Source: Gemmatimonadales bacterium (GTDB lineage Bacteria; Gemmatimonadota; Gemmatimonadetes; Gemmatimonadales; GWC2-71-9). From it: DNA of 64,000 nucleotides. Positions 1-64,000 of the stretch are shown one piece after another. The notes under the pieces were generated by a model. The model searched no databases and was not told the origin of the DNA. It worked only from the letters and a program-made list of their open reading frames with translations. The translations under genes were made by a program, and so were the position numbers. How positions within the stretch are numbered: position 1 is the first letter of the stretch; each line of letters opens with the position of its first letter. The stretch lies in contig JBBSCB010000008.1 of NCBI GenBank assembly GCA_038250675.1, forward strand, positions 34,740 to 98,739. The letters are read 5' to 3'.

Positions 1-866
1 TAATTCTCCTCGAGCCGAACCAGCGTCGTGCCGGGAAAGTCCCGCTGGAAATCACGCATGTTGCGCACGTCGGCACCGCGCCAGCCGTAGATCGACTGAT
101 CGTCGTCACCCACCGCGCACACGTTGCCGTGCGCGCCAAGCAGCCGGATCAGCTCATACTGCGCCTTGTTGGTGTCCTGGAACTCGTCGACCAGCACGAA
201 CCGGAACCGCTCCTCCTGGTAGTACCTCAGCCGGTCGGGATGCTCACGGAACAGCGTCAGCGGGTGCAGGAGGAGGTCGTCGAAATCCATCGCGTTGGCC
301 GCCTTGAGCGCGGGTCCCATGGCGCCGTACACGTCGGCGGCCACCTGCACCATGCGGTCGAAGGGCGAGCTGGCCGACAGCGACGCCGGTGACGCCATCC
401 GGTTCTTGGCTCCGGAAATGATGGACTGCACCACCCGCGGCGTGAACGTCTTGGTGGAGTGCTCGCGCTGCTCCATCAGTCGGCGGATGAGCCCCAGCCG
501 GTCGTCCTCGTCGTAGATGGTGAAGTTCGAGCTGAAGCCGAGGAAGCCCGCTTCGCGCCGGAGCAGCCGGGCCGACAGCGAGTGAAAGGTGCCGATCCAG
601 AGCCCCGACGGATCCCGCTGCAGCAGCTGGCCGATCCGCTGCTTCATCTCGCCGGCGGCCTTGTTGGTGAACGTTACCGCGAAGATCCGCTCGGGCGGCA
701 CGTCATGGTGCTCGATGAGGTTGGCGATACGGGTCGTGAGCACGCGCGTCTTGCCGGAGCCGGCGCCGGCGAGCACGAGCAGCGAGCCGTGCACGTGCTC
801 CACGGCCTCGCGCTGTGCGGGATTCAGCGAGCGGGTCCAGTCGCGCTCAACGGGGCTATCGATCAT
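1..866 (-). CDS. uvrD: ATP-dependent DNA helicase, UvrD/PcrA/Rep (SF1) family; N-terminal part, gene runs off the left edge
   Basis: Absent from the ORF track because it has no stop in the window. My translation of the reverse strand from ATG 866..864 gives [51 protein letters not shown]...[11 protein letters not shown]...[11 protein letters not shown]...[14 protein letters not shown]. These are SF1 helicase motifs Q, I, Ia, II and III. The ATG overlaps the stop of the upstream kinase gene (ATGA). Confidence 0.9.
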
Positions 867-2044
867 GGGCTCCGGTCCGCCAGTGGCATGCGAAGAAGAA
901 AAGTGGTGCCGCGGCCAAGCTCCGGCGCCTCGAGCGTGAGCTCGCCGTGGTGCGTGTCCTCGACCACCCGCCGTGCGAGCGCGAGGCCGATGCCCCAGCC
1001 GCCCCGCTTGGTGCTGATGCCGGCCTCGAAGAGCGTGCGCCGGATCTCCTTGGCGACGCCGGGCCCGTCGTCGGTGATCCGCACCTCGCCCATGCCGGCG
1101 GCAGCGCTGACCCGGAGCGCGATCACACCGGTGCGCCCCTGCATGGCGTCGATGGCGTTCTTGACCAGCGCCTCGAGCGCCCACTCGAGCAGCACCGGGT
1201 CGCCGACGACGGTCGGCCCCGCACCGGGCGCGTCCACGCGGAGCTCCACCGGATTGGCATGGCGCGGCAGGCGCGGCCGGAAATAGCCGGCCACCCGGTC
1301 GGCCAGCGCACCGAGGCCGATCGGCTCGCGCCGCGCCGGGTTGCCGATCCGCTCGAACCGCTGGGCCACGCGCTCGAGCCGGTCGGCGTCGGCGCTCAGG
1401 TGCTCCGCGAGATTGGCCGGCGGCGTCGGGCGGGAACGCACGCTCTCGATCCAGCCCTGCAGACTGGTGAGGGGCGTGCCCATCTGGTGGGCCGCCTCCC
1501 GCGCCATCGCCACCCAGAGCCGGTCGCGCTGCGCCGCCATGGCGTTGCGGTAGGCAAAGAACGCGACGGCCACCATGACGAAGATGGTGAGCGCCTGCAG
1601 GATGGCGAGCAACGTGAGCTGCCGCTGCGCCGGCATCGGTCCGTAGTGCACCGTGGTGCCCAGCAGCGTGTCGCGAATCGGCGGGTTGGTGCGATCAAGA
1701 TGCGCGGTGTAGTCGATCAGTTCGGGCGCATCGCGCGGGGCCGCCTGCAGCTCCGGCGGAAGGTTGGCGGCCTCGGTCACGCGGCCCGCCGCATCGGTCA
1801 CGACGAGGGGCAGCCCGAGGGCGCGGACCTGCTCGCCAAGTTGCACGAGCGCGGTGCCTTCCCCGCCCGACTCCGAGCTGCTCAGCCCGCCGAACACGCC
1901 GCTGTAGAGCCGGCTCGTCGCGCGGGCATCGGCCTGGAAATGCCGCGCGACCACCATGCTCGTCCCCATGCTGATCGCCGCGAGCAGCGCGACCAGGACC
2001 ACCGCGACGGTCGGCGCGAGGCGGCGGACGCGGTCCCTAGCCAC
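863..2044 (-). CDS. Sensor histidine kinase (two TM helices, periplasmic loop, HisKA + HATPase_c); no response regulator adjacent
   Basis: ORF 863..2593 trimmed to GTG 2044. The upstream part is Arg/Ser-rich and overlaps serS in another frame. TM helices [24 protein letters not shown] and [24 protein letters not shown]-box [16 protein letters not shown]-box LVKNAIDA, G1 ITDDGPG, G2 [10 protein letters not shown]. Confidence 0.8.
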
Positions 2045-3320
2045 GCGCGGCCAGCCGGTCGGTCCCGAGGTACGGGGCCAGAGCCTCCGGGACCCGAACC
2101 GACCCGTCGGCCGCTTGATTGTTTTCGAGGAGCGCGATGATCGTGCGGGGAAACGCGAGCCCCGAGGCGTTGAGCGTGTGCACGAACACCGGCCGTGCAC
2201 CGGGCTCAGGTCGGAACCGGATGTTGGCGCGCCGCGCCTGGAAATCGGTGAACGTGCTCGAGCTGGAGACCTCGAGCCAGCCACCCACCCCCGGCGCCCA
2301 CGCCTCGAGATCGAAGGTCCGCGCCGCACTGAAGCCGGTGTCGCCGGCCGCGAGCTCCAGCACGCGATACGGAATCGCCAACCGCTGCAGGACCGTCTCG
2401 GCGTGGCCGGTGATCTTCGCGTGCTCGGCCGGCGAGAACTCGGGCCGGGTAATCCGCACCAGCTCGACCTTGTCGAACTGATGCACCCGGATGAGTCCCC
2501 GCGTGTCCTTGCCGTGCGCACCCGCCTCCCGGCGGAAACAGGGCGTGTACGCGACGAAGGTCGCCGGCAGCGCCGCTGCCTCCAGCACCTCATCGCGATA
2601 GATGTTCGTGAGCGGCACCTCGGCGGTCGGGATCAGGAAGAGATCGTCCGCCGGCGAGGCGTAGGCGTCGTCCTCGAACTTGGGAAGCTGGCCGGTGCCG
2701 GTGAGCGTGGCACGGTTGACGAGATACGGCGGGACGATCTCCGTGTAGCCGTGCTCCTGCGTGTGCAGGTCGAGCATGAAGTTGGCAAGCGCGCGCACCA
2801 GCCGCGCGCCGGCCCCGGTGAACAGCGGAAACCCCGACCCCGCGATCTTGGCGCCGCGTGGCAGGTCGAAGAGACCGAGATCGGCGCCGATCTCCCAGTG
2901 GGGCCGGGCCGTGAAGCTGAACGACGGGATCTCGCCCCAGGTGCGGATGACACGGTTGGAGGCGGCGTCGCCGTCCGGCAGCTCGGGCAGTGGGAAGTTC
3001 GGCAGTCGCATCAGGACCGCGTCGAGCGCGGCGTCGAGCTCCCGCACGTCGGCGTCGAGTGCCTTGGCCGTGTCGCCCGAGGCACGGAGCGTGGCCAGCA
3101 GTTCATCCGCGGGCTCACCGCTCCGCTTGCGCCGCGCCACTTCCTCGGTCGCGGCGTTCCGCTCCGCCTTGATCTGCTCGGCGCGCGTGACGGTCTCGCG
3201 GCGGCGGCGGTCGAGCTCGAGCGCCTCGTCCAGCGCGGGGAGCAGCGCGGGATCAAGCCGGCGCGCGAGCGCGGCACGCGCCGCCTCGGGGTCCTGGCGC
3301 AGGCGCTTGATGTCGATCAC
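2037..3320 (-). CDS. serS: Seryl-tRNA synthetase
   Basis: 427 aa. N-terminal coiled-coil arm MIDIKRLRQDPE.... Class II motifs FRREAGAHGKDTRGLIRVHQFDKVE and HTLNASGLAFPRTIIALLE. Confidence 0.95.
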   Translation of the reverse strand: MIDIKRLRQDPEAARAALARRLDPALLPALDEALELDRRRRETVTRAEQIKAERNAATEEVARRKRSGEPADELLATLRASGDTAKALDADVRELDAALDAVLMRLPNFPLPELPDGDAASNRVIRTWGEIPSFSFTARPHWEIGADLGLFDLPRGAKIAGSGFPLFTGAGARLVRALANFMLDLHTQEHGYTEIVPPYLVNRATLTGTGQLPKFEDDAYASPADDLFLIPTAEVPLTNIYRDEVLEAAALPATFVAYTPCFRREAGAHGKDTRGLIRVHQFDKVELVRITRPEFSPAEHAKITGHAETVLQRLAIPYRVLELAAGDTGFSAARTFDLEAWAPGVGGWLEVSSSSTFTDFQARRANIRFRPEPGARPVFVHTLNASGLAFPRTIIALLENNQAADGSVRVPEALAPYLGTDRLAARG

Positions 3321-3327
3321 GGTGCGG

Positions 3328-3888
3328 CTAGTTGAGAGGGAGACCGGGCGCGAGCCCGCGGTACCCGCAGTTGTTGTCGGTGAGCACCCGGAAGCTCACC
3401 GTGCGCTGCGCCGCGTCGATCGCGCTGATCTCGATCTTGCCGTACTGCGGTACGCCCAGGCTGGAGCAGACCACGCGCGAGCGCACGACGTAGCGATCGC
3501 CGACGGCGATGTGCAGCGTGTCCGCCGTATTGTAGCCGTTGAGCGGCGCCTGAAGGACAGCATCAAACGCATCGGTCGACGCGAGGAAGCCGGCGTTCGT
3601 CCCGCTGGTCACGCCAAGATTGATCACGAACAGCGGCAGGAGCACCGGCTTGCCAGACCCGTCGATGTTGAAGGCAAAGTCGAATGCCGCGCCCTGATCG
3701 CTCCGAATGGGACGCCCATCGGCGATCGAGTAGGCGCTGGGCGTCGAGATGGGCGTGCCGGTGAGCGCGAACAGCGTCACCGTCGATTCGACGTTGGCGA
3801 TCGTGGCATCGGCCAGCGCATTGGGATTGCCGCAGGCGGCGATCGCGGCAATGGCGAGCGCGGCGGCGGTGGTTGAGAATCGGCGCAT
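3328..3888 (-). CDS. Hypothetical lipoprotein
   Basis: 186 aa. MRRFSTTAAALAIAAIAAC is a signal peptide plus lipobox Cys. No catalytic motif recognised. It lies 8 nt upstream of serS, so it is probably co-transcribed. Confidence 0.6.
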   Translation of the reverse strand: MRRFSTTAAALAIAAIAACGNPNALADATIANVESTVTLFALTGTPISTPSAYSIADGRPIRSDQGAAFDFAFNIDGSGKPVLLPLFVINLGVTSGTNAGFLASTDAFDAVLQAPLNGYNTADTLHIAVGDRYVVRSRVVCSSLGVPQYGKIEISAIDAAQRTVSFRVLTDNNCGYRGLAPGLPLN

Positions 3889-3940
3889 GAGCCGGGAACG
3901 TTAAGGGCGGCGCCGAAGGCGGTCAACCCGTGATCTTTTC

Positions 3941-3969
3941 TTGACTTCGACCCTTCCGGCCCCTACGTT
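3941..3969 (+). promoter_or_regulatory. Putative sigma70-type promoter of the Roadblock operon
   Basis: TTGACT (3941..3946), 17-nt spacer, TACGTT (3964..3969), 39 nt upstream of ATG 4008. Sits in a divergent intergenic region. Confidence 0.35.
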
Positions 3970-4007
3970 GCCGAGTCCGATTCGGCCCCCTCCACGGAGT
4001 CCATTCG

Positions 4008-4361
4008 ATGCCCGGTTTGGCAGACGTGGTTCGCGCCCTCGCGGCCCGTGACGGGGTCGATGCGGTGGTCGTCGTCAGCCCCGATGGGCTGCCCATCGAT
4101 CACGCCGCGCGTGGCGCCTGTGACGCCGATGCGCTCGCTGCGCTGGCGGTGACGCTCCTGCGGGCGGCGGCGCGGCTGGGAGAAACCGCGGCCCACGGTC
4201 CGCTGTCCCGCGCGGTGTTCGAATATGCCGGCGGGATCGTCGTCGTCGCATCGCTCCGGGACGGCAACGCCCTGCTGGTCCAGGCATCGGCCGGCAGCGA
4301 TGTCGGCCCCATGCTCTACGATCTCCGCCAGCACGCGCCGGCGCTCAGCGCATTGCTGTGA
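4008..4361 (+). CDS. Roadblock/LC7 (MglB-like) domain protein
   Basis: 117 aa. LADVVRALAARDGVDAVVVVSPDGLPID...GGIVVVASLRDGNALLVQASAGSDVG matches the Roadblock/LC7 alpha-beta-alpha pattern. GGAG lies 9 nt upstream of the ATG. No partner GTPase in the window. Confidence 0.7.
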   Translation: MPGLADVVRALAARDGVDAVVVVSPDGLPIDHAARGACDADALAALAVTLLRAAARLGETAAHGPLSRAVFEYAGGIVVVASLRDGNALLVQASAGSDVGPMLYDLRQHAPALSALL

Positions 4362-4452
4362 CCCGGCGGCGCCGGCCCACCCGCAACCGAGCCTCGCCCG
4401 TGCCCCGTTCCCGCCCCTGCGTGTTCCGCCGCTCCGCCCGCCCGTTGCGCCC

Positions 4453-5478
4453 ATGAAGTGGGCCGTGATCCTGGCCGGCGGCTCCGGCACCCGTTTCTGG
4501 CCGCTCAGCACGCCGGACAATCCCAAGCAACTGCTCCCGCTCGCCGGCCCCGGCTCCACCGCCGAGGACGCGGTCAGCCGGCTGGACGGGCTGGTCCCGC
4601 CGGAGCGCGTCCTCGTCGTCACCGGCGCCGCCCTGGCCCCACAGCTGCAGGCGCGGCTCGGCGTGCCGGCCGGCAACTATCTGGTGGAGCCGCGCGCCGC
4701 GTCCACTGGGCCGGCGCTGATCTGGGCCTCGTGGGAGGCATGCCGGCGTGATCCTGACGCCGAGGTGCTGTCGATGCATGCCGACTGGGCCGTGGGCAAT
4801 GCGGAAGTGTTCCGCCAGACCGCCGAGGCGGCGCTGGCCTGCGCGCGACAGCACGACCGGCTCGTCACCGTCGGCATCGTCCCCGCGCGGCCGGAGACCG
4901 GCTACGGCTACATCGTGCCGGGCGGCCCACTCGACGAGGGCGCGCGCAACGTGGCGCGCTTCTCCGAGAAACCGGACGCCGCGACCGCACTCGACCTCAT
5001 GGCCGCCGGCGCCCTTTGGAACACCGGGTTGTTCGCCTGGACCGCAGCGCGGCTCTTTCGCGAAGTCGAGCTGCACACTCCGGAGATCGCACCCCACATG
5101 GCGGCCCTCTCCGCCGGCGACATCGACGGCTTCTTCCGTGCGGTCACGCCGGTCTCGATCGATGTCGGCGTGCTCGAGCGGAGCGGCGCGGTGGCGGTCG
5201 TGAGCGGCGCCTTCGCCTGGGACGACGTCGGCACGTGGGAGGCGCTGGCGCGGGTGCGGGCCAAGGATCCCCAGGGCAATGTGCTGGTGGGCCCCACGCA
5301 TGCCAATCAGGCCCACGACTGCATCGCCTGGTCCGAACGCGACACGATCGTGCTCTATGGCGTGGAAGACCTCGTGGTGGTGCAGGCCAACGGGCGCATC
5401 CTGGTCATGCGCCGCGATCTCGCCGGTAACATCAAGCAGCTCCTCGACGACCTGCCCGCCGAGATCCGCACCGTCTGA
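4453..5478 (+). CDS. manC: Mannose-1-phosphate guanylyltransferase (nucleotidyltransferase domain only)
   Basis: ORF 4225..5478 trimmed to ATG 4453. MKWAVILAGGSGTRFWPLSTPDNPKQLLPL is the NTP-transferase signature. 341 aa, with no C-terminal cupin/isomerase domain. Confidence 0.75.
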   Translation: MKWAVILAGGSGTRFWPLSTPDNPKQLLPLAGPGSTAEDAVSRLDGLVPPERVLVVTGAALAPQLQARLGVPAGNYLVEPRAASTGPALIWASWEACRRDPDAEVLSMHADWAVGNAEVFRQTAEAALACARQHDRLVTVGIVPARPETGYGYIVPGGPLDEGARNVARFSEKPDAATALDLMAAGALWNTGLFAWTAARLFREVELHTPEIAPHMAALSAGDIDGFFRAVTPVSIDVGVLERSGAVAVVSGAFAWDDVGTWEALARVRAKDPQGNVLVGPTHANQAHDCIAWSERDTIVLYGVEDLVVVQANGRILVMRRDLAGNIKQLLDDLPAEIRTV

Positions 5479-6662
5479 TGGGCACCGCGCTCTATCTGCT
5501 TGACCCGCCGCCGCACACCATGGCGTGGGCACCATTCGAGGGCGTTCGGCCGATCGCCGAGCTCCGCGCCGGGGTGCCGCGCCTGCGCGAGCGCTGGTCC
5601 GCCGCGCTCGACCTGCCGGTGCGCGCCATCCTCAGCGACGCCATCAGCGAGTTCCACGAGCTGGACGGGCCGCCGGTCCAGCCGGTCGGGCCGATTGCCG
5701 GCCCGGCGATCATCGCCACGTCGGCCTTTGCCGTCTCGGTCCGCGCCATCGACCTGCAGCCGGGCACGCAGCGGCTCACCTCCGCCGGGCAGACCGTCGC
5801 CTGGCTCGTGCCCGGCGGCGAGCGGTGGACCGCCCCGCACGATCGCGGCGCCGCACAGGAGGTGCCCGGGCTCGTGCTGGCGGGAACGTATGACCTGCTG
5901 CGCGCGCTGGAGTCGCTGCTCGCCGGCGACTGCGATGCGCTGGTGGCTGCCGCCGGCACGCGGGACGCACTGCCTGCGGGCACGCTCGTTCTGGGCGACG
6001 GCGCGCGCGTCATCGCGCGCGGCGCGACGATCGAGCCGGGAGTCGTGTTCGACACGCGACAGGGAGCGGTGATTCTGGAGCCGGGCGCGGACGTACGGCA
6101 CGGCACGCGGCTCGAGGGGCCCTGCTACGTCGGCGCGGGATCCCGGGTGCTGGGGGATTCCATCCGCACCTCGGTCATCGGCCCGCGGTGCTCGGTGCGG
6201 GGCGAGGTCTCCTCGACGGTATGGCTGGGCTATGCCAACAAGAGCCATTACGGCTTCGTCGGGCATTCGATCATTGGCCACTGGGTCAACCTGGGCGCCG
6301 GCACGACGACATCCAACCTCAAGAACACCTACGGGGCGGTCCGGCTCGACGTGCCCGGCGCCCGCATCGACACCGGGCGCATCAACATCGGCAGTCTGAT
6401 CGGCGATCACGCCAAGACGGCGATCGGCACGCTCCTGGGCACCGGCACGGTCGTCGGCGCGGGCGCGAACGTGTTCGGCAGCGACGCGGTGCCCAAGTAC
6501 GTGTTTCCGTTCGCGTGGGGGAGCGCCAGCGCTGAACGAGTGAGTGAGGAGGGATTTCTCCGGGTGGCCGAGCGGGTGATGCCGCGGCGCGACGTCCCGT
6601 TCACTGCGGACCATCGCCGATCGCTCGCCCTGACCTATCGCCGGATGACGGACGGCCAGTGA
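5478..6662 (+). CDS. Putative sugar nucleotidyltransferase with C-terminal left-handed beta-helix (NTP_transf_4-like + hexapeptide repeats)
   Basis: 394 aa. The start overlaps the manC stop (TGATG). The N-terminus LYLLDPPP..WAPFEGVRPIAELRAGVPRLRERW lacks GxGTR. The C-terminal half is hexapeptide-like (GSRVLGDSIRTSVIGPRCSVRGEV...IGHWVNLGAGTTTSNLKN...IGDHAKTAIGTLLGTGTVVGAGANV). Confidence 0.6.
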   Translation: MGTALYLLDPPPHTMAWAPFEGVRPIAELRAGVPRLRERWSAALDLPVRAILSDAISEFHELDGPPVQPVGPIAGPAIIATSAFAVSVRAIDLQPGTQRLTSAGQTVAWLVPGGERWTAPHDRGAAQEVPGLVLAGTYDLLRALESLLAGDCDALVAAAGTRDALPAGTLVLGDGARVIARGATIEPGVVFDTRQGAVILEPGADVRHGTRLEGPCYVGAGSRVLGDSIRTSVIGPRCSVRGEVSSTVWLGYANKSHYGFVGHSIIGHWVNLGAGTTTSNLKNTYGAVRLDVPGARIDTGRINIGSLIGDHAKTAIGTLLGTGTVVGAGANVFGSDAVPKYVFPFAWGSASAERVSEEGFLRVAERVMPRRDVPFTADHRRSLALTYRRMTDGQ

Positions 6663-7468
6663 CGGCGCTCTACGGCCTCGGCTCCGGGTCCCGCGGCAAC
6701 TGCTTTGCGTTGGAGTCCGCCGGTGCAACGCTGCTGGTGGACGCGGGCTTCAGCGCCCGCGAGATCCACCGCCGCGCCGCCGTGGTCGGACTCCTACTCG
6801 ATCGGGTCGTCGGCATCGCGCTCACCCATGAGCACGGTGACCACACGTGCGGCGCCGCGCGTCTCGCACGCACGCTGGGCGTCCCGGTCCTGACGGCGCC
6901 CGGAACATGGGAACGACTGTGCGCCACCATGGAAGGCGCCGTGCACCGGCCGCTCGGGGTCACGTCGCCGGCGGTCGCGGGGCCGTTCCGACTCCGGGCC
7001 TGCGCCACGAGCCATGACGCGGCGGAGCCGCTGGCCATCGTGATCGACACGCCCGACGGCAGCAGTGTCGGCTTTGCGTACGACCTCGGGCGACCCACCA
7101 CCGCCGTCCGCTTCCTGCTCCGGGAGCTGACGGCCGTGGTGCTGGAAGCCAACCACGACGACGTCCTGCTCCGCACCAGCGGGTACCCGGCCTCGGTGCA
7201 GCAGCGCATCGCCGGCGCCGGCGGCCATCTCTCCAACCGCGTGGCGGCCGCGCTGTTGGCGGAAATCCATCATGACGGTCTGGGTGTGGTGGTGCTGGCG
7301 CACCTCAGCCGGCGCTGCAACGACGTGGAGGCGGCCCGCGGCGCGGTGAGCGCCGCGTTGGAGCAGGCCGGCTTCCGAGGTGAGCTGCATGTGGCGCTGC
7401 AGGATGAGCCGCTGGGCCCGCTCACCGTGGCGGCGCCGTGCCGGGTCCAGATGGCACTGGAGCTCTGA
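6659..7468 (+). CDS. MBL-fold metallo-hydrolase (YycJ/WalJ- or PhnP-like)
   Basis: 269 aa. GTG start overlaps the upstream stop (GTGA). Motifs LTHEHGDHTCG (HxHxDH), ATSHDAAEP, EANHD and GGHLSN. Confidence 0.8.
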   Translation: MTALYGLGSGSRGNCFALESAGATLLVDAGFSAREIHRRAAVVGLLLDRVVGIALTHEHGDHTCGAARLARTLGVPVLTAPGTWERLCATMEGAVHRPLGVTSPAVAGPFRLRACATSHDAAEPLAIVIDTPDGSSVGFAYDLGRPTTAVRFLLRELTAVVLEANHDDVLLRTSGYPASVQQRIAGAGGHLSNRVAAALLAEIHHDGLGVVVLAHLSRRCNDVEAARGAVSAALEQAGFRGELHVALQDEPLGPLTVAAPCRVQMALEL

Positions 7469-7478
7469 CGCCGAACGG

Positions 7479-7874
7479 TCAGCTCCCTGGGGCCGTGTCG
7501 GGATCGGGTGGAACCGGCACATTGGTCGGACGCGGCGTGGGCGCGCCGATACGCTCAAATCTGACCGGCTTGGTGAGATCGCCTTCGGACAGCGTGAGCC
7601 TCTGCCCCTTCAGACTCATCTTGTAGTCTTCCCACTCCCCGCCAATCGCCAGCAAGAGGCGGTCCCCCTTCAGACGCCACCGCGCGGTTTCGGTCCCCCA
7701 GCTCGCGCTGCTGTCGGCGCGCACGATGACCGTCCGTGGCGCGTCCTTCCCATCCTTCTGACTGAGCTGGCGCGCATCGACTCTCCACGTGCCGAGAATG
7801 CTGGGCGACGGCTTCTGTGCCGCGAGCGGCGCGCCGATGACGAGCGGAACGAGGACCAGGAGGTACGGCTTCAC
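7479..7874 (-). CDS. Hypothetical secreted protein
   Basis: 131 aa. GTG start with GGAG 5 nt upstream. Signal peptide MKPYLLVLVPLVIGAPLAAQ. Pro-rich C-terminus. No motif recognised. Confidence 0.55.
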   Translation of the reverse strand: MKPYLLVLVPLVIGAPLAAQKPSPSILGTWRVDARQLSQKDGKDAPRTVIVRADSSASWGTETARWRLKGDRLLLAIGGEWEDYKMSLKGQRLTLSEGDLTKPVRFERIGAPTPRPTNVPVPPDPDTAPGS

Positions 7875-7960
7875 ACGAGCTCCGTGATTCCGGGTGGATC
7901 GGATCGATCAGTGAACGGCCGGCGAGCGAGCCGGCCACGCGAGGTAATTTAACGAGGAAT

Positions 7961-7982
7961 GCCCCGGATCGGTTTCCGGGGC
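7961..7982 (-). terminator. GC-rich hairpin, second of two downstream of groEL
   Basis: GCCCCGGA-tcggtt-TCCGGGGC, an 8-bp stem. On the minus strand it is followed by ATTCCTCGTTAAATTAC. Confidence 0.35.
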
Positions 7983-8014
7983 ATCAGAGCGCGCGGGGCG
8001 CGCGGACGCACGAA

Positions 8015-8040
8015 GCGCCCCGGGAAGGTTCCCGGGGCGC
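8015..8040 (-). terminator. Putative groESL terminator hairpin
   Basis: Near-perfect 26-nt palindrome GCGCCCCGGGAAGGTTCCCGGGGCGC, 24 nt downstream of the groEL stop. Followed on the minus strand by TTCGTG, so only a weak U tract. Confidence 0.5.
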
Positions 8041-8063
8041 TCGCCGTGCTCGGAACTGCCGGG

Positions 8064-10039
<1,976 letters not shown>

Positions 10040-10088
10040 TGCCACCTCCACAACAAGTAAGATTGGTAAATAATTGCGCCACATTCAC

Positions 10089-10115
10089 TTGGCACTCAGG
10101 TCATTGGAGTGCCAG
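10089..10115 (-). promoter_or_regulatory. CIRCE operator (HrcA binding site) of groESL
   Basis: TTGGCACTC-N9-GAGTGCCAG against consensus TTAGCACTC-N9-GAGTGCTAA. The arms GGCACTC/GAGTGCC are perfect. It lies just downstream of the putative -10 and 50 nt upstream of the groES ATG. Confidence 0.75.
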
Positions 10116-10127
10116 CCACTGGGGCGT

Positions 10128-10155
10128 AAGATAAGACCCGGACCGCCAGAGTCAA
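10128..10155 (-). promoter_or_regulatory. Putative sigma70-type groESL promoter
   Basis: Minus strand: TTGACT (10155..10150), 16 nt, TATCTT (10133..10128), directly upstream of the CIRCE element. Confidence 0.5.
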
Positions 10156-10311
10156 GCGCTCGCGGCAGAGCTCACGGACGACCGGTGCGGCTCTGACCCC
10201 GGTCGGCCGTGCTTGACTTTGCCCGGACGCCGGCCGAGTTTCCCGCCGGGCCGAGGCTGGCCCCACGCGCCGCGCGCGGCCGCGTGTCCACCCGTCACAC
10301 CGGAGTTCGGC

Positions 10312-11433
10312 ATGCTGCTGTTCGGTTCCCTGCTCGCGCTGTCGCTCGCCACTCCCGGCCCCCGGCCGCTGCCCGCCGCTCTTCCGGGGCCAGACCCGCG
10401 GGTCACCGTCACGGTGGACTCCTCCCGGCACGCCGTCGTCATCATGTCCGGACCGTTCGACCTGAAGAACGAACCGCCCATGGATGAGATGATGGAGATG
10501 GGCCACGCCATGGAGCACGACGCCCCGGTGCAGCGGTTTGCCTGGCCGGTGGACGGCTGGCTGCGCGGGTTCGAATGGAGTCTCGTGGATGCGCACGGGC
10601 GCCCGGTGCCCAAGCAGGTCATGCACCATCTCATTATGGTGAACTTCGACCGCCGCCAGCTGCTGTACGATGCGGCCGAGCGCCTCATGGGCGCCGGCAG
10701 TGAAACGGAAGACGCAACGGTGCCCAAGTCGATCGGCATTCCGCTCACCACCGGCACGCGGCTGGGCTTCTACATCATGTGGCACAATGACACGGGTCAC
10801 GACCTCGACGGGGTGACACTCAAGCTCAGCCTGCTGTGGACGCCAAAGAACCAGAATCCGCGGCCGGTGAACGCACTCCCCATCTACATGGACGTCAATC
10901 TGACCGTGGGCGGGACCAACACCTTCGATGTGCCCCCCGGGAAGTCGACCAAGTCGCACGAGTTCACGATGCCAGTGGGCGGCAAGCTGCTCGGCGTCGG
11001 CGGACATCTGCATGACTACGGGACGTCGGTGAGTTTGGTGGATGCCGAAACGGGCAAGGTGCTCACCCGCGTCGACGCGGTGCGGGATTCGACCGGTCAC
11101 GTCCTGAGCGTCGGCCGCCACCTCTTCGGTGTGAGCGGCTCGGGCCTCACGCTCAAGGCCAATCACCGATATCGCGTCGTGGGTGAATACAGCAACACGA
11201 CCGGCAGGATGCGCCCCGACGGCGCGATGGCGCACATGGTGGGGCTGTTCGTGCCGGACGACCTCAGCCGCTGGCCCGCGATCAATCCATCGGACCCGGG
11301 GTTCAAGCTCGACATGGCATCACTTCACGCCGACCCGCGGGGGAATCCGCTTCCGATGGACGGGATGCCGATGGACCACGACATGCCCGGGACGAACCAT
11401 TCGGGCGGCGCCAAGTCCACCGGCAAGCCCTAG
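10312..11433 (+). CDS. Secreted protein with PHM/DBH-like (copper type II monooxygenase-like) His/Met ligand pattern and Met/His-rich tracts
   Basis: ORF 10213..11433 trimmed to ATG 10312 (GGAG 7 nt upstream). Signal peptide MLLFGSLLALSLA. In the 373-aa product: H105-H106 (VMHHLIMV), H158 (IMWHND), H232-x-H234 (GGHLHDYG), M307/M309 (AMAHMVGLF). Met/His tracts MDEMMEMGHAMEH and PMDGMPMDHDMPGTNH. See findings. Confidence 0.55.
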   Translation: MLLFGSLLALSLATPGPRPLPAALPGPDPRVTVTVDSSRHAVVIMSGPFDLKNEPPMDEMMEMGHAMEHDAPVQRFAWPVDGWLRGFEWSLVDAHGRPVPKQVMHHLIMVNFDRRQLLYDAAERLMGAGSETEDATVPKSIGIPLTTGTRLGFYIMWHNDTGHDLDGVTLKLSLLWTPKNQNPRPVNALPIYMDVNLTVGGTNTFDVPPGKSTKSHEFTMPVGGKLLGVGGHLHDYGTSVSLVDAETGKVLTRVDAVRDSTGHVLSVGRHLFGVSGSGLTLKANHRYRVVGEYSNTTGRMRPDGAMAHMVGLFVPDDLSRWPAINPSDPGFKLDMASLHADPRGNPLPMDGMPMDHDMPGTNHSGGAKSTGKP

Positions 11434-11459
11434 CCGGTGGTGGGCCCGGTCCCCGCGGG

Positions 11460-12425
11460 CTACTCCACGATCCGCCTCACGCCGACCCAGCGCTTGTACC
11501 ACCACTTCCCGTACGGATCGTTCTCGGTCAACTGACTGGTCTGGACCCCGGTGCTCGCGCTGTGGATGAACCGCCCGTCGCCGATGTACATCCCGACGTG
11601 CGTCACCCCGTGACCACTGTTCGAGAACGTCAGCAGGTCGCCGGGCTGCAGCGACGCCACGTCGCGGCCCACCTCGCGTCCCGCCGCCGCCTGCTCCATG
11701 CTGCGCCTGGGCAGCCGGATGCCGTGACGGGCGTAGGCGTACTGGATCAGGCCCGAGCAGTCGAACCCGCCGCCGTCCACGCCGCCCAGGCGGTAGCGGG
11801 TGCCGATCACGGAGTCCGCGGTCGCGATGACGCCATCGAGCAGCCGCTGCGCATCGCTCCGCGCGAGACTGTGCCCGGTGGCGGCGGCGTCTCCGAACGG
11901 CGCGGGCGGCGGCGCCGCATCCGGGCGCGTCCGCGGCGCACGTGACCCGCCGCCAAAGTTGGCGCCCAGTCGCAGCGAGAGCTCGAGACCGGATCGCTGA
12001 TGCGCGCCGTACTGGTGATATCGCGTCTCGATCCCCAGCGAAAGTGCAGGGAGCGGCAACAGCTCGTAGCCGAGCCCGGCGGACCACGCGCTCCACCAGC
12101 TCTCGGCGCCGTCGGTGCCGATGCCGCCGCTGAGTGCACCCATCGCGTAAATGCCCGGGCGACCGCCCCGGAACAGCGACACCTCGGCGGTCCCGCCCCA
12201 CAGGCGTGCCGATGCCGGCGCGGGCCCCTGCACCAGCACGCCGCCAAGCCCGAAGCCGGCGGGGCCGGCGATCGGCCCCTGCCAGGTGGCGCCATAGGAC
12301 GTCCAACCACCGTCGCGGAACAGATGACCGAGGCGGAGCGCCAGCCCCTGGGCGTGCATGGGGGCCGGGAGCGTCGCCGCGCAGCCGGCGAGTGCCAGGA
12401 TCAGGCGCCGCGCGGGCCCGCTCAC
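11460..12425 (-). CDS. NlpC/P60 family peptidoglycan endopeptidase lipoprotein with an N-terminal Gly/aromatic beta-rich domain
   Basis: 321 aa. GTG start overlaps the upstream stop (GTGA). Lipobox LALAGC. The N-terminal ~150 aa is rich in alternating G/aromatic strands (ELSLRLGANFGG). Pro-rich linker. C-terminal NlpC/P60 domain with catalytic Cys in GGFDCSGLIQYAY and His in GVTHVGMYIGDGRFIHS. Confidence 0.8.
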   Translation of the reverse strand: MSGPARRLILALAGCAATLPAPMHAQGLALRLGHLFRDGGWTSYGATWQGPIAGPAGFGLGGVLVQGPAPASARLWGGTAEVSLFRGGRPGIYAMGALSGGIGTDGAESWWSAWSAGLGYELLPLPALSLGIETRYHQYGAHQRSGLELSLRLGANFGGGSRAPRTRPDAAPPPAPFGDAAATGHSLARSDAQRLLDGVIATADSVIGTRYRLGGVDGGGFDCSGLIQYAYARHGIRLPRRSMEQAAAGREVGRDVASLQPGDLLTFSNSGHGVTHVGMYIGDGRFIHSASTGVQTSQLTENDPYGKWWYKRWVGVRRIVE

Positions 12426-12823
12426 CGGGCGCGCACCGGCACCGGCTGCCCGGTCCTGACGTCAACGTGATAGCGATCGAGCGGGACACAGCCGCGGTAC
12501 AGCACCGCGCCGAGCGTCGAGTCGTCGATGAAGCGCGGAGCGACTTCGGTGTACAGCAGCGGCACCGGGATGCGCGCGACACCGCGCCGGATCTCCAGCG
12601 TGCGATCGACGCACCGTCCTCCGGCAGAATCGTGATCCTCGCGTGCCAGCGTGAACCAGACCGTCGTGCTGTCCGGACCCCGTGCCACGAGTGATTCGGG
12701 AAGCGCCGCGGGTTGGGCAATCGAGTCGACCGACGTGGTGGCGGCGGCTCGCTCGGCCCGGCCGGTGCACGCGGCGGCCAGCCCCATGAGCGCCAGCGCG
12801 GCCCCCGGGAGCGGCCGCGTCAC
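12422..12823 (-). CDS. Hypothetical lipoprotein
   Basis: ORF 12422..12997 trimmed to GTG 12823, which overlaps the upstream stop (GTGA). VTRPLPGAALALMGLAAAC is a signal peptide plus lipobox. ATG 12787 is an alternative start. No motif recognised. Confidence 0.5.
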   Translation of the reverse strand: MTRPLPGAALALMGLAAACTGRAERAAATTSVDSIAQPAALPESLVARGPDSTTVWFTLAREDHDSAGGRCVDRTLEIRRGVARIPVPLLYTEVAPRFIDDSTLGAVLYRGCVPLDRYHVDVRTGQPVPVRAR

Positions 12824-13146
12824 CGCGCCGCTCCCGCCGCGTCTTCGTCCTCCGGATCGAGCGTGGTGGGCGCGGTCAGCGATGCCGTGTCCGGGGTGCC
12901 ATCGGCGGTGATCGCCAGTGCCTCCCGAATGGCGGGCGAGCTCCGGAGCAGATGCAGCCAGCCGATGAGCGTGAGGAAGCCGGCGGCGGCGCCGCACAGG
13001 GCGGCCACGACGAGCCCGGTCTGCGGGTTGGCAATGCGCGCAGCCAGGACTTCACCCGCGACGCAGCCAAAAAAAGAAGCTGCCCACGCCATGAACGGCG
13101 TGAGCAGCCATCCGAACGCCCGCAAGAAGAGCCGCAGCCAATGCAT
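12820..13146 (-). CDS. Hypothetical small membrane protein (3 predicted TM helices, acidic tail)
   Basis: ORF 12820..13254 trimmed to ATG 13146. MHWLRLFLRAFGWLLTPFMAWAASFFGCVAGEVLAARIANPQTGLVVAALCGAAAGFLTLIGWLHLL..., with tail DPEDEDAAGAAR. Confidence 0.5.
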   Translation of the reverse strand: MHWLRLFLRAFGWLLTPFMAWAASFFGCVAGEVLAARIANPQTGLVVAALCGAAAGFLTLIGWLHLLRSSPAIREALAITADGTPDTASLTAPTTLDPEDEDAAGAAR

Positions 13147-13150
13147 CAGG

Positions 13151-13780
13151 TCACGCGCGGGATGCCCGCCACGACGTGAGCGCGGCCCCGGCGGCGACCC
13201 CGGGCAGAAACGCGACGCCGAAGGTGCCGAGCGACCAGCCCGCATGCGGCACATGGATCACGATCGCGAGGAGGGCAAATCCCACGCTCAGTGCGAGCGC
13301 GAGCAGCATGGGCTGCGCCAGCGAATGCGGCTGTCCGCGCCGCACCCGCGCCGCCAGCATGAGCGCGCCCATCCACGGCATGAACGTCCCGACCATCCAC
13401 CACACCGGGTGGTACCACCAGTTGCTGCCCCCGCCGATCTCGAGCCAGCGGTTGGTATAGACACCGAGGGGCTGCAGGATCGCGACATCAAACAACAGAA
13501 ACACCGCCGTGGCGGCGAGTCCGGTGCCGGCGGCACCGGCGATCCCCTCGATGGTTCGCGCCCGGGTCCAGGTGCCCGGCAGCAGCGTGACGATCGTAAG
13601 CCCCGCAATCAGCACGATCCCGCCGACGACCGCCTCGACGATGCCGCCGGTCAGCCGGGTGATGATGGCCATCAGCACCACGATCAGCGCCTCGATGGCG
13701 CCGAGGATCACGGCATGCCGGATCACACCGGGCAGCGCCGTCCGATCGAAATCGCCCTGAAGTTCCACCGCCGATCCCAT
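13151..13780 (-). CDS. Hypothetical polytopic membrane protein (Trp-rich)
   Basis: ORF 13151..13792 trimmed to ATG 13780 (GGGAG 5-6 nt upstream). About 6 hydrophobic segments. Striking segment NWWYHPVWWMVGTFMPWMG. No family recognised. Confidence 0.55.
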   Translation of the reverse strand: MGSAVELQGDFDRTALPGVIRHAVILGAIEALIVVLMAIITRLTGGIVEAVVGGIVLIAGLTIVTLLPGTWTRARTIEGIAGAAGTGLAATAVFLLFDVAILQPLGVYTNRWLEIGGGSNWWYHPVWWMVGTFMPWMGALMLAARVRRGQPHSLAQPMLLALALSVGFALLAIVIHVPHAGWSLGTFGVAFLPGVAAGAALTSWRASRA

Positions 13781-13807
13781 GCCGTCTCCCACTGGAGTGA
13801 AGGGTCA

Positions 13808-13837
13808 ATAATACCGCGGCCCGGCGCGCCGGGCCAA
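13808..13837 (-). promoter_or_regulatory. Putative promoter of the 13780->11460 envelope cluster
   Basis: Minus strand: TTGGCC (13837..13832), 18 nt, TATTAT (13813..13808), 27 nt upstream of ATG 13780. It overlaps the palindrome listed below. Confidence 0.4.
13818..13835 (-). terminator. Perfect 18-nt GC palindrome downstream of the UbiA-family gene (terminator-like)
   Basis: GGCCCGGCGCGCCGGGCC, 8 nt after the stop at 13843. Followed on the minus strand by GCGGTATTATTG. Confidence 0.35.
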
Positions 13838-13842
13838 GGGGT

Positions 13843-14766
13843 TCAGCCGGCCCAGGCAGCGACCACGACGATATCGGTCACCGCCCACGCAGCGAGCGCC
13901 CGATACATCCCTCGCTGGTGCTCGGCCGGCGTCATGCGCACGCCGCGGCGCCGCCACGGGACGAGCACGGCGGCCCAGGCCGCTCCCGCCGCCCCGAGCG
14001 CCGCCCAGCGCCAGCCGCCGGCCGTACCCCAGCCACTGCGCACGCCGGCCGCCGCGAGAAGCGCGAATGCCAACGCCGCCGCGCCCAGCGCAACGTCGAG
14101 ACTGCGCGCGACGCCGAGGCGCAGCGCGAGCGTCACGTCGCCGCGGGCGCGGTCCTCGTCGAGCTGATAGAGCTGCGTAAGCGGATACAGCGCCGCGAAC
14201 AGCGGGCAGAAGGCGAGCAGAATCAGCCCGTGCGTGAGGTGGAGCGGACGCCCGGTCGACGCCCACCCGGCGTACGGCGTCAGCGACCCGAAACCCCACA
14301 TGTTGATGAGCCAGTCCGCACCCGCCACCGCCTTCAGACGAGCCGGCGGCACCGAATAGAGCAGCGAGAGCAGGAGGCACACGACATACGCGGCAGCGAA
14401 GCCGCGCGGCAGCGCGAACGCGCCGGCGAGGCCGGCCAGCATCAATCCGAGCCCGAACGCAAAGAGATGTCGCGGCGGCGGCGGCGGCCGGCGCAGGTAG
14501 GCGACGTCTCCCAGGTCACGATCGACAGCGGAATTGATCGCCAGCGTTCCGCCGTTGAGGCACACCACCCAGAGCAGCAACGCCAGCAGACCGTGCCCCA
14601 GCTCGGCACCGGCCGCCAGCGCCAGCCCCGTCGCGAGCAGGTAGCCCACCGTGGTATGGGCCGCCATGATCGGCCATTCCGCGGGGCGCAGGTGCAGCAC
14701 GTAGTCAAAGCGGCCGCCGAGCAGACGGTAACCCAGCCGGCGCGTGCCGCCGGGCGATGGCGTCAC
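13843..14766 (-). CDS. UbiA-family prenyltransferase (substrate unknown)
   Basis: ORF 13843..14985 trimmed to GTG 14766, which overlaps the coaX stop (GTGA). About 8-9 TM helices. Asp-rich motif NSAVDRDLGD and second motif YQLDEDRARG. Confidence 0.7.
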   Translation of the reverse strand: MTPSPGGTRRLGYRLLGGRFDYVLHLRPAEWPIMAAHTTVGYLLATGLALAAGAELGHGLLALLLWVVCLNGGTLAINSAVDRDLGDVAYLRRPPPPPRHLFAFGLGLMLAGLAGAFALPRGFAAAYVVCLLLSLLYSVPPARLKAVAGADWLINMWGFGSLTPYAGWASTGRPLHLTHGLILLAFCPLFAALYPLTQLYQLDEDRARGDVTLALRLGVARSLDVALGAAALAFALLAAAGVRSGWGTAGGWRWAALGAAGAAWAAVLVPWRRRGVRMTPAEHQRGMYRALAAWAVTDIVVVAAWAG

Positions 14767-15542
14767 CAGCGGAGGCCCAGGTGTCCCGCTGCGAGGCACA
14801 GGCCGCGAAGCGTCAGCGCCGGCTCGACCGCGTCGATGCTCCGGCAGTGAGGCGCGACGAGCGCGGAGAGCCCGCCGGTCGCCACCACGCGCGGCTGACC
14901 GCCGTCCGGCCACTCGGCCCGGATGCGCCGCACCATGCCGTCCACGGCATCGGCGGCGCCATAGATCACGCCCGCCTGAATGCATTCCTCGGTCCGGCGG
15001 CCGATGACCCGCTCAGGCGCGGCGAGCTCAGTGGCGGGCAGCTTGGCGGCGCGCCGGGTGAGCTGATCGGCCGAGGTGCGCACCCCGGGCATGATGGCGC
15101 CACCGATGAAGCGACCATCGGCGGTGATGCAGTCGAAGGTGGTGGCGGTGCCGAAGTCCACCACGATCACGTCGCCAGCGTGCAGGTCCGCGGCCGCGAG
15201 CACGTTGACGATGCGGTCGGCACCGACGCTGAGCGGCTCGTCCACATCCAGCCGCACCGGCAGCCGCGCGTGCGCATCCACGGCCACCGGACGCACGCCG
15301 GTGGCCGCCGCGACGCCGTCGGCGATGCTGCGCGTGACCGCCGGCGCCACCGAGGCCAGGCAGATTGCGCGCACCTCGTTGGGCGAATGGCCGGCATGCA
15401 GCAGAAAACCGCTGATGGCGGCGGCCCATTCGTCCGGCGTACGATCGGGATTGGTCGTGAGTCGCCAGTGCACCAGGAGGGCGTCGTCCCGGAAGAGCCC
15501 GGCGGTGATCTCCGTGTTGCCGATGTCGAGGGTCAGAAGCAT
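14763..15542 (-). CDS. coaX: Type III pantothenate kinase
   Basis: ORF trimmed to ATG 15542. MLLTLDIGNTEITAGLF...VVDFGTATTFD...VVATGG are ASKHA-fold CoaX motifs. Confidence 0.9.
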   Translation of the reverse strand: MLLTLDIGNTEITAGLFRDDALLVHWRLTTNPDRTPDEWAAAISGFLLHAGHSPNEVRAICLASVAPAVTRSIADGVAAATGVRPVAVDAHARLPVRLDVDEPLSVGADRIVNVLAAADLHAGDVIVVDFGTATTFDCITADGRFIGGAIMPGVRTSADQLTRRAAKLPATELAAPERVIGRRTEECIQAGVIYGAADAVDGMVRRIRAEWPDGGQPRVVATGGLSALVAPHCRSIDAVEPALTLRGLCLAAGHLGLRW

Positions 15543-15555
15543 GGCCGGCTCTCCT

Positions 15556-16263
15556 TCAGGTGGTCCCGGCGACGGCCGGGCCCACGCGAACGGTCTCGAC
15601 GGCACCGTCGGCCCGGCGCACGCGCAGCGCTCCGTCGTCGAGCACCCCTTCGGCGATGCCCGCCACCGGCGAGTGGAGGACGCGGCCGCGGAGCCAGTCG
15701 CGCGCGGCAAACGCCCGCTGCTCGCGGCGATCGAGCAGCCCACCTTCCCGTGCCGCGGCACGGACCGCGTTGATCACGGGCAGCGCCAGATCGCCCGGGC
15801 GGAGCTCCGGCTGCACCGATGCGAGCGAGACGGCCGTACCCTCCAGCTCGGTGGGGATGGCGTTGGCCACATTGAGGCCGACGCCGATGGCGATCCACGC
15901 CAGCCGGTCTCCCACCCACCGTGCCTCGCACAAAATGCCGCCGGCCTTCCGACCCGCGAGCAGCAGATCGTTGGGCCACTTCACCGCCACACCGGGCACG
16001 CCGAACGCATCGAGCACCTCGGCCACCGCGAGGGCGACGCGCAGGCTCAGCGCATCGCCCGGCGGCGCACCGGCGGGGCGCACGAGCACGCTCAGCCACA
16101 GTCCGCCGCGGAGCGAGTGCCAGCTCCGCCCGCGGGACCCCCGCCCGCCGGTCTGCTCGACGGCCACCACCGCCGTGCCGTCCGCCGCGCCGTCCGCGGC
16201 CACGCCGTGCACCACGTCCTGCGTGGATCCGACGCGCTCGGCCCAGGTGATCAGCCCCGTCAT
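15556..16263 (-). CDS. birA: Biotin--[acetyl-CoA-carboxylase] ligase (no N-terminal HTH)
   Basis: 235 aa. EQTGGRGSRGRSWHS (GRGRxGRxW loop) and KWPNDLL. Confidence 0.85.
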   Translation of the reverse strand: MTGLITWAERVGSTQDVVHGVAADGAADGTAVVAVEQTGGRGSRGRSWHSLRGGLWLSVLVRPAGAPPGDALSLRVALAVAEVLDAFGVPGVAVKWPNDLLLAGRKAGGILCEARWVGDRLAWIAIGVGLNVANAIPTELEGTAVSLASVQPELRPGDLALPVINAVRAAAREGGLLDRREQRAFAARDWLRGRVLHSPVAGIAEGVLDDGALRVRRADGAVETVRVGPAVAGTT

Positions 16264-17066
16264 GCGCGCGTGCCGTCCAGAAAGAGCGCCAGCAGGAGCA
16301 ACCCAAAGACGATCCGGTACCAGGCGAAGACCCGGAAGGTGTTGTGGGACACGAAGCGGAGGAACGCGCGCACGACGACCAGCGCGGACACGAACGAGAC
16401 GATGAAGCCGAGCGCAAAGACGGGGACGTCGCCGCCGCCGAGTCCGTGCCGACTCTTGAAGAGGTCGTATGCGGTGGCCGCGAGCATGACGGGAATGGCG
16501 AGGAAGAACGAGAACTCCGTCGCCGCGCGACGTGACAGGCCCAGTGCATATCCGCCCAGGATCGTGGCCGCCGAGCGCGAGGTGCCCGGAATGAGCGAGA
16601 GGACCTGGGCCAGACCGACGCCGAGCGCGGTCGACGGCGGCACCGCCATCACGTCATCGGAGCCCTCCACCGGTCGCCACCGCTCGATAATCAGAATGGC
16701 AATGCCGCCCACCACCAGCGCCGCGGCGACCACGAGTGGCCGGAACAGGTACTGCTTGACCCACTCGTGCACGGCCAGCCCGATGACGGCGACCGGAAGA
16801 AACGCGATGAGGAGATTGACCAGCAGCCGGCGCGCCGGGCCGTCATGGCGCGCGTCCACCAGCAACGCCACCAGGCGCACGCGGTACAACCACACGATGG
16901 CCAGGATGGCACCGAGCTGAATGAAAATCTCGAACGCCTTGGCGGTCGCACCCTCAAAGCCCAGCCAGTGCCCGGCGAGAATCAGGTGGCCGGTGGACGA
17001 GACCGGCAGAAACTCGGTCACGCCCTCGACGAGCCCGAGGACGGTGGCGACGAGGTAGGGGTTCAT
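16260..17066 (-). CDS. uppP: Undecaprenyl-diphosphate phosphatase (BacA/UppP)
   Basis: ORF trimmed to ATG 17066 (ATGA overlap with bshA). MNPYLVATVLGLVEGVTEFLPVSSTGHLIL...PGTSRSAATI. Confidence 0.92.
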   Translation of the reverse strand: MNPYLVATVLGLVEGVTEFLPVSSTGHLILAGHWLGFEGATAKAFEIFIQLGAILAIVWLYRVRLVALLVDARHDGPARRLLVNLLIAFLPVAVIGLAVHEWVKQYLFRPLVVAAALVVGGIAILIIERWRPVEGSDDVMAVPPSTALGVGLAQVLSLIPGTSRSAATILGGYALGLSRRAATEFSFFLAIPVMLAATAYDLFKSRHGLGGGDVPVFALGFIVSFVSALVVVRAFLRFVSHNTFRVFAWYRIVFGLLLLALFLDGTRA

Positions 17067-18187
17067 CCCACTACCTCGGCGTACAGCTCCTCGTACCGCG
17101 GCACGACCCGGTCGGCCGAGAAGCGGTGGGCGGTTTCCACGGCCGCGTCGCGCATGGCGGCAAGCCGGTCCGGATGACGGAGCAGCTCGATGGCGCGGCG
17201 CCCCATCGCCTCGACCGAGCCGACCGGCTCGAGGATGCCGCTGACGCCGTCCTCGATCACCTCCGGAAGACCGCCGGCGCGGGACGCGATGACGGGCGCG
17301 CCGCACGCCATCGCTTCGAGCGCCGCAAGGCCGAACGACTCGGTCTGGGACGGCAGCAGGAACAGGTCAGTCGACTGCAGCAGGTTGGCGACCGTATCGA
17401 GCCGGCCAAGAAAGCGTACGTCCTCGGCGACGCCGAGCTCGCGGGCTTCGTGCTCGGCGTCGGTGCGGTCGGGACCGTCACCCACCATGAGCAGCGTCGC
17501 CGGCATGGCGCGGCGAACGCGCGCAAAGACCCGCACCACGTCCTTCACCCGCTTCACCTCGCGGAAGTTGGACACGTGCGTCAGCACCCGATGATCGGCT
17601 GGCGCGAGGCCGCTGCACCGCCCGTCCGTGGATGGACGATATTCGTTGAGGTTCACGAAATTCGGGATGCTGCGGATGTCGCAGCTCACGCAGCCGAACG
17701 CGCGGTGCGTCTCGTCCCGCAGAAAATCCGAGACCGCCGTGACGCCGTCGGACCGCTCGATCGAGAACTTGGTGATGGCGTAGAAGCTGCTCTCCTGGCC
17801 CACCAGCGTGATATCGGTGCCGTGCAGCGTCGTGATCACCTTGAGCGGCAGCTCGCCCTCCAGCATTTCGCGGGCGAGATAGGCGGTGGTCGCGTGCGGG
17901 ACGGCGTAGTGCACATGCAGCACGTCCAGCTTCTCGCGGAGCGCGACCTCATGCTGCTTCGAGGCCAGCGCCAGCGTATACGGGAAATGGTCGAAGAGCG
18001 GATAGCGACCCATCCGGGTCTCGACCTCGTGAAAGTAGACGTTCTCCGCGTAGCCCCGGAGGCGGAACGGCGACGCGTAGGTCACGAAGTGCACTTCATG
18101 CCCACGTCGTGCCAGCTCGAGACCGAGCTCCGTCGCGACCGCGCCGGAACCGCCGTAGGTCGGGTAACAGGTGATGCCGATCTTCAT
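17063..18187 (-). CDS. bshA: N-acetyl-alpha-D-glucosaminyl L-malate synthase (bacillithiol biosynthesis glycosyltransferase BshA)
   Basis: 374 aa. [22 protein letters not shown]...[10 protein letters not shown]...[11 protein letters not shown]...[29 protein letters not shown]. From memory it is collinear with Bacillus BshA ([25 protein letters not shown]...). Confidence 0.8.
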   Translation of the reverse strand: [374 protein letters not shown]

Positions 18188-19087
18188 CGGGTCTCCCAGG
18201 CCTGAACGATCTCCGCCGCGAGCACCTCGGGCGGACGGGTGGCGTCCAGCGTCATGCGCGGCCCCTCAAGCTGATGTCGAAACCAGGTTTCCTGCCGCTT
18301 CGCGTACTGCCGTGTGCTCGTCGCGATCGCGTCGGCGACGCTGTCGCGGGTGCGCGTGCCGTGCAGATACTCGACCGCCTCCCGGATGCCGACGCCGTCC
18401 AGCCCGGGTGCATGCGCGGCGTGACCCTCGGACAGCACGGCCGCGGTTTCCTCGATCAGCCCGCGGCGGAGCATCTCCTCCGCCCGGCGCTGAATCCGGG
18501 CATGCAGCACCGGGCGGGGAGCGGTCAGCACAATGTACCACGGCTCGATCACACCCTGCGCCCGGGCCGTCTGCTGCCAATGCGTGAGCGGTCGGCCGGT
18601 GAGCAGTGCCACTTCGATGGCCCGCGCAGCGCGCTGGCGGCCGCCGCCACGGAACCCGGGATCGAGCCGGCCGGCCCAGCGCACCAGATCGATCGGGTCG
18701 AGCCGGGTGGTGAACGCATCCACCCGCCGGCGGAGCCCGGGATCGATCGGCGGCTCCGCGAACAACCCCTCGGCCAGCGCCCGGACGTACAGCCCCGTTC
18801 CGCCGACGACGATCGCCTGGCGTTGTCGCGCGGCCACGTCGGCCAGCCACTCACGCGCCTCCCGCGCAAATCGGCCCGCGCTGTAACGGGTGCCGGGATC
18901 GATCAGGTCCACGCCGTGATGGGCCACCCGGGCGCGCTCGCGCGCGCTGGGCTTGGCAGTGCCGATGTCGAGGCGCCGGTAGACTTGGCGCGAATCCGCC
19001 GAGATCACCTCTACCGGCCAGTGCCCGGCCAGGGCCATCGCCACGGCCGTCTTGCCGATGGCGGTGGGACCGACCAGCACCGGTACG

Positions 19088-19101
<14 letters not shown>
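18184..19101 (-). CDS. miaA: tRNA dimethylallyltransferase
   Basis: ORF trimmed to TTG 19101 (GGAG 7 nt upstream). GTG 19080 is an alternative start. P-loop VGPTAIGKT, then DSRQVYRRLDIGTAKP. Confidence 0.88.
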
Positions 19102-20797
<1,696 letters not shown>

Positions 20798-20807
20798 CGG
20801 GGGCAAT

Positions 20808-23141
20808 CTACTCCGCCACCGGCGCCAGCGCCTCCACCGGCAGCCATCCCTCGCGACCGTCCGGCGCGGCCACGAGGCGCCATCCCGGCACGGCGCGCAC
20901 GGGGCGCACCGCCGCACCAGATCCGACCACCACGATCTCCGGGGCCCGGCCATGCGGCGAGAGCCGGAGCGGGCCGGCGACCGTCACCAGCGCCAGCGGG
21001 CGGCCGTACCAGAAGCGCAACCCGACTGCGGCTCCGCCGCTGATGACCGCGGCCGTCAGCAGGGCCCCGACCCGTGCCCGCATGCGATTCCCACCGGTGA
21101 CGAAGAGCGACCAGCCCAGCACCCAGCACGCCAGGGCGGCGAGCGCGAGCTCGTCGGGCGTAAGCGGCGCCACCCACTCGCGGCGGGCCGACTCATCATC
21201 GGGGGCCGGCAGGAGATCCAGCGCCCGGCGCACGTCGGCGCGGCGCGGTGCCAGGCGCCGTGCACGCACCCATGCCGCCGTCGCCGCGCCATCGGCACCC
21301 AGCCGATACTCGGCGGCCCCGAGATCATACCAGTGCGCGGCGACGTTCGGCTCCGCGTGCGCCCGCCGGGCGAATCCGTCGGCCGCCGCATGGAGCGAGC
21401 CCGAGGCATACAACTGCTCGGGATTGGTCTGGGCACGCAGCGGAACCGCGGCGAGCAGGACCAGCAACGTCGCCGCCGCCGCCCGCCGCGGCCCACGGCG
21501 TGACGTGGCTCCGAGCCCACGCGTGAGGTCATCGAGCTCGCGGGCCAGCGCCGCGGTGCGCTCGCGATCGGTCGCGGCCGGCCCGTAGCGCGCCGCCAGA
21601 TAGGCATCGCGGGTCGCGGCGACCTTCGTGGCGAGTGCCGCATCCACGCCCGCGGCCCTGAGCGCGGCGGCGAGCGCCGGACCGGAGTAGCGGTCGACAT
21701 CCGGCACCAGCGCCCGGAGCGCGGCGTGCAGCCGGCGATCGGCGCCGAGGGGGTCGGGTCGCCATGTCGGTGCGGCTTGGCGGCGGCGGCGACAGCGCAG
21801 CTCGGCGGCGAGTGCCACGGCGGGCCCAAGCGCCGCGAGCAGCGCCCACAACCAGTGCGGCACGCCGGTGACGACTCGCCGCGGCAGCGCCGGCCGTTGG
21901 GGCACCATGAGCGGTGGTGGCGTCGCGCGCGCGGTCGACGCTTCGGCCGCCGGGGCAACGGTGACCGTCGCCGCCAGCACCGTGGCCACCCGGTAGCTGC
22001 GGCTGCCAAGATCGAAATACGGGTAGGACAGCGCGGGGAGCGTGAGCACGCCGGCGCTGTCCGGTACCGCGATCTGGTGGATCGTCCTGGTCCCGCCGAA
22101 CAGTCCGTCGGTCGTCCGCAACTGGTCGTCGGTGCGATCGACGTAGCCGCGCACGCTGGCCGGCCACCGCATGTCGGGCGCGGGCCAGAGCGCCACGTTT
22201 CCCGCGCCACTCACCGACACATCCACGTTGAGCGCTTCCCCGACGCGGCCGGCGGGCGGCGCCACGCTCCGCGCCACGTCGAGACCGCGACCGACCGCAC
22301 CACTGAACCCTGCGGGTCGGCCGGCTGCCGGGAGCGGAAGCACCGTCAGCGTCACCGCGTTGCTCTCCAGCATGAACTGCTCCTCCTGGCTGAAGAACTG
22401 GAGCGCCATCGGGACGCTGTAGCGGAGCGACGCCTTGGCCACGGTGAGCGGCCCGGGGACCAGCGGGAAGACCACCTGATGCATCACGAAGAGATCGTAC
22501 GACTCGCCAGCCACCTTCCGGGTGGCGGCGATGCCGAGCGGCACCGGCTGCGGGTAACTCCACACCCCTTCCGCCGCCGGCGGTTGCAGAGTCGGCGGCC
22601 GCCGCAGCTGCGCGCGGAGGTCGCGGGGGAACCATGCTGCGGTCACGACGTCGACCTGCTCGCCGACGTAGACCGTGTCCGCCGACGCCAGCACGACCAC
22701 GGCCGCCTTGCCCGGGCGCCTGGGTGGCGGCGCCCGCTCGAGCACCCGCCGGACGCGTGCACTCAATGTCGTGGCCGTCGCCGTGCCCGATCCCGCAGCC
22801 ACGGTCACGTCGAGTGTGCCGGTCTGGAGTATCTCTTGTCCCTGGCGCGCCCGGACCGGCCCCAGCGGCCACTTCCCGGCGCGGAGCGCACGCAGCGTCA
22901 CCTCCAGCGTGGTCGTGCGGGTCGGGCCCGCCCCCATGGAGACCTCGGTCTGCTCCGAGCGGCCGACGATCTCGAATCCGGGCAGCGGCGGGAGCGTGAC
23001 CTGCATCGGATCCAGCGACCGGCTCACGGCGCGCACGGTGAGCACCACCTCGTCGCCGATCGCGACGTGATCGCGATCGACCGACGCGGTGAGCGACGGC
23101 CCGCCCTGCAGCAGGGCCACTGCCAGCATGAGGGCTACCAA
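20808..23141 (-). CDS. batD: BatD-like protein fused in frame to a BatE-like TPR/SH3b module
   Basis: ORF 20808..23381 trimmed to TTG 23141; ATG 23129 is an alternative. BatD part: signal, ASVDRDHVAIGDEVVLTV..., repeated Ig-like segments, TM VPHWLWALLAALGPAVALAA, helical tail. From about 21490 downward: second hydrophobic anchor AAAATLLVLLAAVPLRAQ, TPR-like HWYDLGAAEYRLGADGAATAAWVRARRLAP, two TM helices, and C-terminal SH3b-like ...AVPGWRLVAAPDGREGWLPVEAL. Confidence 0.65.
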   Translation of the reverse strand: MVALMLAVALLQGGPSLTASVDRDHVAIGDEVVLTVRAVSRSLDPMQVTLPPLPGFEIVGRSEQTEVSMGAGPTRTTTLEVTLRALRAGKWPLGPVRARQGQEILQTGTLDVTVAAGSGTATATTLSARVRRVLERAPPPRRPGKAAVVVLASADTVYVGEQVDVVTAAWFPRDLRAQLRRPPTLQPPAAEGVWSYPQPVPLGIAATRKVAGESYDLFVMHQVVFPLVPGPLTVAKASLRYSVPMALQFFSQEEQFMLESNAVTLTVLPLPAAGRPAGFSGAVGRGLDVARSVAPPAGRVGEALNVDVSVSGAGNVALWPAPDMRWPASVRGYVDRTDDQLRTTDGLFGGTRTIHQIAVPDSAGVLTLPALSYPYFDLGSRSYRVATVLAATVTVAPAAEASTARATPPPLMVPQRPALPRRVVTGVPHWLWALLAALGPAVALAAELRCRRRRQAAPTWRPDPLGADRRLHAALRALVPDVDRYSGPALAAALRAAGVDAALATKVAATRDAYLAARYGPAATDRERTAALARELDDLTRGLGATSRRGPRRAAAATLLVLLAAVPLRAQTNPEQLYASGSLHAAADGFARRAHAEPNVAAHWYDLGAAEYRLGADGAATAAWVRARRLAPRRADVRRALDLLPAPDDESARREWVAPLTPDELALAALACWVLGWSLFVTGGNRMRARVGALLTAAVISGGAAVGLRFWYGRPLALVTVAGPLRLSPHGRAPEIVVVGSGAAVRPVRAVPGWRLVAAPDGREGWLPVEALAPVAE

Positions 23142-24760
23142 TCCTGCACTCCAGCGGTCGAGTTGGTCTGCGAGCGGCGCTGCTGGTCGGCACGGGTCGC
23201 CCGCTCCTGGCGCTCCATCGAGTTCAGAATCTGCTCCGCCTGATTGCGGGAGAGCCCGCCAGCCGCCGGCTGCTCCGCCGGCGGGGGCGGCTTGGGCTTC
23301 CCGCCGCCGCCCCCTCCGCCCCCGCCCCCACTCTGCGGCGGCGGCGGCGGGCGATGGCGCTCGGCGAGTTCCAGGTTCCACTTGGCGCGCTCCGACGATG
23401 GCTGGAGCATCAGCGCATCCCGGAGGCGACCGCTCGCCTCGTCGAGGAGCTCGTCGCGATGGGTCGAGTCGGCCTTGGCAGCGAGGAGCGCGACCACGCC
23501 CAGGTTGTACAGGGCGCGGTAGCGCAGTCCGGGATCGAGCGACTTGGCGGCTTCGGTCAACGCGCCCTTGGCGACGTCGAGCCGGCCGGCCTTAAGCGCG
23601 GCGGTGCCCGCGTTGTAGAACGACGTGTCACGCGCCGCGCCGGCACGGGCCTCGTCGAGAAACGCCGTGGCGGCCTCGGTCGGCTGGCCCTCCGCCATTG
23701 CCCGTTCGCCGGGCGTCGGTCGCTGGGCCTGGGCACCGCGCGCCAGGACCACCAGGCCGGCCAGCGCGACCAGCGCGGTCCCCCGCCGCGTCAACGTATA
23801 CAGCAGGAGGAAGAGCACGGCGGCCAGCAGCGGAATCCACGCGCGCGGCACGAGATCGGTGGTGCGGGTCTCGGCGGACGGGCTGCGCTTGTAGCGGGCG
23901 AGCAGATCGCGAATGGCACCAGCCTGGTCAGGAAGATCGGCGGCGATGAGCGAGCCGTCGGCCGCATCCGCAACGGCGCGCAGCACGTCGTCGCGCCGTG
24001 CGGTCTCGACGACGGCGCCCGATTCGTCCTGCTGGTACTTTAGCAGCGTGCCGGCCGAGTCGCGGATGGGGATCCGGGCCGGACGGGTCCCGCCCTCCGC
24101 CACGAGTACGAGCCGCACACCGGCGTCCTTGAGCGCTTTCGCTGCCGCGACGACATCGGCCAGCGAGTCGTGCGCCTCGGCGTCGGTGAAGACGGCGAGC
24201 ACGCGATCGGACACTTCCCCGGTACCGCCCAGCAGCTCGGCGCCCTGCGCGAGCACCGAGGCGAGACTCGTCCCCCCCTCGCTCGCGAGGTCCGGGTCGA
24301 GCGCATCGAGGTCGAGCCGCACCGCCGCGCCATCGACGGTGAGCGGCGCCAGGATGTAGCTGCGTCCCGCGAAGGCGATGAGCCCGACCCGGTCTCCCGG
24401 CGAATCGTCGAGCAGGCGCCGCGCCTCGCGCACCGCCCGGCCGAGCCGGCTGGGCTTGACGTCCTCCGCCAGCATCGAGCGGCTGATGTCGACGGCCATC
24501 ACGATGCTCAGCGCGTGGGTGCGCGTGGTGACTTCGGCGCGGCCGCCGCGGGGACCCGCGAGCGCCACGATCGCAAGCAGCGCCACCAGCGCAAAGAGCA
24601 GTGGCGCCCAGCGCCCACGCGCCCGCGCCAGCGCACCAAGCGACGCCGACCAGGCCGACGCGAGCCGCACGCGGCGGCGGCGCGCGAGCCAGACCAGGCC
24701 GGCCACCAGCAGCGCCACCAGCGGCGCCAACGCGAGCAGCAGCGGCGCGTCGAAAATCAT
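23135..24760 (-). CDS. batB: BatB-like VWA protein fused to a BatC-like TPR region
   Basis: 541 aa. N-terminal TM helices, VWA MIDAS MAVDISRSM, TM, TPR-like repeats, low-complexity PPPPPQSGGGGGGGGGGKPKPPPP, C-terminal QAEQILNSMERQE. Confidence 0.7.
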   Translation of the reverse strand: MIFDAPLLLALAPLVALLVAGLVWLARRRRVRLASAWSASLGALARARGRWAPLLFALVALLAIVALAGPRGGRAEVTTRTHALSIVMAVDISRSMLAEDVKPSRLGRAVREARRLLDDSPGDRVGLIAFAGRSYILAPLTVDGAAVRLDLDALDPDLASEGGTSLASVLAQGAELLGGTGEVSDRVLAVFTDAEAHDSLADVVAAAKALKDAGVRLVLVAEGGTRPARIPIRDSAGTLLKYQQDESGAVVETARRDDVLRAVADAADGSLIAADLPDQAGAIRDLLARYKRSPSAETRTTDLVPRAWIPLLAAVLFLLLYTLTRRGTALVALAGLVVLARGAQAQRPTPGERAMAEGQPTEAATAFLDEARAGAARDTSFYNAGTAALKAGRLDVAKGALTEAAKSLDPGLRYRALYNLGVVALLAAKADSTHRDELLDEASGRLRDALMLQPSSERAKWNLELAERHRPPPPPQSGGGGGGGGGGKPKPPPPAEQPAAGGLSRNQAEQILNSMERQERATRADQQRRSQTNSTAGVQDW

Positions 24761-25728
24761 GGAACGCGCACCACGAGCGTGGCACTGACCAGCAGCTCGA
24801 GCGCGAGCGCGCCCAGACCCAGCAGGATCAGCGGCCGCGTCTCCTCGTCGTACCGCGCGTACCGCGTCACCTGAATCGGGGTCTTCTCCAGCTGATCGAT
24901 CTGGTGGAAGATGCGGTCGAGCGCCTCGCTGTCGGTCGCGCGGAAATAGCGGCCACCCGTCTCCTGCGCGATCTCCCGCAGCAACGGCTCGTCGATCCGG
25001 ACCGGCAGCATCTCATACCGGAACCCACCGGCCCCGCGGCCGGTGGGTATCGGCGCCTCGCCGATGGTCCCCACACCGATGGTGTACACCTTGACGCCGT
25101 ACGCCGAGGCCGTCGCCGCCGCGGTCCGCGGATCGATCAGCCCCTTGTTGTTTTCCCCGTCGGTGAGGAGGAGCACCACCTTCGACCGGTTGGGCGTGTG
25201 CCGCAGGCGGTTGACCGCGATGGCGAGTCCGCTGCCGATCGCGGTGCCGTCCTCGAGACTGCCGATGCGGAGGTCCATCACGGCCTGCTCGACGACGGCA
25301 TAGTCCAGCGTGACCGGCACCTGGGTAAGTGCCTCACCCGCAAAGGCCACGAGACCGATGCGGTCGGCCTGCCGCCCGCGAATGAAACTGACGGCCTCCC
25401 GCTTGGCGACCTCGAGACGGTTGGACGGCGCAAAGTCCTCCGCAAGCATGCTGCTGGAGATGTCGATCGCAATCACGATCGCGATGCCTTCCTTCTTCGT
25501 CTCGATGGTGTCACCGCCCAGCCGCGGCCCCGCCGCGCCGATGATCCACGCACCCATCGCGAGCCCGCGAAAGACTACCGGCATCCGGGTCCACCAGGGC
25601 GATCGCGCGGCCGCGGCCGGCAGCGACACGTCGCTGTAGGAGACCGCGGAGCTCCGCCGGCGGCGACGCCACCACCAGACGACGAGCGTCAGCAGGAGCA
25701 GGAGAAGCCACGGGCGTGCGAACGTCAT
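24757..25728 (-). CDS. batA: BatA-like VWA domain membrane protein
   Basis: 323 aa. MTFARPWLLLLLLTLVVWWWRRRR, MIDAS IAIDISSSM, LLTDGENN, C-terminal TM. ATGA overlaps at both ends. Confidence 0.8.
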   Translation of the reverse strand: MTFARPWLLLLLLTLVVWWWRRRRRSSAVSYSDVSLPAAAARSPWWTRMPVVFRGLAMGAWIIGAAGPRLGGDTIETKKEGIAIVIAIDISSSMLAEDFAPSNRLEVAKREAVSFIRGRQADRIGLVAFAGEALTQVPVTLDYAVVEQAVMDLRIGSLEDGTAIGSGLAIAVNRLRHTPNRSKVVLLLTDGENNKGLIDPRTAAATASAYGVKVYTIGVGTIGEAPIPTGRGAGGFRYEMLPVRIDEPLLREIAQETGGRYFRATDSEALDRIFHQIDQLEKTPIQVTRYARYDEETRPLILLGLGALALELLVSATLVVRVP

Positions 25729-26537
25729 GCCGGCGTCTCCGCCGCGCTGACACGGCCGGCCAGCTCCATCGCGCGGGCAAACAGGGCCAGCGCCCCGTCG
25801 GGCGGCTCACCGCCGAAGCGTGCGGCATCGAGCGCCGCGAGCGTGTCCGCAATGTCGGCGACGGGCCAGTCGGCCGGCGCGGCGCCGAGCTGGTTCACGA
25901 CGGCTGGGGTGTCGAGTCCCGGGTGTGCGGCGGGCAGCCGAGCGGCGATCGCCCGACGGAGGCGCGCCGCGGCCACCGCGAGCACGGTCCGGGACTCGCC
26001 GGCCTCAGCCCAGCGCGCGAGCGGCGGCTCGACCACCGGACGGCGCGCCGCGGTGGCCGCCGGCTGACCGCGGCGGCGCCACCACCAGTGGAGCGGCACC
26101 AGCAGGATGAATGCAGCCGCGAGCAGGATGGCGACGGGCAGCCACGCGACGACGCGCCGATGCACCAGCCCCGCGACCGGCTGGGGATGGAGCGCGCTGT
26201 CGGGCGCGTTGGCCGGCAGCACACTGGCCACCACCAGCGTCGTGTCGGCCGCCGGCAGCGAGTCCACGCCGCCGTCCGCCGCCAGCAGCAGCGGCCCGGG
26301 AACATGAACCGTATGCGATCCGGCGGTCCAGACGACGACCGGGTACGCCACCTCGACGACGCCGTTGACCGTGGTGACCCGCGGCCGGCCCAGCAGCTCA
26401 ACGTCTCCGCTCAGCTCCCAGCCGGCCGGACGCACGGTCTGGCCGCGCGGCACGGTGACCTGCCGGGTGACCCAGAGCGTGTCGCCGACGGTCGGGGGCC
26501 GCGCCTGCACCAGCAGCGCCAGCAGCAGCGTGATCAT
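25725..26537 (-). CDS. Single-pass membrane protein of the Bat/MoxR operon (DUF4381-/BatD-tail-like)
   Basis: ORF trimmed to ATG 26537 (ATGA overlap with DUF58). Signal MITLLLALLVQA, beta-rich ectodomain, TM VAWLPVAILLAAAFILLVPLHWWWRRR, Ala/Arg-rich helical tail. Confidence 0.5.
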   Translation of the reverse strand: MITLLLALLVQARPPTVGDTLWVTRQVTVPRGQTVRPAGWELSGDVELLGRPRVTTVNGVVEVAYPVVVWTAGSHTVHVPGPLLLAADGGVDSLPAADTTLVVASVLPANAPDSALHPQPVAGLVHRRVVAWLPVAILLAAAFILLVPLHWWWRRRGQPAATAARRPVVEPPLARWAEAGESRTVLAVAAARLRRAIAARLPAAHPGLDTPAVVNQLGAAPADWPVADIADTLAALDAARFGGEPPDGALALFARAMELAGRVSAAETPA

Positions 26538-27421
26538 CCGCGCCGCAGCCGGCGCGCCCGCCGCGCAAACGCCTGCCTGAGCGGGAGCGCGTACGGGCGA
26601 TCGGTACGCAGAAGGATCTGGTCCACACCGGCCGCACCGAGCATTCGGGTTCGCTCGGAGCGGCGCCGCTCGGCCAGTGCCCGGAGTCGCTCTCGCACGT
26701 CGCGGTTGCCGGTGTCCACCAGTACGCGCTGCCCCGATTCCGCGTCCACCAGCTCGACCCAGCCGGACTCCGGCAACTCCAGCTCGCGGGGGTCCTCGAT
26801 TACGATGGCGACGATCTCGTGCCGCGCCGCGAGGCGCCGGAGCGGCTTGTCCCATCCCTCCGCAAGGAAATCGGAGAGCACGGCAACGATGGCGCGGTGG
26901 CGCAGCAGGCGGCTGGCGTAGAGCAAACTGGCGGCAAGGTTGGTCCGCTTGCCCTCAGGGGCGAACGCCACCAGATCGCGGATCACCCGGAGCGCGTGGC
27001 GGCGCCCCTTGGCGGGTGGCACGACGCGCTCGACCTCGTCCGCGAACAGCAGTGCACCGACGCGGTCGTTGTGGTGCGCGGCGGCGAGCGCCAGCACCGC
27101 GCCGACTTCCACGCCGAGCGCGCCCTTGGTGACCGGCTCGCCAAAGTGGGTGGACCCCGACTGGTCCACCACCAGCATCAGCGTGAGCTCCCGCTCTTCG
27201 GTGAACGTCTTGACGTACGGACTGGCAAGACGGGCGGACACGTTCCAGTCGATGGCCCGGAAGTCATCGCCCGGCTCGTAGGCCCGCACTTCGGCGAACT
27301 CCATGCCCTGGCCGCGGAACACGGACCGGTACTCGCCGGCAAAGAGCGACGTGACCAGTCCGCGGGTGCGGAGCTCGATGCCTTTGACCTGGCGGAGGAC
27401 GTCGGGAGAAATGGGAGGCAT
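26534..27421 (-). CDS. DUF58 domain protein (MoxR-associated)
   Basis: 295 aa. GEYRSVFRGQGMEFAEVRAYEPGDDFRAIDWNVSARL is the DUF58 signature. VWA-like C-terminal half. Confidence 0.85.
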   Translation of the reverse strand: MPPISPDVLRQVKGIELRTRGLVTSLFAGEYRSVFRGQGMEFAEVRAYEPGDDFRAIDWNVSARLASPYVKTFTEERELTLMLVVDQSGSTHFGEPVTKGALGVEVGAVLALAAAHHNDRVGALLFADEVERVVPPAKGRRHALRVIRDLVAFAPEGKRTNLAASLLYASRLLRHRAIVAVLSDFLAEGWDKPLRRLAARHEIVAIVIEDPRELELPESGWVELVDAESGQRVLVDTGNRDVRERLRALAERRRSERTRMLGAAGVDQILLRTDRPYALPLRQAFARRARRLRRG

Positions 27422-27451
27422 GGGAGGCGGCAGCGTCGAGGGATGGCGCCG

Positions 27452-28432
<981 letters not shown>

Positions 28433-28445
28433 CTCCTCCGGAATG

Positions 28446-29177
28446 TCAGTCGTTGGCCGGGTCGAGCCGCACCGCGCGGTAGATCGCCCGCTCCTCGGCC
28501 GGTGTCAGCGGCCGGTATCGTCCCACCGGCAGCGTGCCCAGCCGCACCGGACCATAGGAGAGTCGCGCCAGGCGTTCCACCTTCAGCCCGAGCGCCTCGC
28601 ACCAGCGTCGCACGATCCGGTTGCGACCCTCCTGCAGCGTCAGATCCACGATGCTCCGGCCGTCCGTGCCCGGACGCACCCGCACCTCCGCCGGTTCCAC
28701 CGCGCGCCCGTCCACGACGACGCTCCCCCGTACCGCCGCTGTGATCTCCGCGATCGAACGGCCATGGACCAGCGCGGTGTAGCGGCGCGGGATCCGGTAG
28801 CGCGGATGGGTCAGCCGATTGACCGCCTCGCCGTCGGTGGTGAGCAGCAGGAGCCCGGTCGTCATCACGTCCAGCCGGCCCACGTAGGTCAGCCCCTTGG
28901 GATCGGGCACGAAGTCGAGGACCGTGCGGCGCCCCTCGTCGTCGCTCGCGGTGGTGACCACGCCGAGCGGCTTGTGGAAGGCGAGCCAGCGACGCTCCAC
29001 CTGGCTGACCGCGCGGCCGCCGACGGTGATCTTCTGCCGATCAGGGTCCACTTTGCTGCCGAGGGTGGCGACCTTGCCGTCCACCCGGACCTTGCCGGCC
29101 TCGATCAGCTCCTCGGCCGCGCGCCGTGATGCGACACCGGCGCGGGCCAATGCGCGTTGCAGCCGCATCTCGCTCAT
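28446..29177 (-). CDS. rluB: Pseudouridine synthase, RsuA/RluB family (S4 domain + catalytic domain)
   Basis: 243 aa. S4 domain MRLQRALARAGVASRRAAEELIEAGKVRVDG. Catalytic VGRLDVMTTGLLLLTTDG. Confidence 0.85.
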   Translation of the reverse strand: MSEMRLQRALARAGVASRRAAEELIEAGKVRVDGKVATLGSKVDPDRQKITVGGRAVSQVERRWLAFHKPLGVVTTASDDEGRRTVLDFVPDPKGLTYVGRLDVMTTGLLLLTTDGEAVNRLTHPRYRIPRRYTALVHGRSIAEITAAVRGSVVVDGRAVEPAEVRVRPGTDGRSIVDLTLQEGRNRIVRRWCEALGLKVERLARLSYGPVRLGTLPVGRYRPLTPAEERAIYRAVRLDPAND

Positions 29178-29755
29178 GATTCCGCCGCGATGCTCATGCT
29201 GGCGCCCTCGGTGTCCCCGGTGGCCACATGCGGCTGCAGGGCGATCGTCAGCTCCTCCGCCTTGGGCAGATCGGTGATGTCGCGCAGTCCTAGCAGCTCG
29301 AGGAAGAGCGGCGCCGTGCCGTAGAGCAGCGGCCGCCCGAGCCCCTCGGAGCGACCCACCACCTCGATCAGCCCGCGCTCCTGCAGCGAGCGCAGCACGC
29401 CGCCCGCCGAGACACCGCGGATCTCCTCGATCTCGGCGCGGCCCACCGGCTGACGATAGGCAATCACGGCGAGCGTCTCGAGGGTTGCCGGGGTGAGCCG
29501 CGGCGTCCGGACCGAGAATTGTGCGCGCTCGATCGCGGCGGCATGCACCGGCCGCGTGAGGATCTGGTAGCCGCCCGCGAGCTCGAGGAGCTCGACGCCG
29601 TGCTGGTCAAAGTCGTAGTGCTCGCGCAGCTGTTCCAGGGCGACGCGCACGTCCGCATGCGTCGCATCGGCGTCGAGCGTGCCCAGCTCTTCCACGGTAA
29701 GCGGACGGGGCGCGGAGAACAGCGCGGCTTCAAGCAGCTGAGCGAGAGGCGTCAC
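29174..29755 (-). CDS. scpB: Segregation and condensation protein B
   Basis: ORF trimmed to GTG 29755; TTG 29761 is an alternative. LEAALFSAPRPLTVEEL...TLAVIAYRQPVGRAEIEEIRGV...LQERGLI. Overlaps the scpA end by about 26 nt. Confidence 0.85.
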   Translation of the reverse strand: MTPLAQLLEAALFSAPRPLTVEELGTLDADATHADVRVALEQLREHYDFDQHGVELLELAGGYQILTRPVHAAAIERAQFSVRTPRLTPATLETLAVIAYRQPVGRAEIEEIRGVSAGGVLRSLQERGLIEVVGRSEGLGRPLLYGTAPLFLELLGLRDITDLPKAEELTIALQPHVATGDTEGASMSIAAES

Positions 29756-30476
29756 GGGCAATGACCATCGGCGAGAACGGCGCCGGTTGCGAGATATGGA
29801 GCGCGCCGCGCCTGGCCAGCTCCAGGACGGCGAGCAGCGTGGAGAGCAGGTCCACGATCGTCGGCCGCGGGCCGAGCGCCTCGATCCAGCCGATCTCATC
29901 GCGTTCGGCCAGCAACGCCTCGATGCGGCGCGTTGCCGACTCCACATCGAGCGGACGGGCGACCACGTTGTGCAGCACTGGCGACGGGATCGCGGCGATG
30001 ACGCGCTCCACCGCCTGGAGCAGGTCGAGGATGTCCAGCGTCAGCGGCGGCGGGGGCAGTGCCGGCGGCGGCGGCAGATACGCGCGGGCATGGCGCTCGG
30101 CCCGGCGCTCGGCGGAGCGCCCCATCCAGATGGCGATCTCCCGGATCTGCTGGTACTCCAGCAGCCGGCGGACCAGTTCCGCACGCGGGTCCTCCCAGCC
30201 GTCCTCCTCCGAATGCCGCGGCAGCAGCATCTGCACCTTGAGCCGCAGCAGACGGCTGGCCATGTCGAGATAGTCGGCCGCCTGGTTGAGCCCGAGCGCG
30301 TGGATCGACCGGAGGAACTGATCCGCGATGCGGGCGATGGGAATGTCCGCGATCTCGATCCGCTCCTCCCGGAGCAGATGCAGCAGGAGATCGAGCGGAC
30401 CCGAAAAGGCGTCGAGCTCGACGACGAACGCCGGACCGGCGCCCAGTGCGGTGGTCTGGCCGGCGGGCGCGGTCAT
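29730..30476 (-). CDS. scpA: Segregation and condensation protein A
   Basis: 248 aa. LDAFSGPLDLLLHLLREERIEIADIPIARIADQFL.... Confidence 0.88.
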   Translation of the reverse strand: MTAPAGQTTALGAGPAFVVELDAFSGPLDLLLHLLREERIEIADIPIARIADQFLRSIHALGLNQAADYLDMASRLLRLKVQMLLPRHSEEDGWEDPRAELVRRLLEYQQIREIAIWMGRSAERRAERHARAYLPPPPALPPPPLTLDILDLLQAVERVIAAIPSPVLHNVVARPLDVESATRRIEALLAERDEIGWIEALGPRPTIVDLLSTLLAVLELARRGALHISQPAPFSPMVIARDASRSAA

Positions 30477-30625
30477 GCGGAACGCCGGGGGCCGGCGGTC
30501 AGGGCGAAGACGGCGCGCTCGTGCGGGTTCGGTCGGCTGGGCAACTGGTCCAGGGCGGGTCGTCCTGTGGAAGGTCCGGCGGAAGGTTAAACGCCCGGCG
30601 TGGGCAAGTCAAAAGCCCATCCCGC

Positions 30626-30654
30626 TTGACGTTGCGGGCGATCACGGGTATACT
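30626..30654 (+). promoter_or_regulatory. Strong sigma70-type promoter of rpsT
   Basis: TTGACG (30626..30631), 17 nt, TATACT (30649..30654), 53 nt upstream of GTG 30708. A divergent TTGACT lies on the minus strand at 30612..30607 and could serve scpA. Confidence 0.6.
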
Positions 30655-30707
30655 GCCGGGCTCGTGTGATCGGCAGTTGCCACGTCTACTTCGCACCCGG
30701 GATCGTT

Positions 30708-30965
30708 GTGCCGAGAATCAAGTCCGCCAAGAAGCGCATGCGTCAGGCCAAGGGAGCCACCGCGCGCAACCGCACCCAGCGCAGTCAGCTCCGCACCGCG
30801 GTCAAGAAGGTCCGCAGCGCGGCCGCGAATGACGCGCCGGCGGCGTATGCTGACGCGGTCAAGCTGCTCGACCGCGCCGGGCGCAAGAATCTGATCCATC
30901 GGAACGCCGCGGCTCGGCAGAAGAGCCGCCTCGCCAAGGTCGTTGCGAAGGCCACCGCGAAGTAG
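30708..30965 (+). CDS. rpsT: 30S ribosomal protein S20
   Basis: ORF 30666..30965 trimmed to GTG 30708. [34 protein letters not shown].... Confidence 0.9.
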
Positions 30966-30985
30966 TCAGGCCAGCCGACAGGTCA

Positions 30986-31018
30986 GCGGGGGCGACGCAG
31001 TGCGTCGCCCCCGCTTTG
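30986..31018. terminator. Rho-independent-type terminator between convergent rpsT and the zinc-ribbon gene
   Basis: GCGGGGGCGACGCA-gt-GCGTCGCCCCCGC followed by TTTG. Confidence 0.7.
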
Positions 31019-31097
31019 CATGCCGGAGTCCAAGCTCACATGTAAGATGAGGTCGTCGCATCAACCTACTGGTACATCACCACTTGAACGATCGGCA

Positions 31098-31937
31098 CTA
31101 GAGCGCCGCGAGTTCCGCGCCGCAGCGTTCGCAGTACCATTCCGTGGGCCGGTTGAGCGTCCCGCATTCGCCGCACTTGAGCGTCTTGGCCTGGACCGGT
31201 GCCGCCGCCTTGGCCGCGGCCGCTGCCGCAGCCGGCGGCGATGCCACTTCGGTTTGTGCCGCGTGCCCGCCCGACTGGCGCGGCCGGATCCCCGTGTCGC
31301 CACCGGTCACCGACTTGAGGAACGCCAGCTCATCGCCGGGAGGGCCGCCGGCTGCGGCGGTGGCCGGCGCCGCCGGGGGAACGAAGCGGGGCGCCTCGGG
31401 CGGGGCCGCCAGCTCAGGCGACGCGACTTCCGCCACCGGCTCCGGCTCGGAGGGTGCGGGTTCGGGCTCGGGTTCCGGCTCCAGCACCTCCTCAGCCGGT
31501 GGCGCGCTGATCACGCCCTGCACCTCGGCCAACCGGGTGATCTCGGCGCGCACCTGCAGCAGCTCCTCCCGGATCTCGTTCAGCACCCGGTTCGACTCGT
31601 CGCTGATTTCCTGCCAGCGCGACTCCTCGAATTCCCCGACCGCGTGGCGAACCTCGGCCTCGGCGATCCGCTCCTGCGCCTCCGATTCCCGCCCCTGCAA
31701 CTCCGATTCCGCCGTGCGGAACCGCTCGAGGTCGGCGTTCACCGTGTCGATATGGGTCCGCAGCTCATCCATGACCGCCTGGAGCCGTGCCTCGTAGTCG
31801 GTGCGCACGCGCTGGCGCACAGCATCGGGGGCGCTGCTGCCGGCCTCGGAGAGCCGTGCGAGCCACTGCTCGTACTGGTTCCGCTCCTGCAGGAGCTTTT
31901 CGATGGCGGATCCGGACTCTGCGGTGGGCTTGACCAT
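31098..31937 (-). CDS. Hypothetical coiled-coil protein with Pro/Glu/Ala-rich linker and C-terminal zinc ribbon
   Basis: ORF trimmed to ATG 31937. About 140 aa of heptad-like helix (EKLLQERNQYEQWLARL...), EPEPEPEPAPSEPEP linker, and C-terminal CGECGTLNRPTEWYCERCGAEL (CxxC-N10-CxxC). Confidence 0.6.
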   Translation of the reverse strand: MVKPTAESGSAIEKLLQERNQYEQWLARLSEAGSSAPDAVRQRVRTDYEARLQAVMDELRTHIDTVNADLERFRTAESELQGRESEAQERIAEAEVRHAVGEFEESRWQEISDESNRVLNEIREELLQVRAEITRLAEVQGVISAPPAEEVLEPEPEPEPAPSEPEPVAEVASPELAAPPEAPRFVPPAAPATAAAGGPPGDELAFLKSVTGGDTGIRPRQSGGHAAQTEVASPPAAAAAAAKAAAPVQAKTLKCGECGTLNRPTEWYCERCGAELAAL

Positions 31938-32099
31938 TGAGGGACCTTTCACTCGACGGCGGCGGCGGTGGACTCCGTTCCAATGTAACGCGTCTCTGCC
32001 AACTGCAACACACACACGCGGAGACGGGACGCGACGGACATTGCAGCGCGGCCGCGCGGCGGCGGCTGGCATGTCAAAGGGCGGAGCGGAGATCCCGGC

Positions 32100-33386
32100 T
32101 CAGCTGAGCTGGAAGACGATCTCTCCCCGAACGATGGTCGTCTCCGTCCGACCCCGCAACCGCCGTCCGGCAAACGGCGTGTTGCGGCTCTTGGAGTAGA
32201 AAGCCTCGGGGCGGACCTCCCATTCGACGGTGGGATCGAACACCACCACATCGCCCGGCGCGCCGACCGCAAGCGTACCGCCCGGCAGGCTGAAGATCCG
32301 CGCGGGCGTGGTGCTCATCCGGTCGACGAGCTCGGGGAGCGTGAGCACGCCGCCGTCCACCAGCTCAGTGATGGCGAGGCCGAGCGCAGTCTCGAGGCCG
32401 ATGATCCCGTTGGGCGCGTCGTCGAACTCCCGCTCCTTGGCGTCGTAATGGTGCGGCGCGTGATCGGTGGCGATCACGTCGATCGTCCCGTCCTTCAGTC
32501 CCTGGCGGATCGCCTCGCGATCGGCCGCTTCGCGGAGCGGCGGGTTCATCTTGGCGTTGGTGTCGTAGCCTGCACACCGCTCGTGGGTCAGCGAGAAGTG
32601 ATGGGGGCATGCCTCCGCCGTCACCCGCAGTCCTTGCGCCTTGGCGCGGCGGATCAGCTCCACCGAGCCGCGGGTGGACATATGGCAGAGGTGCACGTGG
32701 CCGCCGGTGAGCTCCGCGAGAATGATGTCACGCGCCACCATGATCTCTTCCGCCGCCGCCGGAATTCCCTTGAGCCCCAGCCGGGTGGAGACCAGGCCTT
32801 CGTGCATGGCGCCGCCCGCAGCCAGCGTCGGATCCTCGCAATGGTCCGCCACCGGGATGCCGAACGTGCGCGCATATTCGAGCGCCGTGCGCATCAGGTG
32901 ACTCGAGACCACCGGCTTGCCGTCGTCACTCACGGCGACAGCCCCGGCACCCACCAGCTCGCCGAACTCCGCCAGCTGCTGTCCCTTCTGGCCCAGTGAC
33001 ACCGCGCCGATCGGATAGACCCGCGCGCGAGCCGCGCGCTGCGCCTGGCTCACGATGAAGCCCACCGCCGCCTGGTTGTCGGTGACCGGATCGGTGTTTG
33101 GCATGGCGCAGACAGCGGAGAACCCGCCGGCCGCGGCGGCCATCGCGCCGGACGCCACGGTCTCGACGTCTTCCTGGCCCGGCTCGCGGAGATGGACGTG
33201 CAGGTCCACCAGTCCCGGCGCCACCACCTTGCCGGCGGCTTCGATCACCGTGACGCCATCGCCGGCCGGAATGTTGCGGCCCACCGCCTCGATCCGTCCA
33301 CCGGAGACGAGCACATCGGCCACGCCGTCACCGCCGCGCGAGGGGTCGATCACCCGGCCACCGCGAATGAGGATCGGATGGCTCAT
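32100..33386 (-). CDS. pyrC: Dihydroorotase
   Basis: 428 aa. [13 protein letters not shown], and amidohydrolase metal ligands collinear with PyrC. Confidence 0.9.
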
Positions 33387-34339
33387 CGCTCGTCTCCTGC
33401 CGCCGTCTGGTCCGGGCCGGGCGCGCCCCCAGCCAGCAGATAGAGCACCGCCATGCGCACGGCGATGCCGTTGGTGACCTGGGGAAGAATGACGCTGTGC
33501 GGGCCGTCGGCCACGTCGCTGTCGATCTCGACGCCGCGGTTCATCGGACCCGGATGCAGGATGAGGAGCTCCTGCGGTGCGCGCGCCAGCCGCTCGCTGG
33601 TGACGCCGAAGACCCGGTTGTACTCCCGCAGCGACGGGATGAAGCCCGCCGTCATCCGCTCGAGCTGCAAGCGGAGAACATTGAGCGCGTCAGCCCACGC
33701 GATCGCGTCCTCGATGCGCGGCAGAACGGTGACGCCCATCTCCCGGATGTCCCGCGGGAGCAGCGTCGCGGGCCCGCACACGGCAACCTCGGCGCCCAGC
33801 TTGGTCAGGCCCCAGATGTTGCTCCGGGCCACCCGGCTGTGCAGGACGTCGCCGCAGATGGCCACCTTGAGTCCGGCGATTCGGCCAAAGCGGTCGCGCA
33901 GCGTGAGCAGATCGAGCAGGGCCTGGGTCGGGTGCTCGTGCTTGCCGTCACCCGCGTTGATGACGTTCGATGCGATGCGCTGGCCGAGGAACTGCGCAGC
34001 CCCCGAGGAGCCGTGGCGAATGACGACCATGTCGATCCGCATCGCCTCGAGGTTGCGCGCGGTATCGACGAGCGTCTCGCCCTTGGACACCGACGAGCCG
34101 GACGCCGCCACGTTCACGGTGTCGGCGCTGAGTCGCTTTTCGGCGAACTCGAACGAGATGCGGGTGCGAGTGCTGGCTTCGAAGAAGAGATTGACGATGG
34201 TCTTGCCGCGGAGCGCCGGGACCTTCTTGATGGCGCGTTCGCTCACTTCCTTGAAGGGCTCGGCGGTGTCGAGGATGATGCGGATCTGCTCGGCGCTGAG
34301 CGGCTCGAGGCCTACCAGGTCCTTGCCGAGCGGCGCCAC
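33383..34339 (-). CDS. pyrB: Aspartate carbamoyltransferase catalytic subunit
   Basis: 318 aa. GTG start directly after the pyrR stop. [26 protein letters not shown]. Confidence 0.93.
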
Positions 34340-34876
34340 TCAGCTGTCCCGCACGAGCTCGACCGCGTCGCGTCCGTCGAGCTCGGAGACGAAGACATCC
34401 ACCCGCTCGTCGGGTCCCACCGTCAGGGCCCGGCCGACGATGTCGGCCTGGATGGGCAGCTCCCGCCCGCCGCGGTCGATCAGCACGCAGAGGAGCACCC
34501 GCCGCGGTCGGCCAAAGTCGGCGCACTCGTCGAGCGCGGCGCGCACGGTGCGTCCGGTGTACAGCACGTCGTCCACGATGACCACGGTGCGCCCGTCGAG
34601 ATCAGGCAGCTGGGTCTCGCCCACGACGGGGCGCGGCCCGATGGTCTGAAGGTCGTCGCGATAGAGCGTGATGTCGAGCTTGCCGCAGGGGATATTGCCG
34701 TGTTCAACCCGGTCGATCAGCCGCTTGAGCCGGTAGGCCAGCTCGACGCCGCGGCGCTGGATGCCGATGAGCACCAGATCCTCGGTCCCGCGGCAGCGCT
34801 CCACGATCTCCGACGCCATCCGCGCGAGGGCGCGGGCGATGGCGGTATCGTCGAGGAGCGGGGCTCGGGTAGTCAT
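34340..34876 (-). CDS. pyrR: Bifunctional pyrimidine operon regulator / uracil phosphoribosyltransferase PyrR
   Basis: ORF trimmed to ATG 34876. PRPP loop VVIVDDVLYTGRTVRAAL. Position at the head of pyrB-pyrC. Confidence 0.88.
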   Translation of the reverse strand: MTTRAPLLDDTAIARALARMASEIVERCRGTEDLVLIGIQRRGVELAYRLKRLIDRVEHGNIPCGKLDITLYRDDLQTIGPRPVVGETQLPDLDGRTVVIVDDVLYTGRTVRAALDECADFGRPRRVLLCVLIDRGGRELPIQADIVGRALTVGPDERVDVFVSELDGRDAVELVRDS

Positions 34877-34935
34877 GTCGAGGCGAGAAGCTATCGTGGC
34901 GCGGGACGCAAAGCAACCTTGCCTGTCGCACGCGC

Positions 34936-34958
34936 AAACGGGCGACCCGAAGGTCGCT
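34936..34958 (-). terminator. UUCG-tetraloop hairpin between tRNA-Ser and pyrR
   Basis: Minus strand GCGACC-UUCG-GGUCGC followed by CCGUUUGCG. Likely ends the tRNA transcript. No PyrR-binding loop consensus seen. Confidence 0.4.
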
Positions 34959-34967
34959 CGCCGCGGA

Positions 34968-35054
34968 CGGACAGGGTGGGATTCGAACCCACGGTACCCT
35001 TTCAAGTACACACGCGTTCCAGGCGTGCGCCTTAAACCACTCGGCCACCTGTCC
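34968..35054 (-). tRNA. tRNA-Ser (anticodon GGA)
   Basis: 87 nt: GGACAGGTGGCCGAGTGG...CACGC-CTGGAAC-GCGTG, long variable arm, GTGGGTTCGAATCCCAC, CCTGTCCG. The cloverleaf folds by hand. CCA is not encoded. Confidence 0.92.
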
Positions 35055-35125
35055 AGATGCTGCTGCCGCCGGTCGCATGCCGGCGCGGCGGCAACTTACC
35101 GGCGACACCGCCGGGCCGGCAAGAG

Positions 35126-35452
35126 CTATTTGCCCGCCGCCGCCTGCCGCTGGGCGGTGAGCGCGGCCGGCTCGGGCTCGCCGCTCCGCTCACCGCCGGG
35201 CCCGAGCAGGCTGGCGACGCCGAGGCCCATGCCCGGCATCGTGTTGCGCCAGAGGACCGACCCGGTCACCGGATCGAGGCAGAACGTCTCGCCCATCGTC
35301 GCGGCGTAGATGCGCGCGCCATCGCCCACCAGACTGACGAACTGTCCGCCCTTGAGCCTGGTCCGCCAGCGCTGGATCCCGGTCGAGCGGTCGAGCGCGG
35401 CCACCGACCCCTTGAGTCCCACGTAGATCAGATCCCGCGGCATACCGGCCAT
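35126..35452 (-). CDS. Small PQQ-like/beta-propeller-repeat protein
   Basis: 108 aa. Two repeats of the form G.V.ALD..TG...W (GSVAALDRSTGIQRW; ETFCLDPVTGSVLW). This is too short for a full propeller. Confidence 0.5.
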   Translation of the reverse strand: MAGMPRDLIYVGLKGSVAALDRSTGIQRWRTRLKGGQFVSLVGDGARIYAATMGETFCLDPVTGSVLWRNTMPGMGLGVASLLGPGGERSGEPEPAALTAQRQAAAGK

Positions 35453-35703
35453 CAGACCTCCGCGCGGTGCGCGCCGGACGCCGCGCCCCGGCGCTGCCGA
35501 CGCTCCTGCCGACGCTCCTGCCGGAGGCCGGCGGCGCCGAAGGCGACCAGACCGGTGGCGAGGAAGAGCGCGCCGGCGGGTGCGGCCGGCGCCGGGCAGA
35601 CGCCGGTGGCCACGCAGTCGCCGGCGCCGCCGGTGCCGAACAGCGGCGCCTGTGGCGGAGGCATGGCCACCGCCGTTGCGAACAGAAGGTGATGCAGGAT
35701 CAT
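35452..35703 (-). CDS. Small secreted protein with tripartite C-terminal sorting-signal-like tail
   Basis: 83 aa. Signal MILHHLLFATAVAMPPPQA, short Cys-containing core GAGDCVATGVC, then PAPAAP + hydrophobic ALFLATGLVAFGAAGL + RQERRQERRQRR. The stop overlaps the next start (TGATG). Confidence 0.45.
   Translation of the reverse strand: MILHHLLFATAVAMPPPQAPLFGTGGAGDCVATGVCPAPAAPAGALFLATGLVAFGAAGLRQERRQERRQRRGAASGAHRAEV
35494..35523 (-). repeat. 12-nt tandem repeat (2.5 copies) encoding the RQER repeat
   Basis: Plus strand ctgccgacgctc ctgccgacgctc ctgccg, inside the 83-aa ORF. Confidence 0.9.
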
Positions 35704-35716
35704 GCGCGCCGTCCTT

Positions 35717-36337
35717 TCATTCCAGCGGTGTCACCGCGCGGTCGCAGAACCGGCAGACCTGGGCCCGCGCCAGAATCCGCTCCGCACAGTAGGGGCACTC
35801 GCGCTCCACCCGGCCCGCCGCCGGCAGCGGCTCGCCCGCGGGCACCATGCGCCGGTCTTCGTTGACCACGATCTGCGACTGCACCTGCCGGCGAAACTCC
35901 AGCGGCGCCGCGATCCGATCGAACGTCTCCCGGGTGCCGCCGGTGCCGACAATGGTAATGGTGCCGAAGCCCAGCATCCGGCCGGCGAGCGTCTGGTCCA
36001 CTCCGATCGCCTCAACCTTGGTGAGGAGCGTTTCCAGCGAGTCCCGCTGGATCACGCCACGCTTGACGATGACGCGCTTGTCGGTGACGGCATACTCCGA
36101 GGCCGACCGCCGAATTATCGGGCCGATGGCGAGAAGCCCGGCCAGCACGATCAGGCCAGCCGGCACGATCAGCTGCCAGATCGTATCGTCGGGGGGGACA
36201 TGAATGAGCTGCAGGCCAACGGCGGCGGCCACAGCCAGCACCGCGACGAGCAGGCTCCAGCGGAATATCACCCAGTGGAGGTGGGTCCGATGGACGACAT
36301 GCTCGCCGGGCAACAGGTGATCGCTGACATAACTCAT
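35717..36337 (-). CDS. Bacterial PH-domain (bPH_2/YdbT-like) membrane protein with C-terminal zinc ribbon
   Basis: ORF trimmed to ATG 36337. MSYVSDHLLPGEHVVHRTHLHWVIF, two TM helices, YAVTDKRVIVKRGVIQRD...GFGTITI, and C-terminal CPYCAERILARAQVCRFC. Confidence 0.65.
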   Translation of the reverse strand: MSYVSDHLLPGEHVVHRTHLHWVIFRWSLLVAVLAVAAAVGLQLIHVPPDDTIWQLIVPAGLIVLAGLLAIGPIIRRSASEYAVTDKRVIVKRGVIQRDSLETLLTKVEAIGVDQTLAGRMLGFGTITIVGTGGTRETFDRIAAPLEFRRQVQSQIVVNEDRRMVPAGEPLPAAGRVERECPYCAERILARAQVCRFCDRAVTPLE

Positions 36338-36392
36338 GGCTGGCCTTGGCTGGGGCGGCGGTGCGTCCCTCACACCCGGAGGCTAATCCCGG

Positions 36393-37616
36393 CTATCCGT
36401 CAGCCGCAACGGCTCGTGGCGCGCCGAGCCGGTGCCGGAGCCGAAGGGCCGGCGCTTCCAGCAGCCGCCAGCTCAGCACGGTAAGGAGCAGCGTGAGTCC
36501 GCCGGCCACCAGCAGAAACCCGATCGTCGCTTCACTCCACGAACCGAGCCGGCGGGCGAGTGCCGCGAGCGTGAAGCCGTCGGCCTGGAGCAGCAGAAAT
36601 ACGGGAAAGTGAATCACGTAGATCCCGTAGCTTCGCCGGCCCAGCCAGACCAGCAGGCGGCTGGAGGCGATGCGGCCGCCGATCGAATCGAGCCGCGCCC
36701 GCAGCGCCCACTCCAGCGCGGCGGCCGCCGCCAGGGACACAAGCGTGTAACCGATGACCTCGAGGGATCGACTGGCCAGAATATTGAGGGCGTGATCGCG
36801 CCAGACAAAGAAGCCGAGCAGCAGCAGCGCGGCGGCCCCGGCGGCGCGGAGCCAACGGAGGGACGACACGCGCGGCCCACGCGCGACGAGCGCGACGTAT
36901 GCGCCGAGGGCCAGACCATCGAGCCGGGTGGGCGTGAGCACATAGAGGGTGAGCGGGTCCACCCGTCCCGCGACCAGCATCATGCGCAGCAGTACCGCGG
37001 CCGCAACGGCGCCGAGGGTGAGCCGGATCAGCCGCTCGCGGGAACAGGCCAGAACCACGAAGGGCCAGATCAGGTAGAACTGCTCCTCGATGGCCAGCGA
37101 CCAGAAATGCTGCATGTACGGCGGGACCGAATGAATGTTGATCGCCATCCGCACATTCTGCAGGTAGAGAAAGAACCACCAGGCGGAGCCCCGCGCGGCG
37201 CTGCCGGCCTCCGCCGCCCCGCGGACGAGGTGCAGCGCAGGCAGCAGTGCAAAGCATACGATGAGTGCGGCAAAGTAGAGCGGGAAGATGCGGAGGACAC
37301 GCGCGAGGTAGAATCGGCGCAGGTATCCGTCGCGCTCCTTCGCGTCGTAGAGAATGCCGGTGATCAGGAAACCGGAGAGCACAAAGAACAGATCCACCCC
37401 GACCCAACCGCACCGGCCGAGGATCGCGATGTCGCGGGCGATGCGTCCGCCGCCTTGCATGGGGAGGTGATACAGCATGACGAGCAGAATCGCCACGCCG
37501 CGCAGGCCGTCGAGCGGGGCAACACGGGGGCGCTCGCCGGTCGACGGCGAAAGCGCTGTCGGCGGTCTGGTGAAGACTGGCGTTGCGGTCATTGCCACCG
37601 GCGCACTGCAACTCAT
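36393..37616 (-). CDS. Acyltransferase family 3 (OafA/YrhL-like) integral membrane protein
   Basis: ORF 36393..37724. Start uncertain (ATG 37616 or 37592). APLDGLRGVAILLVMLYH..., FFVLSGFLITGIL, WSLAIEEQFY, about 10 TM helices. Confidence 0.8.
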   Translation of the reverse strand: MSCSAPVAMTATPVFTRPPTALSPSTGERPRVAPLDGLRGVAILLVMLYHLPMQGGGRIARDIAILGRCGWVGVDLFFVLSGFLITGILYDAKERDGYLRRFYLARVLRIFPLYFAALIVCFALLPALHLVRGAAEAGSAARGSAWWFFLYLQNVRMAINIHSVPPYMQHFWSLAIEEQFYLIWPFVVLACSRERLIRLTLGAVAAAVLLRMMLVAGRVDPLTLYVLTPTRLDGLALGAYVALVARGPRVSSLRWLRAAGAAALLLLGFFVWRDHALNILASRSLEVIGYTLVSLAAAAALEWALRARLDSIGGRIASSRLLVWLGRRSYGIYVIHFPVFLLLQADGFTLAALARRLGSWSEATIGFLLVAGGLTLLLTVLSWRLLEAPALRLRHRLGAPRAVAADG

Positions 37617-37749
37617 GGGCCAGCGGCGGAGAGTGCTGACTGCATCCAGAAGCCGGCGCCGCACCGCGCTTCGGACACGTTTGCGGCCTGCACGCCACAC
37701 CGGCGCACACTGCTGCCGATGCACCTAGCCGCGAACCGATGGAGCTGGA

Positions 37750-37836
37750 CGGACAGGGTGGGATTCGAACCCACGATACCCTTGCGGGCATGCCGGTTTT
37801 CGAGACCGGTTCCTTCAACCACTCGGACACCTGTCC
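37750..37836 (-). tRNA. tRNA-Ser (anticodon CGA)
   Basis: 87 nt: GGACAGGTGTCCGAGTGG...CCGGT-CTCGAAA-ACCGG, long variable arm, GTGGGTTCGAATCCCAC, CCTGTCCG. The 3' 26 nt plus 3 flanking nt are identical to the other tRNA-Ser. Confidence 0.92.
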
Positions 37837-37861
37837 TCGGACACTTGTCCTTGGCGGGCGA

Positions 37862-37890
37862 AAAATAGAGGGAACCGGCGACCGGAACAA
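37862..37890 (-). promoter_or_regulatory. Putative promoter of tRNA-Ser(CGA)
   Basis: Minus strand TTGTTC (37890..37885), 17 nt, TATTTT (37867..37862), about 25 nt upstream of the tRNA 5' end. Confidence 0.4.
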
Positions 37891-37910
37891 GCGGCGTGGC
37901 ATCGGTCCGA

Positions 37911-40992
<3,082 letters not shown>

Positions 40993-41108
40993 CGTCCTGC
41001 CTCCTCGTTCGTTCGCCACGTCGGCGTTGTCATGCAGCGAAATCTTGAACCGGCCCGACCGCGAGGCAAGGCGCGGACCGCCAATCGCTGCCGGATTGGC
41101 CGCACGGC

Positions 41109-41144
41109 AAAGGCGGGCCGCCCCCACTGGGGACGGCCCGCCTT
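41109..41144 (-). terminator. Terminator hairpin after the 145-aa CTD-like gene
   Basis: Minus strand AAGGCGGGCCGTCCCC-AGT-GGGGGCGGCCCGCCTT followed by TG, 6 nt after the stop at 41150. Confidence 0.65.
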
Positions 41145-41149
41145 CACAC

Positions 41150-41587
41150 TCAACCGGAACTGGTGATACGTCGCTGCACGATCATCTTTCGGGTGTACTG
41201 TCTGCCATCCACAACCAGCCGCACCCAGTACACGCCCGTCGTCACTTCCCGCTCGCCATCCAGATATTTCCCGTCCCAGAAGGACTTGTACTCACCGCAC
41301 TTGATGCGGATGCGATCGAGCCGCTGGGGTACGGTGGCGGAAATCGACGGAATTCCGACGACTTCGGCCAGGACATTCAGTACCTCCAGCCGCACCAGCG
41401 GCCGATAGCCCTTCCTGCACACCTCCGGGTGGATTTCGAACGGTATCGTGGTCGACGGATAGAACGGATTGGGGTAGTTCTCCTTGAGTTCGACGGCCGG
41501 GACCGAGTCCCGCACCTGCGCCGCCGCCGGGGGGGCCACCCCCACCAACACTCCGAGCCACCACCCCGGCCACGTAAAGCGGACCAT
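41150..41587 (-). CDS. Small secreted protein consisting only of a T9SS-type C-terminal sorting (Por_Secre_tail / FlgD-Ig-like) domain
   Basis: ORF trimmed to ATG 41587 (GGAAGGAG RBS). Signal [24 protein letters not shown], then [19 protein letters not shown]...[11 protein letters not shown]...[34 protein letters not shown]. Confidence 0.6.
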
Positions 41588-41749
41588 TGGGGCTCCTTCC
41601 GACGGAAGCGTTGAGGGGGTGGCACCTCCATGCAAGTAGTGTCGCAGCAACACTTACGCGTTCGACTTCAAGATGAGCCGGAGCCTACCGACCTGTCAAG
41701 CGACGTGAGCTCTTACCGCGCTACCGGACGGCCACTGCGCAGAGATGTT

Positions 41750-43597
41750 TCAGCGGCTGGCGACGGCACGCCCGGCGCGGTAGCGGCGTACGTCGCCCAC
41801 CCGGGTCGTGATCCCCCGCGCATCGGCCCATTCGAGCAGCGGGATGAGATACTTCCGGCTCAACCCCGTGCGATCCCGGAGCGGCGCGACGTCGATTGCC
41901 CGGCCGCCGGCGCCCAGCTCCGCGAGCATCGCTTCGAATTCCACGAGCGCTGACCGGGCGTAGTAGCGATCGCGGGCGACCGCCGCCACGCGCCCGGCGG
42001 TGGCGGCCAGGCGTAGCGTCGTCCCGATCTCGGGGCGGGCCACGGCGGCGGCCAGCTCGGCGACAGTGGGCGGATGGAGTCCCGCGGCCTCGAGCAGCGC
42101 CACAATCTCGTCGACTTCGGCGGCCGCGCCGGCGCCGGCCGGCTGAAACCCGGGCGTCCGCACCCGATCGCCGTTCCGGACGATGGCGGCGCCGGCCATC
42201 GCGGCGTCCACGGCCGCATCGGCCAGCCACGGCGGCGTCACGAGCAACGTCCGGAGCGTCTCGAGCGGAATCCCCGGCTCGGCGGGCTGGCGCCGGTGGA
42301 ACGCCGTCACCGTGGTCACGGCCCGCGCCGCCAGACGATCGAGCAGGGAGCGGAGGATCCAGTGGCCGCCACAGGAGACGAGTGCGGGGTCGGCCGCCGC
42401 CAGGGCCTCTGCCCCCGGCGCCGGAAGCCCGGTCATGACGGCGAGCAGCTCCGCCGAAAGCCCGTGCCGCCGCCGAGTCACAAGCGCGCGGAGTCGCGCG
42501 GCGGCGTTAGTCGCGCCGAGCCCCGGTGGCCAGGGCGCACGGGCGGGGGGCGCCGGGTCGAGCACCGTGCCGCCGCCCAGCGTCTCCAGCGGACTGAATC
42601 GTCGCAGCACAAATCGGTCGCCGCCGCGGGCGACGATGTCCCGGTCGAGCGTGATGCGTGCGAGACCCTCGCCGGCGGTTCGATGTGGCGCCAGCCAGCC
42701 GATCCACTCGCCCGTGCCCAGGTGCAGCCGGACCCGCTGTCGACGCCGGCCCAGCTCGGGCGCGGTCGGCCCCGGAACGATGCGGACGTCCAGCCGGCGC
42801 GACGCCATCCACGGGTCCAGGGCAGCAACGGCTACCTGCCCGCGCCGGACCTGGCCGCGCTCGATCCCGGAGACTCCCAGAGCAATGCGGGCACCTGGCC
42901 GTGCCGCGGCCGGACCGCCATGCGACTCGATCGACCGCACGCGCCCCTGCTCCGGCCCCGGCACCATGCGAATCTCCTCCCCCACCGCGACCGCGCCCGA
43001 CCAACAGGTGCCGGTGAGCACGGTGCCGATGCCGGCCACCGAGAATGCGCGGTCCACCGGTAGGCGGAACAGATCGGCGTCCGACCGGGCCGGAGCGGTC
43101 GCCAATGCCGCGTCGATCCGCTGGCGTAGCGCCGCCATGCCCACGCCGGTCCGGACCGACACCGGCACCGGCGCACCAAAGGCGACGGGCGAGCCGGCCA
43201 GCCGCGCGCTGACGTCACCGATGACTAGCTCGAGCCAGGCGGGCTCGACGAGATCGATCTTGGTGAGCACCGCGAGACCGGCAGCCACGCCGAGCTGTTC
43301 CAGCACCTGCAGATGTTCCTCGGTCTGCGGCATCATGCCCTCGTCCGCCGCGATGACCAGCAGTGCCAGGTCGACGCCCGACGCCCCCGCCACCATTGTG
43401 CGGATGAAGTCTTCGTGTCCCGGCACGTCCACGACGCCTGCCGTCCGCCCGTCAGCCAGCAGCAGCGGCGCAAAACCGAGCTCGATGGTCATCCCGCGCC
43501 GCTGTTCCTCGGCCAGCCGGCCCATCGGGCGGCCGGTGAGCGCACAAACCAGCGACGACTTGCCATGGTCCACGTGCCCGGCAGTGCCGATGATCAT
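41750..43597 (-). CDS. selB: Selenocysteine-specific translation elongation factor
   Basis: ORF trimmed to ATG 43597 (ATGA overlap with recO). G1 GHVDHGKS, G3 DVPGHEDF, G4 TKIDL. C-terminal winged-helix repeats ending GLSRKYLIPLLEWADARGITTRVGDVRRYR. Confidence 0.85.
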   Translation of the reverse strand: MIIGTAGHVDHGKSSLVCALTGRPMGRLAEEQRRGMTIELGFAPLLLADGRTAGVVDVPGHEDFIRTMVAGASGVDLALLVIAADEGMMPQTEEHLQVLEQLGVAAGLAVLTKIDLVEPAWLELVIGDVSARLAGSPVAFGAPVPVSVRTGVGMAALRQRIDAALATAPARSDADLFRLPVDRAFSVAGIGTVLTGTCWSGAVAVGEEIRMVPGPEQGRVRSIESHGGPAAARPGARIALGVSGIERGQVRRGQVAVAALDPWMASRRLDVRIVPGPTAPELGRRRQRVRLHLGTGEWIGWLAPHRTAGEGLARITLDRDIVARGGDRFVLRRFSPLETLGGGTVLDPAPPARAPWPPGLGATNAAARLRALVTRRRHGLSAELLAVMTGLPAPGAEALAAADPALVSCGGHWILRSLLDRLAARAVTTVTAFHRRQPAEPGIPLETLRTLLVTPPWLADAAVDAAMAGAAIVRNGDRVRTPGFQPAGAGAAAEVDEIVALLEAAGLHPPTVAELAAAVARPEIGTTLRLAATAGRVAAVARDRYYARSALVEFEAMLAELGAGGRAIDVAPLRDRTGLSRKYLIPLLEWADARGITTRVGDVRRYRAGRAVASR

Positions 43598-44355
43598 GCC
43601 GGCGCCACCCACGGGCGCGATTCCCAGAAGCCGAGTGCCGGGAGCTCGGCGCCCTCGCCGAGGTGGTACCGGATGAAGCGGGAGAGCAGACGGCGGTGGG
43701 CCGTTGCATGACGCGCGTCGAGGGACGGGAGCGGTGCGGCGGCATCGAGCAACGCGTTGAGGTCGGCGCGCGCATCGGCCGGAATGGTCGTGGTGCCCTG
43801 CTGCGTGGCGCACGCCGCACAGAGCGCCCCCCCATCGCGGGTGCTGAACGCCAGCGGACCCTCAGCGGGCAGCGGCGTGTCATCGTGCACGCACGCATCG
43901 AGCACCGGCGCAAAGCCCAGCACCCCGACCAGCCCCCAGATGAGCCGGAGGGCGATCGCGTCCACCTCCGCCGGATCCGCGGTCTCCAGGGTGTCGAGCG
44001 CGCCAAGCAGGACGTCGTAACTTTCGGGATGCGGGTCCGGCGGGGCGAAGCGCTGCATCACCTCCGCCAGCGCCGCCGCCGCCGAATACCGTTCCAGCCG
44101 CGTCGTGAGCCCGACGCGCACGCGCGCCACATCGAACGCCGTAAGCGTGTGCAGCTCGCGATGCTCCTTGACCAGCAGGTGCGCGACGCCATCGCTCAGC
44201 ACCTGCAGGGCCGCGCCGAACCGGCTCCGCGGCCGGAGCGCGCCCTTGGCAATCGCGCTCTGCACCCCCTGATCGCGGGTGGCAAGCCGGACGATCTTGG
44301 AGGTCTCGCTGTAGCGAATCGTCGACAGCACGATGGCGGGCGTGGAAATCACCAT
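43594..44355 (-). CDS. recO: DNA repair protein RecO
   Basis: The track start is TTG 44361; I prefer ATG 44355. MVISTPAIVLSTIRYSETSKIVRLATRDQG (OB fold) and a Cys cluster ...CVHDD...GGALCAAC. Confidence 0.85.
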   Translation of the reverse strand: MVISTPAIVLSTIRYSETSKIVRLATRDQGVQSAIAKGALRPRSRFGAALQVLSDGVAHLLVKEHRELHTLTAFDVARVRVGLTTRLERYSAAAALAEVMQRFAPPDPHPESYDVLLGALDTLETADPAEVDAIALRLIWGLVGVLGFAPVLDACVHDDTPLPAEGPLAFSTRDGGALCAACATQQGTTTIPADARADLNALLDAAAPLPSLDARHATAHRRLLSRFIRYHLGEGAELPALGFWESRPWVAPA

Positions 44356-44369
44356 GCCCAAATCTAGCG

Positions 44370-46334
44370 CTACATGCGGACCCGGGCGCCGACCGCCACG
44401 GTGCGCCCCAGCGCCGGGAAGCCGAGTACCTCCTCGTACTGCGCATCGAACAGATTGCGCACCCGGGCGGTAACCATCACGCGGTCGGCACCGCGCTCGT
44501 CGCGCGCCAGCCCGAGCTCGCCTGCCAGTTCGACGGTGTGATACGCGGGCAGCGTGACCCTGACTTCGGGGTACGGGCGGAAATCCACGTCTTCGCGCGG
44601 GCCGGTTAGATCCAGGCTGGCAGTGAGCATGGCGCGAGCCCCCGCGCGGGCGCGAACTCCGATGCGGCCGGCGTGCGCAGGCCGGCGGAGCAAGGCCGCG
44701 CCCGCCTGGAATGCCACCGAGCTGCTGGCGCCCGCATTGGCGACCCGTGTGCGGAGACCGGTGTACTGCGCCGCGAGCGACACGGCGGGTATGGGGCGGA
44801 TTTCCGCCGTCGCCTCGAGCCCCCGTGCGTTGGCCGCGGCCAGGTTGGCGTACGTCGGCGCACCGGGCGCGGCCGGGATGTACTGGATGAGGTCGCGAAA
44901 CCGCTGGTCAAAATAGGTCACGCCGATCACGGCCAGCCCGCCGGCCAGTGACTGCTCAACCCCCGCGTCCCAGCTGGTCGCACGCTCCGGCCGGAGCGAC
45001 GGATTGCCCGCCTCGTATGGCGTGGCGGCAAAGGTTTCCGAAAAGGTTGGCGCCTTGAACGCGTTCCCGGCGGATACCCGCAGCCGGGTGTCCGCGATCC
45101 GCTGCACGACGCCTGCACGGGCGGTGACGAAGGTCCCGAACGTGCTGTTGTCATCGAGGCGGACGCCCAGATCCGCCGAGAGGCCGGGCGCGATACCCGC
45201 GCTCGCCTGCGCGTACCCCGCCCAGGTGTGGCGCGCCTCGTCGAAGAAGGCGGCATCGCTGCCGGCGCCACCACCGAAGTTCGAGGTCGTCTCGCTGCCC
45301 TGGCGCTCACGCTCGAGCTCGACCTGTGACCCGGCGGTGAGCACGAGCCGGCGGCCGGGACGGAACACGAGGCGGAGATCGGCGCTCCGGCGGGAAGTGA
45401 AGGCGTTGCGCCGCGACGCGAAGGCAAACCCGGTGCTGTCGGCCGGCCCGTCGGGCATGTCGACAAATGCGTCGTCCCCACTGTGGAGTGCGAGTGCCAG
45501 CCGCGCCTCCAGGTCTCGGCGGAGCCGGCGTGTCGCGTCGACGCCGAGGACCACCCGATCGGTGTTGCTGACCTGATTGCTGTCCGTGAGGTTGCCGGCG
45601 CCATCGGTCGGGAAGCGGTAGGAGCGCTCGGTATAACGCATGGTAAGCGCGGCCATCGTCAGCGAATCGGGCGCGGCATGGGCGGCGCCGGTGATGGTGC
45701 CGTTCCGGTAGTGGCTGTTGAACGGATAGTTGCCGTCGGCATCGAAACGGGAGAAGCCAAGCGCGTAGCCGCCACCGGTGCCGCCGCCGCTCGCCGAGAG
45801 CTGCGCGTCGCTGGCGTGACGGCTGCCCGCTTCGATGCCGGCCTCGATCCGCGCGGGGCCGGTCCCCTGACGGGTGAAGATCTGGACGACCCCGCTCACT
45901 GCATCCGAGCCGTAGATCACGCTGGCCGGGCCCCGCACGATCTCGATCCGCTCGATATCGGTCGTGGTCAGGTCGGCAAAGTCGTAGGCACCGCCCGACT
46001 GGTTCACCGGTACGCCGTCGATCAGGACCTTGGTGTAGTTGCTGTTGCCGCCCCGCGTGAAGAGCGATGTCACCCCGCCCATCGAGCCCACCTGGGCCAG
46101 CGCCAGCCCCGGCACGTCCCGCAGTGCATCCGCCACGAAGCGTATGCCGCGCTCGCGCAGTTCGGCCCCGGTGATGACGGTGACGGCGGTGGTCACGTCC
46201 GCCGCCGGCATGGCACGGCGGTCCGCGGTGACGATCACCGGCGCGAGCGTGGCGGTGTCCGCCGGCACCTGCGCCGCGAGCGACGCGGTGGCGGTGAGGG
46301 TGACCGCGAGGGTGGCGATGCCGAGCCGATTCAT
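44370..46334 (-). CDS. btuB: TonB-dependent outer-membrane receptor; likely cobalamin/corrinoid uptake (BtuB-like) by operon context
   Basis: ORF trimmed to ATG 46334 (ATGA overlap). Signal MNRLGIATLAVTLTATASLAAQ, TonB-box-like LAPVIVTA, plug DVPGLALAQVGSMGGVTSLFTRGGNSNYTKVLIDGVPVN...IERIEIVRGPASVIYGSDAVSGVVQIFT, long beta-barrel. Confidence 0.75.
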   Translation of the reverse strand: MNRLGIATLAVTLTATASLAAQVPADTATLAPVIVTADRRAMPAADVTTAVTVITGAELRERGIRFVADALRDVPGLALAQVGSMGGVTSLFTRGGNSNYTKVLIDGVPVNQSGGAYDFADLTTTDIERIEIVRGPASVIYGSDAVSGVVQIFTRQGTGPARIEAGIEAGSRHASDAQLSASGGGTGGGYALGFSRFDADGNYPFNSHYRNGTITGAAHAAPDSLTMAALTMRYTERSYRFPTDGAGNLTDSNQVSNTDRVVLGVDATRRLRRDLEARLALALHSGDDAFVDMPDGPADSTGFAFASRRNAFTSRRSADLRLVFRPGRRLVLTAGSQVELERERQGSETTSNFGGGAGSDAAFFDEARHTWAGYAQASAGIAPGLSADLGVRLDDNSTFGTFVTARAGVVQRIADTRLRVSAGNAFKAPTFSETFAATPYEAGNPSLRPERATSWDAGVEQSLAGGLAVIGVTYFDQRFRDLIQYIPAAPGAPTYANLAAANARGLEATAEIRPIPAVSLAAQYTGLRTRVANAGASSSVAFQAGAALLRRPAHAGRIGVRARAGARAMLTASLDLTGPREDVDFRPYPEVRVTLPAYHTVELAGELGLARDERGADRVMVTARVRNLFDAQYEEVLGFPALGRTVAVGARVRM

Positions 46335-47143
46335 GATGGATCCGGGCCTGGTGACGGAAGGGACTCGCTGGAGCGGAGCGGTACGACCTGGGGCGAGCCG
46401 TCGCGCCACGGCATCACCGCCACCGGCCAGCGGAAGACGCGCTCCAGTACGGTCCGCTCGAGCACCTCCTGCGGCGTCCCCACCCGCACGACGCGCCCCC
46501 CATCGAGCAGCAGCATGCGATCAGCAAACCGAGCCGCGAGATTCAGTTCGTGGGTAATGACGACGCCGGCGAGCCCGTCGTCGGTCAGCTCGCGGACCAG
46601 CTCGAAGAGCTCCATCGCGTGGCGGACGTCCAGCGACACCGTCGGCTCGTCCAGCAACAGCACCCGCGGCTCCTGCGCCACGGCGCGCGCCACCCGCACC
46701 CGCTGCCACTCGCCGCCCGAAAGCTCATCCACCCGCCGGTCCGCCAGTGCCGCCGCGTCGCATCGTGTCAGCGCGCGATCGACCGCCGCCTGGTCCGCCG
46801 CGCCCGGCGGAGCCACCGGCCCCAGCCGCGCGTAGCGTCCGAGCATGACCATGTCCCTGACGCGGAGCGGGAAGACGATCTCCTCGCGCTGTGGCACCAC
46901 CCCCACCACGCGCGCGAGCTCCTCGCGCCGCCACGCGTCGGACGCCCGACCGTCCACGCGCGCGACGCCGCGTTCGGCGGCGACCAGGCCCAGCAGCGCC
47001 CGGATGAGCGTCGTCTTGCCGCTGCCGTTAGGGCCCGCGACGGCGAGGAGCTCACCGGCACGGGCACCGAAGCTCACGCCGTCCAGCGCGCACGCCGGCG
47101 CTCCGGCGTACCGCACGGTGAGGTCCTCCGCCTCAAGAATCAT
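46331..47143 (-). CDS. btuD: ABC transporter ATP-binding protein (FecE/BtuD type)
   Basis: 270 aa from ATG 47143. GPNGSGKTT, LSGGEWQRV, LLLDEPT. The 677-aa track ORF is this gene plus an upstream open frame with no stop. Confidence 0.85.
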   Translation of the reverse strand: MILEAEDLTVRYAGAPACALDGVSFGARAGELLAVAGPNGSGKTTLIRALLGLVAAERGVARVDGRASDAWRREELARVVGVVPQREEIVFPLRVRDMVMLGRYARLGPVAPPGAADQAAVDRALTRCDAAALADRRVDELSGGEWQRVRVARAVAQEPRVLLLDEPTVSLDVRHAMELFELVRELTDDGLAGVVITHELNLAARFADRMLLLDGGRVVRVGTPQEVLERTVLERVFRWPVAVMPWRDGSPQVVPLRSSESLPSPGPDPS

Positions 47144-48111
47144 GCGAGGGTGCGGCGCAACAGCACCGCAAAGACGGGCACGCCGACCAGCGCGGTCACC
47201 ACGCCCACCGGCAGCTCGAGCGGCGGGAGGATGCTGCGGGCGGCGGCATCGGCCAGTACCAGGAAGACGCCGCCGACCACGAAGCTTGCCGGCAGGAGCC
47301 GCCGGTGCAGCGGCGACCAGACGAGCCGGCAGGCATGCGGCACGACGAGGCCTACGAAGCCGATGATGCCGCAGGTGGCGACGCTCGCCGCCGTGAGGAG
47401 CGACGTGGCGGCATAGAGCACCCGCTTGGTCCGCTCGACATCGGCGCCGAGATACTCCGCGGTCTCCTCCCCCAGGGCCAGGAGGTCGAGCGGACGCGCC
47501 ATGCGGAAGACCAGGGCCAGCGGTACGACACCGTAAGCGGTGAAGATCCCCAGCGCACGCCACGACGCACCACCGAACCCGCCCAGCAGCCAGAGGAACG
47601 CGTTCCGGAGCGTGGGCGCGTCGGACAGGACGATGATGGCGCTCATGATGGCGCCGGCGAACGCGCCGACCACGACGCCGGCGAGCAGCAGCACCCGCGC
47701 GTCGAGCCGGCGGCCGCCCACCACCGCGAGCCGGTAGACCAGAGCGATCGCGCCGAGGGCACCGATGAACGCCGAAAGCGGCACGCCCCACGCACCGCCC
47801 AGCGAGAACGCGATCGCGGTCACGGCGCCCAGCCCGGCACCGCCGGAGAGTCCCAGCAGGTAGGGATCGGCCAGAGGATTGCGGACCAGCGCCTGGAGTG
47901 CGGCACCGGAGACACCCAGACTGCCGCCCACCAGAAACGCCAACAGGACCCGGGGGAGCCGCAGTTCCCGCACGATCGGCGCGGAGGGCGCCGACACATG
48001 GAGCAGCCCGCGCAGGACCGCCGCCGGCGAGAGCGAGACCGCACCGACGCCAATGCCGATCAGGACGGCGATCACCACGAGCGCGCCGAGCAGCAGGGTG
48101 CGCCGCGTCAT
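47140..48111 (-). CDS. btuC: FecCD-family ABC permease (BtuC type)
   Basis: ORF trimmed to ATG 48111. LRLPRVLLAFLVGGSLGVSGAALQALVRNPLADPYLLGLSGGA. About 9-10 TM helices. Confidence 0.85.
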   Translation of the reverse strand: MTRRTLLLGALVVIAVLIGIGVGAVSLSPAAVLRGLLHVSAPSAPIVRELRLPRVLLAFLVGGSLGVSGAALQALVRNPLADPYLLGLSGGAGLGAVTAIAFSLGGAWGVPLSAFIGALGAIALVYRLAVVGGRRLDARVLLLAGVVVGAFAGAIMSAIIVLSDAPTLRNAFLWLLGGFGGASWRALGIFTAYGVVPLALVFRMARPLDLLALGEETAEYLGADVERTKRVLYAATSLLTAASVATCGIIGFVGLVVPHACRLVWSPLHRRLLPASFVVGGVFLVLADAAARSILPPLELPVGVVTALVGVPVFAVLLRRTLA

Positions 48112-49064
48112 CGCCGGGACGCCGCGGCGAGCGCTGCGGTGAGCTCGCGAATCGCGGCCGGCGCCCGGGGCCCGGGCCGGCTGAACTCGGAGCCGGCGCC
48201 ATGCATGAACCGGCGGTCCCGCACCGCCGGGACCACCTGCCACTCAGGCCGGGCGGCGAACGTCGGCATCCCTTCGCTGGTGGTGAAGACGAAGTCCGGG
48301 TTCCGGTTCGCCGTCGCCTCGACGCTGATACGGCCGGACGACGCGGGGAGATCAGCAAAGACATTGCGTGCGCCGGCGCGCGCCAGCAGCTCGCTCAGGT
48401 AGCTGCCGGCGCCGATGGTCATCGGCGGCTCGTCCCACACGAGGATGAAGACCGTGGGCGGCTGCGGCGGCGGCGGCACCGTCGCTGCGGCGAGCTCGCG
48501 CTCGAATCGCGCGATCACCGCGGCAGCAGAATCGTCGTGCCCGGTGAGCCGTCCAAACAGCCGGGCCAGCCGCGGCACGTCGGCGAGACGGTCGCTGCGC
48601 ACCTGGATCGCCGGAATACCGAGCGCGTGAAGCCGCTCCGCCACCTGTCCGTTCTGCCCCGAGTGATAGAGAATGACCAGGTCGGGATGGGTGGCGACGA
48701 TGCGTTCGAGGTTGGGCGCGATGCCGTCGCCAACGTCGGGTACCGCAGCCGCCGCGGCGGGATAGTCGCACCACCGAGTGCGTCCGACGAGCTGTCCGCC
48801 GGCGTCGATGGCAAAGAGCAGCTCGGTCGCGGCCGGGATCAGCGAGACCACGTGACGGGCCGGACCCGCCAGGCGCACGGTATCGCCCGCATCGTCCACC
48901 ACCACCGGGCCGCCCGCCGCGCGCGACGCCGGGCGGCACGCCCCCCCGAGCATCGCGAGGGTGAAAAGGAAGCCGGCGGCCCGACGGAGTGCGCGCAAAA
49001 GAGAATCGCCCATCCCGGGGTTGGACCGAGATGGGCGCAGAAGGCCGCGATGGCGGCGATTCAT
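48108..49064 (-). CDS. btuF: Periplasmic binding lipoprotein (BtuF/FhuD class)
   Basis: 318 aa. Lipobox LGGAC. VVSLIPAATELLFAIDAGGQLVGRTRWCDYP is the BtuF-like signature. The ATG follows the riboswitch. Confidence 0.75.
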   Translation of the reverse strand: MNRRHRGLLRPSRSNPGMGDSLLRALRRAAGFLFTLAMLGGACRPASRAAGGPVVVDDAGDTVRLAGPARHVVSLIPAATELLFAIDAGGQLVGRTRWCDYPAAAAAVPDVGDGIAPNLERIVATHPDLVILYHSGQNGQVAERLHALGIPAIQVRSDRLADVPRLARLFGRLTGHDDSAAAVIARFERELAAATVPPPPQPPTVFILVWDEPPMTIGAGSYLSELLARAGARNVFADLPASSGRISVEATANRNPDFVFTTSEGMPTFAARPEWQVVPAVRDRRFMHGAGSEFSRPGPRAPAAIRELTAALAAASRR

Positions 49065-49084
49065 GACGCCACCTGCCCTCCCCC

Positions 49085-49240
49085 GAGGGTTGTCGTGGTG
49101 GCGCGAACGGAGAGGTCTCCTGGCTTCGGGCCTCCGCTCGCCTTCCCGGTTTCCCAGTGGCGTTTTGAGCGGAGCTGACTGCCCGTTACAGTGGCGGGGC
49201 CGCGCCGGTCTTGCACCGGCTTCCGAGCGCCCCGTTCGCG
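49085..49240 (-). ncRNA. Cobalamin (B12) riboswitch
   Basis: Minus strand ...GGAAGCCGGTGCAAGACCGGCGCGGCCCCGCCACTGTAACGGG...GCCACTGGGAAACCGGGAAGGCG...AGCCAGGAGACCTC.... The B12 box GCCAGGAGACC is at 49124..49114. It is followed by hairpin CCCTC-GGGG-GAGGG (49089..49076), which contains the SD. Confidence 0.85.
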
Positions 49241-49267
49241 TACTTCAGTTGTGAACTCGTCGCAATT

Positions 49268-50458
49268 CTATGTGCCGGACCCGCGCGCCGCAAGAGCCGC
49301 GGTCAGTTCCGCCTTCAGCCGCTCCCGCTCGGCGCGGTAGCCGTCCCATGCCTCCGGCGAGAGCTCCGCCTCGCGCCCGGCATGTGCCACGTCGAGTCGG
49401 GCGAGCGCGGTGAGTAACGCGTCCGCGGTCCGCGGCGCGGCGCGCGGACGCGCCGAACCCGGGGCGAACGCACGCGCTGCGGCCAGCGCGAGTCCCAGCA
49501 ACACCGCGCCCACCAGCGCCACGAGCGCCCAGTATCCGACGCGCCTCGGCGCCGGCAATCGGACGGTGACGGTGCCTCCGGCCGGCACCCGCCCCTCCCA
49601 GCGCCGAAACGGCCGCCCCTCGATGCGCTCAGTGTCTGCCTGCTGCGCGAGTCCGCCGGCCACCGTCGCGCCGCGCTCCTCGATCATGAGATTGACCAGG
49701 GCCGCCGGCTCGCCAAAGTGATAGTCCAGCCGGGGTACCCCGGCCGGGATGGTGTACTGCATGACGATCTGCTTCTCGCCGGTGGAGATCGGCGCGCTCA
49801 CCACCACGCTGTCACCCAGGCGGCCGATCGCTTCGGGCGCGAGATCGCCTTCGCCCGCGGTGAGCCCGACGGCGACGTGCGGGATCTCCTCGCCCCACAC
49901 CGCCGATGCGCTGTCCCGGCCGACCCGCGTGAGCGGGCCGCCGTTGTGGAGCAGCACGACTTCCACGACGGAGCGGGTGCCGTCGGTCGCAGGGGCGCTG
50001 ACGACGATGTGCCGTGCCTCCAGCGAGATCGGCGCCACAGACGACGTGTCGGCCACGACGAGGGTGATGGCGGTGTCCGGCAAAACGGGATTGGTGTGGA
50101 CCGGCGGACCGAAATAGACGATGCCCGCGTGGCGGGCACTCACCAGGTAAATCGCGGACGTGTCGGCGAGAAAGCGAAAGCGGAATCGGCCCTGTGCGTC
50201 GGTGAGCGTCGAGTCCACCGGCCCCTGCTCCTGACGACCCACGCGATGGAGGACGACCTCGAGTGCGGGCACCGGGACGGAATCGGTGGGGGTGGCACGC
50301 AGGACCCGGCCGCCCGCCTGTACCCGCACCTGCGCGCGGGCAGCGGGCGCGAGCCCGCACAGTGCGGCGATCGCCGCGGCGAGCGTAAGCCTATGGATTG
50401 AACTTGCCGAAGTCCTGCGGGTCGAGCTTCTCGAGGTACTGCTTGAGCTTGTCGGCAT
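49268..50458 (-). CDS. Membrane-anchored protein with carboxypeptidase-regulatory-like (CarbopepD_reg) N-terminal domain
   Basis: The only canonical start upstream of the signal peptide is ATG 50458, which overlaps the upstream gene by 68 nt. LTLAAAIAALCGLAPAARAQ, GRVLRATPTDS..LEVVLHRV....DAQGRFRFRFL, C-terminal TM YWALVALVGAVLLGLALAAA, helical tail. Confidence 0.5.
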   Translation of the reverse strand: MPTSSSSTSRSSTRRTSASSIHRLTLAAAIAALCGLAPAARAQVRVQAGGRVLRATPTDSVPVPALEVVLHRVGRQEQGPVDSTLTDAQGRFRFRFLADTSAIYLVSARHAGIVYFGPPVHTNPVLPDTAITLVVADTSSVAPISLEARHIVVSAPATDGTRSVVEVVLLHNGGPLTRVGRDSASAVWGEEIPHVAVGLTAGEGDLAPEAIGRLGDSVVVSAPISTGEKQIVMQYTIPAGVPRLDYHFGEPAALVNLMIEERGATVAGGLAQQADTERIEGRPFRRWEGRVPAGGTVTVRLPAPRRVGYWALVALVGAVLLGLALAAARAFAPGSARPRAAPRTADALLTALARLDVAHAGREAELSPEAWDGYRAERERLKAELTAALAARGSGT

Positions 50459-50881
50459 CGAGGGTGGGATCGGGCGCCGGCTCGTCGGTTTCGACGCCGC
50501 TCTCATCGAGCAACTGGTCGCTCGTGAAGATCGGCGCGTTGAGTCGCAGTGCGAGCGCGATGCTGTCGCTCGGCCGCGCGTCCACCTGGAAGACGTGATC
50601 GTCGCGGCGGATCAGCAGCTCGGCGAAGTAGGTGTTTTCCTTGACCGAGCTGATCACGACGCGGCGCAGGTCGCCGCCCAGCCCCACGATCACCTGCTTG
50701 AGCAGATCGTGGGTCAGCGGCCGCGGCGCCTTCACCCCCTGCAGCTCCAGCGCGATCGCACTTGCTTCGGCCGGTCCGATCCAGATCGGCAGCACGCGCG
50801 CGCCGCCCTTTTCCCGAAGGATGACGACCGGCGTGTTGTTGGTCCGGTCGAGGCCGAGGTGTGCGACCGTGACTTCGAGCA

Positions 50882-50882
<1 letters not shown>
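50391..50882 (-). CDS. Bifunctional nuclease (BFN/DUF151) family protein
   Basis: 163 aa. PVVILREKGGARVLPIWIGPAEASAIALELQG...RPLTHDLL...ARPSDSIALALR. Confidence 0.8.
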
Positions 50883-52108
<1,226 letters not shown>

Positions 52109-52194
52109 GTCGAATTTTCTCGTGTTGGAAGTAGGATTCCCCGATGCCGGGGGGCGGGAGCAAGGTAGCCGAGCCGGACAGGGGCTGGCAACGG

Positions 52195-53961
52195 CTATGC
52201 GTGACCAATTACGCGGAGGTCGACGTAGTCCTTGAGCCCGTCTCGCAACGCTGCGGTGACGTCCTCGGTGTCCGGTGCGATCAGGGCGTTGGCCGCCGCC
52301 TGCCGCGCCGCTGTCTCGGGTACGGTGCGCAGGATCCACTTGATGAGCGGAATGGCCGGTGGCGCCACGCTCAGGCGGCGGTAGCCCAGCCCCAGCAGCA
52401 GCACCGCGCCCAGCGGATCCGACGCCATCTCGCCGCAGACGCTCACCGGCAGCCCGCGCTCCTCCCCCACACGCCGCACCGTGTCGAGCTGCCGGACGAT
52501 GGACGGGTGGAACGGCGTGAACCGCGCCGCCAGCCGGGCGTTGCCGCGGTCCACCGCCATGGTGTACTGCGTCAGGTCGTTGGTGCCGACGCTGAAGAAG
52601 GCGCAGACGTCGGCCAGCATGTCGGCGATCACGACGGCGGCCGGAGTCTCGATCATGACGCCAACCGGCACCGTGGCCGCGGCACGGACCCCGGCCTCCC
52701 GGAGCGCCGCCGCCTCTTCGGCCAGCATCTCCCGAGTGCGGCGCACTTCGTCGACCCGGGTCACCAGCGGCAGCATGAGCTGCACGTCACGCCCAACCGC
52801 CGCGCGGAGGACCGCGCGCAGCTGGGCCCGGAAGAGTTCCGGTCGGTCGAGACAGACCCGGATCGAGCGCCAGCCGAGAAACGGGTTGGCCTCGGGCAGC
52901 GCCTTGAACGCCGCCGGGAACTTGTCTCCCCCGAGATCGTAGCTGCGGATGACCACCGGATGGCCGCCGAACGCCGAGGCTACCCGCTGGAAGTACGCCG
53001 CCTGCTCGTCCTCGGTGGGCATCGTGGCGCGACCGGTGACCAGGAACTCGGTGCGCAGCAATCCGACCCCTTCCGCGCCGTGGCGGACTGCGCCCTCGAT
53101 CTCGTCGGGAAGGTCCACGTTGCCCATCAGCATGACGCGGGTGCCGTCCGGTGTCTCCGCCGGCTGGTCGAGCACCGCCTCAAGCTGCATCTCGAACCGC
53201 TGGCGCCGGCTGACGCGGGCCCGGGCATCCTCAAGCTGCATGCGGGTGGGCTCGAGCACCACCGTCCCGCTCTGTCCATCGAGCAGCAGCATCGTCCCGT
53301 TGCGGATCTCGTCGAGCGCACCGCTCAGCCCCATCACGGCCGGGATGCCCAGCGAGTGGGCCAGAATCGCCGCGTGCGATGTGTTGGTCCCCTCTTCGCT
53401 GATCAGTCCCACCACATGCTCCCGGTCGAGCTGGACCGTCAGTCCCGGCGCCAACTCGTGGGCCACCACCACCACCTGCTCGTCCGCGGGGATGGACCAG
53501 AGCTCTTCCTCCTTGCGGCCCATGAGCCGGTGGAGCATGCGCATCTGGATCGCGTGCAGATCGGCGAGGCGGTCGCGGAGCTGCGCGCTGCCCGAGGCCG
53601 AAAACATCTGGCGCAGCTCGAGCGCCTTGAACTCGTAGGCCGTCTCCGCACCCAGCTGATTGTCGCGGATCAGGTGCTCCACCGACGCGAGGAAGTCGGT
53701 GTCCTGCGCCATCAGGATCTGGGCGTCGAAGATCCGCGACTCCTCGGGGCCGGCGCGCTCCAGCGCGCGCCGACCCAGCTTGGTCAGGTGCGCCACCACC
53801 ACCCGGACGGCAGCGTGCAGCCGGCGCACCTCGCCATCCACCTCGCCGGGCCGCACCGTGCGGTCGGGGACTTCGGGAAAGTCGAGCCGGATGACGAGGG
53901 CGGGCGCCCACGCCACGCCGGGCGAGACGCCAATGCCGCGAAGCGAGCGCGATTCGGTCAC
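52195..53961 (-). CDS. ptsI: Phosphoenolpyruvate-protein phosphotransferase (PTS Enzyme I; no GAF domain)
   Basis: ORF trimmed to GTG 53961 (GTGA overlap with ptsH). [21 protein letters not shown] (phospho-His), [17 protein letters not shown]. Confidence 0.9.
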
Positions 53962-54224
53962 GACTCGCCGAATCCCTGCGCCACCAGCGCAACCAGCGCC
54001 TCGACCGCCTGCTCGGCGTCGGGACCGTCGGCGGTGATGCTGACCGCGCTGCCGCACTCGGCCGCCAGCATCATCACCCCCATGATGCTCTTGGCGTTGA
54101 CCGCCATGCCGTCCTTGCCGATCCGGATCTCGGCGGTAAAGGTGTTGGCGAGCCGCACGATCTGCGCCGCCGGCCGCGCATGGAGGCCGAGTGGGTTGAC
54201 GATCTGCGCTTCCCGCTCGGTCAT
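53958..54224 (-). CDS. ptsH: Phosphocarrier protein HPr
   Basis: 88 aa from ATG 54224. His15 in NPLGLHARPAA and Ser46 in NAKSIMGVM. Confidence 0.9.
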   Translation of the reverse strand: MTEREAQIVNPLGLHARPAAQIVRLANTFTAEIRIGKDGMAVNAKSIMGVMMLAAECGSAVSITADGPDAEQAVEALVALVAQGFGES

Positions 54225-54967
54225 GCGATCACCCAGTGAAGAAACAGCGTGGCGCCGAGCGCCAGGAGCCCAAAGCGCGATGCGGTGAACCGGGCACCGA
54301 ACCAGCGCGCCAGCAGCAGCCCGATCAGGGCGAGGACGGCGGCAGCGGCGACCCCGCGCGATCCGAACGGGCGCAGCAGCCAGCCCGCCACCAGCGGCAC
54401 CGCCAGTCCAACGGCGAAGGCCGCCACCCCCGCCACCCGTGTCGCGGTCCGGGGCAGTGCCGACGCCGTGATGGCGCTGCCCACACGCATGCCCGTCGCG
54501 AGCCCGGTGCGGAGGCCCCACGCCGTCACGGCGAGACGGCAGACGTTGAACACCAGCAGAAACGCCACCACCGCCACCCACCCGGCCCCCAGCGCGATGG
54601 CCGCCAGCGCGGCGCCCAGCGTGGCCGGCACCAGCCCGGCCCAGAACAGCCCGTCACCCAGCGCACCCAGCGGACCCGAAAGCGCGGTGCGGAGGCGGGC
54701 GACCTGTTCGCCGGCCACGCCGTCGTACTCCGCGCGCACCGACGCGCCGAGCGCCAGGCCGGCGAGGTAGGGATTGGCATTGAAGAACTCGGCCGAGCGG
54801 ACGACCGCCTCGGTATGGCGCAGCGGGTCGGCCGTCTTCAGGTCCTCAAGCAGCGGCTCCGCCGCGTAGCCCATCCCCACTCCCTGCATGCGCTCGTAGT
54901 TCCAGCTCCCCTGGACCGCCAGCAACCGGAGCAGCGCACGGAACCGGCCGGTCACCCGATGCTCCAT
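54221..54967 (-). CDS. PTS mannose/fructose/sorbose family EIID component
   Basis: 248 aa. LAVQGSWNYERMQGVGMGYA...EFFNANPYLAGLALG is the EIID signature. Confidence 0.8.
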   Translation of the reverse strand: MEHRVTGRFRALLRLLAVQGSWNYERMQGVGMGYAAEPLLEDLKTADPLRHTEAVVRSAEFFNANPYLAGLALGASVRAEYDGVAGEQVARLRTALSGPLGALGDGLFWAGLVPATLGAALAAIALGAGWVAVVAFLLVFNVCRLAVTAWGLRTGLATGMRVGSAITASALPRTATRVAGVAAFAVGLAVPLVAGWLLRPFGSRGVAAAAVLALIGLLLARWFGARFTASRFGLLALGATLFLHWVIA

Positions 54968-55644
54968 GCGAGGGTGGCGAGCCCGAGCCCGGCGGCGCCG
55001 CCCACCGCAAGCCAGCGCAGGCGGGCGCCGGTGCCCGCGCCGCGGATGGCGCCGCCCAGCGCCGACGCGGCCCCCGCGCCGATGGCCGCCAGCGTCAGCG
55101 CGGCGGCCGTGTCGCGATCGAGGCGGAGCCGTCCGTCGAGCAGCCAGGCCACCGCCAGTCCCGCCGCCGTCAGGACCAGCGCGCGCGCGGCGTCGCGCAC
55201 CATGCAGATGTATTGGATGCGATGAATGGCCCCGGCATCACCGGCGCGGAGCGCGGCGGCGCGGCGCTGGGTGGTGCGCGCGTTCCGGTGGCGCAGCCAG
55301 CGGAGCGACCACCCTCCCACGGTAGCCACCACCAGCCCCAGGCCGGTGGCGACGCCCAGACTCAGCTCCCACGGCGCGTGAGCACTGACGGCGGTCGCGG
55401 CCACGGCCCCCGGCCCGTAGTCGGGGTACCGCACCGCCCCGACCGGCAGCACATCGAGCGCAAAGAGCTCGAGGACCGCGCCGACGCGGAGCCCGGCTTC
55501 GATGTCGCCGAGCAGCCAGCCGGCCACCGTCGCGGCGACGATCGGGCGGGCGAGCATGGCCTGCGGCACGCTGACCAGGTCGAGGCCCGCGACGGTGCCC
55601 CAGACCAGGAGCGCCGCGATCACGACGAGCCCGTCGGCGGTCAC
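54952..55644 (-). CDS. PTS mannose-family EIIC component
   Basis: 230 aa from GTG 55644 (GTGA overlap with EIIB). Polytopic. ...VSVPQAMLARPIVAATVAGWLLGD...LELFALDVLPVGA..YPD. Confidence 0.7.
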   Translation of the reverse strand: MTADGLVVIAALLVWGTVAGLDLVSVPQAMLARPIVAATVAGWLLGDIEAGLRVGAVLELFALDVLPVGAVRYPDYGPGAVAATAVSAHAPWELSLGVATGLGLVVATVGGWSLRWLRHRNARTTQRRAAALRAGDAGAIHRIQYICMVRDAARALVLTAAGLAVAWLLDGRLRLDRDTAAALTLAAIGAGAASALGGAIRGAGTGARLRWLAVGGAAGLGLATLAWSIG

Positions 55645-56120
55645 GCGAGCCCGCCGACGCCGACCGGGACGGCCGACGGCACATCCTGCGCCGTCAGGTC
55701 GGCGCCGCGGCTGGCCAGGTCCAGGAGCAGCTGGTATTCGTCGGGACTGAGATAGATGTATGGCAGCCGCTCGGTCCGGCCCGGGCGGTGGTGAATCCCG
55801 CCCAGATTGACGTGCCCGACGGCCGCCGGATCGGCGTCGCGCAATCGGACCATCGCGGGGAGGTCGCCGGTGAGCAGCATCGTGCGCCGGGCGTCCTCCC
55901 GCCATTCGCCCAGGTGACCCACCGCGCCGCTCACGCTGGCAAAGACGACGTCGATCCCCTCGGGCACCGCCATGCGATAGAGGTCCTGCTCCCAGCCGTT
56001 GGCCGCGACTTCGTCGTCGACCAGCACGATGCGGGTGGCCCCCAGCGGCCGTCCCCACCCGATCACCACCTGGCCGTGGATAAGGCGATCGTCGACGCGC
56101 GAGAGGACGACCGGCATCAC
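55641..56120 (-). CDS. PTS mannose/sorbose-family EIIB component
   Basis: 159 aa. Start is GTG 56120 or ATG 56117. LSRVDDRLIHGQVV contains the phospho-His. Confidence 0.85.
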   Translation of the reverse strand: MMPVVLSRVDDRLIHGQVVIGWGRPLGATRIVLVDDEVAANGWEQDLYRMAVPEGIDVVFASVSGAVGHLGEWREDARRTMLLTGDLPAMVRLRDADPAAVGHVNLGGIHHRPGRTERLPYIYLSPDEYQLLLDLASRGADLTAQDVPSAVPVGVGGLA

Positions 56121-56491
56121 GGAATCCGGATGGCCCGCCCGCCGCTCGATGCCGCGTGGTCGGCGGCATCCGCCGGCGGCAGGGAGCGGTGAAACACGAA
56201 GTCCACGAGCATGGCGAGATTGACGCCGGTGACGACCCGCACGTCAGTCCGCTCCCGCAAACGGCGCAGCGTGGCGATCAGGCACGACCCGCTGGCCATG
56301 TCCACGAAGACGACCGCGGGGCCGTCGCCGACGGCCGCGACGATCCGCTCCTCCAGCGAGTTTCGGTCACATCCGGTATTGGTCACCGGGACCAGCGCGC
56401 CGGTCAGCCCGCTGATCTGCTCCACCGCATCCACCAGCGCCGCGGCGACCGAGCCATGGCAGACGACGACGCCGTGCAGCGGCTCACTCAT
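56117..56491 (-). CDS. PTS mannose-family EIIA component
   Basis: ORF trimmed to ATG 56491. MSEPLHGVVVCHGSVAAALVDAVEQI (active His in xCHGS), then FVDMASGS. Confidence 0.8.
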   Translation of the reverse strand: MSEPLHGVVVCHGSVAAALVDAVEQISGLTGALVPVTNTGCDRNSLEERIVAAVGDGPAVVFVDMASGSCLIATLRRLRERTDVRVVTGVNLAMLVDFVFHRSLPPADAADHAASSGGRAIRIP

Positions 56492-57446
56492 AGTCGTTCT
56501 GGAGGTACTCGCGCACACCCCGCTGCTCCTTCATGCGCTTGATGAGCCGTTCGTTGAAGGCGGCCGCAACGTCGACGCCGGAGTAGCGCAGCAGGTGCAT
56601 CATGGCCACGACCTCGGAGATCACCGTGATGTTCTTGCCGGGGTTGAGCGGCACCACCATCCGCGGTACCGACACGCCGAGGATCACCGTCTCCTGGTGC
56701 GTGAGGCCGGTCCGCTCGGCGTCCTTCGTGGTTTCCCAGTCCTCCAGCTGCACCACCACTTCGATGCGCTTCTGCTGTCGCACCGAGCGCACGCCGAACA
56801 GTGCGGGGATGTCGATCAGCCCGATACCCCGGATCTCCATGTGGTGCCCGGCCAGCTCGTGTCCGCGCCCGATGAGCACGTCGGTGCCGCGGCGGGTGAC
56901 CTGGACCACGTCGTCCGCCACCAGGCGGTGGCCGCGCTCGACGAGATCGAGCACACACTCGCTCTTGCCGATCCCGGACCGCCCGACAAAGAGCAGCCCC
57001 ACGCCGTAGACGTCCGCCAGCGAGCCGTGCAGCGTCGTTCGCGGCGCAAACGCGTCCTCCACGATCGGCTTGATCAGCCGGTAGAACTCCGCCGTCTTGA
57101 GCGGCGTCCGCAGCACCGGCACGCCGCGCTGGCGCGCCAGCTCAAGTAGCTCCGCCGGCGCCTCCTGCCCCTTGGTCACGAACACCACCGGCAGCTCGAA
57201 CGCAAAGAAGTGCTCGAGCGCCCGCTGCCGCTGCTCCGCGGAGAGGCCACCCAGATAGGTAATCTCGGTCTCGCCGAAGACGTGCAGGCGGTTAGGCGCA
57301 AAGCGCCCAGTATATCCGGCCAGCGCGAGGCCGGGGCTGGCGACTTCCGCATCCGTCAGCGCGCGGTCGAGCCCCTGGTCGCCGGTCAGGATCTCGAGTT
57401 GCAGCGCCGCGCCGCGGCGGCTGAGAAAGTCGCGCAGCCGGAGCAT
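56484..57446 (-). CDS. hprK: HPr kinase/phosphorylase
   Basis: The track start is TTG 57449; I prefer ATG 57446 (TGATG with the hpf stop). Walker A GRSGIGKSE, then HHMEIRGIGLIDI. Confidence 0.92.
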   Translation of the reverse strand: MLRLRDFLSRRGAALQLEILTGDQGLDRALTDAEVASPGLALAGYTGRFAPNRLHVFGETEITYLGGLSAEQRQRALEHFFAFELPVVFVTKGQEAPAELLELARQRGVPVLRTPLKTAEFYRLIKPIVEDAFAPRTTLHGSLADVYGVGLLFVGRSGIGKSECVLDLVERGHRLVADDVVQVTRRGTDVLIGRGHELAGHHMEIRGIGLIDIPALFGVRSVRQQKRIEVVVQLEDWETTKDAERTGLTHQETVILGVSVPRMVVPLNPGKNITVISEVVAMMHLLRYSGVDVAAAFNERLIKRMKEQRGVREYLQNDYE

Positions 57447-57766
57447 CAAACCGGCTTCAGCGCCGGCGCGGCGTGGCGCGCGTCGCGAACCCGGCCGGCC
57501 GCACGGGCCACCTGGGTCTTGAGCTTGTCCTCCGCGCGATCGAGCGCAGTCCGATGGTCCGGCCCTTCGGCGGTGGCGACGAACAGCTCGCCAGCGGCCA
57601 CGTGCAGCCGAAGCTCGACCGTACTGCGATCACCCTCCACGTCGAACACCACCGCCGTGTCCATCGGCCGCGCCGCGAGCGATCCCACGCGCTCGAGCAC
57701 GGTCATGGCGCGGTCGCGCAGGGCGTCGGAGATCTCGCAGTGCCGGGCCGTGATGACTGGATCCAT
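57446..57766 (-). CDS. hpf: Ribosome hibernation promoting factor / sigma-54 modulation protein (short HPF/RaiA)
   Basis: 106 aa. GAGGAGG RBS. ITARHCEISDALRDRA...VELRLHVAAGELFVATAEGPDHRTALDRAEDKL. Confidence 0.85.
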   Translation of the reverse strand: MDPVITARHCEISDALRDRAMTVLERVGSLAARPMDTAVVFDVEGDRSTVELRLHVAAGELFVATAEGPDHRTALDRAEDKLKTQVARAAGRVRDARHAAPALKPV

Positions 57767-57781
57767 CGTATGCCTCCTCGC

Positions 57782-58903
57782 TCAGCGCGGAGCCGAGCTC
57801 GAGATGATGTCGTGCAGATGTCGTTCAGTGTCGGCCGCCGCCGCGTCCCACGTCAGCGTCCCGGCGAAGCGGCGGGCCGCGAGGCCAAGCCGTTCCACCA
57901 GCGGCGGGTCCTGCGCCAGGGTGAGCATGCGCGCAGCCAGCGCGTCGGCGTCGCCGTGGGGCACCAGGTAGCCCGTGGTGCCGTCCCGGACCGAGTCCCG
58001 CAGGCCCGGGCTGTCCGAGGCCAGCGACGGTGTCCCGCATGCCGCCGCCTCGATCACCGTGATGCCCCATCCCTCCTTGGGTGAAGGAAACACGTTCGCC
58101 CATGTCGAGCGCAACAGCCGGAGCTTCCGGTCCTCGGTGACGAAGCCGTGAAAGGTGACGGCATCGGCGAGCGCCAGCTCCCGGGTCAGCCGCTCGAGCA
58201 CCGGCCGCATCTCGCCGCTGCCGGCGATGTCCAGCCGGAGCTCAGGGCGTGCGCGACGCGCGAGCGCCAGCGCGCGGATCGCCACGTCCACTCCTTTGTA
58301 CCGCTTGAGGCGACCGATGTACAGGAACGACGGCGGCGCCGTGCGGCCCACCGCCGGATCGGGCGCGTAGTGCCGCGAGTCCACGCCCGGGTGAATCACC
58401 CGGATCCTGCCCGCCGGAATTCCGCGCGCAATCAGGTCGTCACGCGTGCTCTCGCTGATGGCGTGGAACCCCGCGCGCCGGTAGCCGCGCGCCAGCGGGC
58501 GCTCCGCCATCCAGACCGTGGCCGCCAGCGGCCAGGGCGCTTCGTGAAAGACGGTGTCGCCAAAGAGGTGCGGTATGATGACGCAGAACGGCAGCCGCGT
58601 CAGCCCGGCCAGAAAGAGCGGCACCTTGTTAATGTCCTCGACGACGATGTCCGGCGTCTCGGCCATCAGCGCGCGCCGCACCGCCGAGCGCCCGAGCACG
58701 GCGAAGCTGTTGCGGGTCCCGACGCGCTCGACCTCGATCCCCTGCGCCGTCGCCCGCCGTTCCGCACCCAACCATCCGGAGCAGACGAGCCGCACCCGGT
58801 GGCCCCGCGCCACCAGCCGGCTCAAGATCTCGAACAGGTGGATCTCGGCGCCGCCGGCCTGGGGATTGGCGCGGTCCTGCCAGTTGACGACGAGGATGTT
58901 CAC
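57782..58903 (-). CDS. Glycosyltransferase family 4 (GT-B)
   Basis: ORF trimmed to GTG 58903 (GGGAGG 7 nt upstream). VNILVVNWQDRANPQAGGAEIH..., FPSPKEGWGITVIEAAACGTPSLAS (EX7E region). Confidence 0.8.
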   Translation of the reverse strand: MNILVVNWQDRANPQAGGAEIHLFEILSRLVARGHRVRLVCSGWLGAERRATAQGIEVERVGTRNSFAVLGRSAVRRALMAETPDIVVEDINKVPLFLAGLTRLPFCVIIPHLFGDTVFHEAPWPLAATVWMAERPLARGYRRAGFHAISESTRDDLIARGIPAGRIRVIHPGVDSRHYAPDPAVGRTAPPSFLYIGRLKRYKGVDVAIRALALARRARPELRLDIAGSGEMRPVLERLTRELALADAVTFHGFVTEDRKLRLLRSTWANVFPSPKEGWGITVIEAAACGTPSLASDSPGLRDSVRDGTTGYLVPHGDADALAARMLTLAQDPPLVERLGLAARRFAGTLTWDAAAADTERHLHDIISSSAPR

Positions 58904-58928
58904 CGGGCGGCCTCCCGGCCACCGATCC

Positions 58929-59342
58929 TCACAGGCGACCCAGCGCGTGGGCCACCCGGTCCAGCACCCCATTGACGAAGGGCGCGGACTTGGCGCCGCC
59001 AAACCACTGCGCCAGGCGTACCGCTTCGTCGAGCACCACCTTGGGTGGCACGTCGGCGTCGCTCAGCTCCTGGATCGCAATGCGGAGGATGTTGCGCTCG
59101 ATCACGCCGATCCGGGAGATCCGCCAATTTTCGGCGGCCACCGAGGTTTCCCGGTCGAGTGCCTCGACATTGGCGATGACGCGCGCCGCCAGCTCCTCGG
59201 CAAAATCGAGCACCAGTGGTGCGGGACCGGTGAGGCGCGCTACGCCCCGCGAGATCGTCTCGAGCGCGTGGCCGTCCTGGATCTCCCATGCGTACAGCAG
59301 CTGCAGCGCTCGCGCGCGCCCACGAGTCTCAAGCCGAAGCAT
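58929..59342 (-). CDS. nusB: Transcription antitermination factor NusB
   Basis: ORF trimmed to ATG 59342. RARALQLLYAWEI...IERNILRIAIQEL...VVLDEAVRLAQWFGG..SAPFVNGVLD. Confidence 0.9.
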   Translation of the reverse strand: MLRLETRGRARALQLLYAWEIQDGHALETISRGVARLTGPAPLVLDFAEELAARVIANVEALDRETSVAAENWRISRIGVIERNILRIAIQELSDADVPPKVVLDEAVRLAQWFGGAKSAPFVNGVLDRVAHALGRL

Positions 59343-59808
59343 CGGTCCCCCGGAGCTGCGCCAGCACATCGGCCGCACTGAGTGCCGCTTCCGCCGCCTC
59401 GTAGCCCTTGTTGCCGGCACTGCCTCCGGCCCGGTCGGTGGCCTGCTCCAGCGAATCCACCGTCAGCAGGCCAAAACCGACCGGCAGCGCGTGGCGCAAC
59501 GCCACCTCACCGAGTCCGCGCGCGGCTTCGCCGGCTACGAAGTCGAAGTGCGGGGTGTCGCCCCGGATGACCGCGCCCAGCGCAATCAGGCAGGCATAGC
59601 GGCCGGTGCCGGCGGCGGCGGCGGCGGCCACCGGGAGCTCGAACGCGCCGGCCACCCAGATGGTATCTGCCGCCTCCTCGGTCACGCCCGCCTCGAGCAG
59701 GCACGCGCGCGCGCCGGCCAGGAGGCGCGTGGTCACGAGCTCGTTGCAGCGGGCGACGAGGATCGCCACCCGTCCGGACGGACGCGGACGACCGGAGTAC
59801 TCGGGCAT
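59329..59808 (-). CDS. ribH: 6,7-dimethyl-8-ribityllumazine synthase
   Basis: 159 aa. VAILVARCNELVT..., VAGAFELP, IALGAVIRGDTPHFDFV. Confidence 0.93.
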   Translation of the reverse strand: MPEYSGRPRPSGRVAILVARCNELVTTRLLAGARACLLEAGVTEEAADTIWVAGAFELPVAAAAAAGTGRYACLIALGAVIRGDTPHFDFVAGEAARGLGEVALRHALPVGFGLLTVDSLEQATDRAGGSAGNKGYEAAEAALSAADVLAQLRGTDASA

Positions 59809-59813
59809 GACGC

Positions 59814-61019
59814 TCAGAAGGTCAGAAGGTGGCCGAGCTTGTCACGCTTGGCACCGAGGTAGTCCCGGTTCTCATCGGTGAGACCGGCCACGATCGGCAC
59901 CCGCCCCACGATCTCGAGGCCGTAGCCTTCGAGGCCCACGAGCTTGCGTGGATTGTTGGTGAGCACCCGGATGGAGGAGAGGCCGAGATCGCGGAGGATC
60001 TGGGCGCCGATGCCGTAGTTGCGGAGATCGGGCGCGAACCCCAGCCGTTGATTGGCCTGCACGGTGTCGGCCCCGCTGTCCTGCAGGGCGTAGGCGCGCA
60101 GCTTGTTGAGCAGGCCGATTCCGCGCCCTTCCTGGTCCAGGTAGACGATGGCGCCGCGGCCTTCCCGCGCGATCATCCGCATCGCCGTGTGCAGCTGGAA
60201 GCCGCAGTCGCAGCGCTGCGAGCCGAACACATCCCCGGTCAGGCACTTCGAATGCATCCGCACGAGCACGTCGCGCTCGCCCGCGACGTCGCCGCAGACC
60301 AGCGCCACGTGCTCCCGCTCGTCCACGTCGTTGCGGTAGCCGATCACCCGGAACTCACCCGCCTCGGTGGGCAGGCGCGCCTCCGCCACGCGGTGCACCA
60401 GCTTCTCGGTGCCCAGGCGGTAGGCGACGAGCTGCGCCACCGTGACGAAGGTGAGCTGCTGCTGCCGGGCAAACTCTTCGAGCTGCGGCACCCGCGCCAT
60501 CGATCCGTCGGAGTTGAGGATCTCGCAGATGACGCCGGCCGGATAGAGCCCGGCGAGCTCGGCCAGGTCCACGGCCGCCTCGGTGTGGCCGACGCGCTGG
60601 AGCACCCCGCCCGGCCTCGCGCGGAGTGGTGGGACGTGACCCGGACGGCGCAGGTCGCCGGGTTGGGTGGCCGGGTTAATGGCGACGTGGATGGTGCGGG
60701 CGCGGTCACTGGCGGAGATGCCGGTCGTCACGCCGAAGCGGCGATCGGCATCGATCATCACGGTGAACGCGGTGGACTGGTCCTCGGTGTTCCGCTCCAC
60801 CTGCTGGGAGAGGCCAAGCTGGTCGCAGCGCTCGGCCGTGAGCGCGAGGCAGATGAGGCCCCGGCCGTGCTGGGCCATAAAGTTCACCATCTCCGGCGTG
60901 ACGAGCTCCGCGGCGCAGACGAGGTCACCCTCGTTTTCGCGGTCCTCGTCATCGGCGACGATGATGATCTTGCCGTTGCGCAGGTCCTCGATCGCCTGCT
61001 CGATCGTATCCAGGCTCAT
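59814..61019 (-). CDS. ribBA: Bifunctional 3,4-dihydroxy-2-butanone-4-phosphate synthase / GTP cyclohydrolase II
   Basis: 401 aa. [52 protein letters not shown]. Confidence 0.95.
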
Positions 61020-61625
61020 CTACCCCTTCATGGCGCCCAGCGGCGCACCGACGAACTGCCGGACGTACTTGCCCACCGTGTCACCCTCGAGGTGCACCCG
61101 GTCACCCAGGATCCGGTTTCCCAGCGTGGTATGCCGTAAGGTAAACGGAATGAGGGAGACCTGGACGACGCCGGGGGCCGGCAGCGCGTTCACCGTCAGG
61201 CTCACGCCGTCCACCGTGATGGACCCCAGCGGCACCGACACCGCGGCGACGTCGGGGGGCACGGCCAGGTCCAGGATGCGGGCGTCACCCTCGGTGCGCA
61301 GTGCCAGGACCGAGCCCACGCCGTCCACATGTCCCTGCACCAGATGGCCGCCCAGCCGGTCCGATGCCCGGAGCGCGCGCTCCAGGTTGACCCGACGGCC
61401 CCGGACATAGCCGCCGAACAGCGTGCGCGCCAGCGAGGTCGACACCAGGTGCGCCGAAAACCCGGTCGCATGCCGCGCGGTCACCGTGACGCACGCGCCG
61501 TCCACCGCAATGCTCTCCCCGAGCCGCACGCCGCGATAGGGCGCGCGGATGCCAAGGGCCAGCCCACCGTCCTGGGGGGCGGCCCGCGTCACGGTGCCGA
61601 TGGCGGTCACGATGCCGGTGAACAT
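61020..61625 (-). CDS. ribE: Riboflavin synthase (alpha chain)
   Basis: 201 aa from ATG 61625. MFTGIV...[13 protein letters not shown] / [12 protein letters not shown] is the duplicated lumazine-binding motif. Confidence 0.93.
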
Positions 61626-62698
61626 GTCCGATCCAGCACCAGCAGGGTGTCGTTGCCGAGCGCCCGTCGTTCGACCGGTTGCCAGCGGTCCGCCGCACCC
61701 AGCGGAAGCGAGGGCACGCCCACGAACGCCGGCACGCCCTGCTCTCCCAGCCACAGCGGCGCCTGGATCCAGTAGAGCCGATCCACGAGCTCGGCCCGCA
61801 GCAAGGCACCCGCAAGGCGGCCACCACCCTCGACCAGCAACGATCGCAGGCCCAGGGCGGCAAGTGCTGCCAGCGCGTCCTCGAGCCGGTCCGCGGGAAC
61901 GAGCGTCACGCCGGCACCCACCAGCGCCTGGCCGGCGCCGGCGGCGATCGCGGCCGGCGCGGCGACGACCAGCGTCGGCACGTCGCGCGCGGTCCGGGCC
62001 AGTGTCGAGGCGACCGACAGATGCAGCGCCGGCGCAAACACGATCCGGTGCGGCGGCACTCGCGGCTTGAGCGCGCCGCGCACCGTCAGCGCCGGATCGT
62101 CGTCCCGCGCGGTGCCCGCGCCGACGCCGATGCCGTCGAAGCCCGCGCGGAGCCAGTGGACATAGTCCAGCGCTTCGGTGCCGGAGATCCAGCGCGCGTT
62201 GCGATCGCGGTCGCCGATGCGCGCGTCCACCGACGTCGCGAGCTTCAGTGCGACGAACGGCCGCGACGCGTCCCGCGCCCACCGCAGAAACGATGCGTTC
62301 ATCGCCTCGGCCTCGGCCGCACCGGGCCCGACGACCACTTCGACGCCGGCGGCCCTCAGGCAATCGCCGCCGCCGGCAGCCACCGGGTCGGGGTCGGCGG
62401 TGGCGAGCACCACGCGGCGAATGCCGGCCGCGATGACCGCGTCGACGCACGGCGGCTGCTTGCCCTGATGCGCGCAGGGCTCGAGGGTGACCACGAGGGT
62501 CCCGCCCCGAGCCCTGCTTCCCGCCGACGCCAGTGCCTGCGCCTCCGCATGCGCCTGGCCAAACTCGGCGTGGTACCCCTCGCCCACGACCGCGCCGTCA
62601 GCCAGCACGACGGCGCCGACCAGCGGATTGGGATGCACGCGCCCCCAGCCTCGCCACGCGAGATCGAGCGCGCGGGCCATCGCCTCCCGCTCAGTCAC
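61607..62698 (-). CDS. ribD: Bifunctional diaminohydroxyphosphoribosylaminopyrimidine deaminase / 5-amino-6-(5-phosphoribosylamino)uracil reductase
   Basis: ORF trimmed to GTG 62698; ATG 62680 is an alternative. HAEAQAL and PCAHQGKQPPC zinc motifs. Reductase domain LLVEGGGRLAGALL. Confidence 0.9.
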   Translation of the reverse strand: MTEREAMARALDLAWRGWGRVHPNPLVGAVVLADGAVVGEGYHAEFGQAHAEAQALASAGSRARGGTLVVTLEPCAHQGKQPPCVDAVIAAGIRRVVLATADPDPVAAGGGDCLRAAGVEVVVGPGAAEAEAMNASFLRWARDASRPFVALKLATSVDARIGDRDRNARWISGTEALDYVHWLRAGFDGIGVGAGTARDDDPALTVRGALKPRVPPHRIVFAPALHLSVASTLARTARDVPTLVVAAPAAIAAGAGQALVGAGVTLVPADRLEDALAALAALGLRSLLVEGGGRLAGALLRAELVDRLYWIQAPLWLGEQGVPAFVGVPSLPLGAADRWQPVERRALGNDTLLVLDRTCSPAS

Positions 62699-62702
62699 GC
62701 AT

Positions 62703-63674
62703 TCAGAAGCCGAACCTGAGGCCGGCGCTGTAGAACGTGGTCCCCTTGGTGTCATCGAACCCTTCGAACGTCGTGATCAGCTGCTGGTCCTTGCCCGACT
62801 GGTGGCCGATTTCGCCCACCAGCTTGATGACCTTCAGATCGAGACCGGCATCGGCGAAGATCATCGTTCGCCGCTGATCCAGCGTGATGTTGATCGTGGT
62901 CGGCGACGAGGTTGACGGATCGCGGAATGTCGCCGCGGCCTTGCCGGTGTATTTGCTCCATCCCGCGCCGGCCGACAGCGTGAGCGCGGCCAGCCGCTTG
63001 GTGGCGACGAGCCGGACGTCGGTCGCCTGCAGATTCACGTCGGCCGCGATGTCGTCGCCGGCGGTCAGGTCGCCAAATCCTACCTGCGGGACGCTCCGGT
63101 GCATCACACTCACCGAGACGCCCGGCAGCGCGCCGCGTCCACCCAGCAGGCCCAGCCGTCCGCCGAATCCGATGCCCAGACTGATTGGCCCTACGCGCGG
63201 TGCGCCCGGATCGACCCGGATATCGCTCACCAACCTTTCGTTCGGCACCAGCTGCGCGGCGCCCAGGGCGTCCAGCGAGAACATGCCGTTGGGCAGCCCC
63301 TTGAACAGCCCGATCGCGCCTTCCAGCAGTGGCGCCGGAATCAGACCGGTCCTGCTGGCGGCGACGTGATTGTTGGCGTCGGCCTGCAGCTCCGGCACGA
63401 CGATGTTGGTGCCGTTCGCGCGGAGCGTGAGGGCGAACTTGCCCAGTCCGCCCATGGAGCTGCCAGAGCCAAGCACCGGATTGCCGCCGCTGATAAGCAG
63501 GCCGGCGATGGGGTGGTAGGCGCGCGTCAGATCGATCGCCGCATCGCAGGTCTGCCGCGCGTTCTGAAGCGTGGGGAACGACGCGCACTGGGAATTCTGC
63601 GCCAGCGCGGGGGTGGCGAGCCCGCCGAGGGCGCCGACGACGAACAGACGGCTGAGGCGCATGGGACGCTCCAT
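62703..63674 (-). CDS. Hypothetical outer-membrane beta-barrel protein
   Basis: Start is GTG 63677, ATG 63674 or ATG 63662. Signal ...MRLSRLFVVGALGGLATPALAQ. Alternating beta-strand pattern throughout. C-terminal FYSAGLRFGF is a terminal-Phe OMP signature. Confidence 0.65.
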   Translation of the reverse strand: MERPMRLSRLFVVGALGGLATPALAQNSQCASFPTLQNARQTCDAAIDLTRAYHPIAGLLISGGNPVLGSGSSMGGLGKFALTLRANGTNIVVPELQADANNHVAASRTGLIPAPLLEGAIGLFKGLPNGMFSLDALGAAQLVPNERLVSDIRVDPGAPRVGPISLGIGFGGRLGLLGGRGALPGVSVSVMHRSVPQVGFGDLTAGDDIAADVNLQATDVRLVATKRLAALTLSAGAGWSKYTGKAAATFRDPSTSSPTTINITLDQRRTMIFADAGLDLKVIKLVGEIGHQSGKDQQLITTFEGFDDTKGTTFYSAGLRFGF

Positions 63675-64000
63675 CACTCGCGGGCGAAGCTGACCGTCCG
63701 GTCGCCCCGGACGACTTCACCCATGACCCAGGTGGCGACGCCGGCCGCGCGGGCGGCCTCCTGGGCCACAGCCACCGCGTCCGGGGGCAGGACAGCGATG
63801 AGCCCCACGCCGAGGTTGAAGACTTCCCGCATCTCCCCGGTGGAGATCCCGCCGCCCCGCTGCACGATACGAAAGAGCGGCGGCAGCTCCCAACTCCGGG
63901 GATCCACCGTCGCCGCCGTCCCAGGAGGCAATATCCGAGCCAGATTGGCTGCGATCCCGCCGCCGGTGATGTGCGCAATGCCGTGCACCCGCTCGAGCAC
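63674..64000 (-). CDS. purM: Phosphoribosylformylglycinamidine cyclo-ligase (AIR synthetase), C-terminal part; gene runs off the right edge
   Basis: ...VHGIAHITGGGIAANLARILP...EMREVFNLGVGLIAVLPPD...VMGEVV. Confidence 0.88.
   Translation of the reverse strand: MLERVHGIAHITGGGIAANLARILPPGTAATVDPRSWELPPLFRIVQRGGGISTGEMREVFNLGVGLIAVLPPDAVAVAQEAARAAGVATWVMGEVVRGDRTVSFARE

Follow-up and report, generated by a model that had tools for sequence, protein, structure and literature searches.

Within the 64,000-nucleotide stretch of DNA analysed here (the window), translation confirmed the complete coding sequence that a sequence-only reading of the locus had described, and located it on the plus strand between groES/groEL and an NlpC/P60 gene (Table 1). 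A protein identical to the 373-aa product is present in public collections (P0001), and a search with the family HMM recovered this single family copy in the window (E=3e-144). A longer, TTG-initiated frame from position 10213 was rejected, because homologues begin at the Met equivalent to the ATG at 10312 and because the GGAG element precedes that ATG. The gene is divergent from groES/groEL and convergent with the NlpC/P60 gene, and we therefore regard it as monocistronic, in agreement with the earlier description of a single gene divergent from groESL. Its surroundings are housekeeping genes.

Table 1. Features of the locus encoding the PHM-like protein; positions are those of the window.
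Feature	Position	Strand	Residues	Basis or remark
groEL	8064-9695	-		divergent from the PHM-like gene
groES	9725-10084	-		divergent from the PHM-like gene
Shine-Dalgarno-like GGAG	10302..10305	+		6 nt 5' of ATG; read from sequence
Complete CDS, PHM-fold protein	10312..11433	+	1-373	373 codons + stop; translation
Hydrophobic N-terminus (MLLFGSLLALSLA) and Pro-rich linker	10312..10398	+	1-29	presumed signal peptide
N-terminal beta-sandwich domain, predicted equivalent of PHM domain 1 (CuH domain)	10399..10857	+	30-182	DSSP, Foldseek
Met/His-rich flexible loop, PPMDEMMEMGHAMEHD	10474..10521	+	55-70	7 M/H in 16 residues
Candidate CuH ligands (VMHHLIMV), = PHM H107-H108	10624..10629	+	H105-H106	conservation, greedy hhalign
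Candidate third CuH ligand (IMWHND), proposed = PHM H172	10783..10785	+	H158	invariant in 39-sequence clade
C-terminal beta-sandwich domain, predicted equivalent of PHM domain 2 (CuM, catalytic)	10867..11331	+	186-340	DSSP, hhalign
Candidate CuM ligands (GGHLHDYG), = PHM H242-x-H244	11005..11013	+	H232-L233-H234	conservation, hhalign
Candidate CuM thioether ligand (AMAHMVGLF), = PHM M314	11227..11229	+	M306	conservation, hhalign
Disordered Met/His-rich C-terminal tail (PMDGMPMDHDMPGTNH)	11326..11430	+	339-373	pLDDT 28-58
NlpC/P60 gene	11460-12425	-		convergent with the PHM-like gene

Two AlphaFold models, built from different alignments (model 1, pLDDT 76.1 and pTM 0.74; model 2, pLDDT 87.2 and pTM 0.82, most of its core being >93), show the predicted protein to have the two-domain double beta-sandwich fold of PHM and DBH. 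In model 2, the DSSP strands of the first domain fell within residues 30-178 (pLDDT mostly >93) and those of the second within residues 189-315, together with a helix at 329-337 (pLDDT >90). Foldseek searches of the PDB returned PHM chains as all of the top 27 and top 29 matches of the two models (E 1.3e-10 to 2e-7, probability 1.00; best per model 1.3e-10 and 1.9e-10), in alignments of 305-357 columns that covered both domains. The best structural match over both beta-sandwiches was therefore PHM itself (rat PAM core; 1PHM, 1SDW, 3MLJ, 6ALA), and human DBH (4zel) came next (E 5e-7 and 8e-6), so that the structure prediction and fold search against PHM advised by the sequence-only reading had a positive outcome. 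Global superposition on PHM was moderate (TM 0.34-0.54, rmsd 6-11 A), and the two domains may be oriented differently in the models than in PHM. DBH, tyramine beta-monooxygenase and MOXD1 (4ZEL) formed the second-best structural family and have the same two-copper core as PHM; however, the bacterial protein lacks the disulfides of DBH, its C-terminal dimerisation domain and its N-terminal DOMON domain.

The double jelly-roll is also the architecture of PNGase F, which shares Pfam clan CL0612 with PHM (PMC8812541), and this raises the reading of a non-metal protein, either PNGase F-like or DUF2961/GH172-like, that binds or hydrolyses glycans and in which the His/Met pattern is coincidental. Foldseek matched structures of PNGase F, PNGF-II, DUF2961 and GH172 with E-values of 1e-4 to 1e-3, and one relative, in a polysaccharide gene cluster, is a fusion with a GT2 glycosyltransferase. 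Nevertheless, we consider such a protein very improbable at this locus. These families and the viral double jelly-roll capsids gave weak matches, only at E>=4e-5 and after PHM and DBH; the PNGase structures 7zgn, 4r4z and 3ks7 scored 2e-4 to 2e-3, as against 1e-10 for PHM, and PNGase F was not the closest structural family for either model in the Foldseek-PDB search. Other double jelly-roll proteins scored worse than the best PHM match by a factor of 100,000 or more (10^5 to 10^7 for PNGase F, DUF2961/GH172 and the capsids, which also lack the His/Met copper ligand set), while the PHM E-values were about a million-fold better and filled the first 27-29 ranks. Moreover, the five residues that match PHM ligands are the most conserved His and Met in the family and align on those ligands, as detailed below.

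In contrast to the structural match, similarity to PHM was undetectable with HMMER and Pfam, and identity in the structural alignments was ~11%. The profile comparison that had been advised alongside the structure prediction was negative: neither Cu2_monooxygen (PF01082) nor Cu2_monoox_C (PF03712) matched the protein, any of 39 sequences of a close clade or any of 84 diverse relatives (28-65% identity to the protein) at E<=10. NCBIfam and PDB phmmer searches gave no link to PHM, two profile searches of the PDB with the family profile recovered no PHM, and the PHM profile scored <=1.2 bits against the family (hmmsearch, filters off). A word-indexed profile search yielded close relatives only, with no Pfam-annotated bridge. 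Aligning the family profile with one built from 50 metazoan PHM sequences (hhalign) produced a weak profile-profile match (score 25, P=0.018, 161-172 columns), with a score above that of the reversed profile (16.3) and those of all 20 block-shuffled profiles (12.1-22.1); it was not significant when the close-clade profile was used, or either family profile was set against a single PHM sequence (E 0.16, 0.072). The alignment placed residues 121-304/321 on PHM 90-263/280, pairing H232/H234 with H242/H244 and M306 with M314, and its greedy extension, a low-confidence part, paired H105/H106 with H107/H108, so that five of the six PHM ligands were matched exactly by the proposed residues. Flanking motifs also corresponded (VPKSIGIPL in the bacterial protein, LPKGVGFRV in PHM; VPPGKS and IPPGEK, respectively).

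The sole Pfam family with a recurrent signal was SURNod19 (PF07712), that of the MtN19-like plant proteins, which matched below threshold over residues 212-253, including GGHLHDYG. The match of the protein itself reached 12 bits (E=0.091), far below the 25-bit gathering cut-off, and further sub-threshold matches were found in 6/39 close and 4/84 diverse relatives (best E 0.0095). In bean, miR398, the copper-sparing microRNA, targets the Nod19 transcript (PMC3882225), which fits Nod19 as a copper protein. We take a relationship between SURNod19 and the bacterial family as a lead only.

The candidate copper ligands were examined across the 84 diverse relatives, with PHM ligand numbering checked against PDB 1sdw_A and ligand identities also confirmed in PMC12164859. 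H105 and H106, on strand 104-115 of model 2, were each present in 82/84 relatives, H232 in all 84, and H234 and M306 in 83. These were the only near-invariant residues among 12 core His (H105, H106, H232, H234) and 10 core Met (M306), every other core His or Met being conserved in <=63% of the relatives, and both candidate sites were conserved jointly in at least 80 of the 84. The arrangement, an HH pair on one strand, HxH on a domain-2 strand and a Met ~70 residues later, aligns with PHM position for position. In PHM, the two copper sites are ~11 A apart and look onto a solvent cleft. The sequence-only reading had placed H105-H106, H158 and H232-x-H234 correctly in position and context, and five of its proposed ligands, if M306 is substituted for its M307, proved to be conserved family-wide. 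The numbering M307 was wrong; M309, correctly positioned, was rejected as an alternative CuM ligand since it is conserved in 14/84 relatives. The ligand spacing it had called exact is similar to that of PHM and not identical (52/74/72 residues vs 64/70/70).

Conservation of the third CuH-like ligand is partial. All 39 sequences of the close clade carry H158, which was found in 45/84 of the wider family and is replaced in 39/84. M156 lies two residues before it on the same strand face, and one or other of the two occurs in 69/84 relatives, leaving 15/84 with neither. The register of H158 against H172 could be shifted by one residue, an ungapped alignment placing H158 on V171. Because the strand pattern puts F153, I155 and W157 towards the core and Y154, M156 and H158 outwards, we favour the equivalence of H158 with H172, which would require a one-residue deletion in the preceding turn. 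The PHM substrate residues R240, N316 and Y318 are not conserved, the positions aligned with the ligands in register being G230, H308 and V310. Other residues that were near-invariant among the 84 relatives were R115, R124, E131, T132, Y287, R288, Y293 and N295.

This pattern bears on whether a protein of PHM fold might use another metal or another chemistry, for example electron transfer alone, a reaction of the oxidase or peroxidase type, or one copper site only, with the HH pair playing a structural part. The variable third ligand at the H site, including the relatives that have neither M156 nor H158, and the substrate residues that differ from PHM are consistent with such a protein, as is the reductant, since ascorbate, which serves PHM and DBH, is not a bacterial metabolite. 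The joint conservation of the two sites argues the other way, as does the His2Met site, which typifies Cu(I)/O2 chemistry in PHM and DBH and, by convergence, in BURP cyclases (PMC12164859), and we regard a different metal or chemistry as improbable. For the His2Met site of PHM, a Cu(I)-CO stretch near 2090 cm-1 is reported (PMC12164859). [quoted passage not shown] However, BURP cyclases are plant proteins whose fold is unrelated and which contain Cys-His motifs and disulfide staples, and the resemblance to the bacterial protein is convergent only.

The absence of a eukaryotic-style disulfide set, noted from the sequence, was borne out. The protein has no Cys, whereas the catalytic core of PHM has 10 (5 disulfides), and Cys makes up 0.09% of core residues family-wide. 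Residues 1-29, the presumed signal peptide, had pLDDT 37-65 in both models and are atypical, lacking a basic n-region; we infer that this segment is cleaved. Many relatives, distant ones among them, begin with classical Sec or lipoprotein (L-x-x-C lipobox) signal peptides, and in the fusion protein P0486 a signal peptide is followed by the PHM-like domain and then a transmembrane PAP2 domain. The signal peptides of these relatives support export of the 373-aa protein, probably to the periplasm, in line with the earlier description of a secreted product. The protein thus further differs from PHM in being bacterial and predicted to be periplasmic, with neither a PAL partner nor ascorbate.

Two Met/His-rich tracts, present as first described, form appendages that PHM lacks. 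The first, MDEMMEMGHAMEH (residues 57-69), lies in the flexible loop (residues 55-70, pLDDT 52-58 in both models), and the second, PMDGMPMDHDMPGTNH (residues 348-363), in the C-terminal tail; Met and His account for 7/16 and 7/26 residues, respectively. The enrichment is compositional and family-wide, with M+H contents of 20% in the loop (residues 52-72), 12% in the C-terminal tail and 6% in the core among the 84 relatives. A loop His is present in 51/84, and tails often end in HHH, the tail sequence itself not being conserved. We take the tracts to resemble the Cu(I) motifs of CopC/PcoC, PcoA/CueO, CusF and Ctr1, in that short MxM, MxxM and His clusters occur in flexible exported segments; they differ in being appended to a PHM-fold protein and in having no sequence homology to those families.

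Clustering at 50% identity gives at least 702 family clusters, and all of the named members seen were from Gemmatimonadota and annotated as "hypothetical proteins". Fusions to a PAP2 lipid phosphatase or a membrane GT2 glycosyltransferase were rare. No homologue was found among 72,556 plasmid records, and literature searches brought up no account of a PHM-like family in bacteria. Across 8 distinct neighbourhoods (12 loci), no conserved operon partner was found and no cop, cus or pco gene was adjacent. The 133-aa ORFs adjoining two family members proved unrelated, and the idea of a conserved partner was rejected. One relative lies directly 3' of a TonB-dependent receptor gene, an HMA-domain gene is ~4.6 kb from another, and peptidase genes neighbour family members in several loci.

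A periplasmic protein that binds, buffers or traffics copper, with the scaffold and the Met/His tracts sequestering or delivering Cu(I)/Cu(II) without turnover, would account for the family-wide enrichment of the disordered loop and tail, the many HHH termini, and the neighbouring TonB-dependent receptor and HMA-domain genes. It would also suit the absence of PHM substrate-binding residues and of a partner reductase or substrate-related operon in the neighbourhoods examined. However, selection is strongest on the structured HH/HxH/M set, while relatives differ freely in the sequence and length of their tracts, and the eight other near-invariant residues resemble a substrate pocket more than a storage site. 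The housekeeping setting of the gene and the neighbourhoods free of cop, cus and pco genes likewise count against copper handling as the sole function, which we judge unlikely, if a little less so than a change of metal or chemistry.

The protein is probably a divergent bacterial variant of the noncoupled two-copper fold of PHM and DBH, for which we infer catalysis, substrate and reductant. On balance, we lean towards an exported two-domain protein of this fold that bears both candidate copper sites and acts as a two-copper oxidising enzyme. The periplasmic copper-dependent hydroxylase or oxidase of the sequence-only reading is upheld in its fold, ligand conservation and export, and not in the Pfam search it had advised. 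In the mechanism that we propose, H105 and H106 would hold a CuH-like copper for electron transfer in domain 1, with a third ligand supplied by H158 in the close clade and possibly by M156 in relatives, and in domain 2 H232, H234 and M306 would hold a CuM-like copper that activates O2. On the model of PHM, an external one-electron donor would bring the two coppers to the Cu(I) state; in a bacterium this donor would not be ascorbate, a periplasmic cytochrome or small reductant being likelier. O2 would then bind CuM, and a copper-oxygen species would abstract a hydrogen atom from a substrate C-H in the interdomain cleft, after which the substrate would be hydroxylated or oxidised. Capture of periplasmic copper, and its transfer to both sites, may fall to the flexible loop (55-70) and tail (339-373).

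Since the PHM substrate-binding residues are absent, the substrate is presumably not a glycine-extended peptide bound in the manner of PHM. The PAP2 and GT2 fusions hint, though not strongly, at a cell-envelope lipid or glycan, and the neighbouring peptidases in several loci give a similarly slight hint of a peptide.

To our knowledge, no noncoupled binuclear copper monooxygenases have been well studied apart from PHM, DBH and tyramine beta-monooxygenase, which are treated as eukaryotic; PHM itself has been described as widespread in eukaryotes (PMC8812541). More tentatively, and with rather more doubt than belief, we suggest that prokaryotes have a large family of noncoupled two-copper monooxygenases of which this protein is the founding member. 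These enzymes would be cysteine-free, ascorbate-independent and periplasmic, equipped with Met/His copper-capture arms, and would act on an envelope lipid, glycan or peptide as an ancient bacterial counterpart of the enzymes behind amidated neuropeptides and noradrenaline. The family was missed by Pfam and NCBIfam and recovered by structure prediction. If the suggestion is right, copper-enzyme chemists would gain a much simpler system, a bacterial family free of disulfides and open to periplasmic expression, in which to address electron transfer between the two coppers and the need for the Met ligand. Noncoupled two-copper chemistry would then exist without ascorbate, and Gemmatimonadota, an abundant and poorly studied soil phylum, would carry out an oxidative modification in their envelope that was not previously known.

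The PHM-like gene encodes 373 residues and a stop codon, with GGAG located 6 nt 5′ of its ATG, and holds the only copy of the family domain in the window; at a G+C content of ~70%, the numerous overlapping ORFs in other frames are shadows. It diverges from groES/groEL and converges on an NlpC/P60 gene, and is therefore monocistronic, as the sequence-only reading had proposed. The N-terminus of the product is hydrophobic and lacks basic residues, and many relatives carry classical Sec signal peptides or lipoboxes. Separately, a CIRCE-like inverted repeat, TTGGCACTC-N9-GAGTGCCAG, lies in the intergenic region directly upstream of groES (minus strand), ~200 nt from the PHM-like start codon, and matches the HrcA operator consensus TTAGCACTC-N9-GAGTGCTAA at 15 of 18 positions.

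The Pfam HMM check suggested for this protein was negative, in that it matched neither Cu2_monooxygen nor Cu2_monoox_C, the families of peptidylglycine alpha-hydroxylating monooxygenase (PHM) and dopamine beta-hydroxylase (DBH). NCBIfam and PDB sequence searches with the query gave no matches, profiles of 39 close or 84 diverse relatives did not find PHM in the PDB, and a metazoan PHM profile did not find the family. By the usual sequence criteria, then, the protein falls outside the PHM Pfam families. A 90%-clustered collection yielded more than 1,400 relatives at E<=1e-3, none with a Pfam domain and all unnamed or 'hypothetical', those named being Gemmatimonadales; an exhaustive HMMER search placed the family at 702 clusters (50% identity). 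Overall, the named members belong to Gemmatimonadales, Longimicrobiales, and Palauibacterales. We found no published description of such a bacterial PHM-like family in the literature searched; evolutionary surveys of PAM reportedly mention PHM-like sequences in a few prokaryotes.

Structure prediction and fold searching, also suggested as a check, did recover PHM. AlphaFold models built from the close alignment (pLDDT 76, pTM 0.74) and the diverse alignment (pLDDT 87.2, pTM 0.82; core residues 30-340 mostly >93) both contained two beta-sandwich domains, and PHM chains filled Foldseek ranks 1-27 and 1-29 against the PDB, respectively, with best E-values of 1.3e-10 and 1.9e-10 (probability 1.00) and alignments of 305-357 columns across both domains. 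Human DBH came next (E 5e-7 and 8e-6), followed only at E>=4e-5 by PNGase F, DUF2961/GH172, and viral double jelly-roll capsids, families already known to be structurally close to PHM (PMC8812541). A metal-free role like that of PNGase F is a less likely alternative. Superposition on PHM was moderate (TM-scores 0.34-0.54, rmsd 6-11 A), which may reflect domains oriented differently in these models, together with additional loops.

Five of the six candidate copper ligands corresponded to those of PHM, whose ligand set is confirmed (PMC12164859) and whose numbering we verified against PDB 1sdw_A. Among 84 relatives 28-65% identical to the query, H105 and H106 (PHM H107 and H108) were each retained in 82, H232 (H242) in all 84, and H234 (H244) and M306 (M314) in 83 each. 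All of the ligand residues named in the sequence-only reading are present, with the methionines of AMAHMVGLF corrected from M307/M309 to M306/M309; M309 has no PHM equivalent and occurs in 14/84. The ligand spacing, described there as exact, is similar but not so (52/74/72 versus 64/70/70 in PHM). Profile-profile comparison (hhalign) of the family with a purpose-built alignment of 50 metazoan PHM sequences scored 25-27 (P=0.017-0.018; 161-172 columns), against 16.3 (over 6 columns) for the PHM profile reversed and 12.1-22.1 for 20 block-shuffled profiles, all of them lower. It paired H232/H234 with H242/H244 and M306 with M314, its greedy extension placed H105/H106 on H107/H108, and flanking segments previously aligned by eye were paired as well (VPKSIGIPL/LPKGVGFRV and VPPGKS/IPPGEK). 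This profile signal, though weak, is real and agrees with the fold match.

The candidate third CuH-type ligand was less constant. H158 was invariant within the Gemmatimonadales clade and present in 45/84 of the wider family, and its equivalence to PHM H172 is uncertain: in an ungapped alignment it falls on V171, one residue ahead. In the query strand F153, I155, and W157 face the core and Y154, M156, and H158 point outward, a pattern that would fit PHM (F167/L169/V171 versus V168/Q170/H172) only if H158 were H172 with a one-residue deletion in the preceding turn. M156, on the same strand face, was the most conserved of the remaining core His/Met residues (53/84, 63%). Either M156 or H158 was present in 69/84, and a histidine within loop 52-72 in 51/84; the CuH-like site therefore seems to tolerate differing third ligands across the family.

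Loop 52-72 and the C-terminal tail showed little order in either model and no sequence conservation, and were rich in Met plus His family-wide (20% and 12%, versus 6% in the core). These segments probably capture copper. The main rival explanation is a non-catalytic copper-handling protein; different chemistry on the same scaffold is less likely. The query shares the PHM fold and copper ligand pattern but differs from the PHM Pfam families in lacking their disulfides and substrate residues. It has no cysteine, as against ten in the PHM catalytic core, confirming that a eukaryotic-style disulfide set is missing, and Cys is essentially absent family-wide (0.09% of core residues). PHM R240, N316, and Y318 are replaced by G230, H308, and V310, so the PHM-style peptidylglycine site is absent. 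Besides the ligands, R115, R124, E131, T132, Y287, R288, Y293, and N295 were near-invariant.

Coordinates of the PHM-like gene, its relatives, and neighbouring features
Feature	Locus	Position (nt)	Strand	Remarks
PHM-like CDS	window	10312-11433	+	translation
CIRCE-like repeat	window	10089-10115		
SURNod19 match	window	10945-11070		residues 212-253
Downstream block	window	11460-15761	-	
Downstream block	L002 (Gemmatimonadales)	9146-13956		
NlpC/P60 neighbour	window	11460-12425		
TonB-dependent receptor	L003	1263-3269		Plug plus barrel
P0124	L003	3342-4466		same strand as receptor, 72 nt downstream
P0121, 677 aa	L005	25-2058		two tandem PHM-like modules
P0246, 720 aa	L006	8001-10163		PHM-like C-terminus of membrane GT2
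P0150	L007	7160-8833		signal peptide, PHM-like domain, transmembrane PAP2
Peptidase neighbour	L038	8336-11371		
Peptidase neighbours	L039	4897-6357, 8744-11808		

No partner gene was common to the neighbourhoods examined. The window and L002 are syntenic from groESL through the PHM-like gene to a downstream block conserved across Gemmatimonadales (NlpC/P60, three small ORFs, UbiA prenyltransferase, type III pantothenate kinase (PanK), and BirA), with the neighbours on other strands and in separate operons. The small ORFs had no Pfam matches; they encode 133, 108, and 209 aa, and the 209-aa product is a multi-pass membrane protein. L002 has an additional DUF1207 gene separating groES from the PHM-like gene. 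P0124, also preceded by a DUF6526 gene, possibly forms an operon with the TonB-dependent receptor, the sole such case among the loci examined. P0121 gave 787 bits in total with the family HMM versus 408 for its best domain, over two matched stretches. The PAP2 fusion recurs in Gemmatimonadales (four members, one in NCBI: P0486, 567 aa, HLZ44979.1, named just 'phosphatase PAP2 family protein'), with phosphatase motifs PSGH and RxxxxxHxxxD intact, N at the H158 position, and M156 retained. The PHM-like part of P0246 is presumably periplasmic, and its polysaccharide cluster (GT4, methyltransferases, epimerase, sulfatase-family protein) hints that the substrate may be a glycan or part of the envelope. 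Several other members stand alone or adjoin peptidases; M14, M24, two M16, and NlpC/P60 occurred in several unrelated neighbourhoods, which may be coincidental, Gemmatimonadota being rich in peptidases, or may hint that the substrate is a peptide.

The sole Pfam match of the query, and the only recurrent Pfam signal, was a sub-threshold one to SURNod19/MtN19 (PF07712; 12 bits, E=0.09, cut-off 25). It lies over GGHLHDYG, and the copper-sparing microRNA miR398 targets Nod19 in bean (PMC3882225), so the Nod19 proteins of plants may be distant relatives that bind copper.

The best-supported reading is that of an exported two-copper protein of the PHM/DBH fold, in which H105/H106, with H158 in the query's clade, would form a CuH-like site and H232/H234/M306 a CuM-like site. 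The fold match, the conservation of the ligands and their correspondence to PHM, the export signals of relatives, and the Met/His content of the loop and tail are observed here, whereas copper binding, site geometry, catalysis, reductant, and substrate are inferred. By analogy with PHM, it would most likely act as a noncoupled binuclear copper monooxygenase or oxidase, taking electrons from a donor other than ascorbate and acting on a substrate unlike that of PHM.
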